Made by a program: the position numbers and the translations under genes
From: Mobula hypostoma
Lineage: Eukaryota
Direction: 5' to 3'
Length of the DNA stretch: 64,000 nucleotides
NCBI RefSeq assembly: GCF_963921235.1
Contig: NC_086108.1
Span: 35,404,001-35,468,000, forward strand
The notes under the pieces: generated by a model
The model's database searches: none
What the model was told of the DNA's origin: nothing
What the model saw: only the letters and a program-made list of their open reading frames with translations
Shown here: positions 1-64,000 of the stretch, one piece after another
Layout: every line of letters begins with the position of its first letter
How positions within the stretch are numbered: the first letter of the stretch is position 1

Positions 1-3000
1 TCCTCCCTTCAGTACAATACAGTACTCACTATCAGCCTACCATCCTCACTTCAGTACAATACAGTGCTCACCATCAGTCTACCGTCCTTCCCACAGTACA
101 ATACAGTGCTCATCATCAGCCTACCGTCCTCCCTTCAGTACAATACAGTGCTCATCATCAGCCTACCATCCTCCCTTCAGTACAATACAGTGCTCACCAT
201 CAGCCTACCGTCCTCTCTTCAGTACAATACAGCACTCACCATCAGCCTATTGTCCTCCCTTCAGTACAATACAGTGCTCACCATCAGCCTACCGTCCTCC
301 CTTCAGTACAAGACAGTGCTCACTATCAGACTACCGTCCTCCCTTCAGTACAATACAGTACTCACCATGAGACTACCGTCCTACCTTCAGTACAATTCAT
401 CGCTCACCATCAGCCTCTTGTCCTCCCCACAGAACAATACAGTGATCACCCTCAGCCTACCGTCCTCAATTCAGTACAATACAGTGCTCACTATCAGCCT
501 ATCGTCCTCTCTTCAGTACAATACAGTGCTCACCATCAGCCTACCATCCTCCCCACAGTACAATACAGCACTCACCATCAGCCTACTGTCCTTCCCACAG
601 TAGAATACAGCTTTCACCATCAGCCTATCATCCTCCCTTCAGTAGAATACAGTTCTCACCCTAAGCCTACCGTCCTCACTTCAGTACAATACAGTTCTCA
701 CTCTCAGCCTACCGTCCTCCCCACAGTACAATACAGTGCTCACTATCAGACTACCATCCTCCCTTCAGTACAATACAGTACTCACCATGAGACTACCGTC
801 CTACCTTCAGTACAATACAGTGCTCACTATCAGCCTACCGTCCTCCATTCAGTACAATACAGCACTCACCATCAGCCTACCGTCCTCCCTTCAGTACAAT
901 ACAGTGCTCACAATCAGCCTACCGTCCTCCCTTCAGTACAATACAATGCTCACCATCAGCCTACCGTCCTCCCTTCAGTACAATACTGTGCTCACTATCA
1001 GACTACCGTCCTCCCTTCAGTACAATACAGCACTCACCATCAGCCTACCGTCCTCCCTTCAATACAATACAGTGCTCACAATCAGCCTACCGTCCTCCCT
1101 TCAGTACAACACAGTGCTCACCATCAGCCTACCATCCTCTGTTCAGTACAATACAGCACTCACCATCAGCCTACCGTCCTCTCTTCAGTACGATACAGCA
1201 CTCACCATCAGCCTATTGTCCTCCCTTCAATACAATACAGTGCTCACCATCAGCCGACCGTGCTCCCCACGGAACAATACAGTGATCACCATCAGCCTAC
1301 CGTAGTCCATTCAGTATAATTCAGTGCTCACCATCACCCTACCGTATTCTCTTCAATACAATACAGCTTTCACCATCAGCCTATCATCCTCCCTTCAGTA
1401 CAATACAGTGCTCACCATCAGTCTACCGTCCTCACTTCAATACAATACAGTGATCACTATCAGCTTACCGTCCTCCCTTCAGTACGATACAGTGCTCGCC
1501 ATCAGCCTACCGTCCTCCCTTCAGTACAATACACTGCTCACCATCAGCCTACCGTCCTCCCTTCAGTACGATACAGTGCTCACCATCAGCCTACCGTCCT
1601 CCCTTCAGTATAATACTATGCTCACTATCAGACTACCGTCCTCCCTTCAGTACAATACTGTGCTCACTATCAGACTACCGTCCTCCCTTCAGTAAAATAC
1701 AGTACTCACCATGAGACTACCGTACCCCCTTCAGTACAATACTGTGCTCACTATCAGACTACCGTCCTCCCTTCAGTACAATACAACACTCACCATCAGC
1801 CTACCGTCCTCCCTTCAGTATAATACAGTGCTCACCATCAGCCTACCGTCCTCCCTTCAGTACAATACCGTGCTCACTTTCAGACTACCATCCTCCCTTC
1901 AGTACAATACAGTGCTCACCATCAGACTACCGTTCTCTCTTCAGTACAATACAGTGCTCACCATCAGCCTACCGTCCTCCCTTCAGTACAATACAGCACT
2001 CACCATCAGCCTATTGTCCTCCCTTCAGTACAATACAGTGCTCACCATCAGCCTACCGTCCTCACTTCAGTACAATACAGCACTCACCATCAGCCTATTG
2101 TCCTCCCTTCAGTACAATACAGTGCTCACCATCAGCCTACCGTCCTCCCTTCAGTACAATCCTGTGCACTTTCAGACTACCGTCCTCCCTTCAGTACAAT
2201 ACAGCACTCACCATCAGCCTACCGTCCTCCCTTCAATACAATACAGTGCTCACTATCAGCCTACCGTCCTCCCTTCAGTACAATCCTGTGCTCACTTTCA
2301 GACTACCGTCCTCCCTTCAGTACAATACAGCACTCACCATCAGCCTACCGTCCTCTCTTCAGTACAATACAGCACTCACCATCAGCCTACCGTCCTCCCT
2401 TCAATACAATACAGTGCTCACAATCAGCCAACCGTCCTCCCTTCAGTACAATACCGTGCTCACCATCAGCCTACCATCCTCCGTTCAGTACAATACAGCA
2501 CTCACCATCAGCCTACCGTCCTCTCTTCAGTACAATACAGCACTCACCATCAGCCTATTGTCCTCCCTTCAGTACAATACAGTGCTCACCATCAGCCTAC
2601 CGTGCTCCCCACGGAACAATACAGTGATCACCATCAGTCTACCGTCCATCCCACGGAACAATACAGTGATCACCATCAGCCTACCGTAGTCCCTTCAGTA
2701 TAATTCAGTGCTCACCATCACCCTACCGTATTCTCTTCAATACAATACAGCTTTCACCATCAGCCTATCATCCTCCCTTCAGTACAATACAGTGCTCACC
2801 ATCAGTCTACCGTCCTCCCTTCAGTACAATACACTGCTCACCATCAGCCTACCGTCCTCCCTTCAGTACGATACAGTGCTCACCATCAGCCTACCGTCCT
2901 CCCTTCAGTACAATACTATGCTCACGATCAGCCTACAGTCCTCCCTTCAGTACAATCCTGTGCACTTTCAGACTACCGTCCTCCCTTCAGTACAATACAG

Positions 3001-6000
3001 CACTCACCATCAGCCTACCGTCCTCCCTTCAATACAATACAGTGCTCACTATCAGCCTACCGTCCTCACTTCAGTACAATACAGTGCTCACCATCAGCCT
3101 ACCGTCCTCTCTTCAGTACAATACAGCACTCACCATCAGCCTACCGTCCCCCCTTCAATACAATACAGTGCTCACAATCAGCCTACCGTCCTCCCTTCAG
3201 TACAATACAGTGCTCACCATCAGCCTACCATCCTCCGTTCAGTACAATACAGCCCTCACCATCAGCCTACCGTCCTCTCTTCAGTACAATACAGCACTCA
3301 CCATCAGCCTATTGTCCTCCCTTCAGTACAATACAGTGCTCACCATCAGCCTACCGTGCTCCCCACGGAACAATACAGTGATCACCATCAGTCTACCGTC
3401 CATCCCACGGAACAATACAGTGATCACCATCAGCCTACCGTAGTCCCTTCAGTATAATTCAGTGCTCACCATCACCCTACCATATTCTCTTCAAGACAAT
3501 ACAGCTTTCACCATCAGCCTATCATCCTCCCTTCAGTACAATACAGTGCTCACCATCAGTCTACCGTCCTCACTTCAATACAATACAGTGATCACTATCT
3601 GCTTACCGTCCTCCCTTCAGTACGATACAGTGCTCGCCATCAGCCTACCGTCCTCCCTTCAGTACAATACACTGCTCACCATCAGCCTACCGTCCTCCCT
3701 TCAGTACGATACAGTGCTCACCATCAGCCTACCGTCCTCCCTTCAGTACAATACTATGCTCACTATCAGACTACCGTCCTCCCTTCAGTACAATAATGTG
3801 CTCACTATCAGACTACCGTCCTCCCTTCAGTAAAATACAGTACTCACCATGAGACTACCGTACTCCCTTCAGTACAATACTGTGCTCACTATCAGACTAC
3901 CGTCCTCCCTTCAGTACAATACAGCACTCACCATCAGCCTACCGTCCTCCCTTCAGTACAATACAGTGCTCACCATCAGCCTACCGTCCTCCCTTCAGTA
4001 CAATACTGTGCTCACTATCAGACTACCATCCTCCCTTCAGTACAATACAGTGATCACCATCAGACTACCGTTCTCCCTTCAGTACAATACAGTGCTCACC
4101 ATCAGCCTACCGTCCTCCCTTCAGTACAATACAGTGCTCACCATCAGCCTACCGTCCTCCCTTCAGTACAATACAGTGCTCACCATCAGCTTACCATCCT
4201 CCCTTCAGTACAATCCTGTGCTCACTTTCAGACTACCGTCCTCCCTTCAGTACAATACACAACTCACCATCAGCCTACCGTCCTCCCTTCAATACAATAC
4301 AGTGCTCACTATCAGCCTACCGTCCTCCCTTCAGTACAATACAGTGCTCACCATCAGCCTACCGTGCTCCCCACGGAACAATACAGTGATCACCATCAGT
4401 CTACCGTCCATCCCACGGAACAATACAGTGATCACCATCAGCCTACCGTAGTCCCTTCAGTATAATTCAGTGCTCACCATCACCCTACCGTATTCTCTTC
4501 AATACAATACAGCTTTCACCATCAGCCTATCATCCTCCCTTCAGTACAATACAGTGCTCACCATCAGTCTAACGTCCTCACTTCAATACAATACAGTGAT
4601 CACTATCAGCTTACCGTCCTCCCTTCAGTACGATACAGTGCTCGCCATCAGCCTACCGTCCTCCCTTCAGTACAATCCACTGCTCACCATCAGCCTACCG
4701 TCCTCCCTTCAGTACGATACAGTGCTCACCATCAGCCTACCGTCCTCCCTTCAGTACAATACTATGCTCACGATCAGCCTACCGTCCTCCCTTCAGTACA
4801 ATCCTGTGCACTTTCAGACTAACGTCCTCCCTTCAGTACAATACAGCACTCACCATCAGCCTACCGTCCTCCCTTCAATACAATACAGTGCTCACTATCA
4901 GCCTACCGTCCTCACTTCAGTACAATACAGTGCTCACCATCAGCCTACCGTCCTCTCTTCAGTACAATACAGCACTCACCATCAGCCTACCGTCCCCCCT
5001 TCAATACAATACAGTGCTCACAATCAGCCTACCGTCCTCCCTTCAGTACAATACAGTGCTCACCATTAGCCTACCATCCTCCGTTCAGTACAATACAGCA
5101 CTCACCATCAGCCTACCGTCCTCTCTTCAGTACAACACAGCACTCACCATCAGCCTATTGTCCTCCCTTCAGTACAATACAGTGCTCACCATCAGCCTAC
5201 CGTGCTCCCCACGGAACAATACAGTGATCACCATCAGTCTACTGTCCATCCCACGGAACAATACAGTGATCACCATCAGCCTACCGTAGTCCCTTCAGTA
5301 TAATTCAGTGCTCACCATCACCCTACCATATTCTCTTCAAGACAATACAGCTTTCACCATCAGCCTATCATCCTCCCTTCAGTACAATACAGTGCTCACC
5401 ATCAGTCTACCGTCCTCACTTCAATACAATACAGTTATCACTATCAGCTTACCGTCCTCCCTTCAGTACAATACACTGCTCACCATCAGCCTACCGTCCT
5501 CCCTTCAGTACGATACAGTGCTCACCATCAGCCTACCGTCCTCCCTTCAGTACAATACTGTGCTCACTATAAGACTACCATCCTCCCTTCAGTACAATAA
5601 TGTTCTCACTATCAGACTACCGTCCTCCCTTCAGTAAAATACAGTACTCACCATGAGACTACCGTACTCCCTTCAGTACAATACTGTGCTCACTATCAGA
5701 CTACCGTCCTCCCTTCAGTACAATACAGCACTCACCATCAGCCTACCGTCCTCCCTTCAATACAATACAGTGCTCACTATCAGCCTACCGTCCTCACTTC
5801 AGTACAATACAGTGCTCACCATCAGCCTACCGTCCTCTCTTCAGTACAATACAGCACTCACCATCAGCCTACCGTCCCCCCTTCAATACAATACAGTGCT
5901 CACAATCAGCCTACCGTCCTCCCTTCAGTACAATACAGTGCTCACCATCAGCCTACCATCCTCCGTTCAGTACAATACAGCCCTCACCATCAGCCTACCG

Positions 6001-9000
6001 TCCTCTCTTCAGTACAATACAGCACTCACCATCAGCCTATTGTCCTCCCTTCAGTACAATACAGTGCTCACCATCAGCCTACCGTGCTCCCCACGGAACA
6101 ATACAGTGATCACCATCAGTCTACCGTCCATCCCACGGAACAATACAGTGATCACCATCAGCCTACCGTAGTCCCTTCAGTATAATTCAGTGCTCACCAT
6201 CACCCTACCATATTCTCTTCAAGACAATACAGCTTTCACCATCAGCCTATCATCCTCCCTTCAGTACAATACAGTGCTCACCATCAGTCTACCGTCCTCA
6301 CTTCAATACAATACAGTGATCACTATCTGCTTACCGTCCTCCCTTCAGTACGATACAGTGCTCGCCATCAGCCTACCGTCCTCCCTTCAGTACAATACAC
6401 TGCTCACCATCAGCCTACCGTCCTCCCTTCAGTACGATACAGTGCTCACCATCAGCCTACCGTCCTCCCTTCAGTACAATACTATGCTCACTATCAGACT
6501 ACCGTCCTCCCTTCAGTACAATAATGTGCTCACTATCAGACTACCGTCCTCCCTTCAGTAAAATACAGTACTCACCATGAGACTACCGTACTCCCTTCAG
6601 TACAATACTGTGCTCACTATCAGACTACCGTCCTCCCTTCAGTACAATACAGCACTCACCATCAGCCTACCGTCCTCCCTTCAGTACAATACAGTGCTCA
6701 CCATCAGCCTACCGTCCTCCCTTCAGTACAATACTGTGCTCACTATCAGACTACCATCCTCCCTTCAGTACAATACAGTGATCACCATCAGACTACCGTT
6801 CTCCCTTCAGTACAATACAGTGCTCACCATCAGCCTACCGTCCTCCCTTCAGTACAATACAGTGCTCACCATCAGCCTACCGTCCTCCCTTCAGTACAAT
6901 ACAGTGCTCACCATCAGCTTACCATCCTCCCTTCAGTACAATCCTGTGCTCACTTTCAGATTACCGTCCTCCCTTCAGTACAATACACAACTCACCATCA
7001 GCCTACCGTCCTCCCTTCAATACAATACAGTGCTCACTATCAGCCTACCGTCCTCCCTTCAGTACAATACAGTGCTCACCATCAGCCTACCGTGCTCCCC
7101 AGGGAACAATACAGTGATCACCATCAGTCTACCGTCCATCCCACGGAACAATACAGTGATCACCATCAGCCTACCGTAGTCCCTTCAGTATAATTCAGTG
7201 CTCACCATCACCCTACCGTATTCTCTTCAATACAATACAGCTTTCACCATCAGCCTATCATCCTCCCTTCATTACAATACAGTGCTCACCATCAGTCTAA
7301 CGTCCTCACTTCAATACAATACAGTGATCACTATCAGCTTACCGTCCTCCCTTCAGTACAATACAGTGCTCACCATCAGCCTACCGTCCTCCCTTCAGTA
7401 CAATACACTGCTCACCATCAGCCTACCGTCCTCCCTTCAGTACAATACAGTGCTCACCATCAGCCTACCGTCCTCCCTTCAGTACAATACAGTGCTCACC
7501 ATCAGCCTACCGTCCTCCCTTCAGTACAATCCTGTGCACTTTCAGACTACCGTCCTCCCTTCAGTACAATACAGCACTCACCATCAGCCTACCGTCCTCC
7601 CTTCAATACAATACAGTGCTCACTATCAGCCTACCGTCCTCACTTCAGTACAATACAGTGCTCACCATCAGCCTACCGTCCTCTCTTCAGTACAATACAG
7701 CACTCACCATCAGCCTACCGTCCCCCCTTCAATACAATACAGTGCTCACAATCAGCCTACAGTCCTCCCTTCAGTACAATACAGTGCTCACCATCAGCCT
7801 ACCATCCTCCGTTCAGTACAATACAGCACTCACCATCAGCCTACCGTCCTCTCTTCAGTACAATACAGCACTCACCATCAGCCTATTGTCCTCCCTTCAG
7901 TACAATACAGTGCTCACCATCAGCCTACCGTGCTCCCCACGGAACAATACAGTGATCACCATCAGTCTACCGTCCATCCCACGGAACAATACAGTGATCA
8001 CCATCAGCCTACCGTAGTCCCTTCAGTATAATTCAGTGCTCACCATCACCCTACCATATTCTCTTCAAGACAATACAGCTTTCACCATCAGCCTATCATC
8101 CTCCCTTCAGTACAATACAGTGCTCACCATCAGTCTACCGTCCTCACTTCAATACAATACAGTGATCACTATCAGCTTACCGTCCTCCCTTCAGTACAAT
8201 ACACTGCTCACCATCAGCCTACCGTCCTCCCTTCAGTACGATACAGTGCTCACCATCAGCCTACCGTCCTCCCTTCAGTACAATACTGTGCTCACTATAA
8301 GACTACCATCCTCCCTTCAGTACAATAATGTGCTCACTATCAGACTACCGTCCTCCCTTCAGTAAAATACAGTACTCACCATGAGACTACCGTACTCCCT
8401 TCAGTACAATACTGTGCTCACTATCAGACTACCGTCCTCCCTTCAGTACAATACAGCACTCACCATCAGCCTACCGTCCTCCCTTCAGTACAATACAGTG
8501 CTCACCATCAGCCTACCGTCCTCCCTTCAGTACAATACTGTGCTCACTATCAGACTACCATCCTCCCTTCAGTACAATACAGTGCTCACCATCAGACTAC
8601 CGTTCTCCCTTCAGTACAATACAGTGCTCACCATCAGCCTACCGTCCTCCCTTCAGTACAATACAGTGCTCACCATCAGCCTACCGTCCTTCCTTCAGTA
8701 CAATACAGTGCTCACCATCAGCTTACCATCCTCCCTTCAGTACAATCCTGTGCTCACTTTCAGACTACAGTCCTCCCTTCAGTACAATACAGCACTCACC
8801 ATCAGCCTACCGTCCTCCCTTCAATACAATACAGTGCTCACTATCAGCCTACCGTCCTCCCTTCAGTACAATACAGTGCTGACCATCAGCCTACCGTCCT
8901 CCGTTCAGTACAATACAGCACTCACCATCAGCCTACCGTCCTCTCTTCAGTACAATACAACACTCACCATCAGCCTACCGTCCTCACTTCAGTACAATAC

Positions 9001-12000
9001 AGTGCTCACCATCAGCCTACCGTCCTCCCTTCAGTACAATACAGCACTCACCATCAGCCTATTGTCCTCCCTTCAGTACAATACAGTGCTCACCATCAGC
9101 CTACCGTCCTCCCTTCAGTACAATCCTGTGCACTTTCAGACTACCGTCCTCCCTTCAGTACAATACAGCACTCACCATCAGCCTACCGTCCTCTCTTCAG
9201 TACAATACAGCACTCACCATCAGCCTACCGTCCCCCCTTCAATACAATACAGTGCTCACAATCAGCCTACCGTCCTCCCTTCAGTACAATACAGTGCTCA
9301 CCATCAGCCTACCGTGCTCCCCACGGAACAATACAGTGATCACCATCAGTCTACCGTCCATCCCACGGAACAATACAGTGATCACCATCAGCCTACCGTA
9401 GTCCCTTCAGTATAATTCAGTGCTCACCATCACCCTACCGTATTCTCTTCAATACAATACAGCTTTCACCATCAGCCTATCATCCTCCCTTCAGTACAAT
9501 ACAGTGCTCACCATCAGTCTACCGTCCTCACTTCAATACAATACAGTGATCACTATCAGCTTACCGTCCTCCCTTCAGTACGATACAGTGCTCGCCATCA
9601 GCCTACCGTCCTCCCTTCAGTACAATACACTGCTCACCATCAGCCTACCGTCCTCCCTTCAGTACCATACTATGCTCACGATCAGCCTACCGTCCTCCCT
9701 TCAGTACAATCCTGTGCACTTTCAGACTACCGTCCTCCCTTCAGTACAATACAGCACTCACCATCAGCCTACCGTCCTCCCTTCAATACAATACAGTGCT
9801 CACTATCAGCCTACCTTCCTCACTTCAGTACAATACAGTGCTCACCATCAGCCTACCGTCCTCTCTTCAGTACAATACAGCACTCACCATCAGCCTACCG
9901 TCCCCCCTTCAATACAATACAGTGCTCACAATCAGCCTACCGTCCTCCCTTCAGTACAATACACTGCTCACCATCAGCCTACCATCCTCCGTTCAGTACA
10001 ATACAGCACTCACCATCAGCCTACCGTCCTCTCTTCAGTACAATACAGCACTCACCATCAGCCTATTGTCCTCCCTTCAGTACAATACAGTGCTCACCAT
10101 CAGCCTACCGTGCTCCCCACGGAACAATACAGTGATCACCATCAGTCTACCGTCCATCCCACGGAACAATACAGTGATCACCATCAGCCTACCGTAGTCC
10201 CTTCAGTATAATTCAGTGCTCACCATCACCCTACCATATTCTCTTCAAGACAATACAGCTTTCACCATCAGCCTATCATCCTCCCTTCAGTACAATACAG
10301 TGCTCACCATCAGTCTACCGTCCTCACTTCAATACAATACAGTGATCACTATCAGCTTACCGTCCTCCCTTCAGTACGATACAGTGCTCGCCATCAGCCT
10401 ACCGTCCTCCCTTCAGTACAATACACTGCTCACCATCAGCCTACCGTCCTCCCTTCAGTACGATACAGTGCTCACCATCAGCCTACCGTCCTCCCTTCAG
10501 TACAATACTATGCTCACTATCAGACTACCATCCTCCCTTCAGTACAATAATGTGCTCACTATCAGACTACCATCCTCCCTTCAGTAAAATACAGTACTCA
10601 CCATGAGACTACCGTACTCCCTTCAGTACAATACTGTGCTCACTATCAGACTACCATCCTCCCTTCAGTACAATACAGCACTCACCATCAGCCTACCGTC
10701 CTCCCTTCAGTACAATACAGTGCTCACCATCAGCCTACCGTCCTCCCTTCAGTACAATACTGTGCTCACTATCAGACTACCATCCTCCCTTCAGTACAAT
10801 ACAGTGCTCACCATCAGACTACCGTTCTCCCTTCAGTACAATACAGTGCTCACCATCAGCCTACCGTCCTCCCTTCAGTACAATACAGTGCTCACCATCA
10901 GCCTACCGTCCTCCCTTCAGTACAATACAGTGCTCACCATCAGCTTACCATCCTCCCTTCAGTACAATCCTGTGCTCACTTTCAGAGTACCGACCTCCCT
11001 TCAGTACAATACAGCACTCACCATCAGCCTACCGTCCTCCCTTCAATACAATACAGTGCTCACTATCAGCCTACCGTCCTCCCTTCAGTACAATACAGTG
11101 CTGACCATCAGCCTACCGTCCTCCGTTCAGTACAATACAGCACTCACCATCAGCCTACCGTCCTCTCTTCAGTACAATACAGCACTCACCATCAGCCTAC
11201 TGTCCTCACTTCAGTACAATACAGTGCTCACCATCAGCCTACTGTCCTCCCTTCAGTACAATACAGCACTCACCATCAGCCTATTGTCCTCCCTTCAGGA
11301 CAATACAGTGCTCACCATCAGCCTACCGTCCTCCCTTCAGTACAATCCTGTGCACTTTCAGACTACCGTCCTCCCTTCAGTACAATACAGCACTCACCAT
11401 CAGCCTACCGTCCTCTCTTCAGTACAATACAGCACTCACCATCAGCCTACCGTCCTCCCTTCAATACAATACAGTGCTCACAATCAGCCTACCGTCCTCC
11501 CTTCAGTACAATACCGTGCTCACCATCAGCCTACCATCCTCCGTTCATTACAATACAGCACTCACCATCAGCCTACCGTCCTCTCTTCAGTACAATACAG
11601 CACTCACCATCAGCCTATTGTCCTCCCTTCAGTACAATACAGTGCTCACCATCAGCCTACCGTCCTCCCTTCAGTACAATACAGTGCTCACCATCAGTCT
11701 ACCGTCCTCCCTTCAGTACAATACTGTGCTCACTATCAGACTACCGTCCTCCCTTCAGTACAATACTGTGCTCACTATCAGACTACCATCCTCCCTTCAG
11801 TACAATACAGTGCTCACCATCAGACTACCGTTCTCCCTTCAGTACAATACAGTGCTCACCATCAGCCTACCGTCCTCCCTTCAGTACAATACAGTGCTCA
11901 CCATCAGCCTACCGTCCTTCCTTCAGTACAATACATTGCTCACCATCAGCTTACCATCCTCCCTTCAGTACAATCCTGTGCTCACTTTCAGACTACCGTC

Positions 12001-15000
12001 CTCCCTTCAGTACAATACAGCACTCACCATCAGCCTACCGTCCTCCCTTCAATACAATACAGTGCTCACTATCAGCCTACCGTCCTCCCTTCAGTACAAT
12101 ACAGTGCTGACCATCAGCCTACCGTCCTCCGTTCAGTACAATACAGCACTCACCATCAGCCTACCGTCCTCTCTTCAGTACAATACAGCACTCACCATCA
12201 GCCTACCGTCCTCACTTCAGTACAATACAGTGCTCACCATCAGCCTACCGTCCTCCCTTCAGTACAATACAGCACTCACCATCAGCCTATTGTCCTCCCT
12301 TCAGTACAATACAGTGCTCACCATCAGCCTACCGTCCTCCCTTCAGTACAATCCTGTGCACTTTCAGACTACCGTCCTCCCTTCAGTACAATACAGCACT
12401 CACCATCAGCCTACCGTCCTCTCTTCAGTACAATACAGCACTCACCATCAGCCTACCGTCCTCCCTTCAATACAATACAGTGCTCACAATCAGCCTACCG
12501 TCCTCCCTTCAGTACAATACCGTGCTCACCATCAGCCTACCATCCTCCGTTCAGTACAATACAGCACTCACCATCAGCCTACCGTCCTCTCTTCAGTACA
12601 ATACAGCACTCACCATCAGCCTATTGTCCTCCCTTCAGTACAATACAGTGCTCACCATCAGCCTACCGTGCTCCCCACGGAACAATACAGTGATCACCAT
12701 CAGTCTACCGTCCATCCCACGGAACAATACAGTGATCACCATCAGCCTACCGTAGTCCCTTCAGTATAATTCAGTGCTCACCATCACCCTACCGTATTCT
12801 CTTCAATACAATACAGCTTTCACCATCAGCCTATCATCCTCCCTTCAGTACAATACAGTGCTCACCATCAGTCTACCGTCCTCACTTCAATACAATACAG
12901 TGATCACTATCAGCTTACCGTCCTCCCTTCAGTACGATACAGTGCTCGCCATCAGCCTACCGTCCTCCCTTCAGTACAATACACTGCTCACCATCAGCCT
13001 ACCGTCCTCCCTTCAGTACCATACTATGCTCACGATCAGCCTACCGTCCTCCCTTCAGTACAATACTGTGCTCACTTTCAGACTACCGTCCTCCCTTCAG
13101 TACAATACAGCTCTCACCATCAGCCTACCGTCCTCCCTTCAATACAATACAGTGCTCACTATCAGCCTACCGTCCTCACTTCAGTACAATACAGTGCTCA
13201 CCATCAGCCTACCGTCCTCTCTTCAGTACAATACAGCACTCACCATCAGCCTACCGTCCCCCCTTCAATACAATACAGTGCTCACAATCAGCCTACCGTC
13301 CTCCCTTCAGTACAATACAGTGCTCACCATCAGCCTACCATCCTCCGTTCAGTACAATACAGCACTCACCATCAGCCTACCGTCCTCTCTTCAGTACAAT
13401 ACAGCACTCACAATCAGCCTATTGTCCTCCCTTCAGTACAATACAGTGCTCACCATCAGCCTACCGTGCTCCCCACGGAACAATACAGTGATCACCATCA
13501 GTCTACCGTCCATCCCACGGAACAATACAGTGATCACCATCAGCCTACCGTAGTCCCTTCAGTATAATTCACTGCTCACCATCACCCTACCATATTCTCT
13601 TCAAGACAATACAGCTTTCACCATCAGCCTATCATCCTCCCTTCAGTACAATACAGTGCTCACCATCAGTCTACCGTCCTCACTTCAATACAATACAGTG
13701 ATCACTATCAGCTTACCGTCCTCCCTTCAGTACGATACAGTGCTCGCCATCAGCCTACCGTCCTCCCTTCAGTACAATACACTGCTCACCATCAGCCTAC
13801 CGTCCTCCCTTCAGTACAATACAGTGCTCACCATCAGCCTACCGTCCTCCCTTCAGTACAATACTATGCTCACTATCAGACTACCATCCTCCCTTCAGTA
13901 CAATAATGTGCTCACTATCAGACTACCGTCCTCCCTTCAGTAAAATACAGTACTCACCATGAGACTACCGTACTCCCTTCAGTACAATACTGTGCTCACT
14001 ATCAGACTACCGTCCTCCCTTCAGTACAATACAGCACTCACCATCAGCCTACCGTCCTCCCTTCAGTACAATACAGTGCTCACCATCAGCCTACCGTCCT
14101 CCCTTCAGTACAATACTGTGCTCACTATCAGACTACCATTCTCCCTTCAGTACAATACAGTGCTCACCATCAGACTACCGTTCTCCCTTCAGTACAATAC
14201 AGTGCTCACCATCAACCTACCGTCCTCCCTTCAGTACAATACAGTGCTCACCATCAGCCTACCGTCCTCCCTTCAGTACAATACAGTGCTCACCATCAGC
14301 TTACCATCCTCCCTTCAGTACAATCCTGTGCTCACTTTCAGAGTACCGACCTCCCTTCAGTACAATACAGCACTCACCATCAGCCTACCGTCCTCCCTTC
14401 AATACAATACAGTGCTCACTATCAGCCTACCGTCCTCCCTTCAGTACAATACAGTGCTGACCATCAGCCTACCGTCCTCCGTTCAGTACAATACAGCACT
14501 CACCATCAGCCTACCGTCCTCTCTTCAGTACAATACAGCACTCACCATCAGCCTACCGTCCTCACTTCAGTACAATACAGTGCTCACCATCAGCCTACCG
14601 TCCTCCCTTCAGTACAATACAGCACTCACCATCAGCCTATTGTCCTCCCTTCAGGACAATACAGTGCTCACCATCAGCCTACCGTCCTCCCTTCAGTACA
14701 ATCCTGTGCACTTTCAGACTACCGTCCTCCCTTCAGTACAATACAGCACTCACCATCAGCCTACCGTCCTCTCTTCAGTACAATACAGCACTCACCATCA
14801 GCCTACCGTCCCCCCTTCAATACAATACAGTGCTCACAATCAGCCTACCGTCCTCCCTTCAGTACAATACACTGCTCACCATCAGCCTACCATCCTCCGT
14901 TCAGTACAATACAGCACTCACCATCAGCCTACCGTCCTCTCTTCAGTACAATACAGCACTCACCATCAGCCTATTGTCCTCCCTTCAGTACAATACAGTG

Positions 15001-18000
15001 CTCACCATCAGCCTACCATGCTCCCCACGGAACAATACAGTGATCACCATCAGTCTCCCGTCCATCCCACGGAACAATACAGTGATCACCATCAGCCTAC
15101 CGTAGTCCCTTCAGTATAATTCAGTGCTCACCATCACCCTACCATATTCTCTTCAAGACAATACAGCTTTCACCATCAGCCTATCATCCTCCCTTCAGTA
15201 CAATACAGTGCTCACCATCAGACTACCGTTCTCCCTTCAGTACAATACAGTGCTCACCATCAACCTACCGTCCTCCCTTCAGTACAATACAGTGCTCACC
15301 ATCAGCCTACCGTCCTCCCTTCAGTACAATACAGTGCTCACCATCAGCTTACCATCCTCCCTTCAGTACAATCCTGTGCTCACTTTCAGAGTACCGACCT
15401 CCCTTCAGTACAATACAGCACTCACCATCAGCCTACCGTCCTCCCTTCAATACAATACAGTGCTCACTATCAGCCTACCGTCCTCCCTTCAGTACAATAC
15501 AGTGCTGACCATCAGCCTACCGTCCTCCGTTCAGTACAATACAGCACTCACCATCAGCCTACCGTCCTCTCTTCAGTACAATACAGCACTCACCATCAGC
15601 CTACCGTCCTCACTTCAGTACAATACAGTGCTCACCATCAGCCTACCGTCCTCCCTTCAGTACAATACAGCACTCACCATCAGCCTATTGTCCTCCCTTC
15701 AGGACAATACAGTGCTCACCATCAGCCTACCGTCCTCCCTTCAGTACAATCCTGTGCACTTTCAGACTACCGTCCTCCCTTCAGTACAATACAGCACTCA
15801 CCATCAGCCTACCGTCCTCTCTTCAGTACAATACAGCACTCACCATCAGCCTACCGTCCCCCCTTCAATACAATACAGTGCTCACAATCAGCCTACCGTC
15901 CTCCCTTCAGTACAATACAGTGCTCACCATCAGCCTACCATCCTCCGTTCAGTACAATACAGCACTCACCATCAGCCTACCGTCCTCTCTTCAGTACAAT
16001 ACAGCACTCACCATCAGCCTATTGTCCTCCCTTCAGTACAATACAGTGCTCACCATCAGCCTACCGTCCTCACTTCAGTACAATACAGTGATCACTATCA
16101 GCTTACCGTCATCCCTTCAGTACGATACAGTGCTCGCCATCAGCCTACCGTCCTCCCTTCAGTACAATACACTGCGCACCATCAGCCTACCGTCCTCCCT
16201 TCAGTACAATACTATGCTCACTATCAGACTACCGTCCTCCCTTCAGTACAATAATGTGCTCACTATCAGACTACCGTCCTCCCTTCAGTAAAATACAGTA
16301 CTCACCATGAGACTACCGTACTCCCTTCAGTACAATACTGTGCTCACTATCAGACTACCGTCCTCCCTTCAGTACAATACAGCACTCACCATCAGCCTAC
16401 CGTCCTCCCTTCAGTACAATACAGTGCTCACCATCAGCCTACCGTCCTCCCTTCAGTACAATACTGTGCTCACTATCAGACTACCATCCTCCCTTCAGTA
16501 CAATACAGTGCTCACCATCAGACTACCGTTCTCCCTTCAGTACAATACAGTGCTCACCATCAGCCTACCGTCCTCCCTTCAGTACAATACAGTGCTCACC
16601 ATCAGCTTACCATCCTCCCTTCAGTACAATCCTGTGCTCACTTTCAGACTACCGTCCTCCCTTCAGTACAATACAGCACTCACCATCAGCCTACCGTCCT
16701 CCCTTCAATACAATACAGTGCTCACTATCAGCCTACCGTCCTCCCTTCAGTACAATACAGCACTCACCATCAGCCTACCGTCCTCTCTTCAGTACAATAC
16801 AGCACTCACCATCAGCCTATTGTCCTCCCTTCAGTACAATACAGTGCTCACCATCAGCCTACCGTCCTCCCTTCAGTACAATCCTGTGCACTTTCAGACT
16901 ACCGTCCTCCCTTCAGTACAATACAGCACTCACCATCAACCTACCGTCCTCTCTTCAGTACAATACAGCACTCACCATCAGCCTACCGTCCTCCCTTCAA
17001 TACAATACAGTGCTCACAATCAGCCTACCGTCCTCCCTTCAGTACAATACCGTGCTCACCATCAGCCTACCATCCTCCGTTCAGTACAATACAGCACTCA
17101 CCATCAGCCTACCGTCCTCTCTTCAGTATAATACAGCACTCACCATCAGCCTATTGTCCTCCCTTCAGTACAATACAGTGCTCACCATCAGCCTACCGTG
17201 CTCCCCACGGAACAATACAGTGATCACCATCAGTCTACCGTCCATCCCACGGAACAATACAGTGATCACCATCAGCCTACCGTAGTCCCTTCAGTATAAT
17301 TCAGTGCTCACCATCACCCTACCGTATTCTCTTCAATACAATACAGCTATCACCATCAGCCTATCATCCTCCCTTCAGTACAATACAGTGCTCACCATCA
17401 GTCTACCGTCCTCACTTCAATACAATACAGTGATCACTATCAGCTTACCGTCCTCCCTTCAGTACGATACAGTGCTCGCCATCAGCCTACCGTCCTCTCT
17501 TCAGTACAATACAGCACTCACCATCAGCCTATTGTCCTCCCTTCAGTACAATACAGTGCTCACCATCAGCCTACCGTCCTCCCTTCAGTACAATCCTGTG
17601 CACTTTCAGACTACCGTCCTCCCTTCAGTACAATACAGCACTCACCATCAACCTACCGTCCTCTCTTCAGTACAATACAGCACTCACCATCAGCCTACCG
17701 TCCTCCCTTCAATACAATACAGTGCTCACAATCAGCCTAACGTCCTCCCTTCAGTACAATACCGTGCTCACCATCAGCCTACCATCCTCCGTTCAGTACA
17801 ATACAGCACTCACCATCAGCCTACCGTCCTCTCTTCAGTATAATACAGCACTCACCATCAGCCTATTGTCCTCCCTTCAGTACAATACAGTGCTCACCAT
17901 CAGCCTACCGTGCTCCCCACGGAACAATACAGTGATCACCATCAGTCTACCGTCCATCCCACGGAACAATACAGTGATCACCATCAGCCTACCGTAGTCC

Positions 18001-21000
18001 CTTCAGTATAATTCAGTGCTCACCATCACCCTACCGTATTCTCTTCAATACAATACAGCTATCACCATCAGCCTATCATCCTCCCTTCAGTACAATACAG
18101 TGCTCACCATCAGTCTACCGTCCTCACTTCAATACAATACAGTGATCACTATCAGCTTACCGTCCTCCCTTCAGTACGATACAGTGCTCGCCATCAGCCT
18201 ACCGTCCTCCCTTCAGTACAATACACAGCTCACCATCAGCCTACCGTCCTCCCTTCAGTACGATACAGTGCTCACCATCAGCCTACCGTCCGCCCTTCAG
18301 TACAATACTATGCTCACGATCAGACTACCGTCCTCCCTTCAGTACAATACTGTGCTCACTATCAGACTACCATCCTCCCTTCAGTAAAATACAGTCCTCA
18401 CCATGAGACTACCGTACTCCCTTCAGTACAATACTGTGCTCACTATCAGACTACCGTCCTCCCTTCAGTACAATACAACACTCACCATCAGCCTACCGTC
18501 CTCCCTTCAGTATAATACAGTGCTCACCATCAGCCTACCGTCCTCCCTTCAGTACAATACTGTGCTCACTATCAGACTACCATCCTCCCTTCAGTACAAT
18601 ACAGTACTCACCATCAGACTACCGTTCTCACTTCAGTACAATACACTGCTCACCATCAGCCTACCGTCCTCCCTTCAGTACAATACAGTGCTCACCATCA
18701 GCCTACCGTCCTCCCTTCAGTACAATACAGTGCTCACCATCAGCCTACCGTCCTCCCTTCAGTACAATACAGCACTCACCATCAGCCTATTGTCCTCCCT
18801 TCAGTACAATACAGTGCTCACCATCAGCCTACCGTCCTCCCTTCAGTACAATCCTGTGCACTTTCAGACTACCGTCCTCCCTTCAGTACAATACAGCACT
18901 CACCATCAGCCTACCGTCCTCTCTTCAGTACAATACAGCACTCACCATCAGCCTATTGTCCTCCCTTCAGTACAATACAGTGCTCACCATCAGCCTACCG
19001 TCCTCCCTTCAGTACAATCCTGTGCACTTTCAGACTACCGTCCTCCCTTCAGTACAATACAGCACTCACCATCAGCCTACCGTCCTCCCTTCAACACAAT
19101 ACAGTGCTCACTATCAGCCTACCGTCCTCCCTTCAGTACAATACAGTGCTCACCATCAGCCTACCGTCCTCACTTCAGTACAATACAGTGCTCACCATCA
19201 GCCTACCGTCCTCTCTTCAGTACAATACAGCACTCACCATCAGCCTATTGTCCTCCCTTCAGTACAATACAGTGCTCACCATCAGCCTACCGTCCTCCCT
19301 TCAGTACAATACAATGCTCACTATCAGACTACCGTCCTCCCTTCAGTACAATAATGTGCTCACTATCAGACTACCGTCTTCCCTTCAGTAAAATACAGTA
19401 CTCACCATGAGACTACCGTACTCGCTTCAGAACAATACTGTGCTCACTATCAGACTACCATCCTCCCTTCAGTACAATACAGCACTCACCATCAGACTAC
19501 CGTTCTCCCTTCAGTACAATACAGTGCTCACCATCAGCCTACCGTCCTCCCTTCAGTACAATACAGTGCTCACCATCAGCCTACCGTCCTCCCTTCAGTA
19601 CAATACAGTGCTCACCATCAGCCTACCGTACTCCCTTCAGTACAATACAGTGCTCACCATCAGCCTAGCGTCCTCCCTTCAATACAATACAGTGCTCACT
19701 ATCAGCCTACCGTCCTCCCTTCAGTACAATACAGTGCTCACCATCAGCCTACCGTCCTCCCTTCAGTACAATACAGCACTCGCCATCAGCCTACCGTCCT
19801 CTGTTCAGTACAATACAGCACTCACCATCAGCCTATTGTCCTCCCTTCAATACAATACAGTGCTCACCATCAGCCTACCGTCCTCACTTCAGTACAATAC
19901 AGTGCTCACCATCAGCCTACCGTCCTCTCTTCAGTACAATACAGCACTCACCATCAGCCTATTGTCCTCCCTTCAGTACAATGCAGTGCTCACCATCAGC
20001 CTACCGTCCTCCCTTCAGTACAATCCTGTGCACTTTCAGACTACCGTCCTCCCTTCAGTACAATACAGCACTCACCATCAGCCTATTGTCCTCCCTTCAG
20101 TACGATACAGTGCTCACCATCAGCCTACCGTCCTCCCTTCAGTACAATACAGTGCTCACCATCAGCCTACCGTCCTCCCTTCAGTACAATACAGTGCTCA
20201 CCATCAGCCTACCGTCCTCCCTTCAGTACAATACTATGCTCACTATCAGACTACCATCCTCCCTTCAGTACAATAATGTGCTCACTATCAGACTACCGTC
20301 CTCCCTTCAGTAAAATACAGTACTCACCATGAGACTACCGTACTCCCTTCAGTACAATACTGTGCTCACTATCAGACTACCGTCCTCCCTTCAGTACAAT
20401 ACAGCACTCACCATCAGCCTACCGTCCTCCCTTCAGTACAATACAGTGCTCACCATCAGCCTACCGTCCTCCCTTCAGTACAATACTGTGCTCACTATCA
20501 GACTACCATCCTCCCTTCAGTACAATACAGTGCTCACCATCAGACTACCGTTCTCCCTTCAGTACAATACAGTGCTCACCATCAGCCTACCGTCCTCCCT
20601 TCAGTACAATACAGCACTCACCATCAGCCTACCGTCCTCACTTCAGTACAATACACTGCTCACCATCAGCCTACCGTCCTCCCTTCAGTACAATCCTGTG
20701 CTCACTTTCAGACTACCGTCCTCCCTTCAGTACAATACAGCACTCACCATCAGCCTACCGTCCTCCCTTCAGTACAATACAGTGCTCACCATCAGACTAC
20801 CGTTCTCCCTTCAGTACAATACAGTGCTCACCATCAGCCTACCGTCCTCCCTTCAGTACAATACAGCACTCACCATCAGCCTACCGTCCTCACTTCAGTA
20901 CAATACACTGCTCACCATCAGCCTACCGTCCTCCCTTCAGTACAATCCTGTGCACTTTCAGACTACCGTCCTCCCTTCAGTACAATACAGCACTCACCAT

Positions 21001-24000
21001 CAGCCTACCGTCCTCCCTTCAGTACAATACAGTGCTCACCATCAGCCTACCGTCCTCCGTTCAGTACAATACAGCACTCGCCATCAGCCTACCGTCCTCT
21101 CTTCAGTACAATACAGCACTCACCATCAGCCTATTGTCCTCCCTTCAATACAATACAGTGCTCACCATCAGCCTACCGTCCTCACTTCAGTACAATACAG
21201 TGCTCACCATCAGCCTACCGTCCTCTCTTCAGTACAATACAGCACTCACCATCAGCCTATTGTCCTCCCTTCAGTACAATGCAGTGCTCACCATCAGCCT
21301 ACCGTCCTCCCTTCAGTACAATCCTGTGCACTTTCAGACTACCGTCCTCCCTTCAGTACAATACAGCACTCACCATCAGCCTATTGTCCTCCCTTCAGTA
21401 CGATACAGTGCTCGCCATCAGCCTACCGTCCTCCCTTCAGTACAATACACTGCTCACCATCAGCCTACCGTCCTCCCTTCAGTACGATACAGTGCTCACC
21501 ATCAGCCTACCGTCCTCCCTTCAGTACAATACTATGCTCACTATCAGACTACCATCCTCCCTTCAGTACAATAATGTGCTCACTATCAGACTACCGTCCT
21601 CCCTTCAGTAAAATACAGTACTCACCATGAGACTACCGTACTCCCTTCAGTACAATACTGTGCTCACTATCAGACTACCGTCCTCCCTTCAGTACAATAC
21701 AGCACTCACCATCAGCCTACCGTCCTCCCTTCAGTACAATACAGTGCTCACCATCAGCCTACCGTCCTCCCTTCAGTACAATACTGTGCTCACTATCAGA
21801 CTACCATCCTCCCTTCAGTACAATACAGTGCTCACCATCAGACTACCGTTCTCCCTTCAGTACAATACAGTGCTCACCATCAGCCTACCGTCCTCCCTTC
21901 AGTACAATACAGCACTCACCATCAGCCTACCGTCCTCACTTCAGTACAATACAGTGCTCACCATCAGCCTACCGTCCTCCCTTCAGTACAATACAGTGCT
22001 CACCATCAGCCTACCGTCCTCCCTTCAGTACAATACAGCACTCACCATTAGCCTATTGTCCTCCCTTCAGGACAATACAGTGCTCACCATCAGCCTACCG
22101 TCCTCCCTTCAGTACAATCCTGTGCACTTTCAGACTACCGTCCTCCCTTCAGTACAATACAGCACTCACCATCAGCCTACCGTCCTCTCTTCAGTACAAT
22201 ACAGCACTCACCATCAGCCTACCGTCCTCCCTTCAATACAATACAGTGCTCACAATCAGCCTACCGTCCTCCCTTCAGTACAATACAGCACTCACCATCA
22301 GCCTATTGTCCTCCCTTCAATACAATACAGTGCTCACCATCAGCCTACCGTCCTCACTTCAGTACAATACAGTGCTCACCATCAGCCTACCGTCCTCTCT
22401 TCAGTACAATACAGCACTCACCATCAGCCTATTGTCCTCCCTTCAGTACAATGCAGTGCTCACCATCAGCCTACCGTCCTCCCTTCAGTACAATCCTGTG
22501 CACTTTCAGACTACCATCCTCCCTTCAGTACAATACAGCACTCACCATCAGCCTATTGTCCTCCCTTCAGTACGATACAGTGCTCACCATCAGCCTACCG
22601 TCCTCCCTTCAGTACAATACAGTGCTCACCATCAGCCTACCGTCCTCCCTTCAGTACAATACAGTGCTCACCATCAGCCTACCGTCCTCCCTTCAGTACA
22701 ATACTATGCTCACTATCAGACTACCATCCTCCCTTCAGTACAATAATGTGCTCACTATCAGACTACCGTCCTCCCTTCAGTAAAATACAGTACTCACCAT
22801 GAGACTACCGTACTCCCTTCAGTACAATACTGTGCTCACTATCAGACTACCGTCCTCCCTTCAGTACAATACAGCACTCACCATCAGCCTACCGTCCTCC
22901 CTTCAGTACAATACAGTGCTCACCATCAGCCTACCGTCCTCCCTTCAGTACAATACTGTGCTCACTATCAGACTACCATCCTCCCTTCAGTACAATACAG
23001 TGCTCACCATCAGACTACCGTCCTCCCTTCAGTACAATACAGTGCTCACCATCAGCCTACCGTCCTCCCTTCAGTACAATACAGTGCTCACCATCAGCCT
23101 ACCGTCCTCCCTTCAGTACAATACAGTGCTCACCATCAGCTTACCATCCTCCCTTCAGTACAATCCTGTGCTCACTTTCAGAGTACCGACCTCCCTTCAG
23201 TACAATACAGCACTCACCATCAGCCTACCGTCCTCCCTTCAATACAATACAGTGCTCACTATCAGCCTACCGTCCTCCCTTCAGTACAATACAGTGCTCA
23301 CCATCAGCCTACCGTCCTCCGTTCAGTACAATACAGCACTCACCATCAGCCTACCGTCCTCTCTTCAGTACAATACAGCACTCACCATCAGCCTACCGTC
23401 CTCCCTTCAGTACAATACAGTGCTCACCATCAGCCTACCGTCCTCCCTTCAGTACAATACAGTGCTCACCATCAGCCTACCGTCCTCCCTTCAGTACAAT
23501 ACAGCACTCACCATCAGCCTATTGTCCTCCCTTCAGGACAATACAGTGCTCACCATCAGCCTACCGTCCTCCCTTCAGTACAATCCTGTGCACTTTCAGA
23601 CTACCATCCTCCCTTCAGTACAATACAGTGCTCACCATCAGTCTACCGTCCTCACTTCAATACAATACAGTGATCACTATCAGCTTACCGTCCTCCCTTC
23701 AGTACGATACAGTGCTCGCCATCAGCCTACCGTCCTCCCTTCAGTACAATACACAGCTCACCATCAGCCTACCGTCCTCCCTTCAGTACGATACAGTGCT
23801 CACCATCAGCCTACCGTCCGCCCTTCAGTACAATACTATGCTCACGATCAGACTACCGTCCTCCCTTCAGTACAATACAACACTCACCATCAGCCTACCG
23901 TCCTCCCTTCAGTATAATACAGTGCTCACCATCAGCCTACCGTCCTCCCTTCAGTACAATACTGTGCTCACTATCAGACTACCATCCTCCCTTCAGTACA

Positions 24001-27000
24001 ATACAGTACTCACCATCAGACTACCGTTCTCACTTCAGTACAATACACTGCTCACCATCAGCCTACCGTCCTCCCTTCAGTACAATACAGTGCTCACCAT
24101 CAGCCTACCGTCCTCCCTTCAGTACAATACAGTGCTCACCATCAGCCTACCGTCCTCCCTTCAGTACAATACAGCACTCACCATCAGCCTATTGTCCTCC
24201 CTTCAGTACAATACAGTGCTCACCATCAGCCTACCGTCCTCCCTTCAGTACAATCCTGTGCACTTTCAGACTACCGTCCTCCCTTCAGTACAATACAGTG
24301 CTCACCATCAGCCTACCGTCCTCCGTTCAGTACAATACAGCACTCGCCATCAGCCTACCGTCCTCTCTTCAGTACAATACAGCACTCACCATCAGCCTAT
24401 TGTCCTCCCTTCAATACAATACAGTGCTCACCATCAGCCTACCGTCCTCCCTTCAGTACAATACAGCACTCACCATCAGCCTACCGTCCTCCCTTCAACA
24501 CAATACAGTGCTCACTATCAGCCTACCATCCTCCCTTCAGTACAATACAGTGCTCACCATCAGCCTACCGTCCTCACTTCAGTACAATACAGTGCTCACC
24601 ATCAGCCTACCGTCCTCTCTTCAGTACAATACAGCACTCACCATCAGCCTATTGTCCTCCCTTCAGTACAATACAGTGCTCACCATCAGCCTACCGTCCT
24701 CCCTTCAGTACAATACTATGCTCACTATCAGACTACCGTCCTCCCTTCAGTACAATAATGTGCTCACTATCAGACTACCGTCTTCCCTTCAGTAAAATAC
24801 AGTACTCACCATGAGACTACCGTACTCGCTTCAGAACAATACTGTGCTCACTATCAGACTACCATCCTCCCTTCAGTACAATACAGCACTCACCATCAGA
24901 CTACCGTTCTCCCTTCAGTACAATACAGTGCTCACCATCAGCCTACCGTCCTCCCTTCAGTACAATACAGTGCTCACCATCAGCCTACCGTCCTCCCTTC
25001 AGTACAATACAGTGCTCACCATCAGCCTACCGTACTCCCTTCAGTACAATACAGTGCTCACCATCAGCCTACCGTCCTCCCTTCAGTACAATACAGTGCT
25101 CACTATCAGCCTACCGTCCTCCCTTCAGTACAATACAGTGCTCACCATCAGCCTACCGTCCTCCCTTCAGTACAATACAGTGCTCACCATCAGCCTACCG
25201 TCCTCCCTTCAATACAATACAGTGCTCACTATCAGCCTACCGTCCTCCCTTCAGTACAATACAGTGCTCACCATCAGCCTACCGTCCTCCGTTCAGTACA
25301 ATACAGCACTCGCCATCAGCCTACCGTCCTCTCTTCAGTACAATACAGCACTCACCATCAGCCTATTGTCCTCCCTTCAATACAATACAGTGCTCACCAT
25401 CAGCCTACCGTCCTCCCTTCAGTACAATACAGCACTCACCATCAGCCTACCGTCCTCCCTTCAACACAATACAGTGCTCACTATCAGCCTACCGCCCTCC
25501 CTTCAGTACAATACAGTGCTCACCATCAGACTACCGTCCTCACTTCAGTACAATACAGTGCTCACCATCAGCCTACCGTCCTCTCTTCAGTACAATACAG
25601 CACTCACCATCAGCCTATTGTCCTCCCTTCAGTACAATACAGTGCTCACCATCAGCCTACCGTCCTCCCTTCAGTACAATACTATGCTCACTATCAGACT
25701 ACCGTCCTCCCTTCAGTACAATAATGTGCTCACTATCAGACTACCGTCTTCCCTTCAGTAAAATACAGTACTCACCATGAGACTACCGTACTCGCTTCAG
25801 AACAATACTGTGCTCACTATCAGACTACCATCCTCCCTTCAGTACAATACAGCACTCACCATCAGACTACCGTTCTCCCTTCAGTACAATACAGTGCTCA
25901 CCATCAGCCTACCGTCCTCCCTTCAGTACAATACAGTGCTCACCATCAGCCTACCGTCCTCCCTTCAGTACAATACAGTGCTCACCATCAGCCTACCGTA
26001 CTCCCTTCAGTACAATACAGTGCTCACCATCAGCCTACCGTCCTCCCTTCAATACAATACAGTGCTCACTATCAGCCTACCGTCCTCCCTTCAGTACAAT
26101 ACAGTGCTCACCATCAGCCTACCGTCCTCCGTTCAGTACAATACAGCACTCACCATCAGCCTACCGTCCTCTCTTCAGTACAATACAGCACTCACCATCA
26201 GCCTATTGTCCTCCCTTCAGTACAATACAGTGCTCACCATCAGCCTACCGTCCTCCCTTCAGTACAATACAGCACTCACCATCAGCCTACCGTCCTCCCT
26301 TCAACACAATACAGTGCTCACTATCAGCCTACCGTCCTCCCTTCAGTACAATACAGTGCTCACCATCAGCCTACCGTCCTCACTTCAGTACAATACAGTG
26401 CTCACCATCAGCCTACCGTCCTCTCTTCAGTACAATACAGCACTCACCATCAGCCTATTGTCCTCCCTTCAGTACAATACAGTGCTCACCATCAGCCTAC
26501 CGTCCTCCCTTCAGTACAATACTATGCTCACTATCAGACTACCGTCCTCCCTTCAGTACAATAATGTGCTCACTATCAGACTACCGTCTTCCCTTCAGTA
26601 AAATACAGTACTCACCATGAGACTACCGTACTCGCTTCAGAACAATACTGTGCTCACTATCAGACTACCATCCTCCCTTCAGTACAATACAGCACTCACC
26701 ATCAGACTACCGTTCTCCCTTCAGTACAATACAGTGCTCACCATCAGCCTACCGTCCTCCCTTCAGTACAATACAGTGCTCACCATCAGCCTACCGTCCT
26801 CCCTTCAGTACAATACAGTGCTCACCATCAGCCTACCGTACTCCCTTCAGTACAATACAGTGCTCACCATCAGCCTAGCGTCCTCCCTTCAATACAATAC
26901 AGTGCTCACTATCAGCCTACCGTCCTCCCTTCAGTACAATACAGTGCTCACCATCAGCCTGCCGTCCTCCGTTCAGTACAATACAGCACTCGCCATCAGC

Positions 27001-30000
27001 CTACCGTCCTCTCTTCAGTACAATACAGCACTCACCATCAGCCTATTGTCCTCCCTTCAATACAATACAGTGCTCACCATCAGCCTACCGTCCTCACTTC
27101 AGTACAATACAGTGCTCACCATCAGCCTACCGTCCTCTCTTCAGTACAATACAGCACTCACCATCAGCCTATTGTCCTCCCTTCAGTACAATGCAGTGCT
27201 CACCATCAGCCTACCGTCCTCCCTTCAGTACAATCCTGTGCACTTTCAGACTACCGTCCTCCCTTCAGTACAATACAGCACTCACCATCAGCCTACCGTC
27301 CTCCCTTCAATACAATACAGTGCTCACTATCAGCCTACCGTCCTCACTTCAGTACAATACAGTGCTCACCTTCAGCCTACCGTCCTCTCTTCAGTACAAT
27401 ACAGCACTCACCATCAGCCTACCGTCCTCCCTTCAGTACAATACAGTGCTCACCATCAGCCTACTGTCCTCACTTCAGTACGATACAGTGCTCGCCATCA
27501 GCCTACCGTCCTCCCTTCAGTACAATACAGTGCTCACTATCAGCCTACCGTCCTCCCTTCAGTACGATACAGTGCTCGCCATCAGCCTACCGTCCTCCCT
27601 TCAGTACAATACAGTGCTCACTATCAGACTAACGTCCTCCCTTCAGTACAATACAGTGCTCACCATCAGCCTACTGTCCTCTCTTCAGTACAATACAGTG
27701 CTCACTATCAGCCTACCGTCCGCACTTCAGTACAATACAGTGCTCACCATCAGCCTAACGTCCATCCCACGGAACAATACAGTGATCACCATCAGCCTAC
27801 CGAATGTCCCTTCACTGTAATTCAGTGCTCACCATCACCCTACCATATTCTCTTCAGTACAATACAGCTCTCACCATCAGCCTACTGTCCTTCCCACAGT
27901 AGAATACAGCTTTCACCATCAGCCTATCATCCTCCCTTCAGTACAATACAGTGCTCAATATCAGCCTACCGTCCTCCCTTCAGTACAATACAGTGCTCAC
28001 CATCAGACTACCGTTCTCTCTTCAGTACAATACAGTGCTCACAATCAGCCTACCGTCCTCCCTTCAGTACAATATAGTGCTCACCATCAGCCTACCGTCC
28101 TCCCTTCAGTACAATACAGCACTCACCATCAGCCTACCGTCCTCCCTTCAACACAATACAGTGCTCACTATCAGCCTACCGTCCTCCCTTCAGTACAATA
28201 CAGTGCTCACCATCAGCCTACCGTCCTCACTTCAGTACAATACAGTGCTCACCATCAGCCTACCGTCCTCTCTTCAGTACAATACAGCGCTCACCATCAG
28301 CCTATTGTCCTCCCTTCAGTACAATACAGTGCTCACCATCAGCCTACCGTCCTCCCTTCAGTACAATACTATGCTCACTATCAGACTACCGTCCTCCCTT
28401 CAGTACAATAATGTGCTCACTATCAGACTACCGTCTTCCCTTCAGTAAAATACAGTACTCACCATGAGACTACCGTACTCGCTTCAGAACAATACTGTGC
28501 TCACTATCAGACTACCATCCTCCCTTCAGTACAATACAGCACACACCATCAGACTACCGTTCTCCCTTCAGTACAATACAGTGCTCACCATCAGCCTACC
28601 GTCCTCCCTTCAGTACAATACAGTGCTCACCATCAGCCTACCGTCCTCTCTTCAGTACAATACAGTGCTCACTATCAGCCTACCGTCCTCACTTCAGTAC
28701 AATACAGTGCTCACCATCAGCCTAACGTCCATCCCACGGAACAATACAGTGATCACCATCAGCCTACCGAAAGTCCCTTCAGTGTAATTCAGTGCTCACC
28801 ATCACCCTACCGTATTCTCTTCAGTACAATACAGCTCTCACCATCAGCCTACTGTCCTTCCCACAGTAGAATACAGCTTTCACCATCAGCCTATCATCCT
28901 CCCTTCAGTACAATACAGTGCTCAATATCAGCCTACCGTCCTCCCTTCAGTACAATACAGTGCTCACCATCAGACTACCGTTCTCTCTTCAGTACAATAC
29001 AGTGCTCACAATCAGCCTACCGTCCTCCCTTCAGTACAATACAGTGCTCACCATCAGCCTACCGTCCTCCCTTCAGTACAATACAGCACTCACCATCAGC
29101 CTACCGTCCTCCCTTCAACACAATACAGTGCTCACTATCAGCCTACCGTCCTCCCTTCAGTACAATACAGTGCTCACCATCAGCCTACCGTCCTCACTTC
29201 AGTACAATACAGTGCTCACCATCAGCCTACCGTCCTCTCTTCAGTACAATACAGCACTCACCATCAGCCTATTGTCCTCCCTTCAGTACAATACAGTGCT
29301 CACCATCAGCCTACCGTCCTCCCTTCAGTACAATACTATGCTCACTATCAGACTACCGTCCTCCCTTCAGTACAATAATGTGCTCACTATCAGACTACCG
29401 TCTTCCCTTCAGTAAAATACAGTACTCACCATGAGACTACCGTACTCGCTTCAGAACAATACTGTGCTCACTATCAGACTACCATCCTCCCTTCAGTACA
29501 ATACAGCACTCACCATCAGACTACCGTTCTCCCTTCAGTACAATACAGTGCTCACCATCAGCCTACCGTCCTCCCTTCAGTACAATACAGTGCTCACCAT
29601 CAGCCTACCGTCCTCCCTTCAGTACAATACAGTGCTCACCATCAGCCTACCGTCCTCCCTTCAGTACAATACAGTGCTCACCATCAGCCTACCGTCCTCC
29701 CTTCAATACAATACAGTGCTCACTATCAGCCTACCGTCCTCCCTTCAGTACAATACAGTGCTCACCATCAGCCTACCGTCCTCCGTTCAGTACAATACAG
29801 CACTCACCATCAGCCTACCGTCCTCTCTTCAGTACAATACAGCACTCACCATCAGCCTATTGTCCTCCCTTCAGTACAATACAGTGCTCACCATCAGCCT
29901 ACCGTCCTCACTTCAGTACAATACAGTGCTCACCATCAGCCTACCGTCCTCTCTTCAGTACAATACAGCACTCACCATCAGCCTATTGTCCTCCCTTCAG

Positions 30001-33000
30001 TACAATGCAGTGCTCACCATCAGCCTACCGTCCTCCCTTCAGTACAATCCTGTGCACTTTCAGACTACCGTCCTCCCTTCAGTACAATACAGCACTCACC
30101 ATCAGCCTACCGTCCTCCCTTCAATACAATACAGTGCTCACTATCAGCCTACCGTCCTCACTTCAGTACAATACAGTGCTCACCTTCAGCCTACCGTCCT
30201 CTCTTCAGTACAATACAGCACTCACCATCAGCCTACCGTCCTCCCTTCAGTACAATACAGTGCTCACCATCAGCCTACTGTCCTCACTTCAGTACAATAC
30301 ACTACTCACCATCAGTCTACCGTCCATCCCACGGAACAATACAGTGATCACCATCAGCCTACCGTAGTCCCTTCAGTCTAATTCAGTGCTCACCATCACC
30401 CTACCGTATTCTCTTCAGTACAATACAGCACTCACCATCAGCCTACTGTCCTTCCCACAGTAGAATACAGCTTTCACCATCAGCCTATCATCCTCCCTTC
30501 AGTACAATACAGTGCTCACCATCAGCCTACCGTCCTCCCTTCAGTACAATACAGTGCTCACCATCAGCCTACCGTCCTCCCTTCAGTACAATCCTGTGCA
30601 CTTTCAGACTACCGTCCTCCCTTCAGTACAATACAGTGCTCACCATCAGCCTACCGTGCTCACTTCAGTACAATACAGTGCTCACTATCAGCCTACCGTC
30701 CTCTCTTCAGTACAATACAGCACTCACCATCAGCCTATTGTCCTCCCTTCAGTACAATACAGTGCTCACCATCAGCCTACCGTCCTCCCTTCAGTACAAT
30801 ACTATGCTCACTATCAGACTACCGTCCTCCCTTCAGTACAATAATGTGCTCACTATCAGACTACCGTCCTCCCTTCAGTAAAATACAGTACTCACCATGA
30901 GACTACCGTACTCGCTTCAGTACAATGCTGTGCTCACTATCAGACTACCATCCTCCCTTCTGTACAATACAGCACTCACCATCAGACTACCGTTCTCCCT
31001 TCAGTACAATACAGTGCTCACCATCAGCCTACCGTCCTCCCTTCAGTACAATACAGTGCTCACCATCAGCCTACCGTCCTCCCTTCAGTACAATACAGTG
31101 CTCACCATCAGCCTACCGTCCTCCCTTCAGTACAATACAGTGCTCACCATCAGCCTACCGTCCTCCCTTCAGTACAATACAGTGCTCACCATCAGCCTAC
31201 CGTCCTCCCTTCAGTACAATCCTGTGCTCACTATCAGACTACCGTCCTCCCTTCAGTACAATACAGCACTCACCATCAGCCTACCGTCCTCCCTTCAGTA
31301 CAATACAGTGCTCACCATCAGCCTACCGTCCTCCGTTCAGTACAATACAGCACTCACCATCAGCCTACCGTCCTCTCTTCAGTACAATACAGCACTCACC
31401 ATCAGCCTATTGTCCTCCCTTCAGTACAATACAGTGCTCACCATCAGCCTACCGTCCTCACTTCAGTACAATACAGTGCTCACCATCAGCCTACCGTCCT
31501 CCCTTCAGTACAATCCTGTGCACTTTCAGACTACCGTCCTCCCTTCAGTACAATACAGCACTCACCATCAGCCTACCGTCCTCCCTTCAATACAATACAG
31601 TGCTCACTATCAGCCTACCGTCCTCACTTCAGTACAATACAGTGCTCACCATCAGCCTACCGTCCTCTCTTCAGTACAATACAGCACTCACCATCAGCCT
31701 ACCGTCCTCCCTTCAGTACAATACAGTGCTCACCATCAGCCTACTGTCCTCACTTCAGTACAATACACTACTCACCATCAGTCTACCGTCCATCCCACGG
31801 AACAATACAGTGATCACCATCAGCCTACCGTAGTCCCTTCAGTCTAATTCAGTGCTCACCATCACCCTACCGTATTCTCTTCAGTACAATACAGCACTCA
31901 CCATCAGCCTACCGTCCTACCTTCAGTACAATACAGTGCTCACCATCAGCCTACCGTCCTCCCTTCAGTACAATACAGTGCTCACCATCAGCCTACCGTC
32001 CTCCCTTCAGTACAATACAGTGCTCACCATCAGCCTACCGTCCTCCCTTCAGTACAATACAGTGCTCACCATCAGTCTACCGTCCTCACTTCAATACAAT
32101 ACAGTGCTCACTATCAGCCTACCGTCCTCCCTTCAGTACAATACAGTGCTCACCATCAGCCTACCGTCCTCCCTTCAGTACAATACAGTGCTCACTATCA
32201 GACTACCGTCCTCCCTTCAGTACAATACAGTGCTCACCATCAGCCTACCGTCCTCTCTTCAGTACAATACAGTGCTCACTATCAGCCTACCGTCCTCACT
32301 TCAGTACAATACTGTGCTCACTATCAGACTACCATCCTCCCTTTAGTACAATACAGCACTCACCATCAGCCTACCGTCCTCCCTTCAGTACAATACAGTG
32401 CTCACCATCAGCCTACCGTCCTCCCTTCAGTACAATACTGTGCTCACTATCAGACTACCATCCTCCCTTCAGTACAATACAGTGCTCACCATCAGCCTAC
32501 CGTCCTCCCTTCAGTACAATACAGTGCTCACCATCAGCCTACCGTCCTCCCTTCAGTACAATACAGTGCTCACCATCAGCTTACCATCCTCCCTTCAGCA
32601 CTATCCTGTGCTCACTTTCAGACTACCGTCCTCCCTTCAGTACAATACAGCACTCACCATCAGCCTACCGTCCTCCCTTCAGTACAATACAGTGCTCACT
32701 ATCAGCCTACCGTCCTCCCTTCAGTACAATACAGTGCTCACCATCAGCCTACCGTCCTCCGTTCAGTACAATACAGCACTCACCATCAGCCTACCGTCCT
32801 CTCTTCAGTACAATACAGCACTCACCATCAGCCTACTGTCCTCCCTTCAGTACAATACAGTGCTCACCATCAGCCTACCGTCCTCCCTTCAGTACAATCC
32901 TGTGCTCACTATCAGACTACCGTCCTCCCTTCAGTACAATACAGCACTCACCATCAGCCTACCGTCCTCTCTTCAGTACAATACAGCACTCACCATCAGC

Positions 33001-36000
33001 CTACCGTCCTCCCTTCAGTACAATACAGTGCTCACCATCAGCCTACCGTCCTCCCTTCAGTACAATACAGTGCTCACCATCAGCCTACCATCCTCCCTTC
33101 AGTACAATACAGCACTCACCATCAGCCTACCGTCCTCTCTTCAGTACAATACAGCACTCACCATCAGCCTACCGTCCTCCCTTCAGTACAATACAGTGCT
33201 CACCATCAGCCTACCGTGCTCCCCACGGAACAATACAGTGATCACCATCAGTCTACCGTCCATCCCACGGAACAATACAGTGATCACCATCAGCCTACCG
33301 TAGTCCCTTCAGTATAATTCAGTGCTCACCATCACCCTACCGTATTCTCTTCAGTACAATACAGCTCTCACCATCAGCCTATCATCCTCCCTTCAGTACA
33401 ATACAGTGCTCACCATCAGTCTACCGTCCTCACTTCAATACAATACAGTGCTCACTATCAGCCTACCGTCCTCCCTTCAGTACAATACAGTGCTCACCAT
33501 CAGCCTACCGTCCTCCCTTCAGTACAATACAGTGCTCACCATCAGCCTACCGTCCTCCCTTCAGTACAATACAGTGCTCACCATCAGCCTACCGTCCTCC
33601 CTTCAGTACAATACTATGCTCACGATCAGCCTACCGTCCTCCCTTCAGTACAATACAGTGCTCACTATCAGACTACCGTCCTCCCTTCAGTACAATACAG
33701 TCCTCACCATCAGACTACCGTCCTCCCTTCAGTACAATACTGTGCTCACTATCAGACTACCGTCCTCCCTTCAGTACAATACAGCACTCACCATCAGCCT
33801 ACCGTCCTCCCTTCAGTACAATACAGTGCTCACCATCAGCCTACCGTCCTCCCTTCAGTACAATACTGTGCTCACTATCAGACTACCATCCTCCCTTCAG
33901 TACAATACAGTACTCACCATCAGCCTACCGTCCTCACTTCAGTACAATACACTGCTCACCATCAGCCTACCGTCCTCCCTTCAGTACAATACAGTGCTCA
34001 CCATCAGCCTACCGTCCTCCCTTCAGTACAATACAGTGCTCACCATCAGCCTACCGTCCTCCCTTCAGTACAATACAGCACTCACCATCAGCCTATTGTC
34101 CTCCCTTCAGTACAATACAGTGCTCACCATCAGCCTACCGTCCTCCCTTCAGTACAATCCTGTGCTCACTATCAGACTACCGTCCTCCCTTCAGTACAAT
34201 ACAGCACTCACCATCAGCCTACCGTCCTCTCTTCAGTACAATACAGCACTCACCATCAGCCTATTGTCCTCCCTTCAGTACAATACAGTGCTCACCATCA
34301 GCCTACCGTCCTCCCTTCAGTACAATCCTGTGCACTTTCAGACTACCGTCCTCCCTTCAGTACAATACAGCACTCACCATCAGCCTACCGTCCTCCCTTC
34401 AGTACAATACAGTGCTCACTATCAGCCTACCGTCCTCCCTTCAGTACAATACAGTGCTCACCATCAGCCTACCGTCCTCTCTTCAGTACAATACAGCACT
34501 CACCATCAGCCTACCGTCCTCCCTTCAGTACAATACAGTGCTCACCATCAGCCTACCGTCCTCCCTTCAGTACAATACTGTGCTCACTATCAGACTACCA
34601 TCCTCCCTTCAGTACAATACAGCACTCACCATCAGCCTAACGTCCTCCCTTCAGTACAATCCTGTGCTCACTATTTGACTACCATCCTCCCTTCAGTACA
34701 ATACAGCACTCACCATCAGCCTACCGTTCTCTCTTCAGTACAATACAGCACTCACCATCAGCCTACCGTCCTCACTCCAGTACAATACAGTGATCACCAT
34801 CAGCCTACCGTCCATCCCACGGAACAATACAGTGATCACCATCAGCCTACCGTAGTCCCTTCAGTATAATTCAGTGCTCACCATCAGCCTACCGTCCTCC
34901 CTTCAGTACAATACAGTGCTCACCATCAGCCTACCGTCCTCCCTTCAGTACAATACAGTGCTCATTATCAGCCTACCGTCCCCTCTTCAGTACGATACAG
35001 TGCTCGCCATCAGCCTACCGTCCTCCCTTCAGTACAATACAGTGCTCACCATCAGCCTACCGTCCTCCCTTCAGTACAATACAGTGCTCACCATCAGCCT
35101 ACCGTCCTCCCTTCAGTACAATACAGCACTCACCATCAGCCTACCGTCCTCCCTTCAGTACAATACAGCACTCACCATCAGCCTACCGTCCTCCCTTCAG
35201 TACAATACAGTGCTCACCATCAGCCTACCGTCCTCACTTCAGTACAATACAGTGCTCACCATCAGCCTACCGTCCTCCCTTCAGTACAATCCTGTGCTCA
35301 CTATCAGACTACCATCCTCCCTTCAGTACAATACAGCACTCACCATCAGCCTACCGTCCTCCCTTCAGTACAATCCTGTGCTCACTATCAGACTACCATC
35401 CTCCCTTCAGTACAATACAGCACTCACCATCAGCCTACCGTTCTCTCTTCAGTACAATACAGCACTCACCATCAGACTACCGTCCTCACTCCAGTACAAT
35501 ACAGTGATCACCATCAGCCTACCGTCCATCCCACGGAACAATACAGTGATCAGCATCAGCCTACCGTAGTCCCTTCAGTATAATTCAGTGCTCACTATCA
35601 GACTACCGTCCTCCCTTCAGTACAATACAGCACTCACCATCAGCCTACTGTCCTCCCTTCAGTACAATACAGTGCTCACCATCAGCCTACCGTCCTCCCT
35701 TCAGTACAATACAGTGCTCACCATCAGTCTACCGTCCTCCCTTCAGTACAATACTGTGCTCACTATCAGACTACCATCCTCCCTTCAGTACAATACAGCA
35801 CTCACCATCAGCCTACCGTCCTCCCTTCAGTACAATATCGCACTTACCATCAGCCTACCGTCCTCCCTTCAGTACAATACAGTGCTCACTATCAGCCTAC
35901 CATCCTTCAGTACAATACAGAGCTCACCATCAGCCTGCTGTCCTTACTTCAGTACAATACAGCACGCACCATCAGACTAACATCCCCACCACCTTACAAC

Positions 36001-39000
36001 ACAGTGCTCACCATCAGCCTACCATCCTCCCTTCAGTACAATACAGCACGCACCATCAGACTAACATCCCCACAACCTTACAATACAGCGCTCACCATAA
36101 GACTAACGTCCTCCCCACAGTACAATAAAGTACTCACCATGAGACTACCGTCCTACCTTCAGTACAATACAGAGCTCACCATCAGCATACCATCCTCCCC
36201 ACAGTACAATACAGCGCTCACCATCAGCCTATCATCCTCCCTACAGTACAATACGGTGCTCACCATCACCCTACCGTCCTCCCTTCAGTACAATACTGTG
36301 CTCACTATCAGACTACCGTCCTCCCTTCAGTACAATACAGCACTCACCATCAGCCTACCGTCCTCCCTTCAATACAATACAGTGCTCACCATCAGCCTAC
36401 TGTCCTCCCTTCAGTACAATACAGTGCTCACCATCAGCCTACCGTCCTCCGTTCAGTACAATACAGCACTCACCATGAGACTACCGTCCTACCTTCAGTA
36501 CAATACAGTGCTCACTATCAGCCTACCATCCTCCCTTCAGTACAATACAGCACTCACCATCAGCCTACCGTCCTCCCTTCAGTACAATACAGTGCTCACC
36601 ATCAGTCTACCGTCCTCCCTTCAGTACAATACTGTGCTCACTATCAGACTACCATCCTCCCTTCAGTACAATACAGCACTCACCATCAGCCTACCGTCCT
36701 CCCTTCAGTACAATATAGCACTTACCATCAGCCTACCGTCCTCCCTTCAGTACAATACAGTGCTCACTATCAGCCTACCATCCTTCAGTACAATACAGAG
36801 CTCACCATCAGCCTACTGTCCTTACTTCAGTACAATACAGCACGCACCATCAGACTAACATCCCCACCACCTTACAACACAGTGCTCACCATCAGCCTAC
36901 CATCCTCCCTTCAGTACAATACAGCACGCACCATCAGAATAACATACCCACAACGTTACAATACAGCGCTCACCATAAGACTAACGTCCTCCCCACAGTA
37001 CAATAAAGTACTCACCATGAGACTATCGTCCTACCTTCAGTACAATACAGAGCTCACCATCAGCATACCATCCTCCCCACAGTACAATACAGCGCTCACC
37101 ATCAGCCTATCATCCTCCCTACAGTACAATACGGTGCTCACCATCACCCTACCGTCCTCCCTTCAGTACAATACTGTGCTCACTATCAGACTACCGTCCT
37201 CCCTTCAGTACAATACAGCACTCACCATCAGCCTACCGTCCTCCCTTCAATACAATACAGTGCTCACCATCAGCCTACCGTAGTCCCTTCAGTATAATTC
37301 AGTGCTCACCATGAGCCTACCGTCCTCCCTTCAGTACAATATAGTGCTCACCATCAGTCTACCGTCCTCACTTCAATACAATACAGTGCTCACCATCAGC
37401 CTACCGTCCTCCCTTCAGTACAATACAGTGCTCACCATCAGCCTACCGTCCTCCCTTCAGTACAATACAGCACTCACCATCAGCCTACCGTCCTCCCTTC
37501 AGTACAATACAGCACTCACCATGAGAATACCGTCCTCCCTTCAGTACAATACAGTGCTCACTATCAGACTACCGTCCTCCCTTCAGTACAATACTGCACT
37601 CACCATCAGCCTACCGTCCTCCCTTCAGTACAATACAGTGCTCACCATCAGCCTACCGTCCTCCCTTCAGTACAATACTATGCTCACTATCAGACTACCG
37701 TCCTCCCTTCAGTACAATCCTGTGCTCACTTTCAGACTACCGTCCTCCCTTCAGTACAATACAGCACTCACCATCAGCCTACCGTCCTCCCTTCAATACA
37801 ATACAGTGCTCACTATCAGCCTACCGTCCTCCCTTCAGTACAATACAGTGCTCACCATCAGCCTACCGTCCTCCGTTCAGTACAATACAGCACTCACCAT
37901 CAGCCTACCGTCCTCTCTTCAGTACAATACAGCACTCACCATCAGCCTATTGTCCTCCCTTCAGTACAATACAGTGCTCACCATCAGCCTACCGTCCTCC
38001 CTTCAGTACAATCCTGTGCACTTTCAGACTACCGTCCTCCCTTCAGTACAATACAGCACTCACCATCAGCCTACCGTCCTCCCTTCAATACAATACAGTG
38101 CTCACTATCAGCCTACCGTCCTCACTTCAGTACAATACAGTGCTCACCATCAGCCTACCGTCCTCTCTTCAGTACAATACAGCACTCACCATCAGCCTAC
38201 CGTCCTCCCTTCAGTACAATACAGTGCTCACCATCAGCCTACTGTCCTCACTTCAGTACAATACACTACTCACCATCAGTCTACCGTCCATCCCACGGAA
38301 CAATACAGTGATCACCATCAGCCTACCGTAGTCCCTTCAGTCTAATTCAGTGCTCACCATCACCCTACCGTATTCTCTTCAGTACAATACAGCACTCACC
38401 ATCAGCCTACTGTCCTTCCCACAGTAGAATACAGCTTTCACCATCAGCCTATCATCCTCCCTTCATTACAATACAGTGCTCACTATCAGCCTACCGTCCT
38501 CCCTTCAGTACAATACAGTGCTCACCATCAGCCTACCGTCCTCCCTTCAGTACAATACAGTGCTCACCATCAGCCTACCGTCCTCCCTTCAGTACAATAC
38601 AGTGCTCACCATCAGTCTACCGTCCTCACTTCAATACAATACAGTGCTCACTATCAGCCTACCGTCCTCCCTTCAGTACGATACAGTGCTCGCCATCAGC
38701 CTACCGTCCTCCCTTCAGTACAATACAGTGCTCACTATCAGACTAACGTCCTCCCTTCAGTACAATACAGTGCTCACCATCAGCCTACCGTCCTCTCTTC
38801 AGTACAATACAGTGCTCACTATCAGCCTACCGTCCTCACTTCAGTACAATACAGTGCTCACCATCAGCCTAACGTCCATCCCACGGAACAATACAGTGAT
38901 CACCATCAGCCTACCGAAAGTCCCTTCAGTGTAATTCAGTGCTCACCATCACCCTACCGTATTCTCTTCAGTACAATACAGCACTCACCATCAGCCTACT

Positions 39001-42000
39001 GTCCTTCCCACAGTAGAATACAGCTTTCACCATCAGCCTATCATCCTCCCTTCAGTACAATACAGTGCTCACTATCAGCCTACCGTCCTCCCTTCAGTAC
39101 AATACAGTGCTCACCATCAGCCTACCGTCCTCCCTTCAGTACAATACTGTGGTCACTATCAGACTACCGTCCTCCCTTCAGTACAATACAGCACTCACCA
39201 TCAGCCTACCGTCCTCCCTTCAGTACAATACAGTGCTCACCATCATCCTACCGTCCTCCCTTCAGTACAATACTATGCTCACTATCAGACTACCGTCCTC
39301 CCTTCAGTACAATACTGTGGTCACTATCAGACTACCGTCCTCCCTTCAGTACAATACAGCACTCACCATCAGCCTACCGTCCTCCCTTCAGTACAATACA
39401 GTGCTCACCATCATCCTACCGTCCTCCCTTCAGTACAATACTATGCTCACTATCAGACTACCGTCCTCCCTTCAGTACAATCCTGTGCTCACTTTCAGAC
39501 TACCATCCTCCCTTCAGTACAATACAGCACTCACCATCAGCCTACCGTCCTCCCTTCAATACAATACAGTGCTCACTATCAGCCTACCGTCCTCCCTTCA
39601 GTACAATACAGTGCTCACCATCAGCCTACCGTCCTCCGTTCAGTACAATACAGCACTCACCATCAGCCTACCGTCCTCTCTTCAGTACAATACAGCACTC
39701 ACCATCAGCCTATTGTCCTCCCTTCAGTACAATACAGTGCTCACCATCAGCCTACCGTCCTCACTTCAGTACAATACAGTGCTCAGCATCAGCCTACCGT
39801 CCTCTCTTCAGTACAATACAGCACTCACCATCAGCCTATTGTCCTCCCTTCTGTACAATACAGTGCTCACCATCAGCCTACCGTCCTCCCTTCAGTACAA
39901 TCCTGTGCACTTTCAGACTACCGTCCTCCCTTCAGTACAATACAGCACTCACCATCAGCCTACCGTCCTCCCTTCAATACAATACAGTGCTCACTATCAG
40001 CCTACCGTCCTCACTTCAGTACAATACAGTGCTCACCATCAGCCTACCGTCCTCTCTTCAGTACAATACAGCACTCACCATCAGCCTACCGTCCTCCCTT
40101 CAGTACAATACAGTGCTCACCATCAGCCTACTGTCCTCACTTCAGTACAATACACTACTCACCATCAGTCTACCGTCCATCTCACGGAACAATACAGTGA
40201 TCACCATCAGCCTACCGTAGTCCCTTCAGTCTAATTCAGTGCTCACCATCACCCTACCGTATTCTCTTCAGTACAATACAACACTCACCATCAGCCTACT
40301 ATCCTTCCCACAGTAGAATACAGCTTTCACCATCAGCCTATCATCCTCCCTTCAGTACAATACAGTGCTCACTATCAGCCTACCGTCCTCCCTTCAGTAC
40401 AATACAGTGCTCACCATCAGCCTACCGTCCTCCCTTCAGTACAATACAGTGCTCACCATCAGCCTACCGTCCTCCCTTCAGTACAATACAGTGCTCACCA
40501 TCAGTCTACCGTCCTCACTTCAATACAATACAGTGCTCACCATCAGCCTACCGTCCTCCCTTCAGTACAATACAGTGCTCACCATCAGTCTACCGTCCTC
40601 ACTTCAATACAATACAGTGCTCACTATCAGCCTACCGTCCTCCCTTCAGTACGATACAGTGCTCGCCATCAGCCTACCGTCCTCCCTTCAGTACAATACA
40701 GTGCTCACTATCAGACTAACGTCCTCCCTTCAGTACAATACAGTGCTCACCATCAGCCTACCGTCCTCTCTTCAGTACAATACAGTGCTCACTATCAGCC
40801 TACCGTCCTCACTTCAGTACAATACAGTGCTCACCATCATCCTACCGTCCTCCCTTCAGTACAATACTATGCTCACTATCAGACTACCGTCCTCCCTTCA
40901 GTACAATCCTGTGCTCACTTTCAGACTACCGTCCTCCCTTCAGTACAATACAGCACTCACCATCAGCCTACCGTCCTCCCTTCAATACAATACAGTGCTC
41001 ACTATCAGCCTACCGTCCTCCCTTCAGTACAATACAGTGCTCACCATCAGCCTACCGTCCTCCGTTCAGTACAATACAGCACTCACCATCAGCCTACCGT
41101 CCTCTCTTCAGTACAATACAGCACTCACCATCAGCCTATTGTCCTCCCTTCAGTACAATACAGTGCTCACCATCAGCCTACCGTCCTCACTTCAGTACAA
41201 TACAGTGCTCACCATCAGCCTACCGTCCTCTCTTCAGTAGAATACAGCACTCACCATCAGCCTATTGTCCTCCCTTCTGTACAATACAGTGCTCACCATC
41301 AGCCTACCGTCCTCCCTTCAGTACAATACTGTGGTCACTATCAGACTACCGTCCTCCCTTCAGTACAATACAGCACTCACCATCAGCCTACCGTCCTCCC
41401 TTCAGTACAATACAGTGCTCACCATCATCCTACCGTCCTCCCTTCAGTACAATACTGTGCTCACTATCAGACTACCATCCTCCCTTCAGTACAATACAGT
41501 GTTCACCATCAGACTACCGTCCTCCCTTCAGTACAATACAGCACTCACCATAAGCCTACCGTCCTCCCTTCAGTACAATACAGTGCTCACCATCAGCCTA
41601 CCGTCCTGCCTTCAGTACAATACTGTGCTCACTATCAGACTACCGTCCTCCCTTCAGTACAATACAGTGCTCACCATCAGCCTACCGTCCTCACTTCAGT
41701 ACAATACAGTGCTCACCATCAGCCTACCGTCTTCACTTCAGTACAATACAGTGCTCACCATCAGCCTACCGTCCTCCCTTCAGTACAATCCTGTGCTCAC
41801 TATCAGACTACCATCCTCCCTTCAGTACAATACAGCACTCACCATCAGCCTACCGTCCTCCCTTCAGTACAATCCTGTGCTCACTATCAGACTACCATCC
41901 TCCCTTCAGTACAATACAGCGCTCACCATCAGCCTACCGTTCTCTCTTCAGTACAATACAGCACTCACCATCAGCCTACCGTCCTCCGTTCAGTACAATA

Positions 42001-45000
42001 CAGCACTCACCATCAGCCTACCGTCCTCTCTTCAGTACAATACAGCACTCACCATCAGCCTATTGTCCTCCCTTCAGTACAATACAGTGCTCACCATCAG
42101 CCTACCGTCCTCACTTCAGTACAATACAGTGCTCACCATCAGCCTACCGTCCTCTCTTCAGTACAATACAGCACTCACCATCAGCCTATTGTCCTCCCTT
42201 CTGTACAATACAGTGCTCACCATCAGCCTACCGTCCTCCCTTCAGTACAATACTGTGGTCACTATCAGACTACCGTCCTCCCTTCAGTACAATACAGCAC
42301 TCACCATCAGCCTACCGTCCTCCCTTCAGTACAATACAGTGCTCACCATCATCCTACCGTCCTCCCTTCAGTACAATACTGTGCTCACTATCAGACTACC
42401 ATCCTCCCTTCAGTACAATACAGTGTTCACCATCAGACTACCGTCCTCCCTTCAGTACAATACAGCACTCACCATAAGCCTACCGTCCTCCCTTCAGTAC
42501 AATACAGTGCTCACCATCAGCCTACCGTCCTGCCTTCAGTACAATACTGTGCTCACTATCAGACTACCGTCCTCCCTTCAGTACAATACAGTGCTCACCA
42601 TCAGCCTACCGTCCTCACTTCAGTACAATACAGTGCTCACCATCAGCCTACCGTCCTCACTTCAGTACAATACAGTGCTCACCATCAGCCTACCGTCCTC
42701 CCTTCAGTACAATCCTGTGCTCACTATCAGACTACCATCCTCCCTTCAGTACAATACAGCACTCACCATCAGCCTACCGTCCTCCCTTCAGTACAATCCT
42801 GTGCTCACTATCAGACTACCATCCTCCCTTCAGTACAATACAGCACTCACCATCAGCCTACCGTTCTCTCTTCAGTACAATACAGCACTCACCATCAGCC
42901 TACCGTCCTCACTCCAGTACAATACAGTGATCACCATCAGCCTACCATCCATCCCACGGAACAATACAGTGATCACCATCAGCCTACCGTAGTCCCTTCA
43001 GTATAATTCAGTGCTCACCATCAGCTTACCGTCCTCCCTTCAGTACAATATAGTGCTCACCATCAGTCTACCGTCCTCACTTCAATACAATACAGTGCTC
43101 ACTATCAGCCTACCGTCCTCTCTTCAGTACGATACAGTGCTCGCCATCAGCCTACCGTCCTCCCTTCGGTACAATACAGTGCTCACCATCAGCCTACCGT
43201 CCTCCCTTCAGTACAATACAGTGCTCACTATCAGCCTACCGTCCTCACTTCAGTACAATACAGTGCTCACCATCAGCCTAACGTCCATCCCACGGAACAA
43301 TACAGTGATCACCATCAGCCTACCGAAAGTCCCTTCAGTGTAATTCAGTGCTCACCATCACCCTACCGTATTCTCTTCAATACAATACAGCTTTCACCAT
43401 CAGCCTATCATCCTCCCTTCAGTACAATACAGTGCTCACTATCAGCCTACCGTCCTCCCTTCAGTACAATACAGTGCTCACCATCAGCCTACCGTCCTCC
43501 CTTCAGTACAATACTGTGCTCACTATCAGACTACCGTCCTCCCTTCAGTACAATACAGCACTCACCATCAGCCTACCGTCCTCCCTTCAGTACAATCCTG
43601 TGCTCACTATCAGACTACCATCCTCCCTTCAGTACAATACAGCACTCACCATCAGCCTACCGTTCACTCTTCAGTACAATACAGCACTCACCATAAGCCT
43701 ACCGTCCTCCCTTCAGTACAATACAGTGCTCACAATCAGCCTACCGTCCTCCCTCCAGTACAATACAGTGCTCACCATCAGCCTACCGTCCTGCCTTCAG
43801 TACAATACTGTGCTCACTATCAGACTACCGTCCTCCCTTCAGTACAATACAGTGCTCACCATCAGCCTACCGTCCTCACTTCAGTACAATACAGTGCTCA
43901 CCATCAGCCTACCGTCCTCACTTCAGTACAATACAGTGCTCACCATCAGCCTACCGTCCTCCCTTCAGTACAATCCTGTGCTCACTTTCAGAGTACCGAC
44001 CTCCCTTCAGTACAATACAGTGCTCACCATCAGCCTATCGTCCTCCCTTCAGTACAATCCTGTGCACTTTCAGACTACCGTCCTCCCTTCAGTACAATAC
44101 AGCACTCACCATCAGCCTACCGTCCTCCCTTCAATACAATACAGTGCTCACTATCAGCCTACCGTCCTCACTTCAGTACAATACAGTGCTCACCATCAGC
44201 CTACCGTCCTCTCTTCAGTACAATACAGCACTCACCATCAGCCTACCGTCCTCCCTTCAGTACAATACAGTGCTCACCATCAGCCTACTGTCCTCACTTC
44301 AGTACAATACACTACTCACCATCAGTCTACCGTCCATCCCACGGAACAATACAGTGATCACCATCAGCCTACCGTAGTCCCTTCAGTCTAATTCAGTGCT
44401 CACCATCACCCTACCGTATTCTCTTCAGTACAATACAGCACTCACCATTAGTCTACCGTCCTCCCTTCAGTACTATACAGTGCTCACCATCAGTCTACCA
44501 TCCTCCCTTCAGTACAATACTGTGCTCACTATCAGACTACCATCCTCCCTTCAGTACAATACAGCACTCACCATCAGCCTACCGTCCTCCCTTCAGTACA
44601 ATATAGCACTTACCATCAGCCTACCGTCCTCCCTTCAGTACAATACAGTGCTCACTAACAGCCTACCATCCTTCAGTACAATACAGAGCTCACCATCAGC
44701 CTACTGTCCTTACTTCAGTACAATACAGCACGCACCATCAGACTAACATCCCCACCACCTTACAACACAGTGCTCACCATCAGCCTACCATCCTCCCTTC
44801 AGTACAATACAGCATGCACCATCAAACTAACATCCCCACAACCTTACAATACAGCGCTCACCATAAGACTAACGTTCTCCCCACAGTACAATAAAGTACT
44901 CACCATGAGACTACCGTCCTACCTTCAGTACAATACAGAGCTCACCATCAGCATACCATCCTCCCCACAGTACAATACAGCGCTCACCATCAGCCTATCA

Positions 45001-48000
45001 TCCTCCCTACAGTACAATACGGTGCTCACCATCACCCTACCGTCCTCCCTTCAGTACAATACTGTGCTCACTATCAGACTACCGTCCTCCCTTCATTACA
45101 ATACAGCACTCACCATCAGCCTACCGTCCTCCCTTCAATACAATACAGTGCTCACCATCAGCCTACTGTCCTCCCTTCAGTACAATACAGTGCTCACCAT
45201 CAGCCTACCGTCCTCCGTTCAGTACAATACAGCACTCACCATGAGACTACCGTCCTACCTTCAGTACAATACAGTGCTCACTATCAGCCTACAATCCTCC
45301 CTTCAGTACAATACAGCACTCACCATCAGCCTACCGTCCTCCCTTCAGTACAATACAGTGCTCACCATCAGCCTATTGTCCTCCCTTCAGTACAATACAG
45401 TGCTCACCATCAGCCTACTGTCCTCACTTCAGTACAATACAGTGCTCACCATCAGCCTACCGTCCTCTCTTCAGTACAATACAGCACTCACCATCAGCCT
45501 ATTGTCCCTCCTTCAGTACAATACAGTGCTCACCATCAGCCTACCGTCCTCCCTTCAGTACAATCCTGTGCACTTTCAGACTACCGTCCTCCCTTCAGTA
45601 CAATACAGCACTCACCATCAGCCTACCGTCCTCCCTTCAGTACAATACAGTGCTCACCATCAGCCTACTGTCCTCACTTCAGTACAATACACTACTCACC
45701 ATCAGTCTACCGTCCATCCCACGGAACAATACAGTGATCACCATCAGCCTACCGTAGTCCCTTCAGTCTAATTCAGTGCTCACCATCACCCTACCGTATT
45801 CTCTTCAGTACAATACAGTGCTCACCATCAGTCTACCGTCCTCACTTCAATACAATGCAGAGCTCACTATCAGCCTACCGTCCTCCCTTCAGTACGATAC
45901 AGTGCTCGGCATCAGCCTACCGTCCTCCCTTCAGTACAATATAGTGCTCACTATCAGACTAACGTCCTCCCTTCAGTACAATACAGTGCTCACCATCAGC
46001 CTACTGTCCTCTCTTCAGTACAATACAGTGCTCACCATCAGCCTAACGTCCATCCCACGGAACAATACAGTGATCACCATCAGCCTACCGAAAGTCCCTT
46101 CTGTGTAATTCAGTGCTCACCATCACCCTACCGTATTCTCTTCAGTACAATACAGTACTCACCATCAGCCTACTGTCCTTCCCACAGTAGAATACAGCTT
46201 TCACCATCAGCCTATCATCCTCCCTTCAGTACAATACAGTGCTCACTGTCAGCCTACCGTCCTCCCTTCAGTACAATACAGTCATCACCATCAGACTACC
46301 GTTCTCTCTTCAGTACAATACAGTGCTCACCATCAGCCTACCGTCCTCCCTTCAGTACAATACAGTGCTCACCATCAGCCTACCGTCCTCCCTTCAGTAC
46401 AATACAGTGCTCACCATCAGCCTACCGTCCTCCCTTCAGTACAATACAGCACTCACCCTCAGCCTATTGTCCTCCCTTCAGTACAATACAGTGCTCACCA
46501 TCAGCCTACCGTCCTCCCTTCAGTACAATCCTGTGCACTTTCAGACTACCGTCCTCCCTTCAGTACAATACAGCACTCACCATCAGCCTACCGTCCTCAC
46601 TTCAGTACAATACAGCACTCACCATCAGCCTATTGTCCTCCCTTCAGTACAATACAGTGCTCATTATCAGCCTACCGTCCTCCCTTCAGTACAATCCTGT
46701 GCACTTTCAGACTACCGTCCTCCCTTCAGTACAATACAGCACTCACCATCAGCCTACCGTCCTCCCTTCAATACAATACAGTGCTCACTATCAGCCTACC
46801 GTCCTCCCTTCAGTACAATACAGTGCTCACCATCAGCCTAACGTCCTCACTTCAGTACAATACAGTGCTCACCATCAGCCTACCGTCCTCTCTTCAGTAC
46901 AATACAGCACTCACTATCAGCCTATTGTCCTCCCTTCAGTACAATACAGTGCTCACCATCAGCCTACCGTCCTCCCTTCAGTACAATACTATGCTCACTA
47001 TCAGACTACCGTCCTCCCTTCAGTACAATAATGTGCTCACTATCAGACTACCGTCCTCCCTTCAGTAAAATACAGTACTCACCATGAGACTACCGTACTC
47101 GCTTCAGTACAATACTGTGCTCACTATCAGACTACCATCCCCCCTTCAGTACAATACAGCACTCACCATCAGACTACCGTTCTCCCTTCAGTACAATACA
47201 GTGCTCACCATCAGCCTACCGTCCTCCCTTCAGTACAATACAGTGCTCACCATCAGCCTACCGTCCTCCCTTCAGTACAATACAGTGCTCACCATCAGCC
47301 TACCGTCCTCCCTTCAGTAAAATACAGTACTCACCATGAGACTACCGTACTCGCTTCAGTACAATACTGTGCTCACTATCAGACTACCATCCTCCCCACA
47401 GTACAATACAGCGCTCACCATCAGCCTATCATCCTCCCTACAGTACAATACGGTGCTCACCATCAGCTAACCGTCCTCCCTTTAGTACAATACTGCGCTC
47501 ACCATCAGCCTACTGTTACTCCCGATGGTAAAATACAGAGCTCACCATCAGCCTACTGTCCTTCCCATGGTACAACACAGTGCTCACCATCATCCTACCG
47601 TCATCCCTTCAGTACAATTCAGAGCTCACCATTAGCCTACCGTTACTCCCAATAGTAAAATACAGAGCTCACCATCAGCCTACTGTCCTCCCCACAGTAC
47701 AAAACAGCACTCACGATAGGCCTACCGTCCTCCTTTTAGTATAATACAGCGCTCACCATCAGTTGACCTTCCTTTCATCAGTACAAGACAGCACTCACCA
47801 TGAGACTACTGTCCTCCCTTCAGTACAATTCATCGCTCACCATCAGCCTCTTGTCCTTGCCACAGTAGAATACAACGCTCACCATCAGCCTACCATCCTC
47901 CCCACAGTACAATGCAGCGTTCACCATCAGCCTACCATCCTCCCCACAGTACAATACTGCCCACACAATCAGCCTAACGTCCTCCCCACTGATCAATACA

Positions 48001-49310
48001 GTTCTCACCATCAGCCTATCGTTCTCCCATCAGTACAAGATAGTGCTCACCATTACCCTACCGTCATCCCTTCAGTACAATACAGTGTTCACCATCAGTC
48101 TACCGTTCTGCCTTCAGTACAATACAGCACTCACCATGAGCCTACTGTCTTTCCTTCAGTACAATACAGTGCTCACCATCAGCCTACCGTCCCCCCCACA
48201 AAACAATACAGCACTCACCATCAGCCTACCGTCCTCTCCACAGTACAATACAGTGCTCACCATCGGACTACCGTCCTCCCTTTAGTACAATACAGTGCTC
48301 ACTATCAGACTACCGTCCTCCCTTCAGTACAATACAGCGCTCACCATCAGCCTACCGTCCTCCCTTCAGTACAATACAGTACTCACCATCTTCTTGTCCT
48401 CCCCACAGTACAATACTCTGCTCACCATCAGCCTACCGTTCTTCCTTCAGTACAATACAGCGTTCATCATCAGCCTGCCATTCTCCCGACGGTATAATAC
48501 AGCGCTCACCTCAGCCTACCGTCCTCCCCACGGTACAATATACTGCTCACCATCAGCCTGTCATCTTTCCTTCAGTACAATACAGCGATCCCCATCAGCC
48601 TACCGTCCTCACTTCAGTACAATACTGCACTCACCATCAGCCTACCGTTACTCCCGACGATACGAAACAGTGCTCACCATCAGCCAACTGTCCTCCCTTC
48701 AATGCAATATAGCGCTCACCATCAGCCTACCATTAGTCCCGACGTTACAATACAGCCCACACAATCAGCCTACCGTCCTCCCTTCAGTACAAAACAGCAT
48801 TCACGATAGGCCTACCGTCCTCCTTTTAGTATAATACAGTGCTCACCATCAGCTGACCTTCCTTCCATCAGTACAATACAGTGCTCACCATCAGCCTGCT
48901 GTCCTCCCTTCAGTACAACACAGCACTCACCATGAGACTACCGTCCTCCTTTAGTACAATTCATCGCTCACCATCAGCCTCTTGTCCTTGCCACAGTAGA
49001 ATACAACGCTCACCATCAGTCTACTGTCCTCCCCACGGTACAATACTGTGCTCACCATCAGCCCTACAGTCCTCCCTTCAGTACAATACAGCACTCACAA
49101 TCATCGAAACGTCCTCCCTTCAGTACAATACAGTGCTCACCATCAGCCTACCGTCCTCCCCACGGTACAATACAGTGCTCACCATCAGCCTACCGTCCTC
49201 CCCACGGTACAATACAGTGCTCACCATCAGCCTACCGTCCTCCCTTCAGTACCATGCAGTGCTCACCATCAGCCCACTATCCTCCCCTCTGTGCAATAGA
49301 GAGCTCCCCA
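1..49310 (+). repeat. 42-bp tandem satellite array (~1,170 monomers), open at the left window edge
   Basis: Continuous head-to-tail repetition of CAGTACAATACAGTGCTCACCATCAGCCTACCGTCCTCCCTT with point variants and rare 38/40/43-bp monomers. No inversions or foreign insertions were seen. The 14-aa periodicity of all ORFs (QYNTVLTISLPSSL) confirms the 42-nt period. Confidence 0.99.
47390..49310 (+). repeat. Degenerate terminal zone of the 42-bp satellite
   Basis: Monomers here carry many more substitutions and indels (ccccacag, cagcgctc, cccgatggtaaaat) and fade into unique sequence after ...gtgcaatagagagctcccca at ~49,310. Confidence 0.9.
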
Positions 49311-49824
49311 ATTAACAACGGCCTCCCCTATTTCATGTCAAAAACTGCGAATGGACTCAACCAAATACACACGGTCCTACTGCACACCCCGTACTAGGCT
49401 GAAAGTCCTCTAACGAGATTGCAGATGGGGCTGCTCGGTCACTGCCCATCACTGTGAGTGGTAGCATTACATATCATGCAAAGTTCAAAGAACGATGCTT
49501 ATATTTTTTAATCATGATCTCTCGAGGAAGCCTGGTTGAGAAACCTTTTGCTAGACAGTACAAACTATCAGCATATAGATCCACCAAATTCAGGCCACAG
49601 CTCTTTCACCTTTACAGCTTCCCTTTCATTGTTGGAGGGTCAATATTTCTGGTCTTATGTGTCTGCTTATCTGTATACGTTGAATATGAGAATAGATCAA
49701 GATGCATCTAACAGCAGGCAGGCAGATCTGCACCACTGATAGACAGATACTGGATGCTGAGCAGTAAGTCTAGAAGTTTATCAGTGGGGGCTTCTGGTGA
49801 GTGTCATAATATGAAGTTATCGAT

Positions 49825-49974
49825 CATGTGAACAGGCCTTTTGCCCTCCCATCGCCTCACCAATTATCAAGCAACCATTTGCACCAATCCTACAATCCTA
49901 ATCCCATTTTCTTCTCCCCTCATTCCCATCTCTCTTTGGATTCCACAGATCACCTACAAATGAGGGTCAATTTA
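49825..49974 (-). mobile_element. V-domain (HE1-like) SINE, tail portion, interrupted by a CR1 fragment
   Basis: acaggccttttgccc...atcaagcaaccatttgcaccaatcctacaatcctaatcccatttt...cacctacaaatgagggtcaattta resembles the reverse-strand tail of chondrichthyan V-SINEs. It continues at 50,579. Confidence 0.6.
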
Positions 49975-50578
49975 AAGCAAGGATGCAATGTTGAGACTTT
50001 ATAAAGCACAGAAGAGGCCTCATTTGGAGTATTGTGAGCAGTTTTGGGCCCCTTATCTCAGAAAGGAGGTGTTAAAATTGGAGAGGGTTCAAAGGAACCC
50101 TCAAAAATGATTCCAGGGTTCAATGGTTTGTCATATGAAGAGTGTTTGATGGCTCTGGGTCTGAATTCACAGGAATGCAGAAGAAGGAGGTGTAACCTTA
50201 TTGAAACCCATCGAATGGTGAAAGATCTTGATAGAGTGAATGTGCAGCAGATGCTGCCTATGGTGTGAGAGTCGAGTCTAAGTCCAGAGGACACATCCTC
50301 AGAATAGAGGGGCGTCCTTTTAGAACGGAGATGATAAGGAATTTCTTTAGGCAGATAGTGCTGAATCTGTGGAATTCTTTGCCACAGGCAGCTGTGAAGG
50401 CCAAGTCTATGTATATTTAAGGCAGAGGATGATAGAGTCTTGATTGGTCAGGGCATGAAAGAATACAGGGAGAAGGCAGAAGGTTGGGGCTGAGATGAAA
50501 AATGGATCAGCCATGATGAAATTGCAGAACAGTCTCGACGGGCCAGATGGCCTAATTCTGTTCCTATATCTTATGATC
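49975..50578 (+). mobile_element. CR1-clade LINE, 5'-truncated 3' end (ORF2 C-terminus and tail), decayed
   Basis: Translates to SKDAMLRLYKAQKRPHLEYCEQFWAPYLRKEVLKLERVQR, then after a frameshift MIPGFNGLSYEECLMALGL...LIETHRMVKDLDRVNV, the typical CR1 ORF2 C-terminus. Ends in gggccagatggcctaattctgttcctatatcttatgatc. Confidence 0.92.
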
Positions 50579-50770
50579 TTTACAGTGGCAAAATAATTTA
50601 TCAACGCACTTGTCATTCGGATATCGGTAGAAAGTGAAGCATGAGGGGAAACCCCAATGTTTGACAGGGAGAACATGCAAACTTCTACCCAGCCAGCATC
50701 AGAGGTGAGGACTGAACTGGCGTGGCTGGGGTTATGAAGCAGCACCTCTACAGCTGCACTATCATACTGA
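50579..50770 (-). mobile_element. V-domain SINE, head portion (continuation of the 49,825-49,974 copy)
   Basis: tttacagtggc...gacagggagaacatgcaaact...gaggtgaggactgaactgg...gcagcacctctacagctgcact is a degenerate reverse complement of the V domain plus a tRNA-derived head. Confidence 0.7.
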
Positions 50771-51136
50771 TGTTAAAAATGTAGTGATAGCAATAACTGT
50801 AATAATATTTCAAAACAATTTTCTAAAAAATTAAGTTCAACAGTAGCCGCTCCAAAGCAATCTTAACAAGCTCTCCCATCTAGCACTAATAAAACTGCGA
50901 ATGATGGAAGTACCCATGTGGAGAAAAAAGTGAACATTTCAAGTTGATGACTGTTATCACAATGCTTAGCACCTTCATCAACAGTTATTGTATTTCAGGA
51001 ATCTCCATTATGCATCCTTATTACTGAGTCCAGTATTTTCCCTGCTACTGATGCAAGTTCTGTTTGTATTGTAGTGAGACTCTTGAAGGATTACTTTTAG
51101 GGATCGGTAAGGTGCTATTTGTGTTGGGAATTTATC

Positions 51137-51365
51137 TGTTTATTTATTGACATGTATAGGCCCTTCCAGCCTCGAGCTGCGTCACCAAGCAATCGCCTGA
51201 TATAATCCTAGCCTAGTCACAGGGCAATTTACAATGACCAATTGACCTACCAACCGGTACGTCTTTGAACTGTGGGAGGAAATCGGAGAACCCGGAGGAA
51301 ACCCACGCAGTGACGGGGAGAACATACAAACTCCTTACAAGCAACATTGGGAATTTGACCCTGAA
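51137..51365 (-). mobile_element. V-domain (HE1-like) SINE
   Basis: tgtgggaggaaatcggagaacccggaggaaacccacgcagtgacggggagaacatacaaactcc is the reverse complement of the conserved V-SINE core (GGAGTTTG..TGTTCTCCCCGT..GCGTGGGTTTCCTCCGGGT..TCCG.TTTCCTCCCACA). An AT-rich tail (tttatttatt) lies at the left end. Confidence 0.88.
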
Positions 51366-51514
51366 TGGTCATTGTCTCTGAAACAGAATACCAAAATGTT
51401 GTTGATGAAAGTTCTGATGAGGGGTTATTAGCCCAAATCGTTACCTCAGGATCTCCCTCCAGTTCTCGATCCTGCTGCTTTTGATAGGCAAAGGGAAGTG
51501 CTGTGATGGCATTA

Positions 51515-51580
51515 ATCATCTTTCACGTCCCCCTGTAGAGACAGAAATGGCCTCAGTTTAACAATTCAGTCTGGAAATTT
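51515..51580 (-). mobile_element. Deu-domain SINE relic (SacSINE1/AmnSINE1-like core)
   Basis: The reverse complement tttccagactgaattgttaaactgaggccatttctgtctctacagggggacgtgaaagat resembles the Deu core as recalled (TTTCGGATGAGACGTTAAACCGAGGCCCCGTCTG...GGTGGACGTAAAAGAT). Short and diverged. Confidence 0.5.
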
Positions 51581-51659
51581 CTTTTAATTTAACAACGCCT
51601 GATAAGATGGTTAGATAAGTTCATTTTCTTTATCTCTCCTTCTGATCCGCCCAGGTCCT

Positions 51660-52140
51660 TTCAGACCTCACTGCCCCCTCAGTCTTTTATTCTTTCTTTC
51701 CTCACCCATTTTATCCACCTGCCTGTTACCCACAATCTCACGTGGTCCAATATCTCCCCTCCCCACTGTTCCATTTTACCCGCCACTATCTCTCCCTCTT
51801 GTTCCATTCACCGCTTTCCTTTCTTATCAGATTCCATAATCAGCAACTCTTTGTTATCTCCACCAATCACCTCCTGGCCTCTGTCACTATCTCCGCCCCT
51901 CCCTCCCACCCCCGGCCCCATCTGCCCGTGAACACCTCCGCATCGGGATTCACCTATAGTGTTGCCATTCCTGCTTCACTCCTCCTCATCTCTTCATACT
52001 TTCTATCTACTCTTCACACTCTCATTCCTGATGTGAGGGTCTGTACCCAAAATACTGACTCTCTATTTCCCTCTGCAGATGAGCTCTGACAGCAGCTCAT
52101 TTCTGGCTCCAGCGCCCAACATCTGCAGTCTCTTGTTGCT
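51660..52140 (+). mobile_element. Old Penelope-like element 3' region / pLTR remnant
   Basis: A pyrimidine-rich stretch followed by cctgatgtgagggtctgtacccaaaatactgact...cagatg...ccaacatctgcagtctcttg, colinear with the better-preserved copy at 57,204-57,746. Confidence 0.6.
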
Positions 52141-52589
52141 TTTCTCTCTGCCTTTGCCTTCCTATAGCTTAGTCCATGTGTTCACAATCCGTAGTATCGC
52201 TGGTGCCCGAGGCCCATCTTCGTGCCATCCTTACGGGTGTGCCAACAGTTTTCAGGTTCCAGTTTTGCAACGTGATCTTCAGTAAACACTTCGGATGACT
52301 TTTCAGGTGCAGTGGTGCATGGCTACACATTTGTCAGAGGCTGAGGGACTGATGTGCTTCAGTACTGGGTGCCTGCGGGCACTTTGTGACACAGCTGTAA
52401 CCGCAGCATCCAGACCTTGTGCTTTTCTCCAGTGGGTCTCCTGCAGCTGCAGGAGAGTTTTGCTGCTTGAGGAATGGCTGGGGTTACGCTGGAGAGGAGA
52501 GGGAGTGTACCCTGAGTCTTCAGAGGGGCAATGAAGATCAAAATAAATAGCTGAAGATAAAGGTTATCCTAAACGAAAATACTGTAAAA

Positions 52590-53190
52590 ACCAAGTCAGG
52601 CAGCATCTGTGGAGAGGTAGAAAGAGAAACAGTGTTAAAGTTTCAAATCCAGGAGCCTTCCTCAGAATTGGGAAAGAGAAAGCCGAACTTAGCTTTAGGT
52701 TGTGCAGAACTCTGCGGTGGTGGGTGGGTGGGGGGAGGTAGAAGGGGAAGGAAAAGAGTTAAGTACAAACGTTGATCAAAGGGAATTTCCCCAATAAGGT
52801 GGGAGCAAATAGATTAAGCAGCAGTTAGAAAGTGATCATGCTTCTCTGACTGTACTCTGTGTTCCTAACAGTAGGGCTGTGGGATATGCTCCTCAGGTCT
52901 GAGTACACTCACAGACCGAGAAATGGCCGGCGAGTTACCTAAACTTGGAAAACGCGATATTCGGTCTGGGGAGCTGCACTGTAGACAGATGGAACTTGAA
53001 GTCTGCATTAGGCCTCATTGTAACAGTACCAGAAGCTACAGGAGCTGGAGTGGAAAGGGGAATGAAAAGTGGCAGGCAACGGGAAGTGCAGGGTTGCCAC
53101 TGCAGACTGAACGCAGGTGCTCAGCAAAGATATCAGTCAATTTGCATGCAGAGGAGCCTACATTGTAAACAACAAATGCAGTACACCGAT
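52590..53190 (-). mobile_element. Penelope-like element fragment with decayed GIY-YIG endonuclease C-terminus
   Basis: The minus strand gives VYCICC...(frameshift)...DIFAEHLRSVCSGNPALPVACHF, matching the PLE GIY-YIG region (VYCIxC...RFAEHLRSV...LPVAxHF). The pLTR-type end caggcagcatctgtggagag lies at ~52,598. Confidence 0.75.
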
Positions 53191-53329
53191 ACTGAGAGAG
53201 GGCGCAAGGCAAGTCAGTTAAGCACATTATCCACTGTGGATGATCTGTTCGCTGTGACAGCATGCCACAGAATCCCTCCAAGGTTACAGTGGGTGATCCT
53301 ATCGACTGGAAAAGTGCATGGTACTGGTG

Positions 53330-53592
53330 AAATGCTTAAGGGCAATCTGAAGGGGCACTTCTTCGTTCAGAGTGTGGCGCAAGTGGGGAACGAGCTGTCA
53401 GCAGAAGTGGTAGATGTGCGTTCAGTTGTAACGTGTAAGAGAATTTTGGATAGGCACAAGGATGGGGGATAGAGTGGGGGGCTATGGTCTGGGTGCAGAC
53501 GGATGGGACGAGGCAGAAGACAAGACCAGCACAGACTATGTATGCTGAAGAGCTTGTTTTTGTGGTGTAGTGCTCTTTGGCTCAATGACTCT
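53330..53592 (+). mobile_element. CR1-clade LINE 3' end fragment
   Basis: Encodes KGNLKGHFFVQSVAQVGNELSAEVVDVRSVVTCKRILDRH, homologous to the CR1 ORF2 end (..RGNFFTQRVV..WNELP.EVVEA....FK..LDR). The tail is gtgctctttggctcaatgactct. Confidence 0.85.
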
Positions 53593-54659
53593 GCTGCGGA
53601 CTGGTTCCAAAAAAAGTCAATTCCACCACCTCCTTGACAATGTGAAGAGTCCTCAGCATTTAATACCAATGCCAACTTGTTTTGGATTCACCTACATTAA
53701 TGCTCTGGAACTACCTTTCCCTCTCACAGCTTCCTTCCCATTCCTCGTATCCAAAATCTATCCAAGTTCCCTTTCTACTTCCATGATCTTACCTCCCATG
53801 TCTCCATCACTCTACACGTTCATACAGCAAACACTGGGACAGGAATGGAGCAGTCCCTAGAATGACTCTGGAGCTAGGAAACTAAGAGCAACCGCACCAC
53901 CAATTTCATCTCTGAGAACTATTGCAGGTCTCCACAAGTTCTGTCCTTTAAATCCTGGCTTTTGTACGTGTATCTCCACAGAGATGTGTAGACATGAGAG
54001 TGGGGTCCCTGCAAACCCTAGGTGGAAAAGATAGCACCGATCTGCGGTCTTCGTTGAGGTCGCGGCTCAGACTTAGTTATTTTCAGAGGTCTTCTTTTGG
54101 CTCGTAGGGATGGTTTGTGGGGTGATGGGGGGCAGGAGTTGAAAGGTCAGGTTATGGTTTAGGGACAGGGATGTGGGGGGAATTGGAGGACAGGCTGGTA
54201 TTTAAGCCTCTGCTCTGTGTTCAAAGGCCAGTAGCAAGGGACTGCTTAAAAGTTGGACTGGCAGACCGGCAAGGATGTTTGGGTCCTGTCATCATTGAGA
54301 CTGAAGTTCAAGGCCTACTTTTTAGGTCCCATCATCAGTGAGCCCGGCATTTGAGGCCTGGAGTTCTGCCCCTTATCCAGGGTCCTCATTCAACATTATC
54401 TGCAAGTCCTGGATCAATACCGAAGGTCGAAGCCCAAAAGTCAATCAGAAGTCTGGATCAAAGAACGAAGGTTGATTGGAAGTCCAGATCGAAACCTGAA
54501 GGTCAATCAGAAGTGCGAAAGTCAAGGCCCAGTGTCGAATCTCTGCGGGCCATTGGGAAAGTTGGGGGCCCAGTGTCTGAGGGTCCATGAGTTCACTGGA
54601 GGCTGGAGGCTGAAGATGGACTGTGCTTATGTGTGTGTTGGGGGGGAGGCTTTGCTTTT

Positions 54660-54838
54660 GCTGCTTGGTATGTTCTGTGTTGTTTACATTATAGTATTGC
54701 TATGTTAGTGCTGGAATATGTGGTAATAATTGCCCTCCCCTGCAAATTCATGAGTGCGTTGGTTGTTAATGCAAATGACACATTTCACTGTATGTTTCGA
54801 TGTACATGTGATAAATAAATCTGAATCTGAGACTGAAT
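54660..54838 (+). mobile_element. Non-LTR retroelement 3' tail (family uncertain, possibly Rex/Babar-related)
   Basis: T-rich 3' region ending ...catttcactgtatgtttcgatgtacatgtgataaataaatctgaatctgagactgaatc, i.e. AATAAA followed by a short (TCTGAA)-like tail. Confidence 0.5.
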
Positions 54839-55059
54839 CAAAAGTCTGCAGGTGGAAAAATATGTTGAAAACACTCAACAGATCAGACAACGTTCGTGGA
54901 AAAAAGTTGAAGGCACTTAGGTCAAAGAACTTCATCAGATAGTTGGATAAGATTTGGGCAATTGTCTTACTTAGCTCACCTCAAGATTTCCCAGGACTGG
55001 CCATGACATCTCCGATACCTCTAGTCCATCCCTATGCAATCCAGCCAATATTGGGCAGA

Positions 55060-55593
55060 GGCACATCCCATTCCCATTCCGATAAGTCAATCCATGGCCT
55101 CCTCTACTGTCGCGATGAGGCCACACTCAGGTTGGGGGAACAAACCTTATATTCCATCTGGGTAGCCTCCAACCTGTGCCGTGAACATCAATTTATCGTA
55201 CTTCTGGTAATGACCCCACTGCCCTCTTGTTCACCAGTCCCCATCCCCTTTTCCTCTCTCACTTTATCTCCTTGCCTCCCTCTGGTGCTCCTCCCCTCCC
55301 CCGTTTCTTTCTTCCATGGCCCCTTCTATCCCCACCTATCAGACTCTCCCTTCTCCAGCCCTGTATCTCTTTCACTAATCAACTTTCCAGCCCTTTACTT
55401 CACCCCTCCTCCTCCCGGTTTCACCTATCACCTTGTGTTTCTCTCTCCCCTCCCCTGCCTTTTAAATTTACTTCTCATCTGCTTTTTCTCTCCAGTCCTG
55501 CCAAAGGGTCTCAGCCCAAAATGTCAACAGTACTTTTTCCCACCGATGCTGCCTGGCCTGCTGAGTTCCTCCGGCAGTTTGTCTGTGTTGCTT
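55060..55593 (+). mobile_element. Penelope-like element 3' fragment (GIY-YIG C-terminus and pLTR)
   Basis: TSHSHSDKSIHGLLYCRDEATLRLGEQ.. matches the 57,204 copy (YCKDEATLRLEEQHLIFRLGSLQP). Ends gatgctgcctggcctgctgagttcctcc...tgtgttgctt and contains a decayed hammerhead motif at ~55,494-55,530. Confidence 0.88.
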
Positions 55594-55944
55594 ATTGGAA
55601 GTCTGTTTTGAGTGAAGAAGGTGCAAAGAAGAGTTAGTATTAAGTGTGAACAGTGTGTAGAGTAAGAGTCAAGCTCATGGAGGCCAAATGACATGTTTGA
55701 AGTGGAATTGACCCTTAAATTGGAAAGTTTTAATAAGTACAGCCTGTTCTATGAGTAAGCAACAAGAGTTGCATTATTGCTGGTATCATTGGGGCAGGTT
55801 TCACACAGTAACTATGATGCTAATTCTAGTTAATCTGGGATCATCTGTTCTGTGCTGCCATGAGACCCATAAGCAGTCACAATTTTGCTAATATCATTTT
55901 CAAGTGCATGCATTGTATCCTGCAGAATGAATTTCTAGGCCACA

Positions 55945-56040
55945 ACTGAAGATTGGCATCTCTGACCATGCAGTACTCCCTCAGTACTGCACCAGAGTGT
56001 CACCCTAGATATTGAGGTCAAGCCCTTCAATAAGGTCTCC
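55945..56040 (-). mobile_element. Deu-domain SINE relic (SacSINE1-like)
   Basis: ggcatctctgaccatgcagtactccctcagtactgcaccagagtgtcaccctagat resembles the reverse complement of the chondrichthyan Deu-SINE segment as recalled (GGCACCTCCGACAGTGCAGCACTCCCTCAGTACTGCACTGGAGTGTCAGCCTAGAT). Confidence 0.7.
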
Positions 56041-56712
56041 AAGCTTTTTCACTCAATAACTCAAAAAGCTTGACATTGTAGTTGGAGACCACCCACAAGC
56101 CCTCACTATATTTGAGATTGTGCACTACTCTGAACTTCCTCCCTGTCACCTCACAGATTATCTATCTAATAGGTTCCATATGAAACACATCCACCAATAT
56201 TGCCCCACTCTTGCCCCTTTTAGTGGGGTCCCCATTTCACGAAGCCCCTTCACAAGTTACCTAAGAGAACTGAGTCTGCCCTGTGACTGTGGCTGAGACA
56301 TTCCCATGCTGAAGAGCTCCTGGTTTGCAATTCATATCGTCACCTTTCTCTCAGGTTAGACTATCAAAATCCAGAGACTTTTCTTATACAACTGGTGGGT
56401 GTCATGGGATAGTTGCTGTGGCTGTAGTAGTAGTTAGTGGTGATATTCCTCCACCACCCAGTCAGCCACTCGCACATGGGAGGAGTTCACATACTGTGCA
56501 CGCAGTGCTATCAATAACGCTCAGTTGAATATTTTGCAAGGTTGGCGTTCGGGTGTCTCTGCACTCTCCCTCAATATTGAACGCAACAGTTGTGGGCTCT
56601 GAGTGCAAGTTGGCTGAAAAGGAGTGGAAGCAACAATGCTGTTATTTAAGCAACACACATCAAAGTTGCTGGTGAACGCAGCAGGCCAGGCAGCATCTCT
56701 AGGAAGAGGTGC

Positions 56713-56748
56713 AGTCGACGTTTCAGGCCGAGACCCTTTGTCAGGACT
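56713..56748 (-). ncRNA. Hammerhead ribozyme motif with a core mutation (CUGACAA)
   Basis: The reverse complement reads AGTC-CTGACAA-AGGGTCTCGGCCT-GAAAC-GTC-GACT, identical to the right-arm motif except G8>A. Confidence 0.65.
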
Positions 56749-57605
56749 AACTGAAGGAAGAGTGAGTAAGGGATTTGAAAGTTGGAGGGGGAGGGGGAGA
56801 TCCAAAATGATAGGAGAAGACAGGAGGGGGAAGGATGGAGCCGAGAGCTGGACAGGTGATTGGCAAAAGGGATACGAGAGGATCATGGGACAGGAGGTCC
56901 GGGAAGAAAAACAAGTGGGGCGGGGGGACCCAGAGGATGGGCAAGGGGTATATTCAGAGGGACAGAGGGAGAAAAAGGAGAGTGAGAGAAAGAATGTGTG
57001 TATAAAAATAAGTAACAGATGGGGTACGAGGGGGAGGTGGGGCATTAGCGGAAGTTAGAGAAGTCGATGTTCATGCCATCAGGTTGGAGGCTACCCAGAC
57101 GGAATATAAGGTGTTGTTCCTCCAACCTGAGTGTGACTTCATCTTTACAGTAGAGGATAGTCTGAGTCAAAGTGTGGTCGAAAAGTTGAAGAGCCGAAGA
57201 AAATCTACTGTAAAGATGAAGCCACACTCAGGTTGGAGGAACAACACCTTATATTCCGTCTGGGTAGCCTCCAACCTGATGGCATGAACATCGACTTCTC
57301 TAACTTCCACTAATGCCCCACCTCCCCCTCGTACCCCATCTGTTACTTATTTTTATACACACATTCTTTCTCTCACTCTCCTTTTTCTCCCTCTGTCCCT
57401 CTGAATATACCCCTTTCCCATCCTCTGGGTCCCCCCCCCTTGTCTTTCTTCCCGGACCTCCTGTCCCATGATCCTCTCATATCCCTTTTGCCAATCACCT
57501 GTCCAGCTCTTGGCTCCATCCCTCCCCCTCCTGTCTTCTCCTATCATTTTGGATCTCCCCCTCCCCCTCCAACTTTCAAATCCCTTACTCACTCTTCCTT
57601 CAGTT

Positions 57606-57641
57606 AGTCCTGACGAAGGGTCTCGGCCTGAAACGTCGACT
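57606..57641 (+). ncRNA. Minimal type I hammerhead ribozyme motif in the Penelope pLTR
   Basis: AGTC-CTGACGA-AGGGTCTCGGCCT-GAAAC-GTC-GACT. Conserved CUGANGA and GAAA boxes, a stem II hairpin, a GUC cleavage triplet, AGUC/GACU stem I and a palindromic ACGU in place of stem III. Confidence 0.75.
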
Positions 57642-58244
57642 GCACCTCTTCCTAGAGATGCTGCCTGGCCTGCTGCGTCCACCAGCAATTTTCATGTGTG
57701 TTGCTTGAATTTCCAGCATCTGCAGAATTCCTGTTGTTTGCGTTTAAATGCTGTTATTTAACCTTATTCCGTCTTGGGCCAACAATTGGCACACACAGTT
57801 TAGTACAAAAGGAGAAATCCATCTCTCTACACGTACATAATGCTTATCCTTCTAATCCTTACATCCTGGATGTTCCTTACTGTCCCAGCCCCAGCCTTTT
57901 CTTCAAATGGTGACTATCCCCCTTTAAAATGTGCAATAAAGGACAAGAATTTCGAAGGACATTGAATACTGAATTGATCAGTATCTCTATTTACCGATAC
58001 TTAACCACTCCCTAGCTGAATCCTTATGTATGCAAAGGATCCAATTAGTTCTGTTCTGTTAAGCATTATGATGAGGCATGCTATGAACAGGGGACGGACT
58101 TTGTTGTCTTTTTATGGAGTTGTGTGCCAACTGACAGAACAGTACAGGATCGAGTAAAAAAAACTCACTTAGCTACCTGATTGTCAGAAAATGAATAAAA
58201 AACTAGCTTGAACAATTATCTTGTTTGCTATGTGCTCTGTGATT

Positions 58245-58490
58245 CTGATGCTGAGATATTCTCACTAGTGGGAGAGTTACAAATCAGGGAACGTAGCTGA
58301 AAAATAAGGGGTCAGTTACTTAAAATTGAAGTGCATAGAAGTTTCATCTCCCTGAGCATAATGAAACCTTGGAATTCTTTATTACTTAGGGTGGTGGAGG
58401 CCAGATCATTAGTTATGCTTAAGATGAAGATTGATAAATATATGAAAGGTCAAGAAATTTAGGGTCCTGCTCCTATTTTCCTGCATTCTT
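58245..58490 (+). mobile_element. Old CR1 LINE 3' fragment
   Basis: gatattctcactagtgggagagttacaaatcaggg...aaaataaggggtcag...ttggaattcttt...ggtggtggaggcc...ttaagatgaagattgataaata...cctgctcctatttt, colinear with the 50,250-50,575 CR1 end. Confidence 0.7.
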
Positions 58491-58558
58491 ATAATCCAAC
58501 TGAAATTGAAACTTTGCCTAAATACTAACAGCATAGTCAGTGTGATTCTTTTTTTCAG

Positions 58559-58692
58559 TCCGCCTGGTGAAAAACTAGTGGGATTGATGATTCTATGTAT
58601 TGATGTGTCGCCAAAACTCCCTTAGCACAGTGACAATGCTTCAACAGGAGCTTCAACAGGGGAATTCTATCTGCGTTTCTAATATTTCTGTG
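58559..58692 (+). other. Candidate exon A of an unidentified spliced transcript
   Basis: Perfect branch point TACTAAC (58,523-58,529), acceptor ttctttttttcAG, donor TG|GTAAGG. There are stops in all three frames before an ATG at 58,636. Confidence 0.35.
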
Positions 58693-59021
58693 GTAAGGTC
58701 TCTTTCTCAACTGCACTGTCGATGTATTTCCAACAATTAAACAAGAAAGTCCAAGGCTTCTGTTTAATTTGTGGTTAGATCTGTCCTGTGTGACTGTAAA
58801 ACAACACCGGGGAACTTCGAGGTCATTGACTGGTTGACGTTTTGTGAAGTCTTGATCTAAACTGCTAGAGGTGGTACGTTAGCAACTATTGACTTCCTGT
58901 CTGTTGCTGGCCTTTAGCCAACACAGCAGAAAGATGCTGTGTGCAAGCAATTCTTGGCCATTGGGTTCTACTGAGCTAGCTCAATAAATGCATACCATTC
59001 TCTAATCTTTCTTTCACACAG

Positions 59022-59117
59022 GATATATGGTGAAGAACTGCTGACTTCCATCAGAATGATGAGAGAGATTTGCACCAGTATTCTTCATCTTCTGCATGTT
59101 TAGTCTATGCCCTACAG
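59022..59117 (+). other. Candidate exon B (96 nt)
   Basis: Acceptor tctCTAATctttctttcacacAG (branch-like CTAAT plus polypyrimidine tract) and donor CAG|GTACAG. It lies in non-repeat sequence and no frame is fully open. Confidence 0.4.
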
Positions 59118-59137
59118 GTACAGCTTGAAATAACAAA

Positions 59138-59297
59138 TAGGAATATCAGAAATAAAAGCAGGAGCAGTATAATCAGTTCTTCACACTTGTTCCACCATTC
59201 AGTGAGATAATGGCCCTCCTTTTTCCTGAATCACAATCTCTTCCGCTAATCCCAAATCTCTTGATTTACTCACTATCCAAAAAACTATTGATTTTTT
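59138..59297 (-). mobile_element. Old CR1 LINE tail, reverse orientation
   Basis: cagaaataaaagcaggagcag...cttgttccaccattcagtgagataatggc...tcttgatt...tatccaaaaaactattgat is a degenerate reverse complement of the CR1 3' end. Confidence 0.5.
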
Positions 59298-59765
59298 AAA
59301 TTGTTCCATGTGCCAAGGTACAGCAAAAAAACTTCGCTTTGCATGCCATCCAGGTGAATCATTTCAAATCATAAGAACGTCAGGGTACTATGAAGGGAAA
59401 GGCATTAACAGAGTGCAGAATATGGCGTTACAGTTACAGAGAGAGTGCAATAAGGCACGAGGGTCATGACAAGGTAGGTTGTGAGGTCAAGAGTTCATCT
59501 TTTTTGTAAGAGAAGTTTGTTCAGAAGTCTTATTATAACAGTGGGATAGAAGCTGGCCGAGCCTGGTGGTGTGTGTGTTTCAAGCTTTTGTATCGTCTGC
59601 CTAATAGAAGCAGCTCAGGGGGTGCGGGGGGGGGGGGTGGTTGATTATGTTAAATGTTTTCCTGAGGTAGCAGGATATGTAGATAGTGTCCATGGAGGGG
59701 AGACTGCCTTCCGTGATGGACTAAGCTGCCTCAACAACTCTCAGCAATTTCTTGCAATCTTGGTT
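59298..59765 (-). mobile_element. Rex/Babar-type LINE 3' fragment
   Basis: The minus strand encodes QDCKKLLRVVEAA*SITEGSLP, similar to the Rex1/Babar RT C-terminal region (.DRKKLQRVV..AQ.IT...LP), followed by a 3' region running toward 59,298. Confidence 0.7.
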
Positions 59766-60226
59766 AGAACTTTGACCCTGAGTATATTTGATGAGTAGGC
59801 CCGAGCAGTTAACTTGGGCAGGGAATTTCAAGTATTCGTTGCACACGTGGTGAAGAAGTATAAGATCAAAGGCACCATGGAATCTCAGGTGATAATCTGT
59901 GAGAACAAGCAAGGATTTTGGTTCAATGTCTGCCCTCCAGTGATGTAGCATCTTCTCAGTACCATGTTTGTCTGTCAGCCCAGATTTCATGTTCATCACA
60001 TGAAGTTTTACCTGTTTGTGGCAGAATGGCCAACCTTCAACTGAAGCTGTTGAGCAAATGTACACAAGAAAGGGCTTGGTAGCTGGTGCAGTTCAGGTCT
60101 TCAATTAGAGCTCCCTGCAGGCTCCAGGCCTTGTCACCGGTGAGACCCTAGTGTTACTGGCCGTCACTGTCACAGGCAGGTGGACAGATAGTAGTGTGAT
60201 GCCTTCTGCCTCTTTTCATTCCCTAG

Positions 60227-60266
60227 TTTTGGTCTTTTTCTGGATTACCGTACTGTCTTTCAGCAC
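60227..60266 (+). other. Candidate exon C (40 nt)
   Basis: Acceptor ccttctgcctcttttcattccctAG and a consensus donor CAC|GTGAGT. An alternative inner acceptor ctttcAG at 60,262-60,263 would give a 3-nt microexon. Confidence 0.4.
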
Positions 60267-61284
60267 GTGAGTGACAACTGACTTTTTAGGAGCCATGGAT
60301 CACGAGTGAGCGAACACAGTTGCTGTCTGCGAGCTAATAAACATGGAGCTAGAGACTGTCAGATTTAAGAGGACCGCCGAGTAACCTGGGAGCAAAGTCA
60401 AGCTGGCAATCAAATCAGGATTAGACGGTCTGGATTGGCAATGTGGTTCTTATTTGGAAGACATTGGCTCTTGTTTCTCTCTTTTTAAATAATACTTCCA
60501 TGACGTACAGCCCTTTGAAAAGTTGCACCTATGACTCTGACATGGATGGAGGCCATGGATCAAGTGTTGATAAGTGGGAGTATAGAGAGGTGTTGGATAG
60601 AAATATGATCCAAAGAGACTGTGTCACTACTGTGTATCTCCATGACTATCAACTTAAAGCCCTAGCGGTGTATCCTAGCCCAGCAGATGTTCATTGTGCA
60701 GTGTGAAGGACAGTGTCTCGATGCTGCCTGTGTTAGAGCGATAAGTTCACCTCACAAGTTACTGTAAGCTCCATAATATTACCTTTCATACAATCTGTTT
60801 GTGTCAGAGATCACCTCTAGTAGAGCTCTGAGGACCAGCAACAGTAATGTCATTAAATTAATGAAGGCTAACATTTGAAGAATTACTACATATTTTACAG
60901 CAAAGATATATGTACCTCTAGAAGGCATAGAAACCAAACTGCACAGGTGGGAAAGGTTTAACACATCATTGAAGAATGCTGTATGTGTATTGATTGGGAA
61001 AAAAAATCATAATTAATCCAAGGAGGAGCAAGAAAAGGAAAAGGGAAAATAGAATGTCGGGATAATTTAGAAACAGAAAAACTTTTTTTTCTATAAAACA
61101 CTGTATTTTGAAATGTAAAGCTTTATAAAAGTTAATGTGGCCACTCTTGGAGAGTATGAAAGGAAATTATATTGGGGAATAATGAGCTCTCAGAGAAATT
61201 AAACACAAATGGTGCAGTAAACCTAGAAATAGGCACATACAGCAAGTCTAGAGAGAATGGGGGGCTGAAATCAGTAAGTATTAG

Positions 61285-61835
61285 CTTCAAAAAGGTAATA
61301 TCATAATTTCAGAAAAGAGATAGAAACAGAGCGGGGGAATTGTACAGACCAGCTGGTCTGACATCAGTTAATAGATCTACCCATTTATGGAAGTTATAGA
61401 GAAGGCAACAAAGGTTCACCACAATGATTCCAGAAACTGGAGATAAAGAGGGTGCCTTGTGAGGAGACATTAAACAGATTGGGCCTGGACTCTGATTTTT
61501 TAAGAAGCCATCTAAAATCTTTAAAAAGACTCAACAGAGTAAATAAAGCGTTGATGTTTCCCTTGGCTGGGGGTTCTGGAAGCTGACATTATAGTCTCAT
61601 TATGAAGGATGGGTCATTCAGAACAGAGATGAGAAGAACTTTCTTTACTTGTGGGCAGTGAGCCATGGACGTGTCTGCTCAAGAGAGCTCTGGACGCTTA
61701 GTTGTTGTGTATATTCAAGGCAGGTGATGACGGACTATGGGATCAGTGTGGGAATGTGGAGCTGAGATAAAAGATCAGTAGTGATTTGACTGAATGGTGG
61801 GAGAGACCTGAGGGGCCAAATGGGTTACCCCTTTC
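61285..61835 (+). mobile_element. Old, internally deleted CR1 LINE fragment
   Basis: gggaattgtacagaccagctggtctgacatcagt (GNYRPVSLTS-like relic), then aaggttcaccacaatgattccag...gatgtttcccttggctggg...cattcagaacagagatgagaagaactttcttt...gaatggtgggagagacctgaggggccaaatgg (CR1 3' end). Confidence 0.7.
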
Positions 61836-62414
61836 ATATACATTCCAACTTAACAATTGAGCACAATTAGCCTTGCTATTATTCCTCACCTCAGTTTCCA
61901 GAATTGTCAGGTTTTTATTGCAAACCCTTGCTCATTATATAGTTTGAAGTTAGTGGAGGAAACTGCAAAGAGAAAATGCAGGTAATTTCAGAGTTAACTT
62001 GGAGTGATAATTTGACACAGATCTGAAACAGATCGCATGCCACTGTTGTACAGAAATCATTTGTTTTACACCCAAAATGGGAACAGGATCAATTCACTAG
62101 TTACTCAGTTTGGTAGTTCTCCCCTTTTCCTGGTAACAGAGCACATCTTTAGAGTCGTGGAGGGGGGCGTGTTCCCACTAATGTACGTAGGAGGTGACTG
62201 TTAACTGAAATAACCAAATTAGAATGTGGTCAAACCAACTATTCATAGCAAAGCTGCACTCCATGTGATAGCAATCATGCGTTGGATGAACAAATCATGC
62301 ACAAGGCAAGAATTTTGAAAATAACGGAACATGGGGCATACTTGAACATTGTAATTTAAATCAGTGGTCCCAAATAAATTCCATTCCACTCTAGGCATAT
62401 TCCCCTCTGTGACC

Positions 62415-62636
62415 AGAGACACAAGTGATACCGCAGATGCTGGAAATCTGGAGGAACGCACACAAAAGGCAAGAGGAACTCAATGCTTCGGGCAGTGCCT
62501 GTGGAGGAAAATGAGCAGTCGATATTTCGAGCGAGACCTTTCATCAGGATCTAACATCCTGAACTGGCAACTGTTCCGTTTTCTCCTTTGATGCTGCCTG
62601 GCCTACTGAGATCCTCCAGCGTTTTGTGCGTGCTCC
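62415..62636. mobile_element. Short foldback element made of two opposed Penelope pLTR ends
   Basis: The left part (gcagatgctggaaatctgga..acacaaaa..gaggaactca..ggcag) and the right part (gatgctgcctggcctactgagatcctccagcgttttgtgcgtgctcc) are imperfect reverse complements. A minus-strand hammerhead-like motif CTGATGA...GAAATATCGACT lies at ~62,517-62,550. Confidence 0.7.
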
Positions 62637-62727
62637 CTCCACGACCTCCAACTAAACCTGCTAACACCGACTTTCCGAGATCCAAGTCTGTTCTCAGTAG
62701 ATCCACTGTTTCAATAATTCAATGAAT

Positions 62728-63008
62728 CTTTTACCAGTCTGTTGTAGTGAGTACAGTCTTCTTTGCGGCTTTGTGTTGGGCAAGCGGCATCAGTGCTGGT
62801 GATGCAAGAAGGCTAAATGAACTCATCGAAAAGGCTGCATCTATCCTTGGCTACAATCCTGACTCTGTTTTATTATTGTGTATATTATTATTCTGCACTT
62901 TATTATTAGTTAATTCTGTACACTGCTAAGTGTGTTTTTAAATGTTGTTGCTGCAAGAAAAGAATTTCACACTCAGGATCAATAAAGTACTTCTTCTTAT
63001 TATTATTA
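62728..63008 (+). mobile_element. Rex/Babar-type LINE 3' fragment, internally deleted
   Basis: FYQSVVVSTVFFAALCWASGISAGDARRLNELIEKAASILG matches the Rex1-type RT C-terminus (FYQSVV.S..FFA..CWG..I...DA.RLN.LI.KA.S.LG). The tail is gaatttcacactcaggatcaataaagtacttcttcttattattatta. Confidence 0.8.
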
Positions 63009-63014
63009 GTAAGA

Positions 63015-63135
63015 ACTGGTCCTGAAGAAGGGTCACGGCCTGAAATGTTGACTGTTTATTCATTTCCATTGAGTTCCTCCAACATGTTGTGTGTTTTGCT
63101 TTGGACGTCAGGCATCTGCACACTTTCTGGTGCTT
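63015..63135 (+). mobile_element. Penelope pLTR fragment with hammerhead-like motif
   Basis: ggtc-ctgaaga-agggtcacggcct-gaaat-gtt-gact (63,018-63,053), then gagttcctccaacatgttgtgtgttttgctt...gcatctgca. Confidence 0.75.
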
Positions 63136-63499
63136 ATGTTACTGTTCAAGAGGCCTTGTTGCACACTGTCTTTTCAACCTCGTTTCAGAGCTGGACCGCA
63201 AAATGTTCTGTATTAGGAATCAAGGGCACTGGTATTGACACACTCTCCCTCGGATCTGTCATTATCTTCTCAAGATAGATTCTGTGCATGGTTAAATAAT
63301 GTAAGGATAAAGTTAATTATGTAAAAACATAATTTTTAATGTCACATTGTTTTAATCTCAGATTAAACTGCTGTACTAGACACCTATTTGACAATACGAC
63401 ATTCAGAAGAACCACAACTGAAACTCCCACCCGATGTCTGCTTCCTGTCTCCTCTTTCACCTGGAGTCTGCAAAATGTACTGCTGAAATTATTGAGCCA

Positions 63500-64000
63500 T
63501 CAACAGGTAAAGAGAGGCACAGCCCGCGGACAAAAGTTTTGCATTAAGCCTCTGGCTCAGCCGAGGCGGTATATTGCTCCAACTAAATGCTGCGGACTTC
63601 AAAAGACAATGCAAGGAATGGACCGCTTTATTTATACAGATGGTTATCAAAATGCAATTTCGCATTTCATCTGGTCTGTAGGGTATTTTTAACTGCTGAC
63701 GTCAAACACTTAGCATCTAAATGCAGTCACAATTAAATGTAACTTCGCGGAGGCCGCAGGAACCGGTGGGAGGGTCCCAGCTCTCCACAGCCAATTAGCT
63801 TTCACGAAGTCGGCTCGAACTCGGCTTCTTAACCTGTTCCCAGCAAAGCGGGTGAAACATTCTCAACCTGTGCGGTGGTGAGCGTTTGGTGCTAGCCGAA
63901 CCTCATCCTCGGTCGTGGGACTATGCAGACTGTGCTCTATCTGTTCCCGCAGTTAAACCTGTCAGCTCCAAAGGAGGAACCTTACAGGATTATCAAACCA
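63500..64000. promoter_or_regulatory. Candidate promoter or CpG-island edge
   Basis: Visible rise in CpG relative to the preceding 10 kb. A full palindromic CRE (TGACGTCA) lies at 63,697-63,704 and an NF-Y-like AGCCAATTAG has its CCAAT at 63,791-63,795. No recognisable repeat. Confidence 0.4.

Follow-up and report, generated by a model that had tools for sequence, protein, structure and literature searches.

How did two nearly identical copies of a retroelement 3′ end come to face each other inside a single target-site duplication (TSD)? The question is raised by the palindromic unit at 56635-57761 of the window, meaning the whole stretch of 64,000 nucleotides analyzed here. The unit had been predicted from its letters to be a Penelope-like element (PLE) inserted in one event, or else a non-autonomous foldback element. 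For comparison with relatives, contigs of 4 of 16 listed runs (X3, X5, X9 and X10, corresponding to organisms A-D) were aligned, spanning 57130-59000 only; organism A (run X3) is possibly the source of the window itself. Among the runs left aside, X11-X16 contained almost none of the sequence words looked for.

Anatomy and family of the unit

The features of the unit are collected in Table 1. By repeat search, the inverted segments were recovered as 56644-56923 paired with 57431-57710 (96%) and 56919-57154 paired with 57204-57439 (98%), with a gap of 49 nt between the arms. In a global alignment of the reverse complement of 56650-57154 with 57204-57704, 490 of 505 columns were identical (97.0%, or 97.8% without gaps) and the differences comprised 11 substitutions and four gap columns in one C-run, in agreement with the predicted inverted arms of ~505 bp and ~97-98% identity. 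The exact 15-bp direct repeat said to bracket the arms was also confirmed: over the whole 64 kb, the 15-mer has two occurrences, one at each border of the unit, and is absent from the minus strand. An exact 15-mer at both junctions is expected by chance at ~1e-6, allowing 10 nt of slack per side, and the left junction is uncertain by 2 nt, as 56648-56649 fit both target and element.

Table 1. Features of the palindromic unit, in window coordinates
Feature	Position	Strand	Remarks
Left TSD copy, 15 bp	56635..56649	+	Final 2 nt compatible with the element too
Left arm: inverted, 5′-truncated 3′ end of a PLE classed as Neptune-type, with a short 3′ end lacking the tail	56650..57157	-	
Left-arm minimal hammerhead motif	56713..56748	-	Core position 8 is A, not G (56739, CpG-type change)
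Left-arm last codons of the GIY-YIG endonuclease, then stop	57048..57157	-	89% identity to P0002
Spacer, 46 nt, non-element	57158..57203	.	
Right arm, paired part: 5′-truncated PLE 3′ end	57204..57704	+	
Right-arm order: GIY-YIG C-terminus (as far as 57310), pyrimidine-rich 3′ region, pLTR end		+	
Right-arm minimal type-I hammerhead motif, core intact	57606..57641	+	1 match, 0/100 shuffles
PLE tail, 42 nt, right arm only	57705..57746	+	Family sequence, not target-derived
Right TSD copy, 15 bp	57747..57761	+	

Both arms are 5′-truncated inside the GIY-YIG coding region close to the same nucleotide, as had been proposed, with starts 3 nt apart. In the loose-end consensus of all four runs, TCC are the last family bases 5′ of 57204; three further bases of the left side (to 57157) therefore count as element, and the foreign spacer measures 46 nt; the 49-nt spacer of the original prediction therefore holds as the unpaired gap, and 3 nt of it belong to the left-arm element. 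The spacer has no internal hairpin (-1.5 kcal/mol) and is not element sequence from directly upstream. Its best match elsewhere in the window was 11 nt (E 0.45), with no second copy there; an exact 28-nt scan of metagenome contigs gave 0 hits, no Rfam family was matched, and translated comparison with 68 fetched proteins gave a best E of 0.086 among the matches listed. No listed contig of the four runs lies on the spacer, the first depth bin mixing arm and spacer. At the other end of the right arm, the 42 nt at 57705-57746 are lacking from the left arm; this tail was found at high contig depth in all four runs, and the same extension is present on older copies in the window.

The left-arm translation of 40 residues matched all five candidate proteins, with the best matches in Mobula hypostoma (P0002) and Hypanus sabinus, so that the host is probably a ray. 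P0002 also matches the arm reading past the stop codon and so belongs to the same subfamily as the arms. When 11 of the fetched proteins were aligned, three features of P0002 proved to be conserved: the reverse transcriptase (RT) motif YIDD, a CX4CXXC linker and a GIY-YIG domain of CCHH type. C279, C282, H301 and H317 are invariant, as are linker residues C236, C241 and C244 (11/11), the linker lying outside the arms. The GIY-YIG profile match of P0002 (E 4.6e-4) is below Pfam's cut-off, and its full-length relatives contain both RVT_1 and GIY-YIG. The fusion of a PLE-type RT to a CCHH GIY-YIG endonuclease that marks EN+ PLEs is thus seen through P0002, the arms themselves holding only the last ~35 codons, and the Penelope-like origin that had been proposed was upheld by this match. 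A CX2-5CxxC linker between RT and EN is described as excluding Penelope/Poseidon and leaving Neptune or Nematis (PMC8557442), and the CX4CXXC linker of P0002 has the Neptune-clade form; the family is accordingly classed as a Neptune-type PLE on the linker and the vertebrate host. The unit has the 5′ truncation, inverted copy, one-sided tail and variable TSD of EN+ PLEs as given in PMC8557442. It has no partial tandem with a direct pLTR, no direct tandem copy being found within it by repeat search; in the PLE papers, the partial tandem is frequent and typical for full-length insertions and is not obligatory for truncated ones. In a separate observation, P0004 (Rhinoraja longicauda, annotated as neuromedin-U receptor 1) ends in the GIY-YIG C-terminus of this PLE family, reflecting either a gene-model error or exonization.

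Helix-III-less minimal hammerheads of metazoan PLEs were defined in PMC4209133. In the right arm, a core at 57610-57637 is intact (CUGAcGA, short stem II, GAAAC-GUC and a 4-bp stem I), with a predicted cut after 57637, and its pLTR thus carries the minimal hammerhead motif expected of EN+ PLEs. The left arm gave no match to an intact hammerhead core; mutation of core position 8 abolished hammerhead activity in the anole element, from which the core numbering is taken (PMC11167929), and the left-arm hammerhead is probably inactive. An Rfam search of the unit returned no hammerhead match, while matches to MIR408 and mir-5886 on the palindrome were far below gathering scores and reflect the stem alone. 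That stem is long: as had been anticipated for a transcript, the unit is predicted to fold into a hairpin of -1046 kcal/mol with 510 paired positions and perfect runs of 106, 92 and 86 bp. A cruciform in DNA, also suggested at first, is unlikely with a loop of ~46 nt. The unit encodes no protein, its arms look neutrally diverged and it most likely has no function.

Further repeats were observed in the window. Decayed PLE fragments lie at 51939-52129 (+), 52591-53188 (-) and 63016-63137 (+), with a GIY-YIG remnant encoded at 53063-53188 and hammerhead-like cores at 52665, 62547 and 63022. An older, diverged head-to-head pair of related PLE ends is present ~5 kb away at 62419-62631, where a tailed minus-strand copy abuts a plus-strand copy with a short end; no TSD of at least 6 nt was found round it. 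A plus-strand PLE copy at 55060-55593, 68% identical to the right arm and with a short end, follows a faint pLTR-like end on the minus strand (~54846-54940), and direct repeats of 7 bp start at 54842 and 55599; 54842-55605 is possibly a third head-to-head insertion, but the 7-bp repeat could be chance. Positions 1-49310 are occupied by a 42-bp satellite (~1,176 copies, 87% matches, strong C-over-G skew) in which the regular spacing of variant words hints at a higher-order repeat structure. Interspersed repeats lie at 49985-50580, which we take to be similar to a LINE 3′ end, and at 58201-58515, where contig depth is raised in all four runs.

A probable single insertion and its age

Contigs ending at the right junction were compared among the four organisms, a bridge across the junction being counted only with at least 31 letters on the tail side. 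The flank contig of A starts 25 nt inside the tail and that of B ends 27 nt inside it, both short of this rule, as would be expected where contigs break at a repeat. The flank contigs of C and D leave the alignment within the target repeat (at 57752 and 57750, respectively), and their remaining 113 and 67 nt match nowhere on the stretch. This is the pattern that an empty site would give, as judged from one contig each at depths of 4.5 and 5.8. The check for an empty site put forward in the original prediction was thus answered in part: contigs of the more distant C and D depart inside the 15-bp repeat, while the empty site itself is deduced from a single contig in each.

Palindromes are known artefacts of assembly and of library preparation, and no aligned contig of the four runs spans the unit over 57130-59000. 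The arms nevertheless show 11 differences from one another, and each has changes of its own; the TSD and the family-typical one-sided tail are present and the tail-flank junction recurs in another species, so that a fold-back artefact of the assembly or library is hardly credible. As to the changes themselves, 13 of the listed difference rows fall within the arm, of which 11 concern a letter common to both arms and two are private changes of the right arm; comparison with P0002 gave a private change of the left arm, and private changes are thus on both arms. Four of the 11 differences between the arms are CpG-type.

At all 11 listed subfamily-variable places, both arms carry the same letter, and the alternative accounts for 16-61% of contig depth in A and B as against 95-100% in C and D. 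The letters of the arms are therefore common in A and B and nearly absent from C and D. Both arms accordingly derive from a subfamily whose expansion took place in the A+B lineage, a pattern indicative of a large burst specific to that lineage. Contig depth is higher on the arm than on the flank by a factor of 3e5 to 9e5, a ratio that is not a copy number. Depth over 57319-57444 falls sharply in C and D.

Divergence between the arms was 11/501, or 2.2% (95% CI 1.1-3.9). With record spans as denominators, flank divergence was 27/1279 (2.1%) between A and B, 60/1253 (4.8%) between A and C and 64/972 (6.6%) between A and D, compared with the arm-arm value at p = 0.86, 0.011 and 0.00015, respectively. 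These values fit an insertion somewhat older than the split of A and B, at which the two arms would have been the same, with the caveat that gene conversion between the arms could lower their divergence.

The single exact TSD round both arms, the common subfamily letters, the contigs of C and D and the matching divergence together make it very probable that both arms arrived in one insertion, and the central claim of the original prediction, a single insertion with a target-site duplication, is supported. In a family of such extreme abundance, one can imagine that two members of the young subfamily inserted independently, the later one at the 5′ end of the earlier, and the anole protein is able to nick its own pLTR DNA (PMC11167929). 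There is, however, one TSD only, enclosing both arms with no inner duplication, the truncation points lie 3 nt apart and the divergence fits simultaneous arrival, which makes this account very unlikely.

A somewhat less remote alternative, improbable all the same, is that the whole arm-spacer-arm unit belongs to a non-autonomous foldback family and was moved from a master elsewhere. It draws on the termini and TSD of the unit and on the mobilization in trans of sequence captured by PLE pLTRs (PMC3846280). Against it, the divergence between the arms already equals the minimum age of the locus set by the A-B split, leaving little room for an older master; in all four runs, hundreds of contigs run upstream of 57204 into ordinary element sequence; and a 500-bp hairpin RNA would presumably be a poor template for reverse transcription. 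Nothing that was found supported this part of the original prediction, the window containing no other copy of the unit. That the unit is a single insertion of an autonomous, very high-copy Neptune-type PLE can, taken as one statement, be held with considerable confidence.

Origin of the inverted arms

The likeliest mechanism is priming from both ends of the cut target at the two start sites of the element, to which we assign a probability of roughly 0.55. The PLE RT-endonuclease would have made two nicks in an AT-rich site, one per strand and separated by 15 nt, and element RNA would have been reverse-transcribed from both 3′-OH ends. Synthesis from the bottom strand would have begun at the distal start site and yielded the right arm, including the 42-nt tail; synthesis from the top strand would have begun at the proximal start site and yielded the tailless left arm. 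Both cDNAs would have stopped near the same point of the GIY-YIG region, most simply by running off one RNA end; repair would then have joined them head to head with 46 nt of captured filler, fill-in would have produced the 15-bp duplication and the arms would have mutated independently after insertion.

Both classes of 3′ end recur among older PLE copies in the window, with short ends at 55593 and 62631 and tailed ends at 52129, 62419 and 63137 (the class of the end at 52591 is ambiguous), in keeping with priming at two start sites. The two putative nicks lie at or beside ATT. Each arm also has element bases that the other lacks, the tail on one and 3 nt at the 5′ end of the other, although the argument from the 3 nt is weak, since such a match has a chance of 1 in 64 and the opening of a hairpin could leave 3 nt too. 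Nothing in the model makes two separate cDNAs end within 3 nt of each other, so that a shared template end must be assumed, and the in vitro evidence for such priming comes from a Poseidon-clade element and not from Neptune.

The main rival, a serious contender that we nonetheless judge less probable, holds that a single tailed cDNA, primed from the bottom strand, folded back and was copied as DNA; the 3′ end of the top strand would then have annealed near the short end, and the tip of the resulting hairpin would have been opened and repaired with the 46-nt filler. Arm starts within 3 nt of each other then follow without extra assumptions, and self-priming has been proposed for head-to-head PLEs with palindromes at their junctions (PMC3846280). 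Yet the center of the unit neither derives from an element loop nor forms a hairpin by itself, so that hairpin opening and filler capture must be added, and the left arm has three element bases that are absent from the right arm. The short end is moreover family-wide, with copies ending at 55593 and 62631, so no special target is needed to account for it.

The target sequence bears on both mechanisms. The end of its top strand resembles the element just past the short end with a score of 10; among 23,074 background 15-mers, 82 scored as well, and 37 did so among the 1,939 with a terminal AA. When duplex energy was used instead, ~5% of background was as good, a level at which the match is unremarkable and counts against folding back, and 0.9% among AT-rich 15-mers. 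The resemblance, at a single locus, is suggestive and would fit two-ended priming and a folded-back cDNA alike. It is tentatively proposed, as a doubtful but specific version of two-ended priming, that the unit may be an in vivo footprint of target-primed reverse transcription from both ends on one RNA, with the top strand aided by base-pairing at the proximal site and both cDNAs running off one 5′ end. If this were true across the copies of the lineage, one mechanism would explain both the inverted repeats and the one-sided tails of PLEs, and the in vitro claim of homology-independent priming would be qualified.

As a single locus, the unit is of little weight, being a dead copy that makes no protein in a layout already in print, and its value is that of a clean, datable specimen. 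The origin of tandem and inverted PLE structures is listed as unresolved in PMC8557442. In this lineage, the subfamily is young and enormously amplified, its TSDs are intact and close outgroups exist, so that two-ended priming and folding back could be told apart by surveying such pairs genome-wide. Many such pairs inside transcripts could be a large source of dsRNA.

Comparison with known systems

In L1 twin priming, both target strands prime reverse transcription and an inversion arises within one TSD. The L1 inversion concerns a different, upstream part of the RNA, whereas here the same 3′ segment is present twice. In a literature search in which most subscription journals were outside the scope, no paper was found on batoid PLEs or on two-ended priming as a source of such palindromes.

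The typical layout of EN+ PLEs, with an inverted 5′-truncated copy adjoining the 5′ end, often a one-sided tail of 30-40 bp and a hammerhead in the pLTR, is described by Craig et al. (2021, PMC8557442), and the same layout is given in PMC8969392; PMC6155905 is further literature for comparison. The statement in the original prediction that PLEs often insert with an inverted pLTR copy is thus part of the published layout (PMC8557442). The inverted truncated copy and the one-sided tail are already on record for PLEs, and the site is a clean example of an arrangement that is not new. Like canonical EN+ PLEs, the unit has an inverted copy that gives inverted repeats round it, a tail on one side and a hammerhead in the pLTR; unlike them, its copies are equally truncated, it has no partial tandem or ORF body, its tail measures 42 nt and 46 foreign nt lie between its copies (PMC8557442).

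In Penelope elements of Adineta vaga, inverted pLTRs with a TSD and an optional tail on one of them are likewise found (Arkhipova et al., 2013, PMC3846280). The TSDs there are 8-10 bp, head to head is the commonest arrangement and unrelated sequence is captured between pLTRs (PMC3846280); the A. vaga junctions show short palindromes, in contrast to the non-palindromic filler and 15-bp TSD of the present unit.

Metazoan PLE hammerheads resemble those described here in having a core without helix III in the pLTR (Cervera and De la Pena, 2014, PMC4209133). That paper also notes paired motifs in Schistosoma, located on opposite strands at distances of 100-700 bp, whereas here the motifs are ~0.9 kb apart and one core is mutated. 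Non-LTR retrozymes are head-to-tail tandem repeats of hammerhead-bearing units (bioRxiv 10.64898/2026.07.22.740005); the present units lie head to head and form no tandem array.

In vitro, the protein of PAc, a Poseidon element from Anolis carolinensis, cuts each of the two target strands and extends it, with a preference for ATT (Frangieh et al., 2024, PMC11167929), and its RT starts at two sites downstream of the hammerhead whose interval equals the genomic tail (PMC11167929). The unit resembles it in having two classes of 3′ end that differ by the tail, with a hammerhead upstream, and strand nicking here would have been similar. PAc belongs to the Penelope/Poseidon clade, and its start site is reported as non-homologous to the cut DNA (PMC11167929), whereas the element described here is Neptune-type and its target partly matches the proximal start site.

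Follow-up and report, generated by a model that had tools for sequence, protein, structure and literature searches.

The 36 nucleotides at 57,606 to 57,641 on the plus strand of the Mobula hypostoma sequence analysed here (a stretch of 64,000 nucleotides, hereafter the window) form the hammerhead motif of a Penelope-like element (PLE). We consider it probable, at about 0.88, that a single insertion left this motif behind as a passive relic, with no cleavage to be expected in any RNA made from the locus, and that the G8>A change in its mirror copy, in the left arm of the same insertion, is CpG decay.

Results

Letter-by-letter reading of the core confirmed an earlier note's claim of a complete minimal type I hammerhead: every core position is present at 57,606 to 57,641, and the coordinates and plus strand are correct. 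C3 lies at 57,610, G8 at 57,615, G12 to A15.1 at 57,630-57,633, C15.2 and G16.2 at 57,634 and 57,635, and U16.1 at 57,636. C17 falls at 57,637, so the predicted cut follows that position. The core matches CUGANGA ... GAAA ... UH throughout. Stem I comprises 4-5 bp, stem II 4 bp including two G-U pairs (or 3 bp in an alternative register), and helix III is indeed reduced to the self-complementary palindrome ACGU (57,633-57,636). An extra A at 57,617 stands between positions 9 and 10.1 and is followed by a G-U pair at 10.1-11.1. Both arms carry U at 11.1 (57,629 in the right arm); stem II therefore opens either with a G-U wobble after the unpaired A typical of the family or, in the register of the earlier note, with an A-U pair, and is weaker than the consensus in both arms.

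The mirror copy occupies 56,713 to 56,748 on the minus strand. Comparison of the two motifs revealed a single difference in 36 letters, G8>A at 56,739, which lies within a CpG as the CpG-type transition proposed earlier would have it; the left-arm core departs from the pattern at G8 only. The right-arm motif is situated 297 nt 3' of the endonuclease stop at 57,313, on the sense strand. A minimal-hammerhead descriptor returned one match in the 14.7 kb of the window outside a satellite array and none in 200 dinucleotide shuffles; the motif is not a chance occurrence. In the model search that the earlier note had proposed, Rfam returned eight matches across 54,000-60,000 at E <= 10, and none was a hammerhead; two, to miRNAs, merely reflect the inverted repeat. 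A search using a spurious translation across the motif found no match. The sequence features of the PLE minimal type I hammerhead are present, as had been recognised, and catalysis is a putative property.

Judging from its protein relatives, the element in the window is the 3' end of an EN+ PLE with a predicted C-terminal GIY-YIG endonuclease. The right arm retains the last ~36 codons and stop of this ORF (57,203-57,313, plus strand; tblastn, P0002 residues 337-371, 77%) and the left arm the last ~37 codons and stop (57,045-57,158, minus strand; P0002 residues 336-372, 78%). The nearest named relatives of the remnant are from rays, namely P0001 of Mobula hypostoma (89%) and P0002 of Hypanus sabinus (78%), giving 77-89% identity overall. 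In both proteins the RT motif YIDD is accompanied by a C-x4-C-x2-C linker and by a GIY-YIG domain that Pfam matches weakly (E 5e-4 and 2e-3, below the cut-off). A further 85 longer relatives, mostly RT-bearing and 740-1,150 aa in length, were found; the full-length relatives contain RT together with GIY-YIG. Within alignment A1 of the homologs the linker cysteines C239, C244 and C247, which lie beyond the truncated window copy, are invariant. The homologs therefore carry the CX2-5CxxC linker of the Neptune clade, a feature that marks Neptune and Nematis elements alike (PMC8557442). Indirect support for a Neptune affiliation comes from one related locus (L005), whose motif is identical to the published Acropora digitifera Neptune motif (supplement of PMC4209133); this evidence points to a putative Neptune-type element and does not separate Neptune from Nematis.

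Pfam analysis of three short ORF remnants gave nothing relevant, and pattern scans for the family 3' end found none in genome contigs and none in metagenome contigs. A single pattern match on a phage-like contig (L001) was judged to be chance, and no relatives were found in viral contigs. Some predicted ray proteins have absorbed pieces of the repeat: P0001 continues into its 3' UTR, and P0003, which bears the name neuromedin-U receptor 1, has the C-terminus of the endonuclease at its end. These two and P0105 are probably gene-prediction artefacts.

We took 90 loci encoding relatives, comprising the best 80 of 285 metagenome candidates and 10 others. A core-only pattern that did not require stems was run over 800 nt past the ORF in the 44 loci having an ORF end and at least 300 bases after it. 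This gave 21 sense matches against 1 antisense, compared with 0.09 per shuffled set. The extra A after A9 is present in 21/21 of the sense cores and G10.1-C11.1 in 20/21, and the motif lies 93-300 nt from the ORF in the relatives. In 11 aligned rows, 95% of the stem cells are paired and 25 cells have changed on both sides, a pairing count reached by 0/500 shuffles and above every slid control. Covariation of stems I and II, which the earlier note had put forward as a check on the motif, is thus found across families. As the 11 rows had been chosen by a stem-requiring descriptor, the core-only scan carries less risk of circularity. The variants listed for the window's own family are single-site only. 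Ten of the loci (L082-L091) are PLEs within bacterial MAG contigs, most likely contaminating host-animal DNA.

The two motifs are embedded, ~860 bp apart and on opposite strands, in a ~510-bp inverted repeat whose 3' ends point outward. The left arm (56,650-57,157, minus strand) is a 5'-truncated, tail-less PLE 3' end containing the endonuclease C-terminus, 3' UTR and hammerhead. A 46-nt spacer (57,158-57,203) separates its truncated end from that of the right arm (57,204-57,746, plus strand), which was delimited by inverted-repeat comparison; relative to the element, the arms are truncated at 5' positions no more than 3 nt apart. The right arm extends 40 nt past the end of the left, and this extension (57,707-57,746) is the Penelope tail, placed by comparison of the arm ends and by a drop in family depth. 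The whole unit is flanked by an AT-rich, 15-bp target-site duplication, the longest exact direct match near both ends, with copies at 56,635-56,649 and 57,747-57,761. An inverted 5'-truncated copy, a one-sided tail and a target-site duplication are therefore all observed, as in PLE insertions; same-strand tandem units each with a complete hammerhead, the feature of non-LTR retrozymes, are absent from the window. The spacer gave no informative match within the window or among the relatives' proteins. A depth bin containing part of it stands at ~1,700 times the flank in sequencing run X1, so the spacer may derive from a different repeat or from the 5' part of the element itself.

Other repeats accompany the unit. 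Positions 1-49,310 consist of a 42-bp C-rich satellite (~1,176 copies, 87% matches) whose plus-strand frames hold few stops (82-110 per frame) and no open frame over 923 codons. At 62,403-62,646, flanked by a 9-of-12 duplication, a related Penelope 3' end forms another head-to-head pair, which is older. This second pair bears a tail on the minus arm only, both of its cores have decayed, and both arms start at hammerhead stem I around a short palindromic junction. Three more decayed Penelope 3' ends with damaged hammerheads are found at 55,060-55,593 (plus), 53,190-52,580 (minus) and 63,018-63,140 (plus), the copy at 55 kb stopping, without a tail, at the point where the left arm stops.

The window's Penelope family is very abundant. 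When contigs from four runs were aligned to the right arm and flank only, the summed depth over the motif in run X1 exceeded the flank depth ~1 million-fold, a figure which is not a copy number. In run X14, presumed to be RNA, the motif bin reached 0.8 million, which is not an expression measure; contigs of this run leave the unique right flank uncovered, and no accumulation of ends was among the results listed, but as contig data these are no evidence either way. Family depth drops ~25-fold past the 57,708-57,738 bin, i.e. after the tail, and family letters upstream of 57,204 appear as loose ends. At 57,629 (position 11.1), U accounts for 71-82% of family depth and C for 18-29% in the four runs. 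Being the majority letter, U is not this copy's own decay, and copy-specific CpG decay was ruled out on that ground; a new variant was likewise ruled out, as 8 of the 56 published rows carry G-U there (PMC4209133). The right arm holds minority letters at no fewer than five positions (57,309, 57,416, 57,679, 57,689 and 57,693), so it too has drifted. In two organisms, A and B, contigs connect the tail to the same right flank, their overlap with the element being 25 and 27 letters (under the 31-letter bar of the method), which suggests that the insertion may be shared by both.

Folding predictions for the motif were unfavourable to activity. In the fold predicted for the isolated 36-mer, the cleavage strand is paired to G5-G8 (z = -0.37), and the active hammerhead shape is not the preferred one. 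The probability of stem II in right-arm-only transcripts is at most 0.001. A transcript across both arms is predicted to form a ~500-bp hairpin of -1,084/-1,086 kcal/mol (plus/minus), in which stems I and II have probability 0.0 and arm pairing 1.0. The active dimer was modelled at -11.5 kcal/mol; two monomers reach -22 and the best duplex -30.3. Nearest-neighbour energies take no account of the core, tertiary contacts, Mg2+ or help from protein, so inactivity is a prediction only. No same-strand partner with an intact core was found nearby; the second copy being on the opposite strand, the motif has no dimer partner at this locus. Self-cleavage of plus-strand transcripts after 57,637, which the earlier note had entertained, is thus predicted to be unlikely, and the right-arm monomer is not expected to cut.

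The arms differ at 11/501 aligned sites, plus indels. Differences affect 4/12 CpGs, of which the right arm has lost three and the left arm that at G8. At the observed rates of arm divergence, the probability of at least one difference in 13 core bases is 0.50, or 0.44 without the G8 event, so that arms differing in the core are about as likely as not. Inverted matches were present in 16 of the related loci, from which 10 were dropped as unrelated palindromes or for having no readable motif or end. The remaining 6 of the 90 (best 80 of 285, and 10) are Penelope inverted units of the same anatomy, and a duplication of 13-16 bp can be read in four. Both cores are intact in one unit (L005), both are defective in four (L013, L062, L065 and L081) and one is defective in the last (L006). 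L013 carries the same G8>A in one arm and a different core change in the other.

Discussion

The arrangement of an intact ribozyme opposite a disabled twin had suggested a built-in off switch, whereby the right ribozyme stays active, its left twin is disabled, and transcription reading through from the left blocks cleavage, such that the transcription start site decides whether the RNA gets cut. Sequestration itself stood up: the modelled hairpin abolishes the hammerhead fold, with arm pairing at 1.0. The off state is, in these models, real as physics, yet a by-product of any inverted insertion. It is symmetric and would operate without G8>A, since the left arm is antisense in a plus-strand transcript and the change is irrelevant to sequestration. 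Nor is there a predicted on state, given a stem II probability of at most 0.001 even without the left arm and the absence of an intact partner on the same strand. In favour of the switch, an intact right core faces a left core with G8>A, and G8 is needed in a Penelope hammerhead, as G8C abolishes activity in the Anolis element (PMC11167929). Such asymmetry, however, is what neutral decay would produce by chance about half the time, and only 1/6 of the related inverted units pairs one intact with one defective core, revealing no on/off rule. Selection may have acted on the right-arm core, which stayed intact. Were the switch real it would constitute a naturally antisense-gated ribozyme; nothing here points that way, and we regard it as highly improbable.

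Activity in trans is somewhat less improbable, while still unlikely. RNA whose transcription began within the insertion, or which otherwise included the right arm but not the left, might pair its ACGU with RNA of another family copy and, helped by the element's protein, undergo cleavage after 57,637. Such cutting would amount to biochemical noise and would have no regulatory role. The complete right-arm core would permit it, and a trans dimer is possible because the family is very abundant and occurs in contigs of the presumed-RNA run, at a depth that does not measure expression. Protein-assisted cleavage is also known for the Anolis element (PMC11167929), and the G-U pair at 10.1-11.1 has its counterparts among the published representative motifs (PMC4209133). 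Against this, the active dimer is predicted to be ~10 kcal/mol less stable than two misfolded monomers, published dimers cut weakly (PMC4209133), and the Anolis RNA-seq is reported to contain no reads starting or ending at the cleavage site (PMC11167929). We consider it scarcely credible that the pair results from a fold-back error of the assembly or from a later duplication at the locus, and not from one retrotransposition. Inverted repeats do trouble assemblies (PMC8557442), and no contig among those listed spans the inner junction. The arms nonetheless differ at 11 sites plus indels, only one has a tail, a perfect 15-bp duplication flanks the whole unit, and contigs of two organisms join the tail to the same flank, albeit below the 31-letter bar.

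We therefore favour the passive relic. In an active source element, the motif would cut after GUC only as a dimer, helix III then being formed by the ACGU of two tandem copies, probably with help from the element's protein. Published work is consistent with this: monomers gave no cleavage and dimers and trimers low cleavage (PMC4209133; the dimer work of Lunse et al. is summarised in PMC6765202), and the Anolis motif is described as cutting only with the element's protein, cleavage being dispensable for insertion in vitro (PMC11167929). At the present locus, a transcript running through both arms would be made antisense arm first and would zip into the ~500-bp hairpin, burying the motif on either strand. 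The product would more likely be taken up by RNA silencing or editing than act as a regulated ribozyme. By analogy with A. vaga, where antisense small RNAs arise from most Penelope families (PMC3846280), a small-RNA fate may be the likelier outcome for such a hairpin.

As to how the pair arose, we tentatively propose, at rather short of even odds, that a dimer of the Penelope protein nicked the two strands 15 bp apart, that each nick primed reverse transcription at one of the sites bounding the tail, and that the products were joined via the 46-nt spacer as a captured filler. Both cDNAs would then have reached nearly the same 5' point, 3 nt apart, and one arm would end at each of the two start sites. 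Precedent exists in the Anolis protein, a predicted dimer that cuts and extends both strands and whose two start sites bound the tail (PMC11167929). A pure fold-back of one cDNA would fail to account for one of two features, the tail or the three extra 5' bases; two-nick priming would cover both. In the second window pair and in related inverted units the tail is on one arm, never both, and one related family provides 0/7 two-tailed units. We did not find this model spelled out in the literature searched, where self-priming on an antisense template has been proposed instead (PMC3846280); the palindromic junction of the 62.5-kb pair also fits the latter. Unequal arms with the tail on the short inverted arm were observed in L005, L006, L062, L065, L069 and L081, together with L013. 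A rule placing the tail on the shorter arm (6/7 units) cannot be claimed from a biased ascertainment, the 11 loci that carry the tail on the ORF arm having shown no partner in the sequence examined.

The motif and the back-to-back layout are already published (PMC4209133, PMC8557442, PMC3846280). As described by Cervera and De la Pena (2014, PMC4209133), PLE minimal hammerheads share with the present motif the core, the extra nucleotide between 9 and 10.1, a short stem I, the palindromic 15.2-16.2 and the location in a 3' repeat. Opposite-strand pairs ~100-700 bp apart were reported there, as was a second opposite-strand copy at an element's 5' end. The window differs in the ~860 bp between its motifs and in having U at 11.1, a minority variant in that survey; even a U-U mismatch at 10.1-11.1 occurs in natural hammerheads (PMC3088659). 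Neptune-type EN+ PLEs (Craig et al. 2021, PMC8557442) resemble the window element in the C-terminal GIY-YIG, the 5' truncation, and the adjacent inverted truncated copy with a 30-40-bp tail at one end, and share the CX2-5CxxC linker with its nearest proteins; the hammerhead of Acropora digitifera Neptune has the same layout as the window motif. Here, by contrast, only ~37 codons survive and the arms are almost equal in length. A short target-site duplication has been described for PLE insertions (PMC3846280).

Poseidon of Anolis carolinensis (Frangieh et al. 2024, PMC11167929) likewise has the C3/G8 hammerhead core, an AT-rich target and two 3' ends ~40 nt apart that bound the tail, but belongs to a different clade, with a motif that overlaps the ORF start. 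Non-LTR retrozymes (Li et al. 2026, 10.64898/2026.07.22.740005), reported in one chondrichthyan, similarly contain a type I hammerhead from Penelope repeats; they are same-strand tandem repeats, whereas the window unit is an inverted pair with an ORF remnant. Our literature search found no paper on the window's Penelope family.

In the 56 aligned motifs and Table S1 of the 2014 survey (PMC4209133) we found no cartilaginous fish, and the present motif extends minimal hammerheads to a ray genome not found in those lists. As one relic of a very abundant family, the single locus matters little. Its clean anatomy, with a duplication, one tail and matched truncations, means that such pairs are usable as a genome-scale test of PLE integration. 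If two-ended priming is true, one mechanism would explain both the inverted pseudo-LTRs and the one-sided tail, and the ribozyme of each such insertion would be enclosed in a hairpin from the outset.
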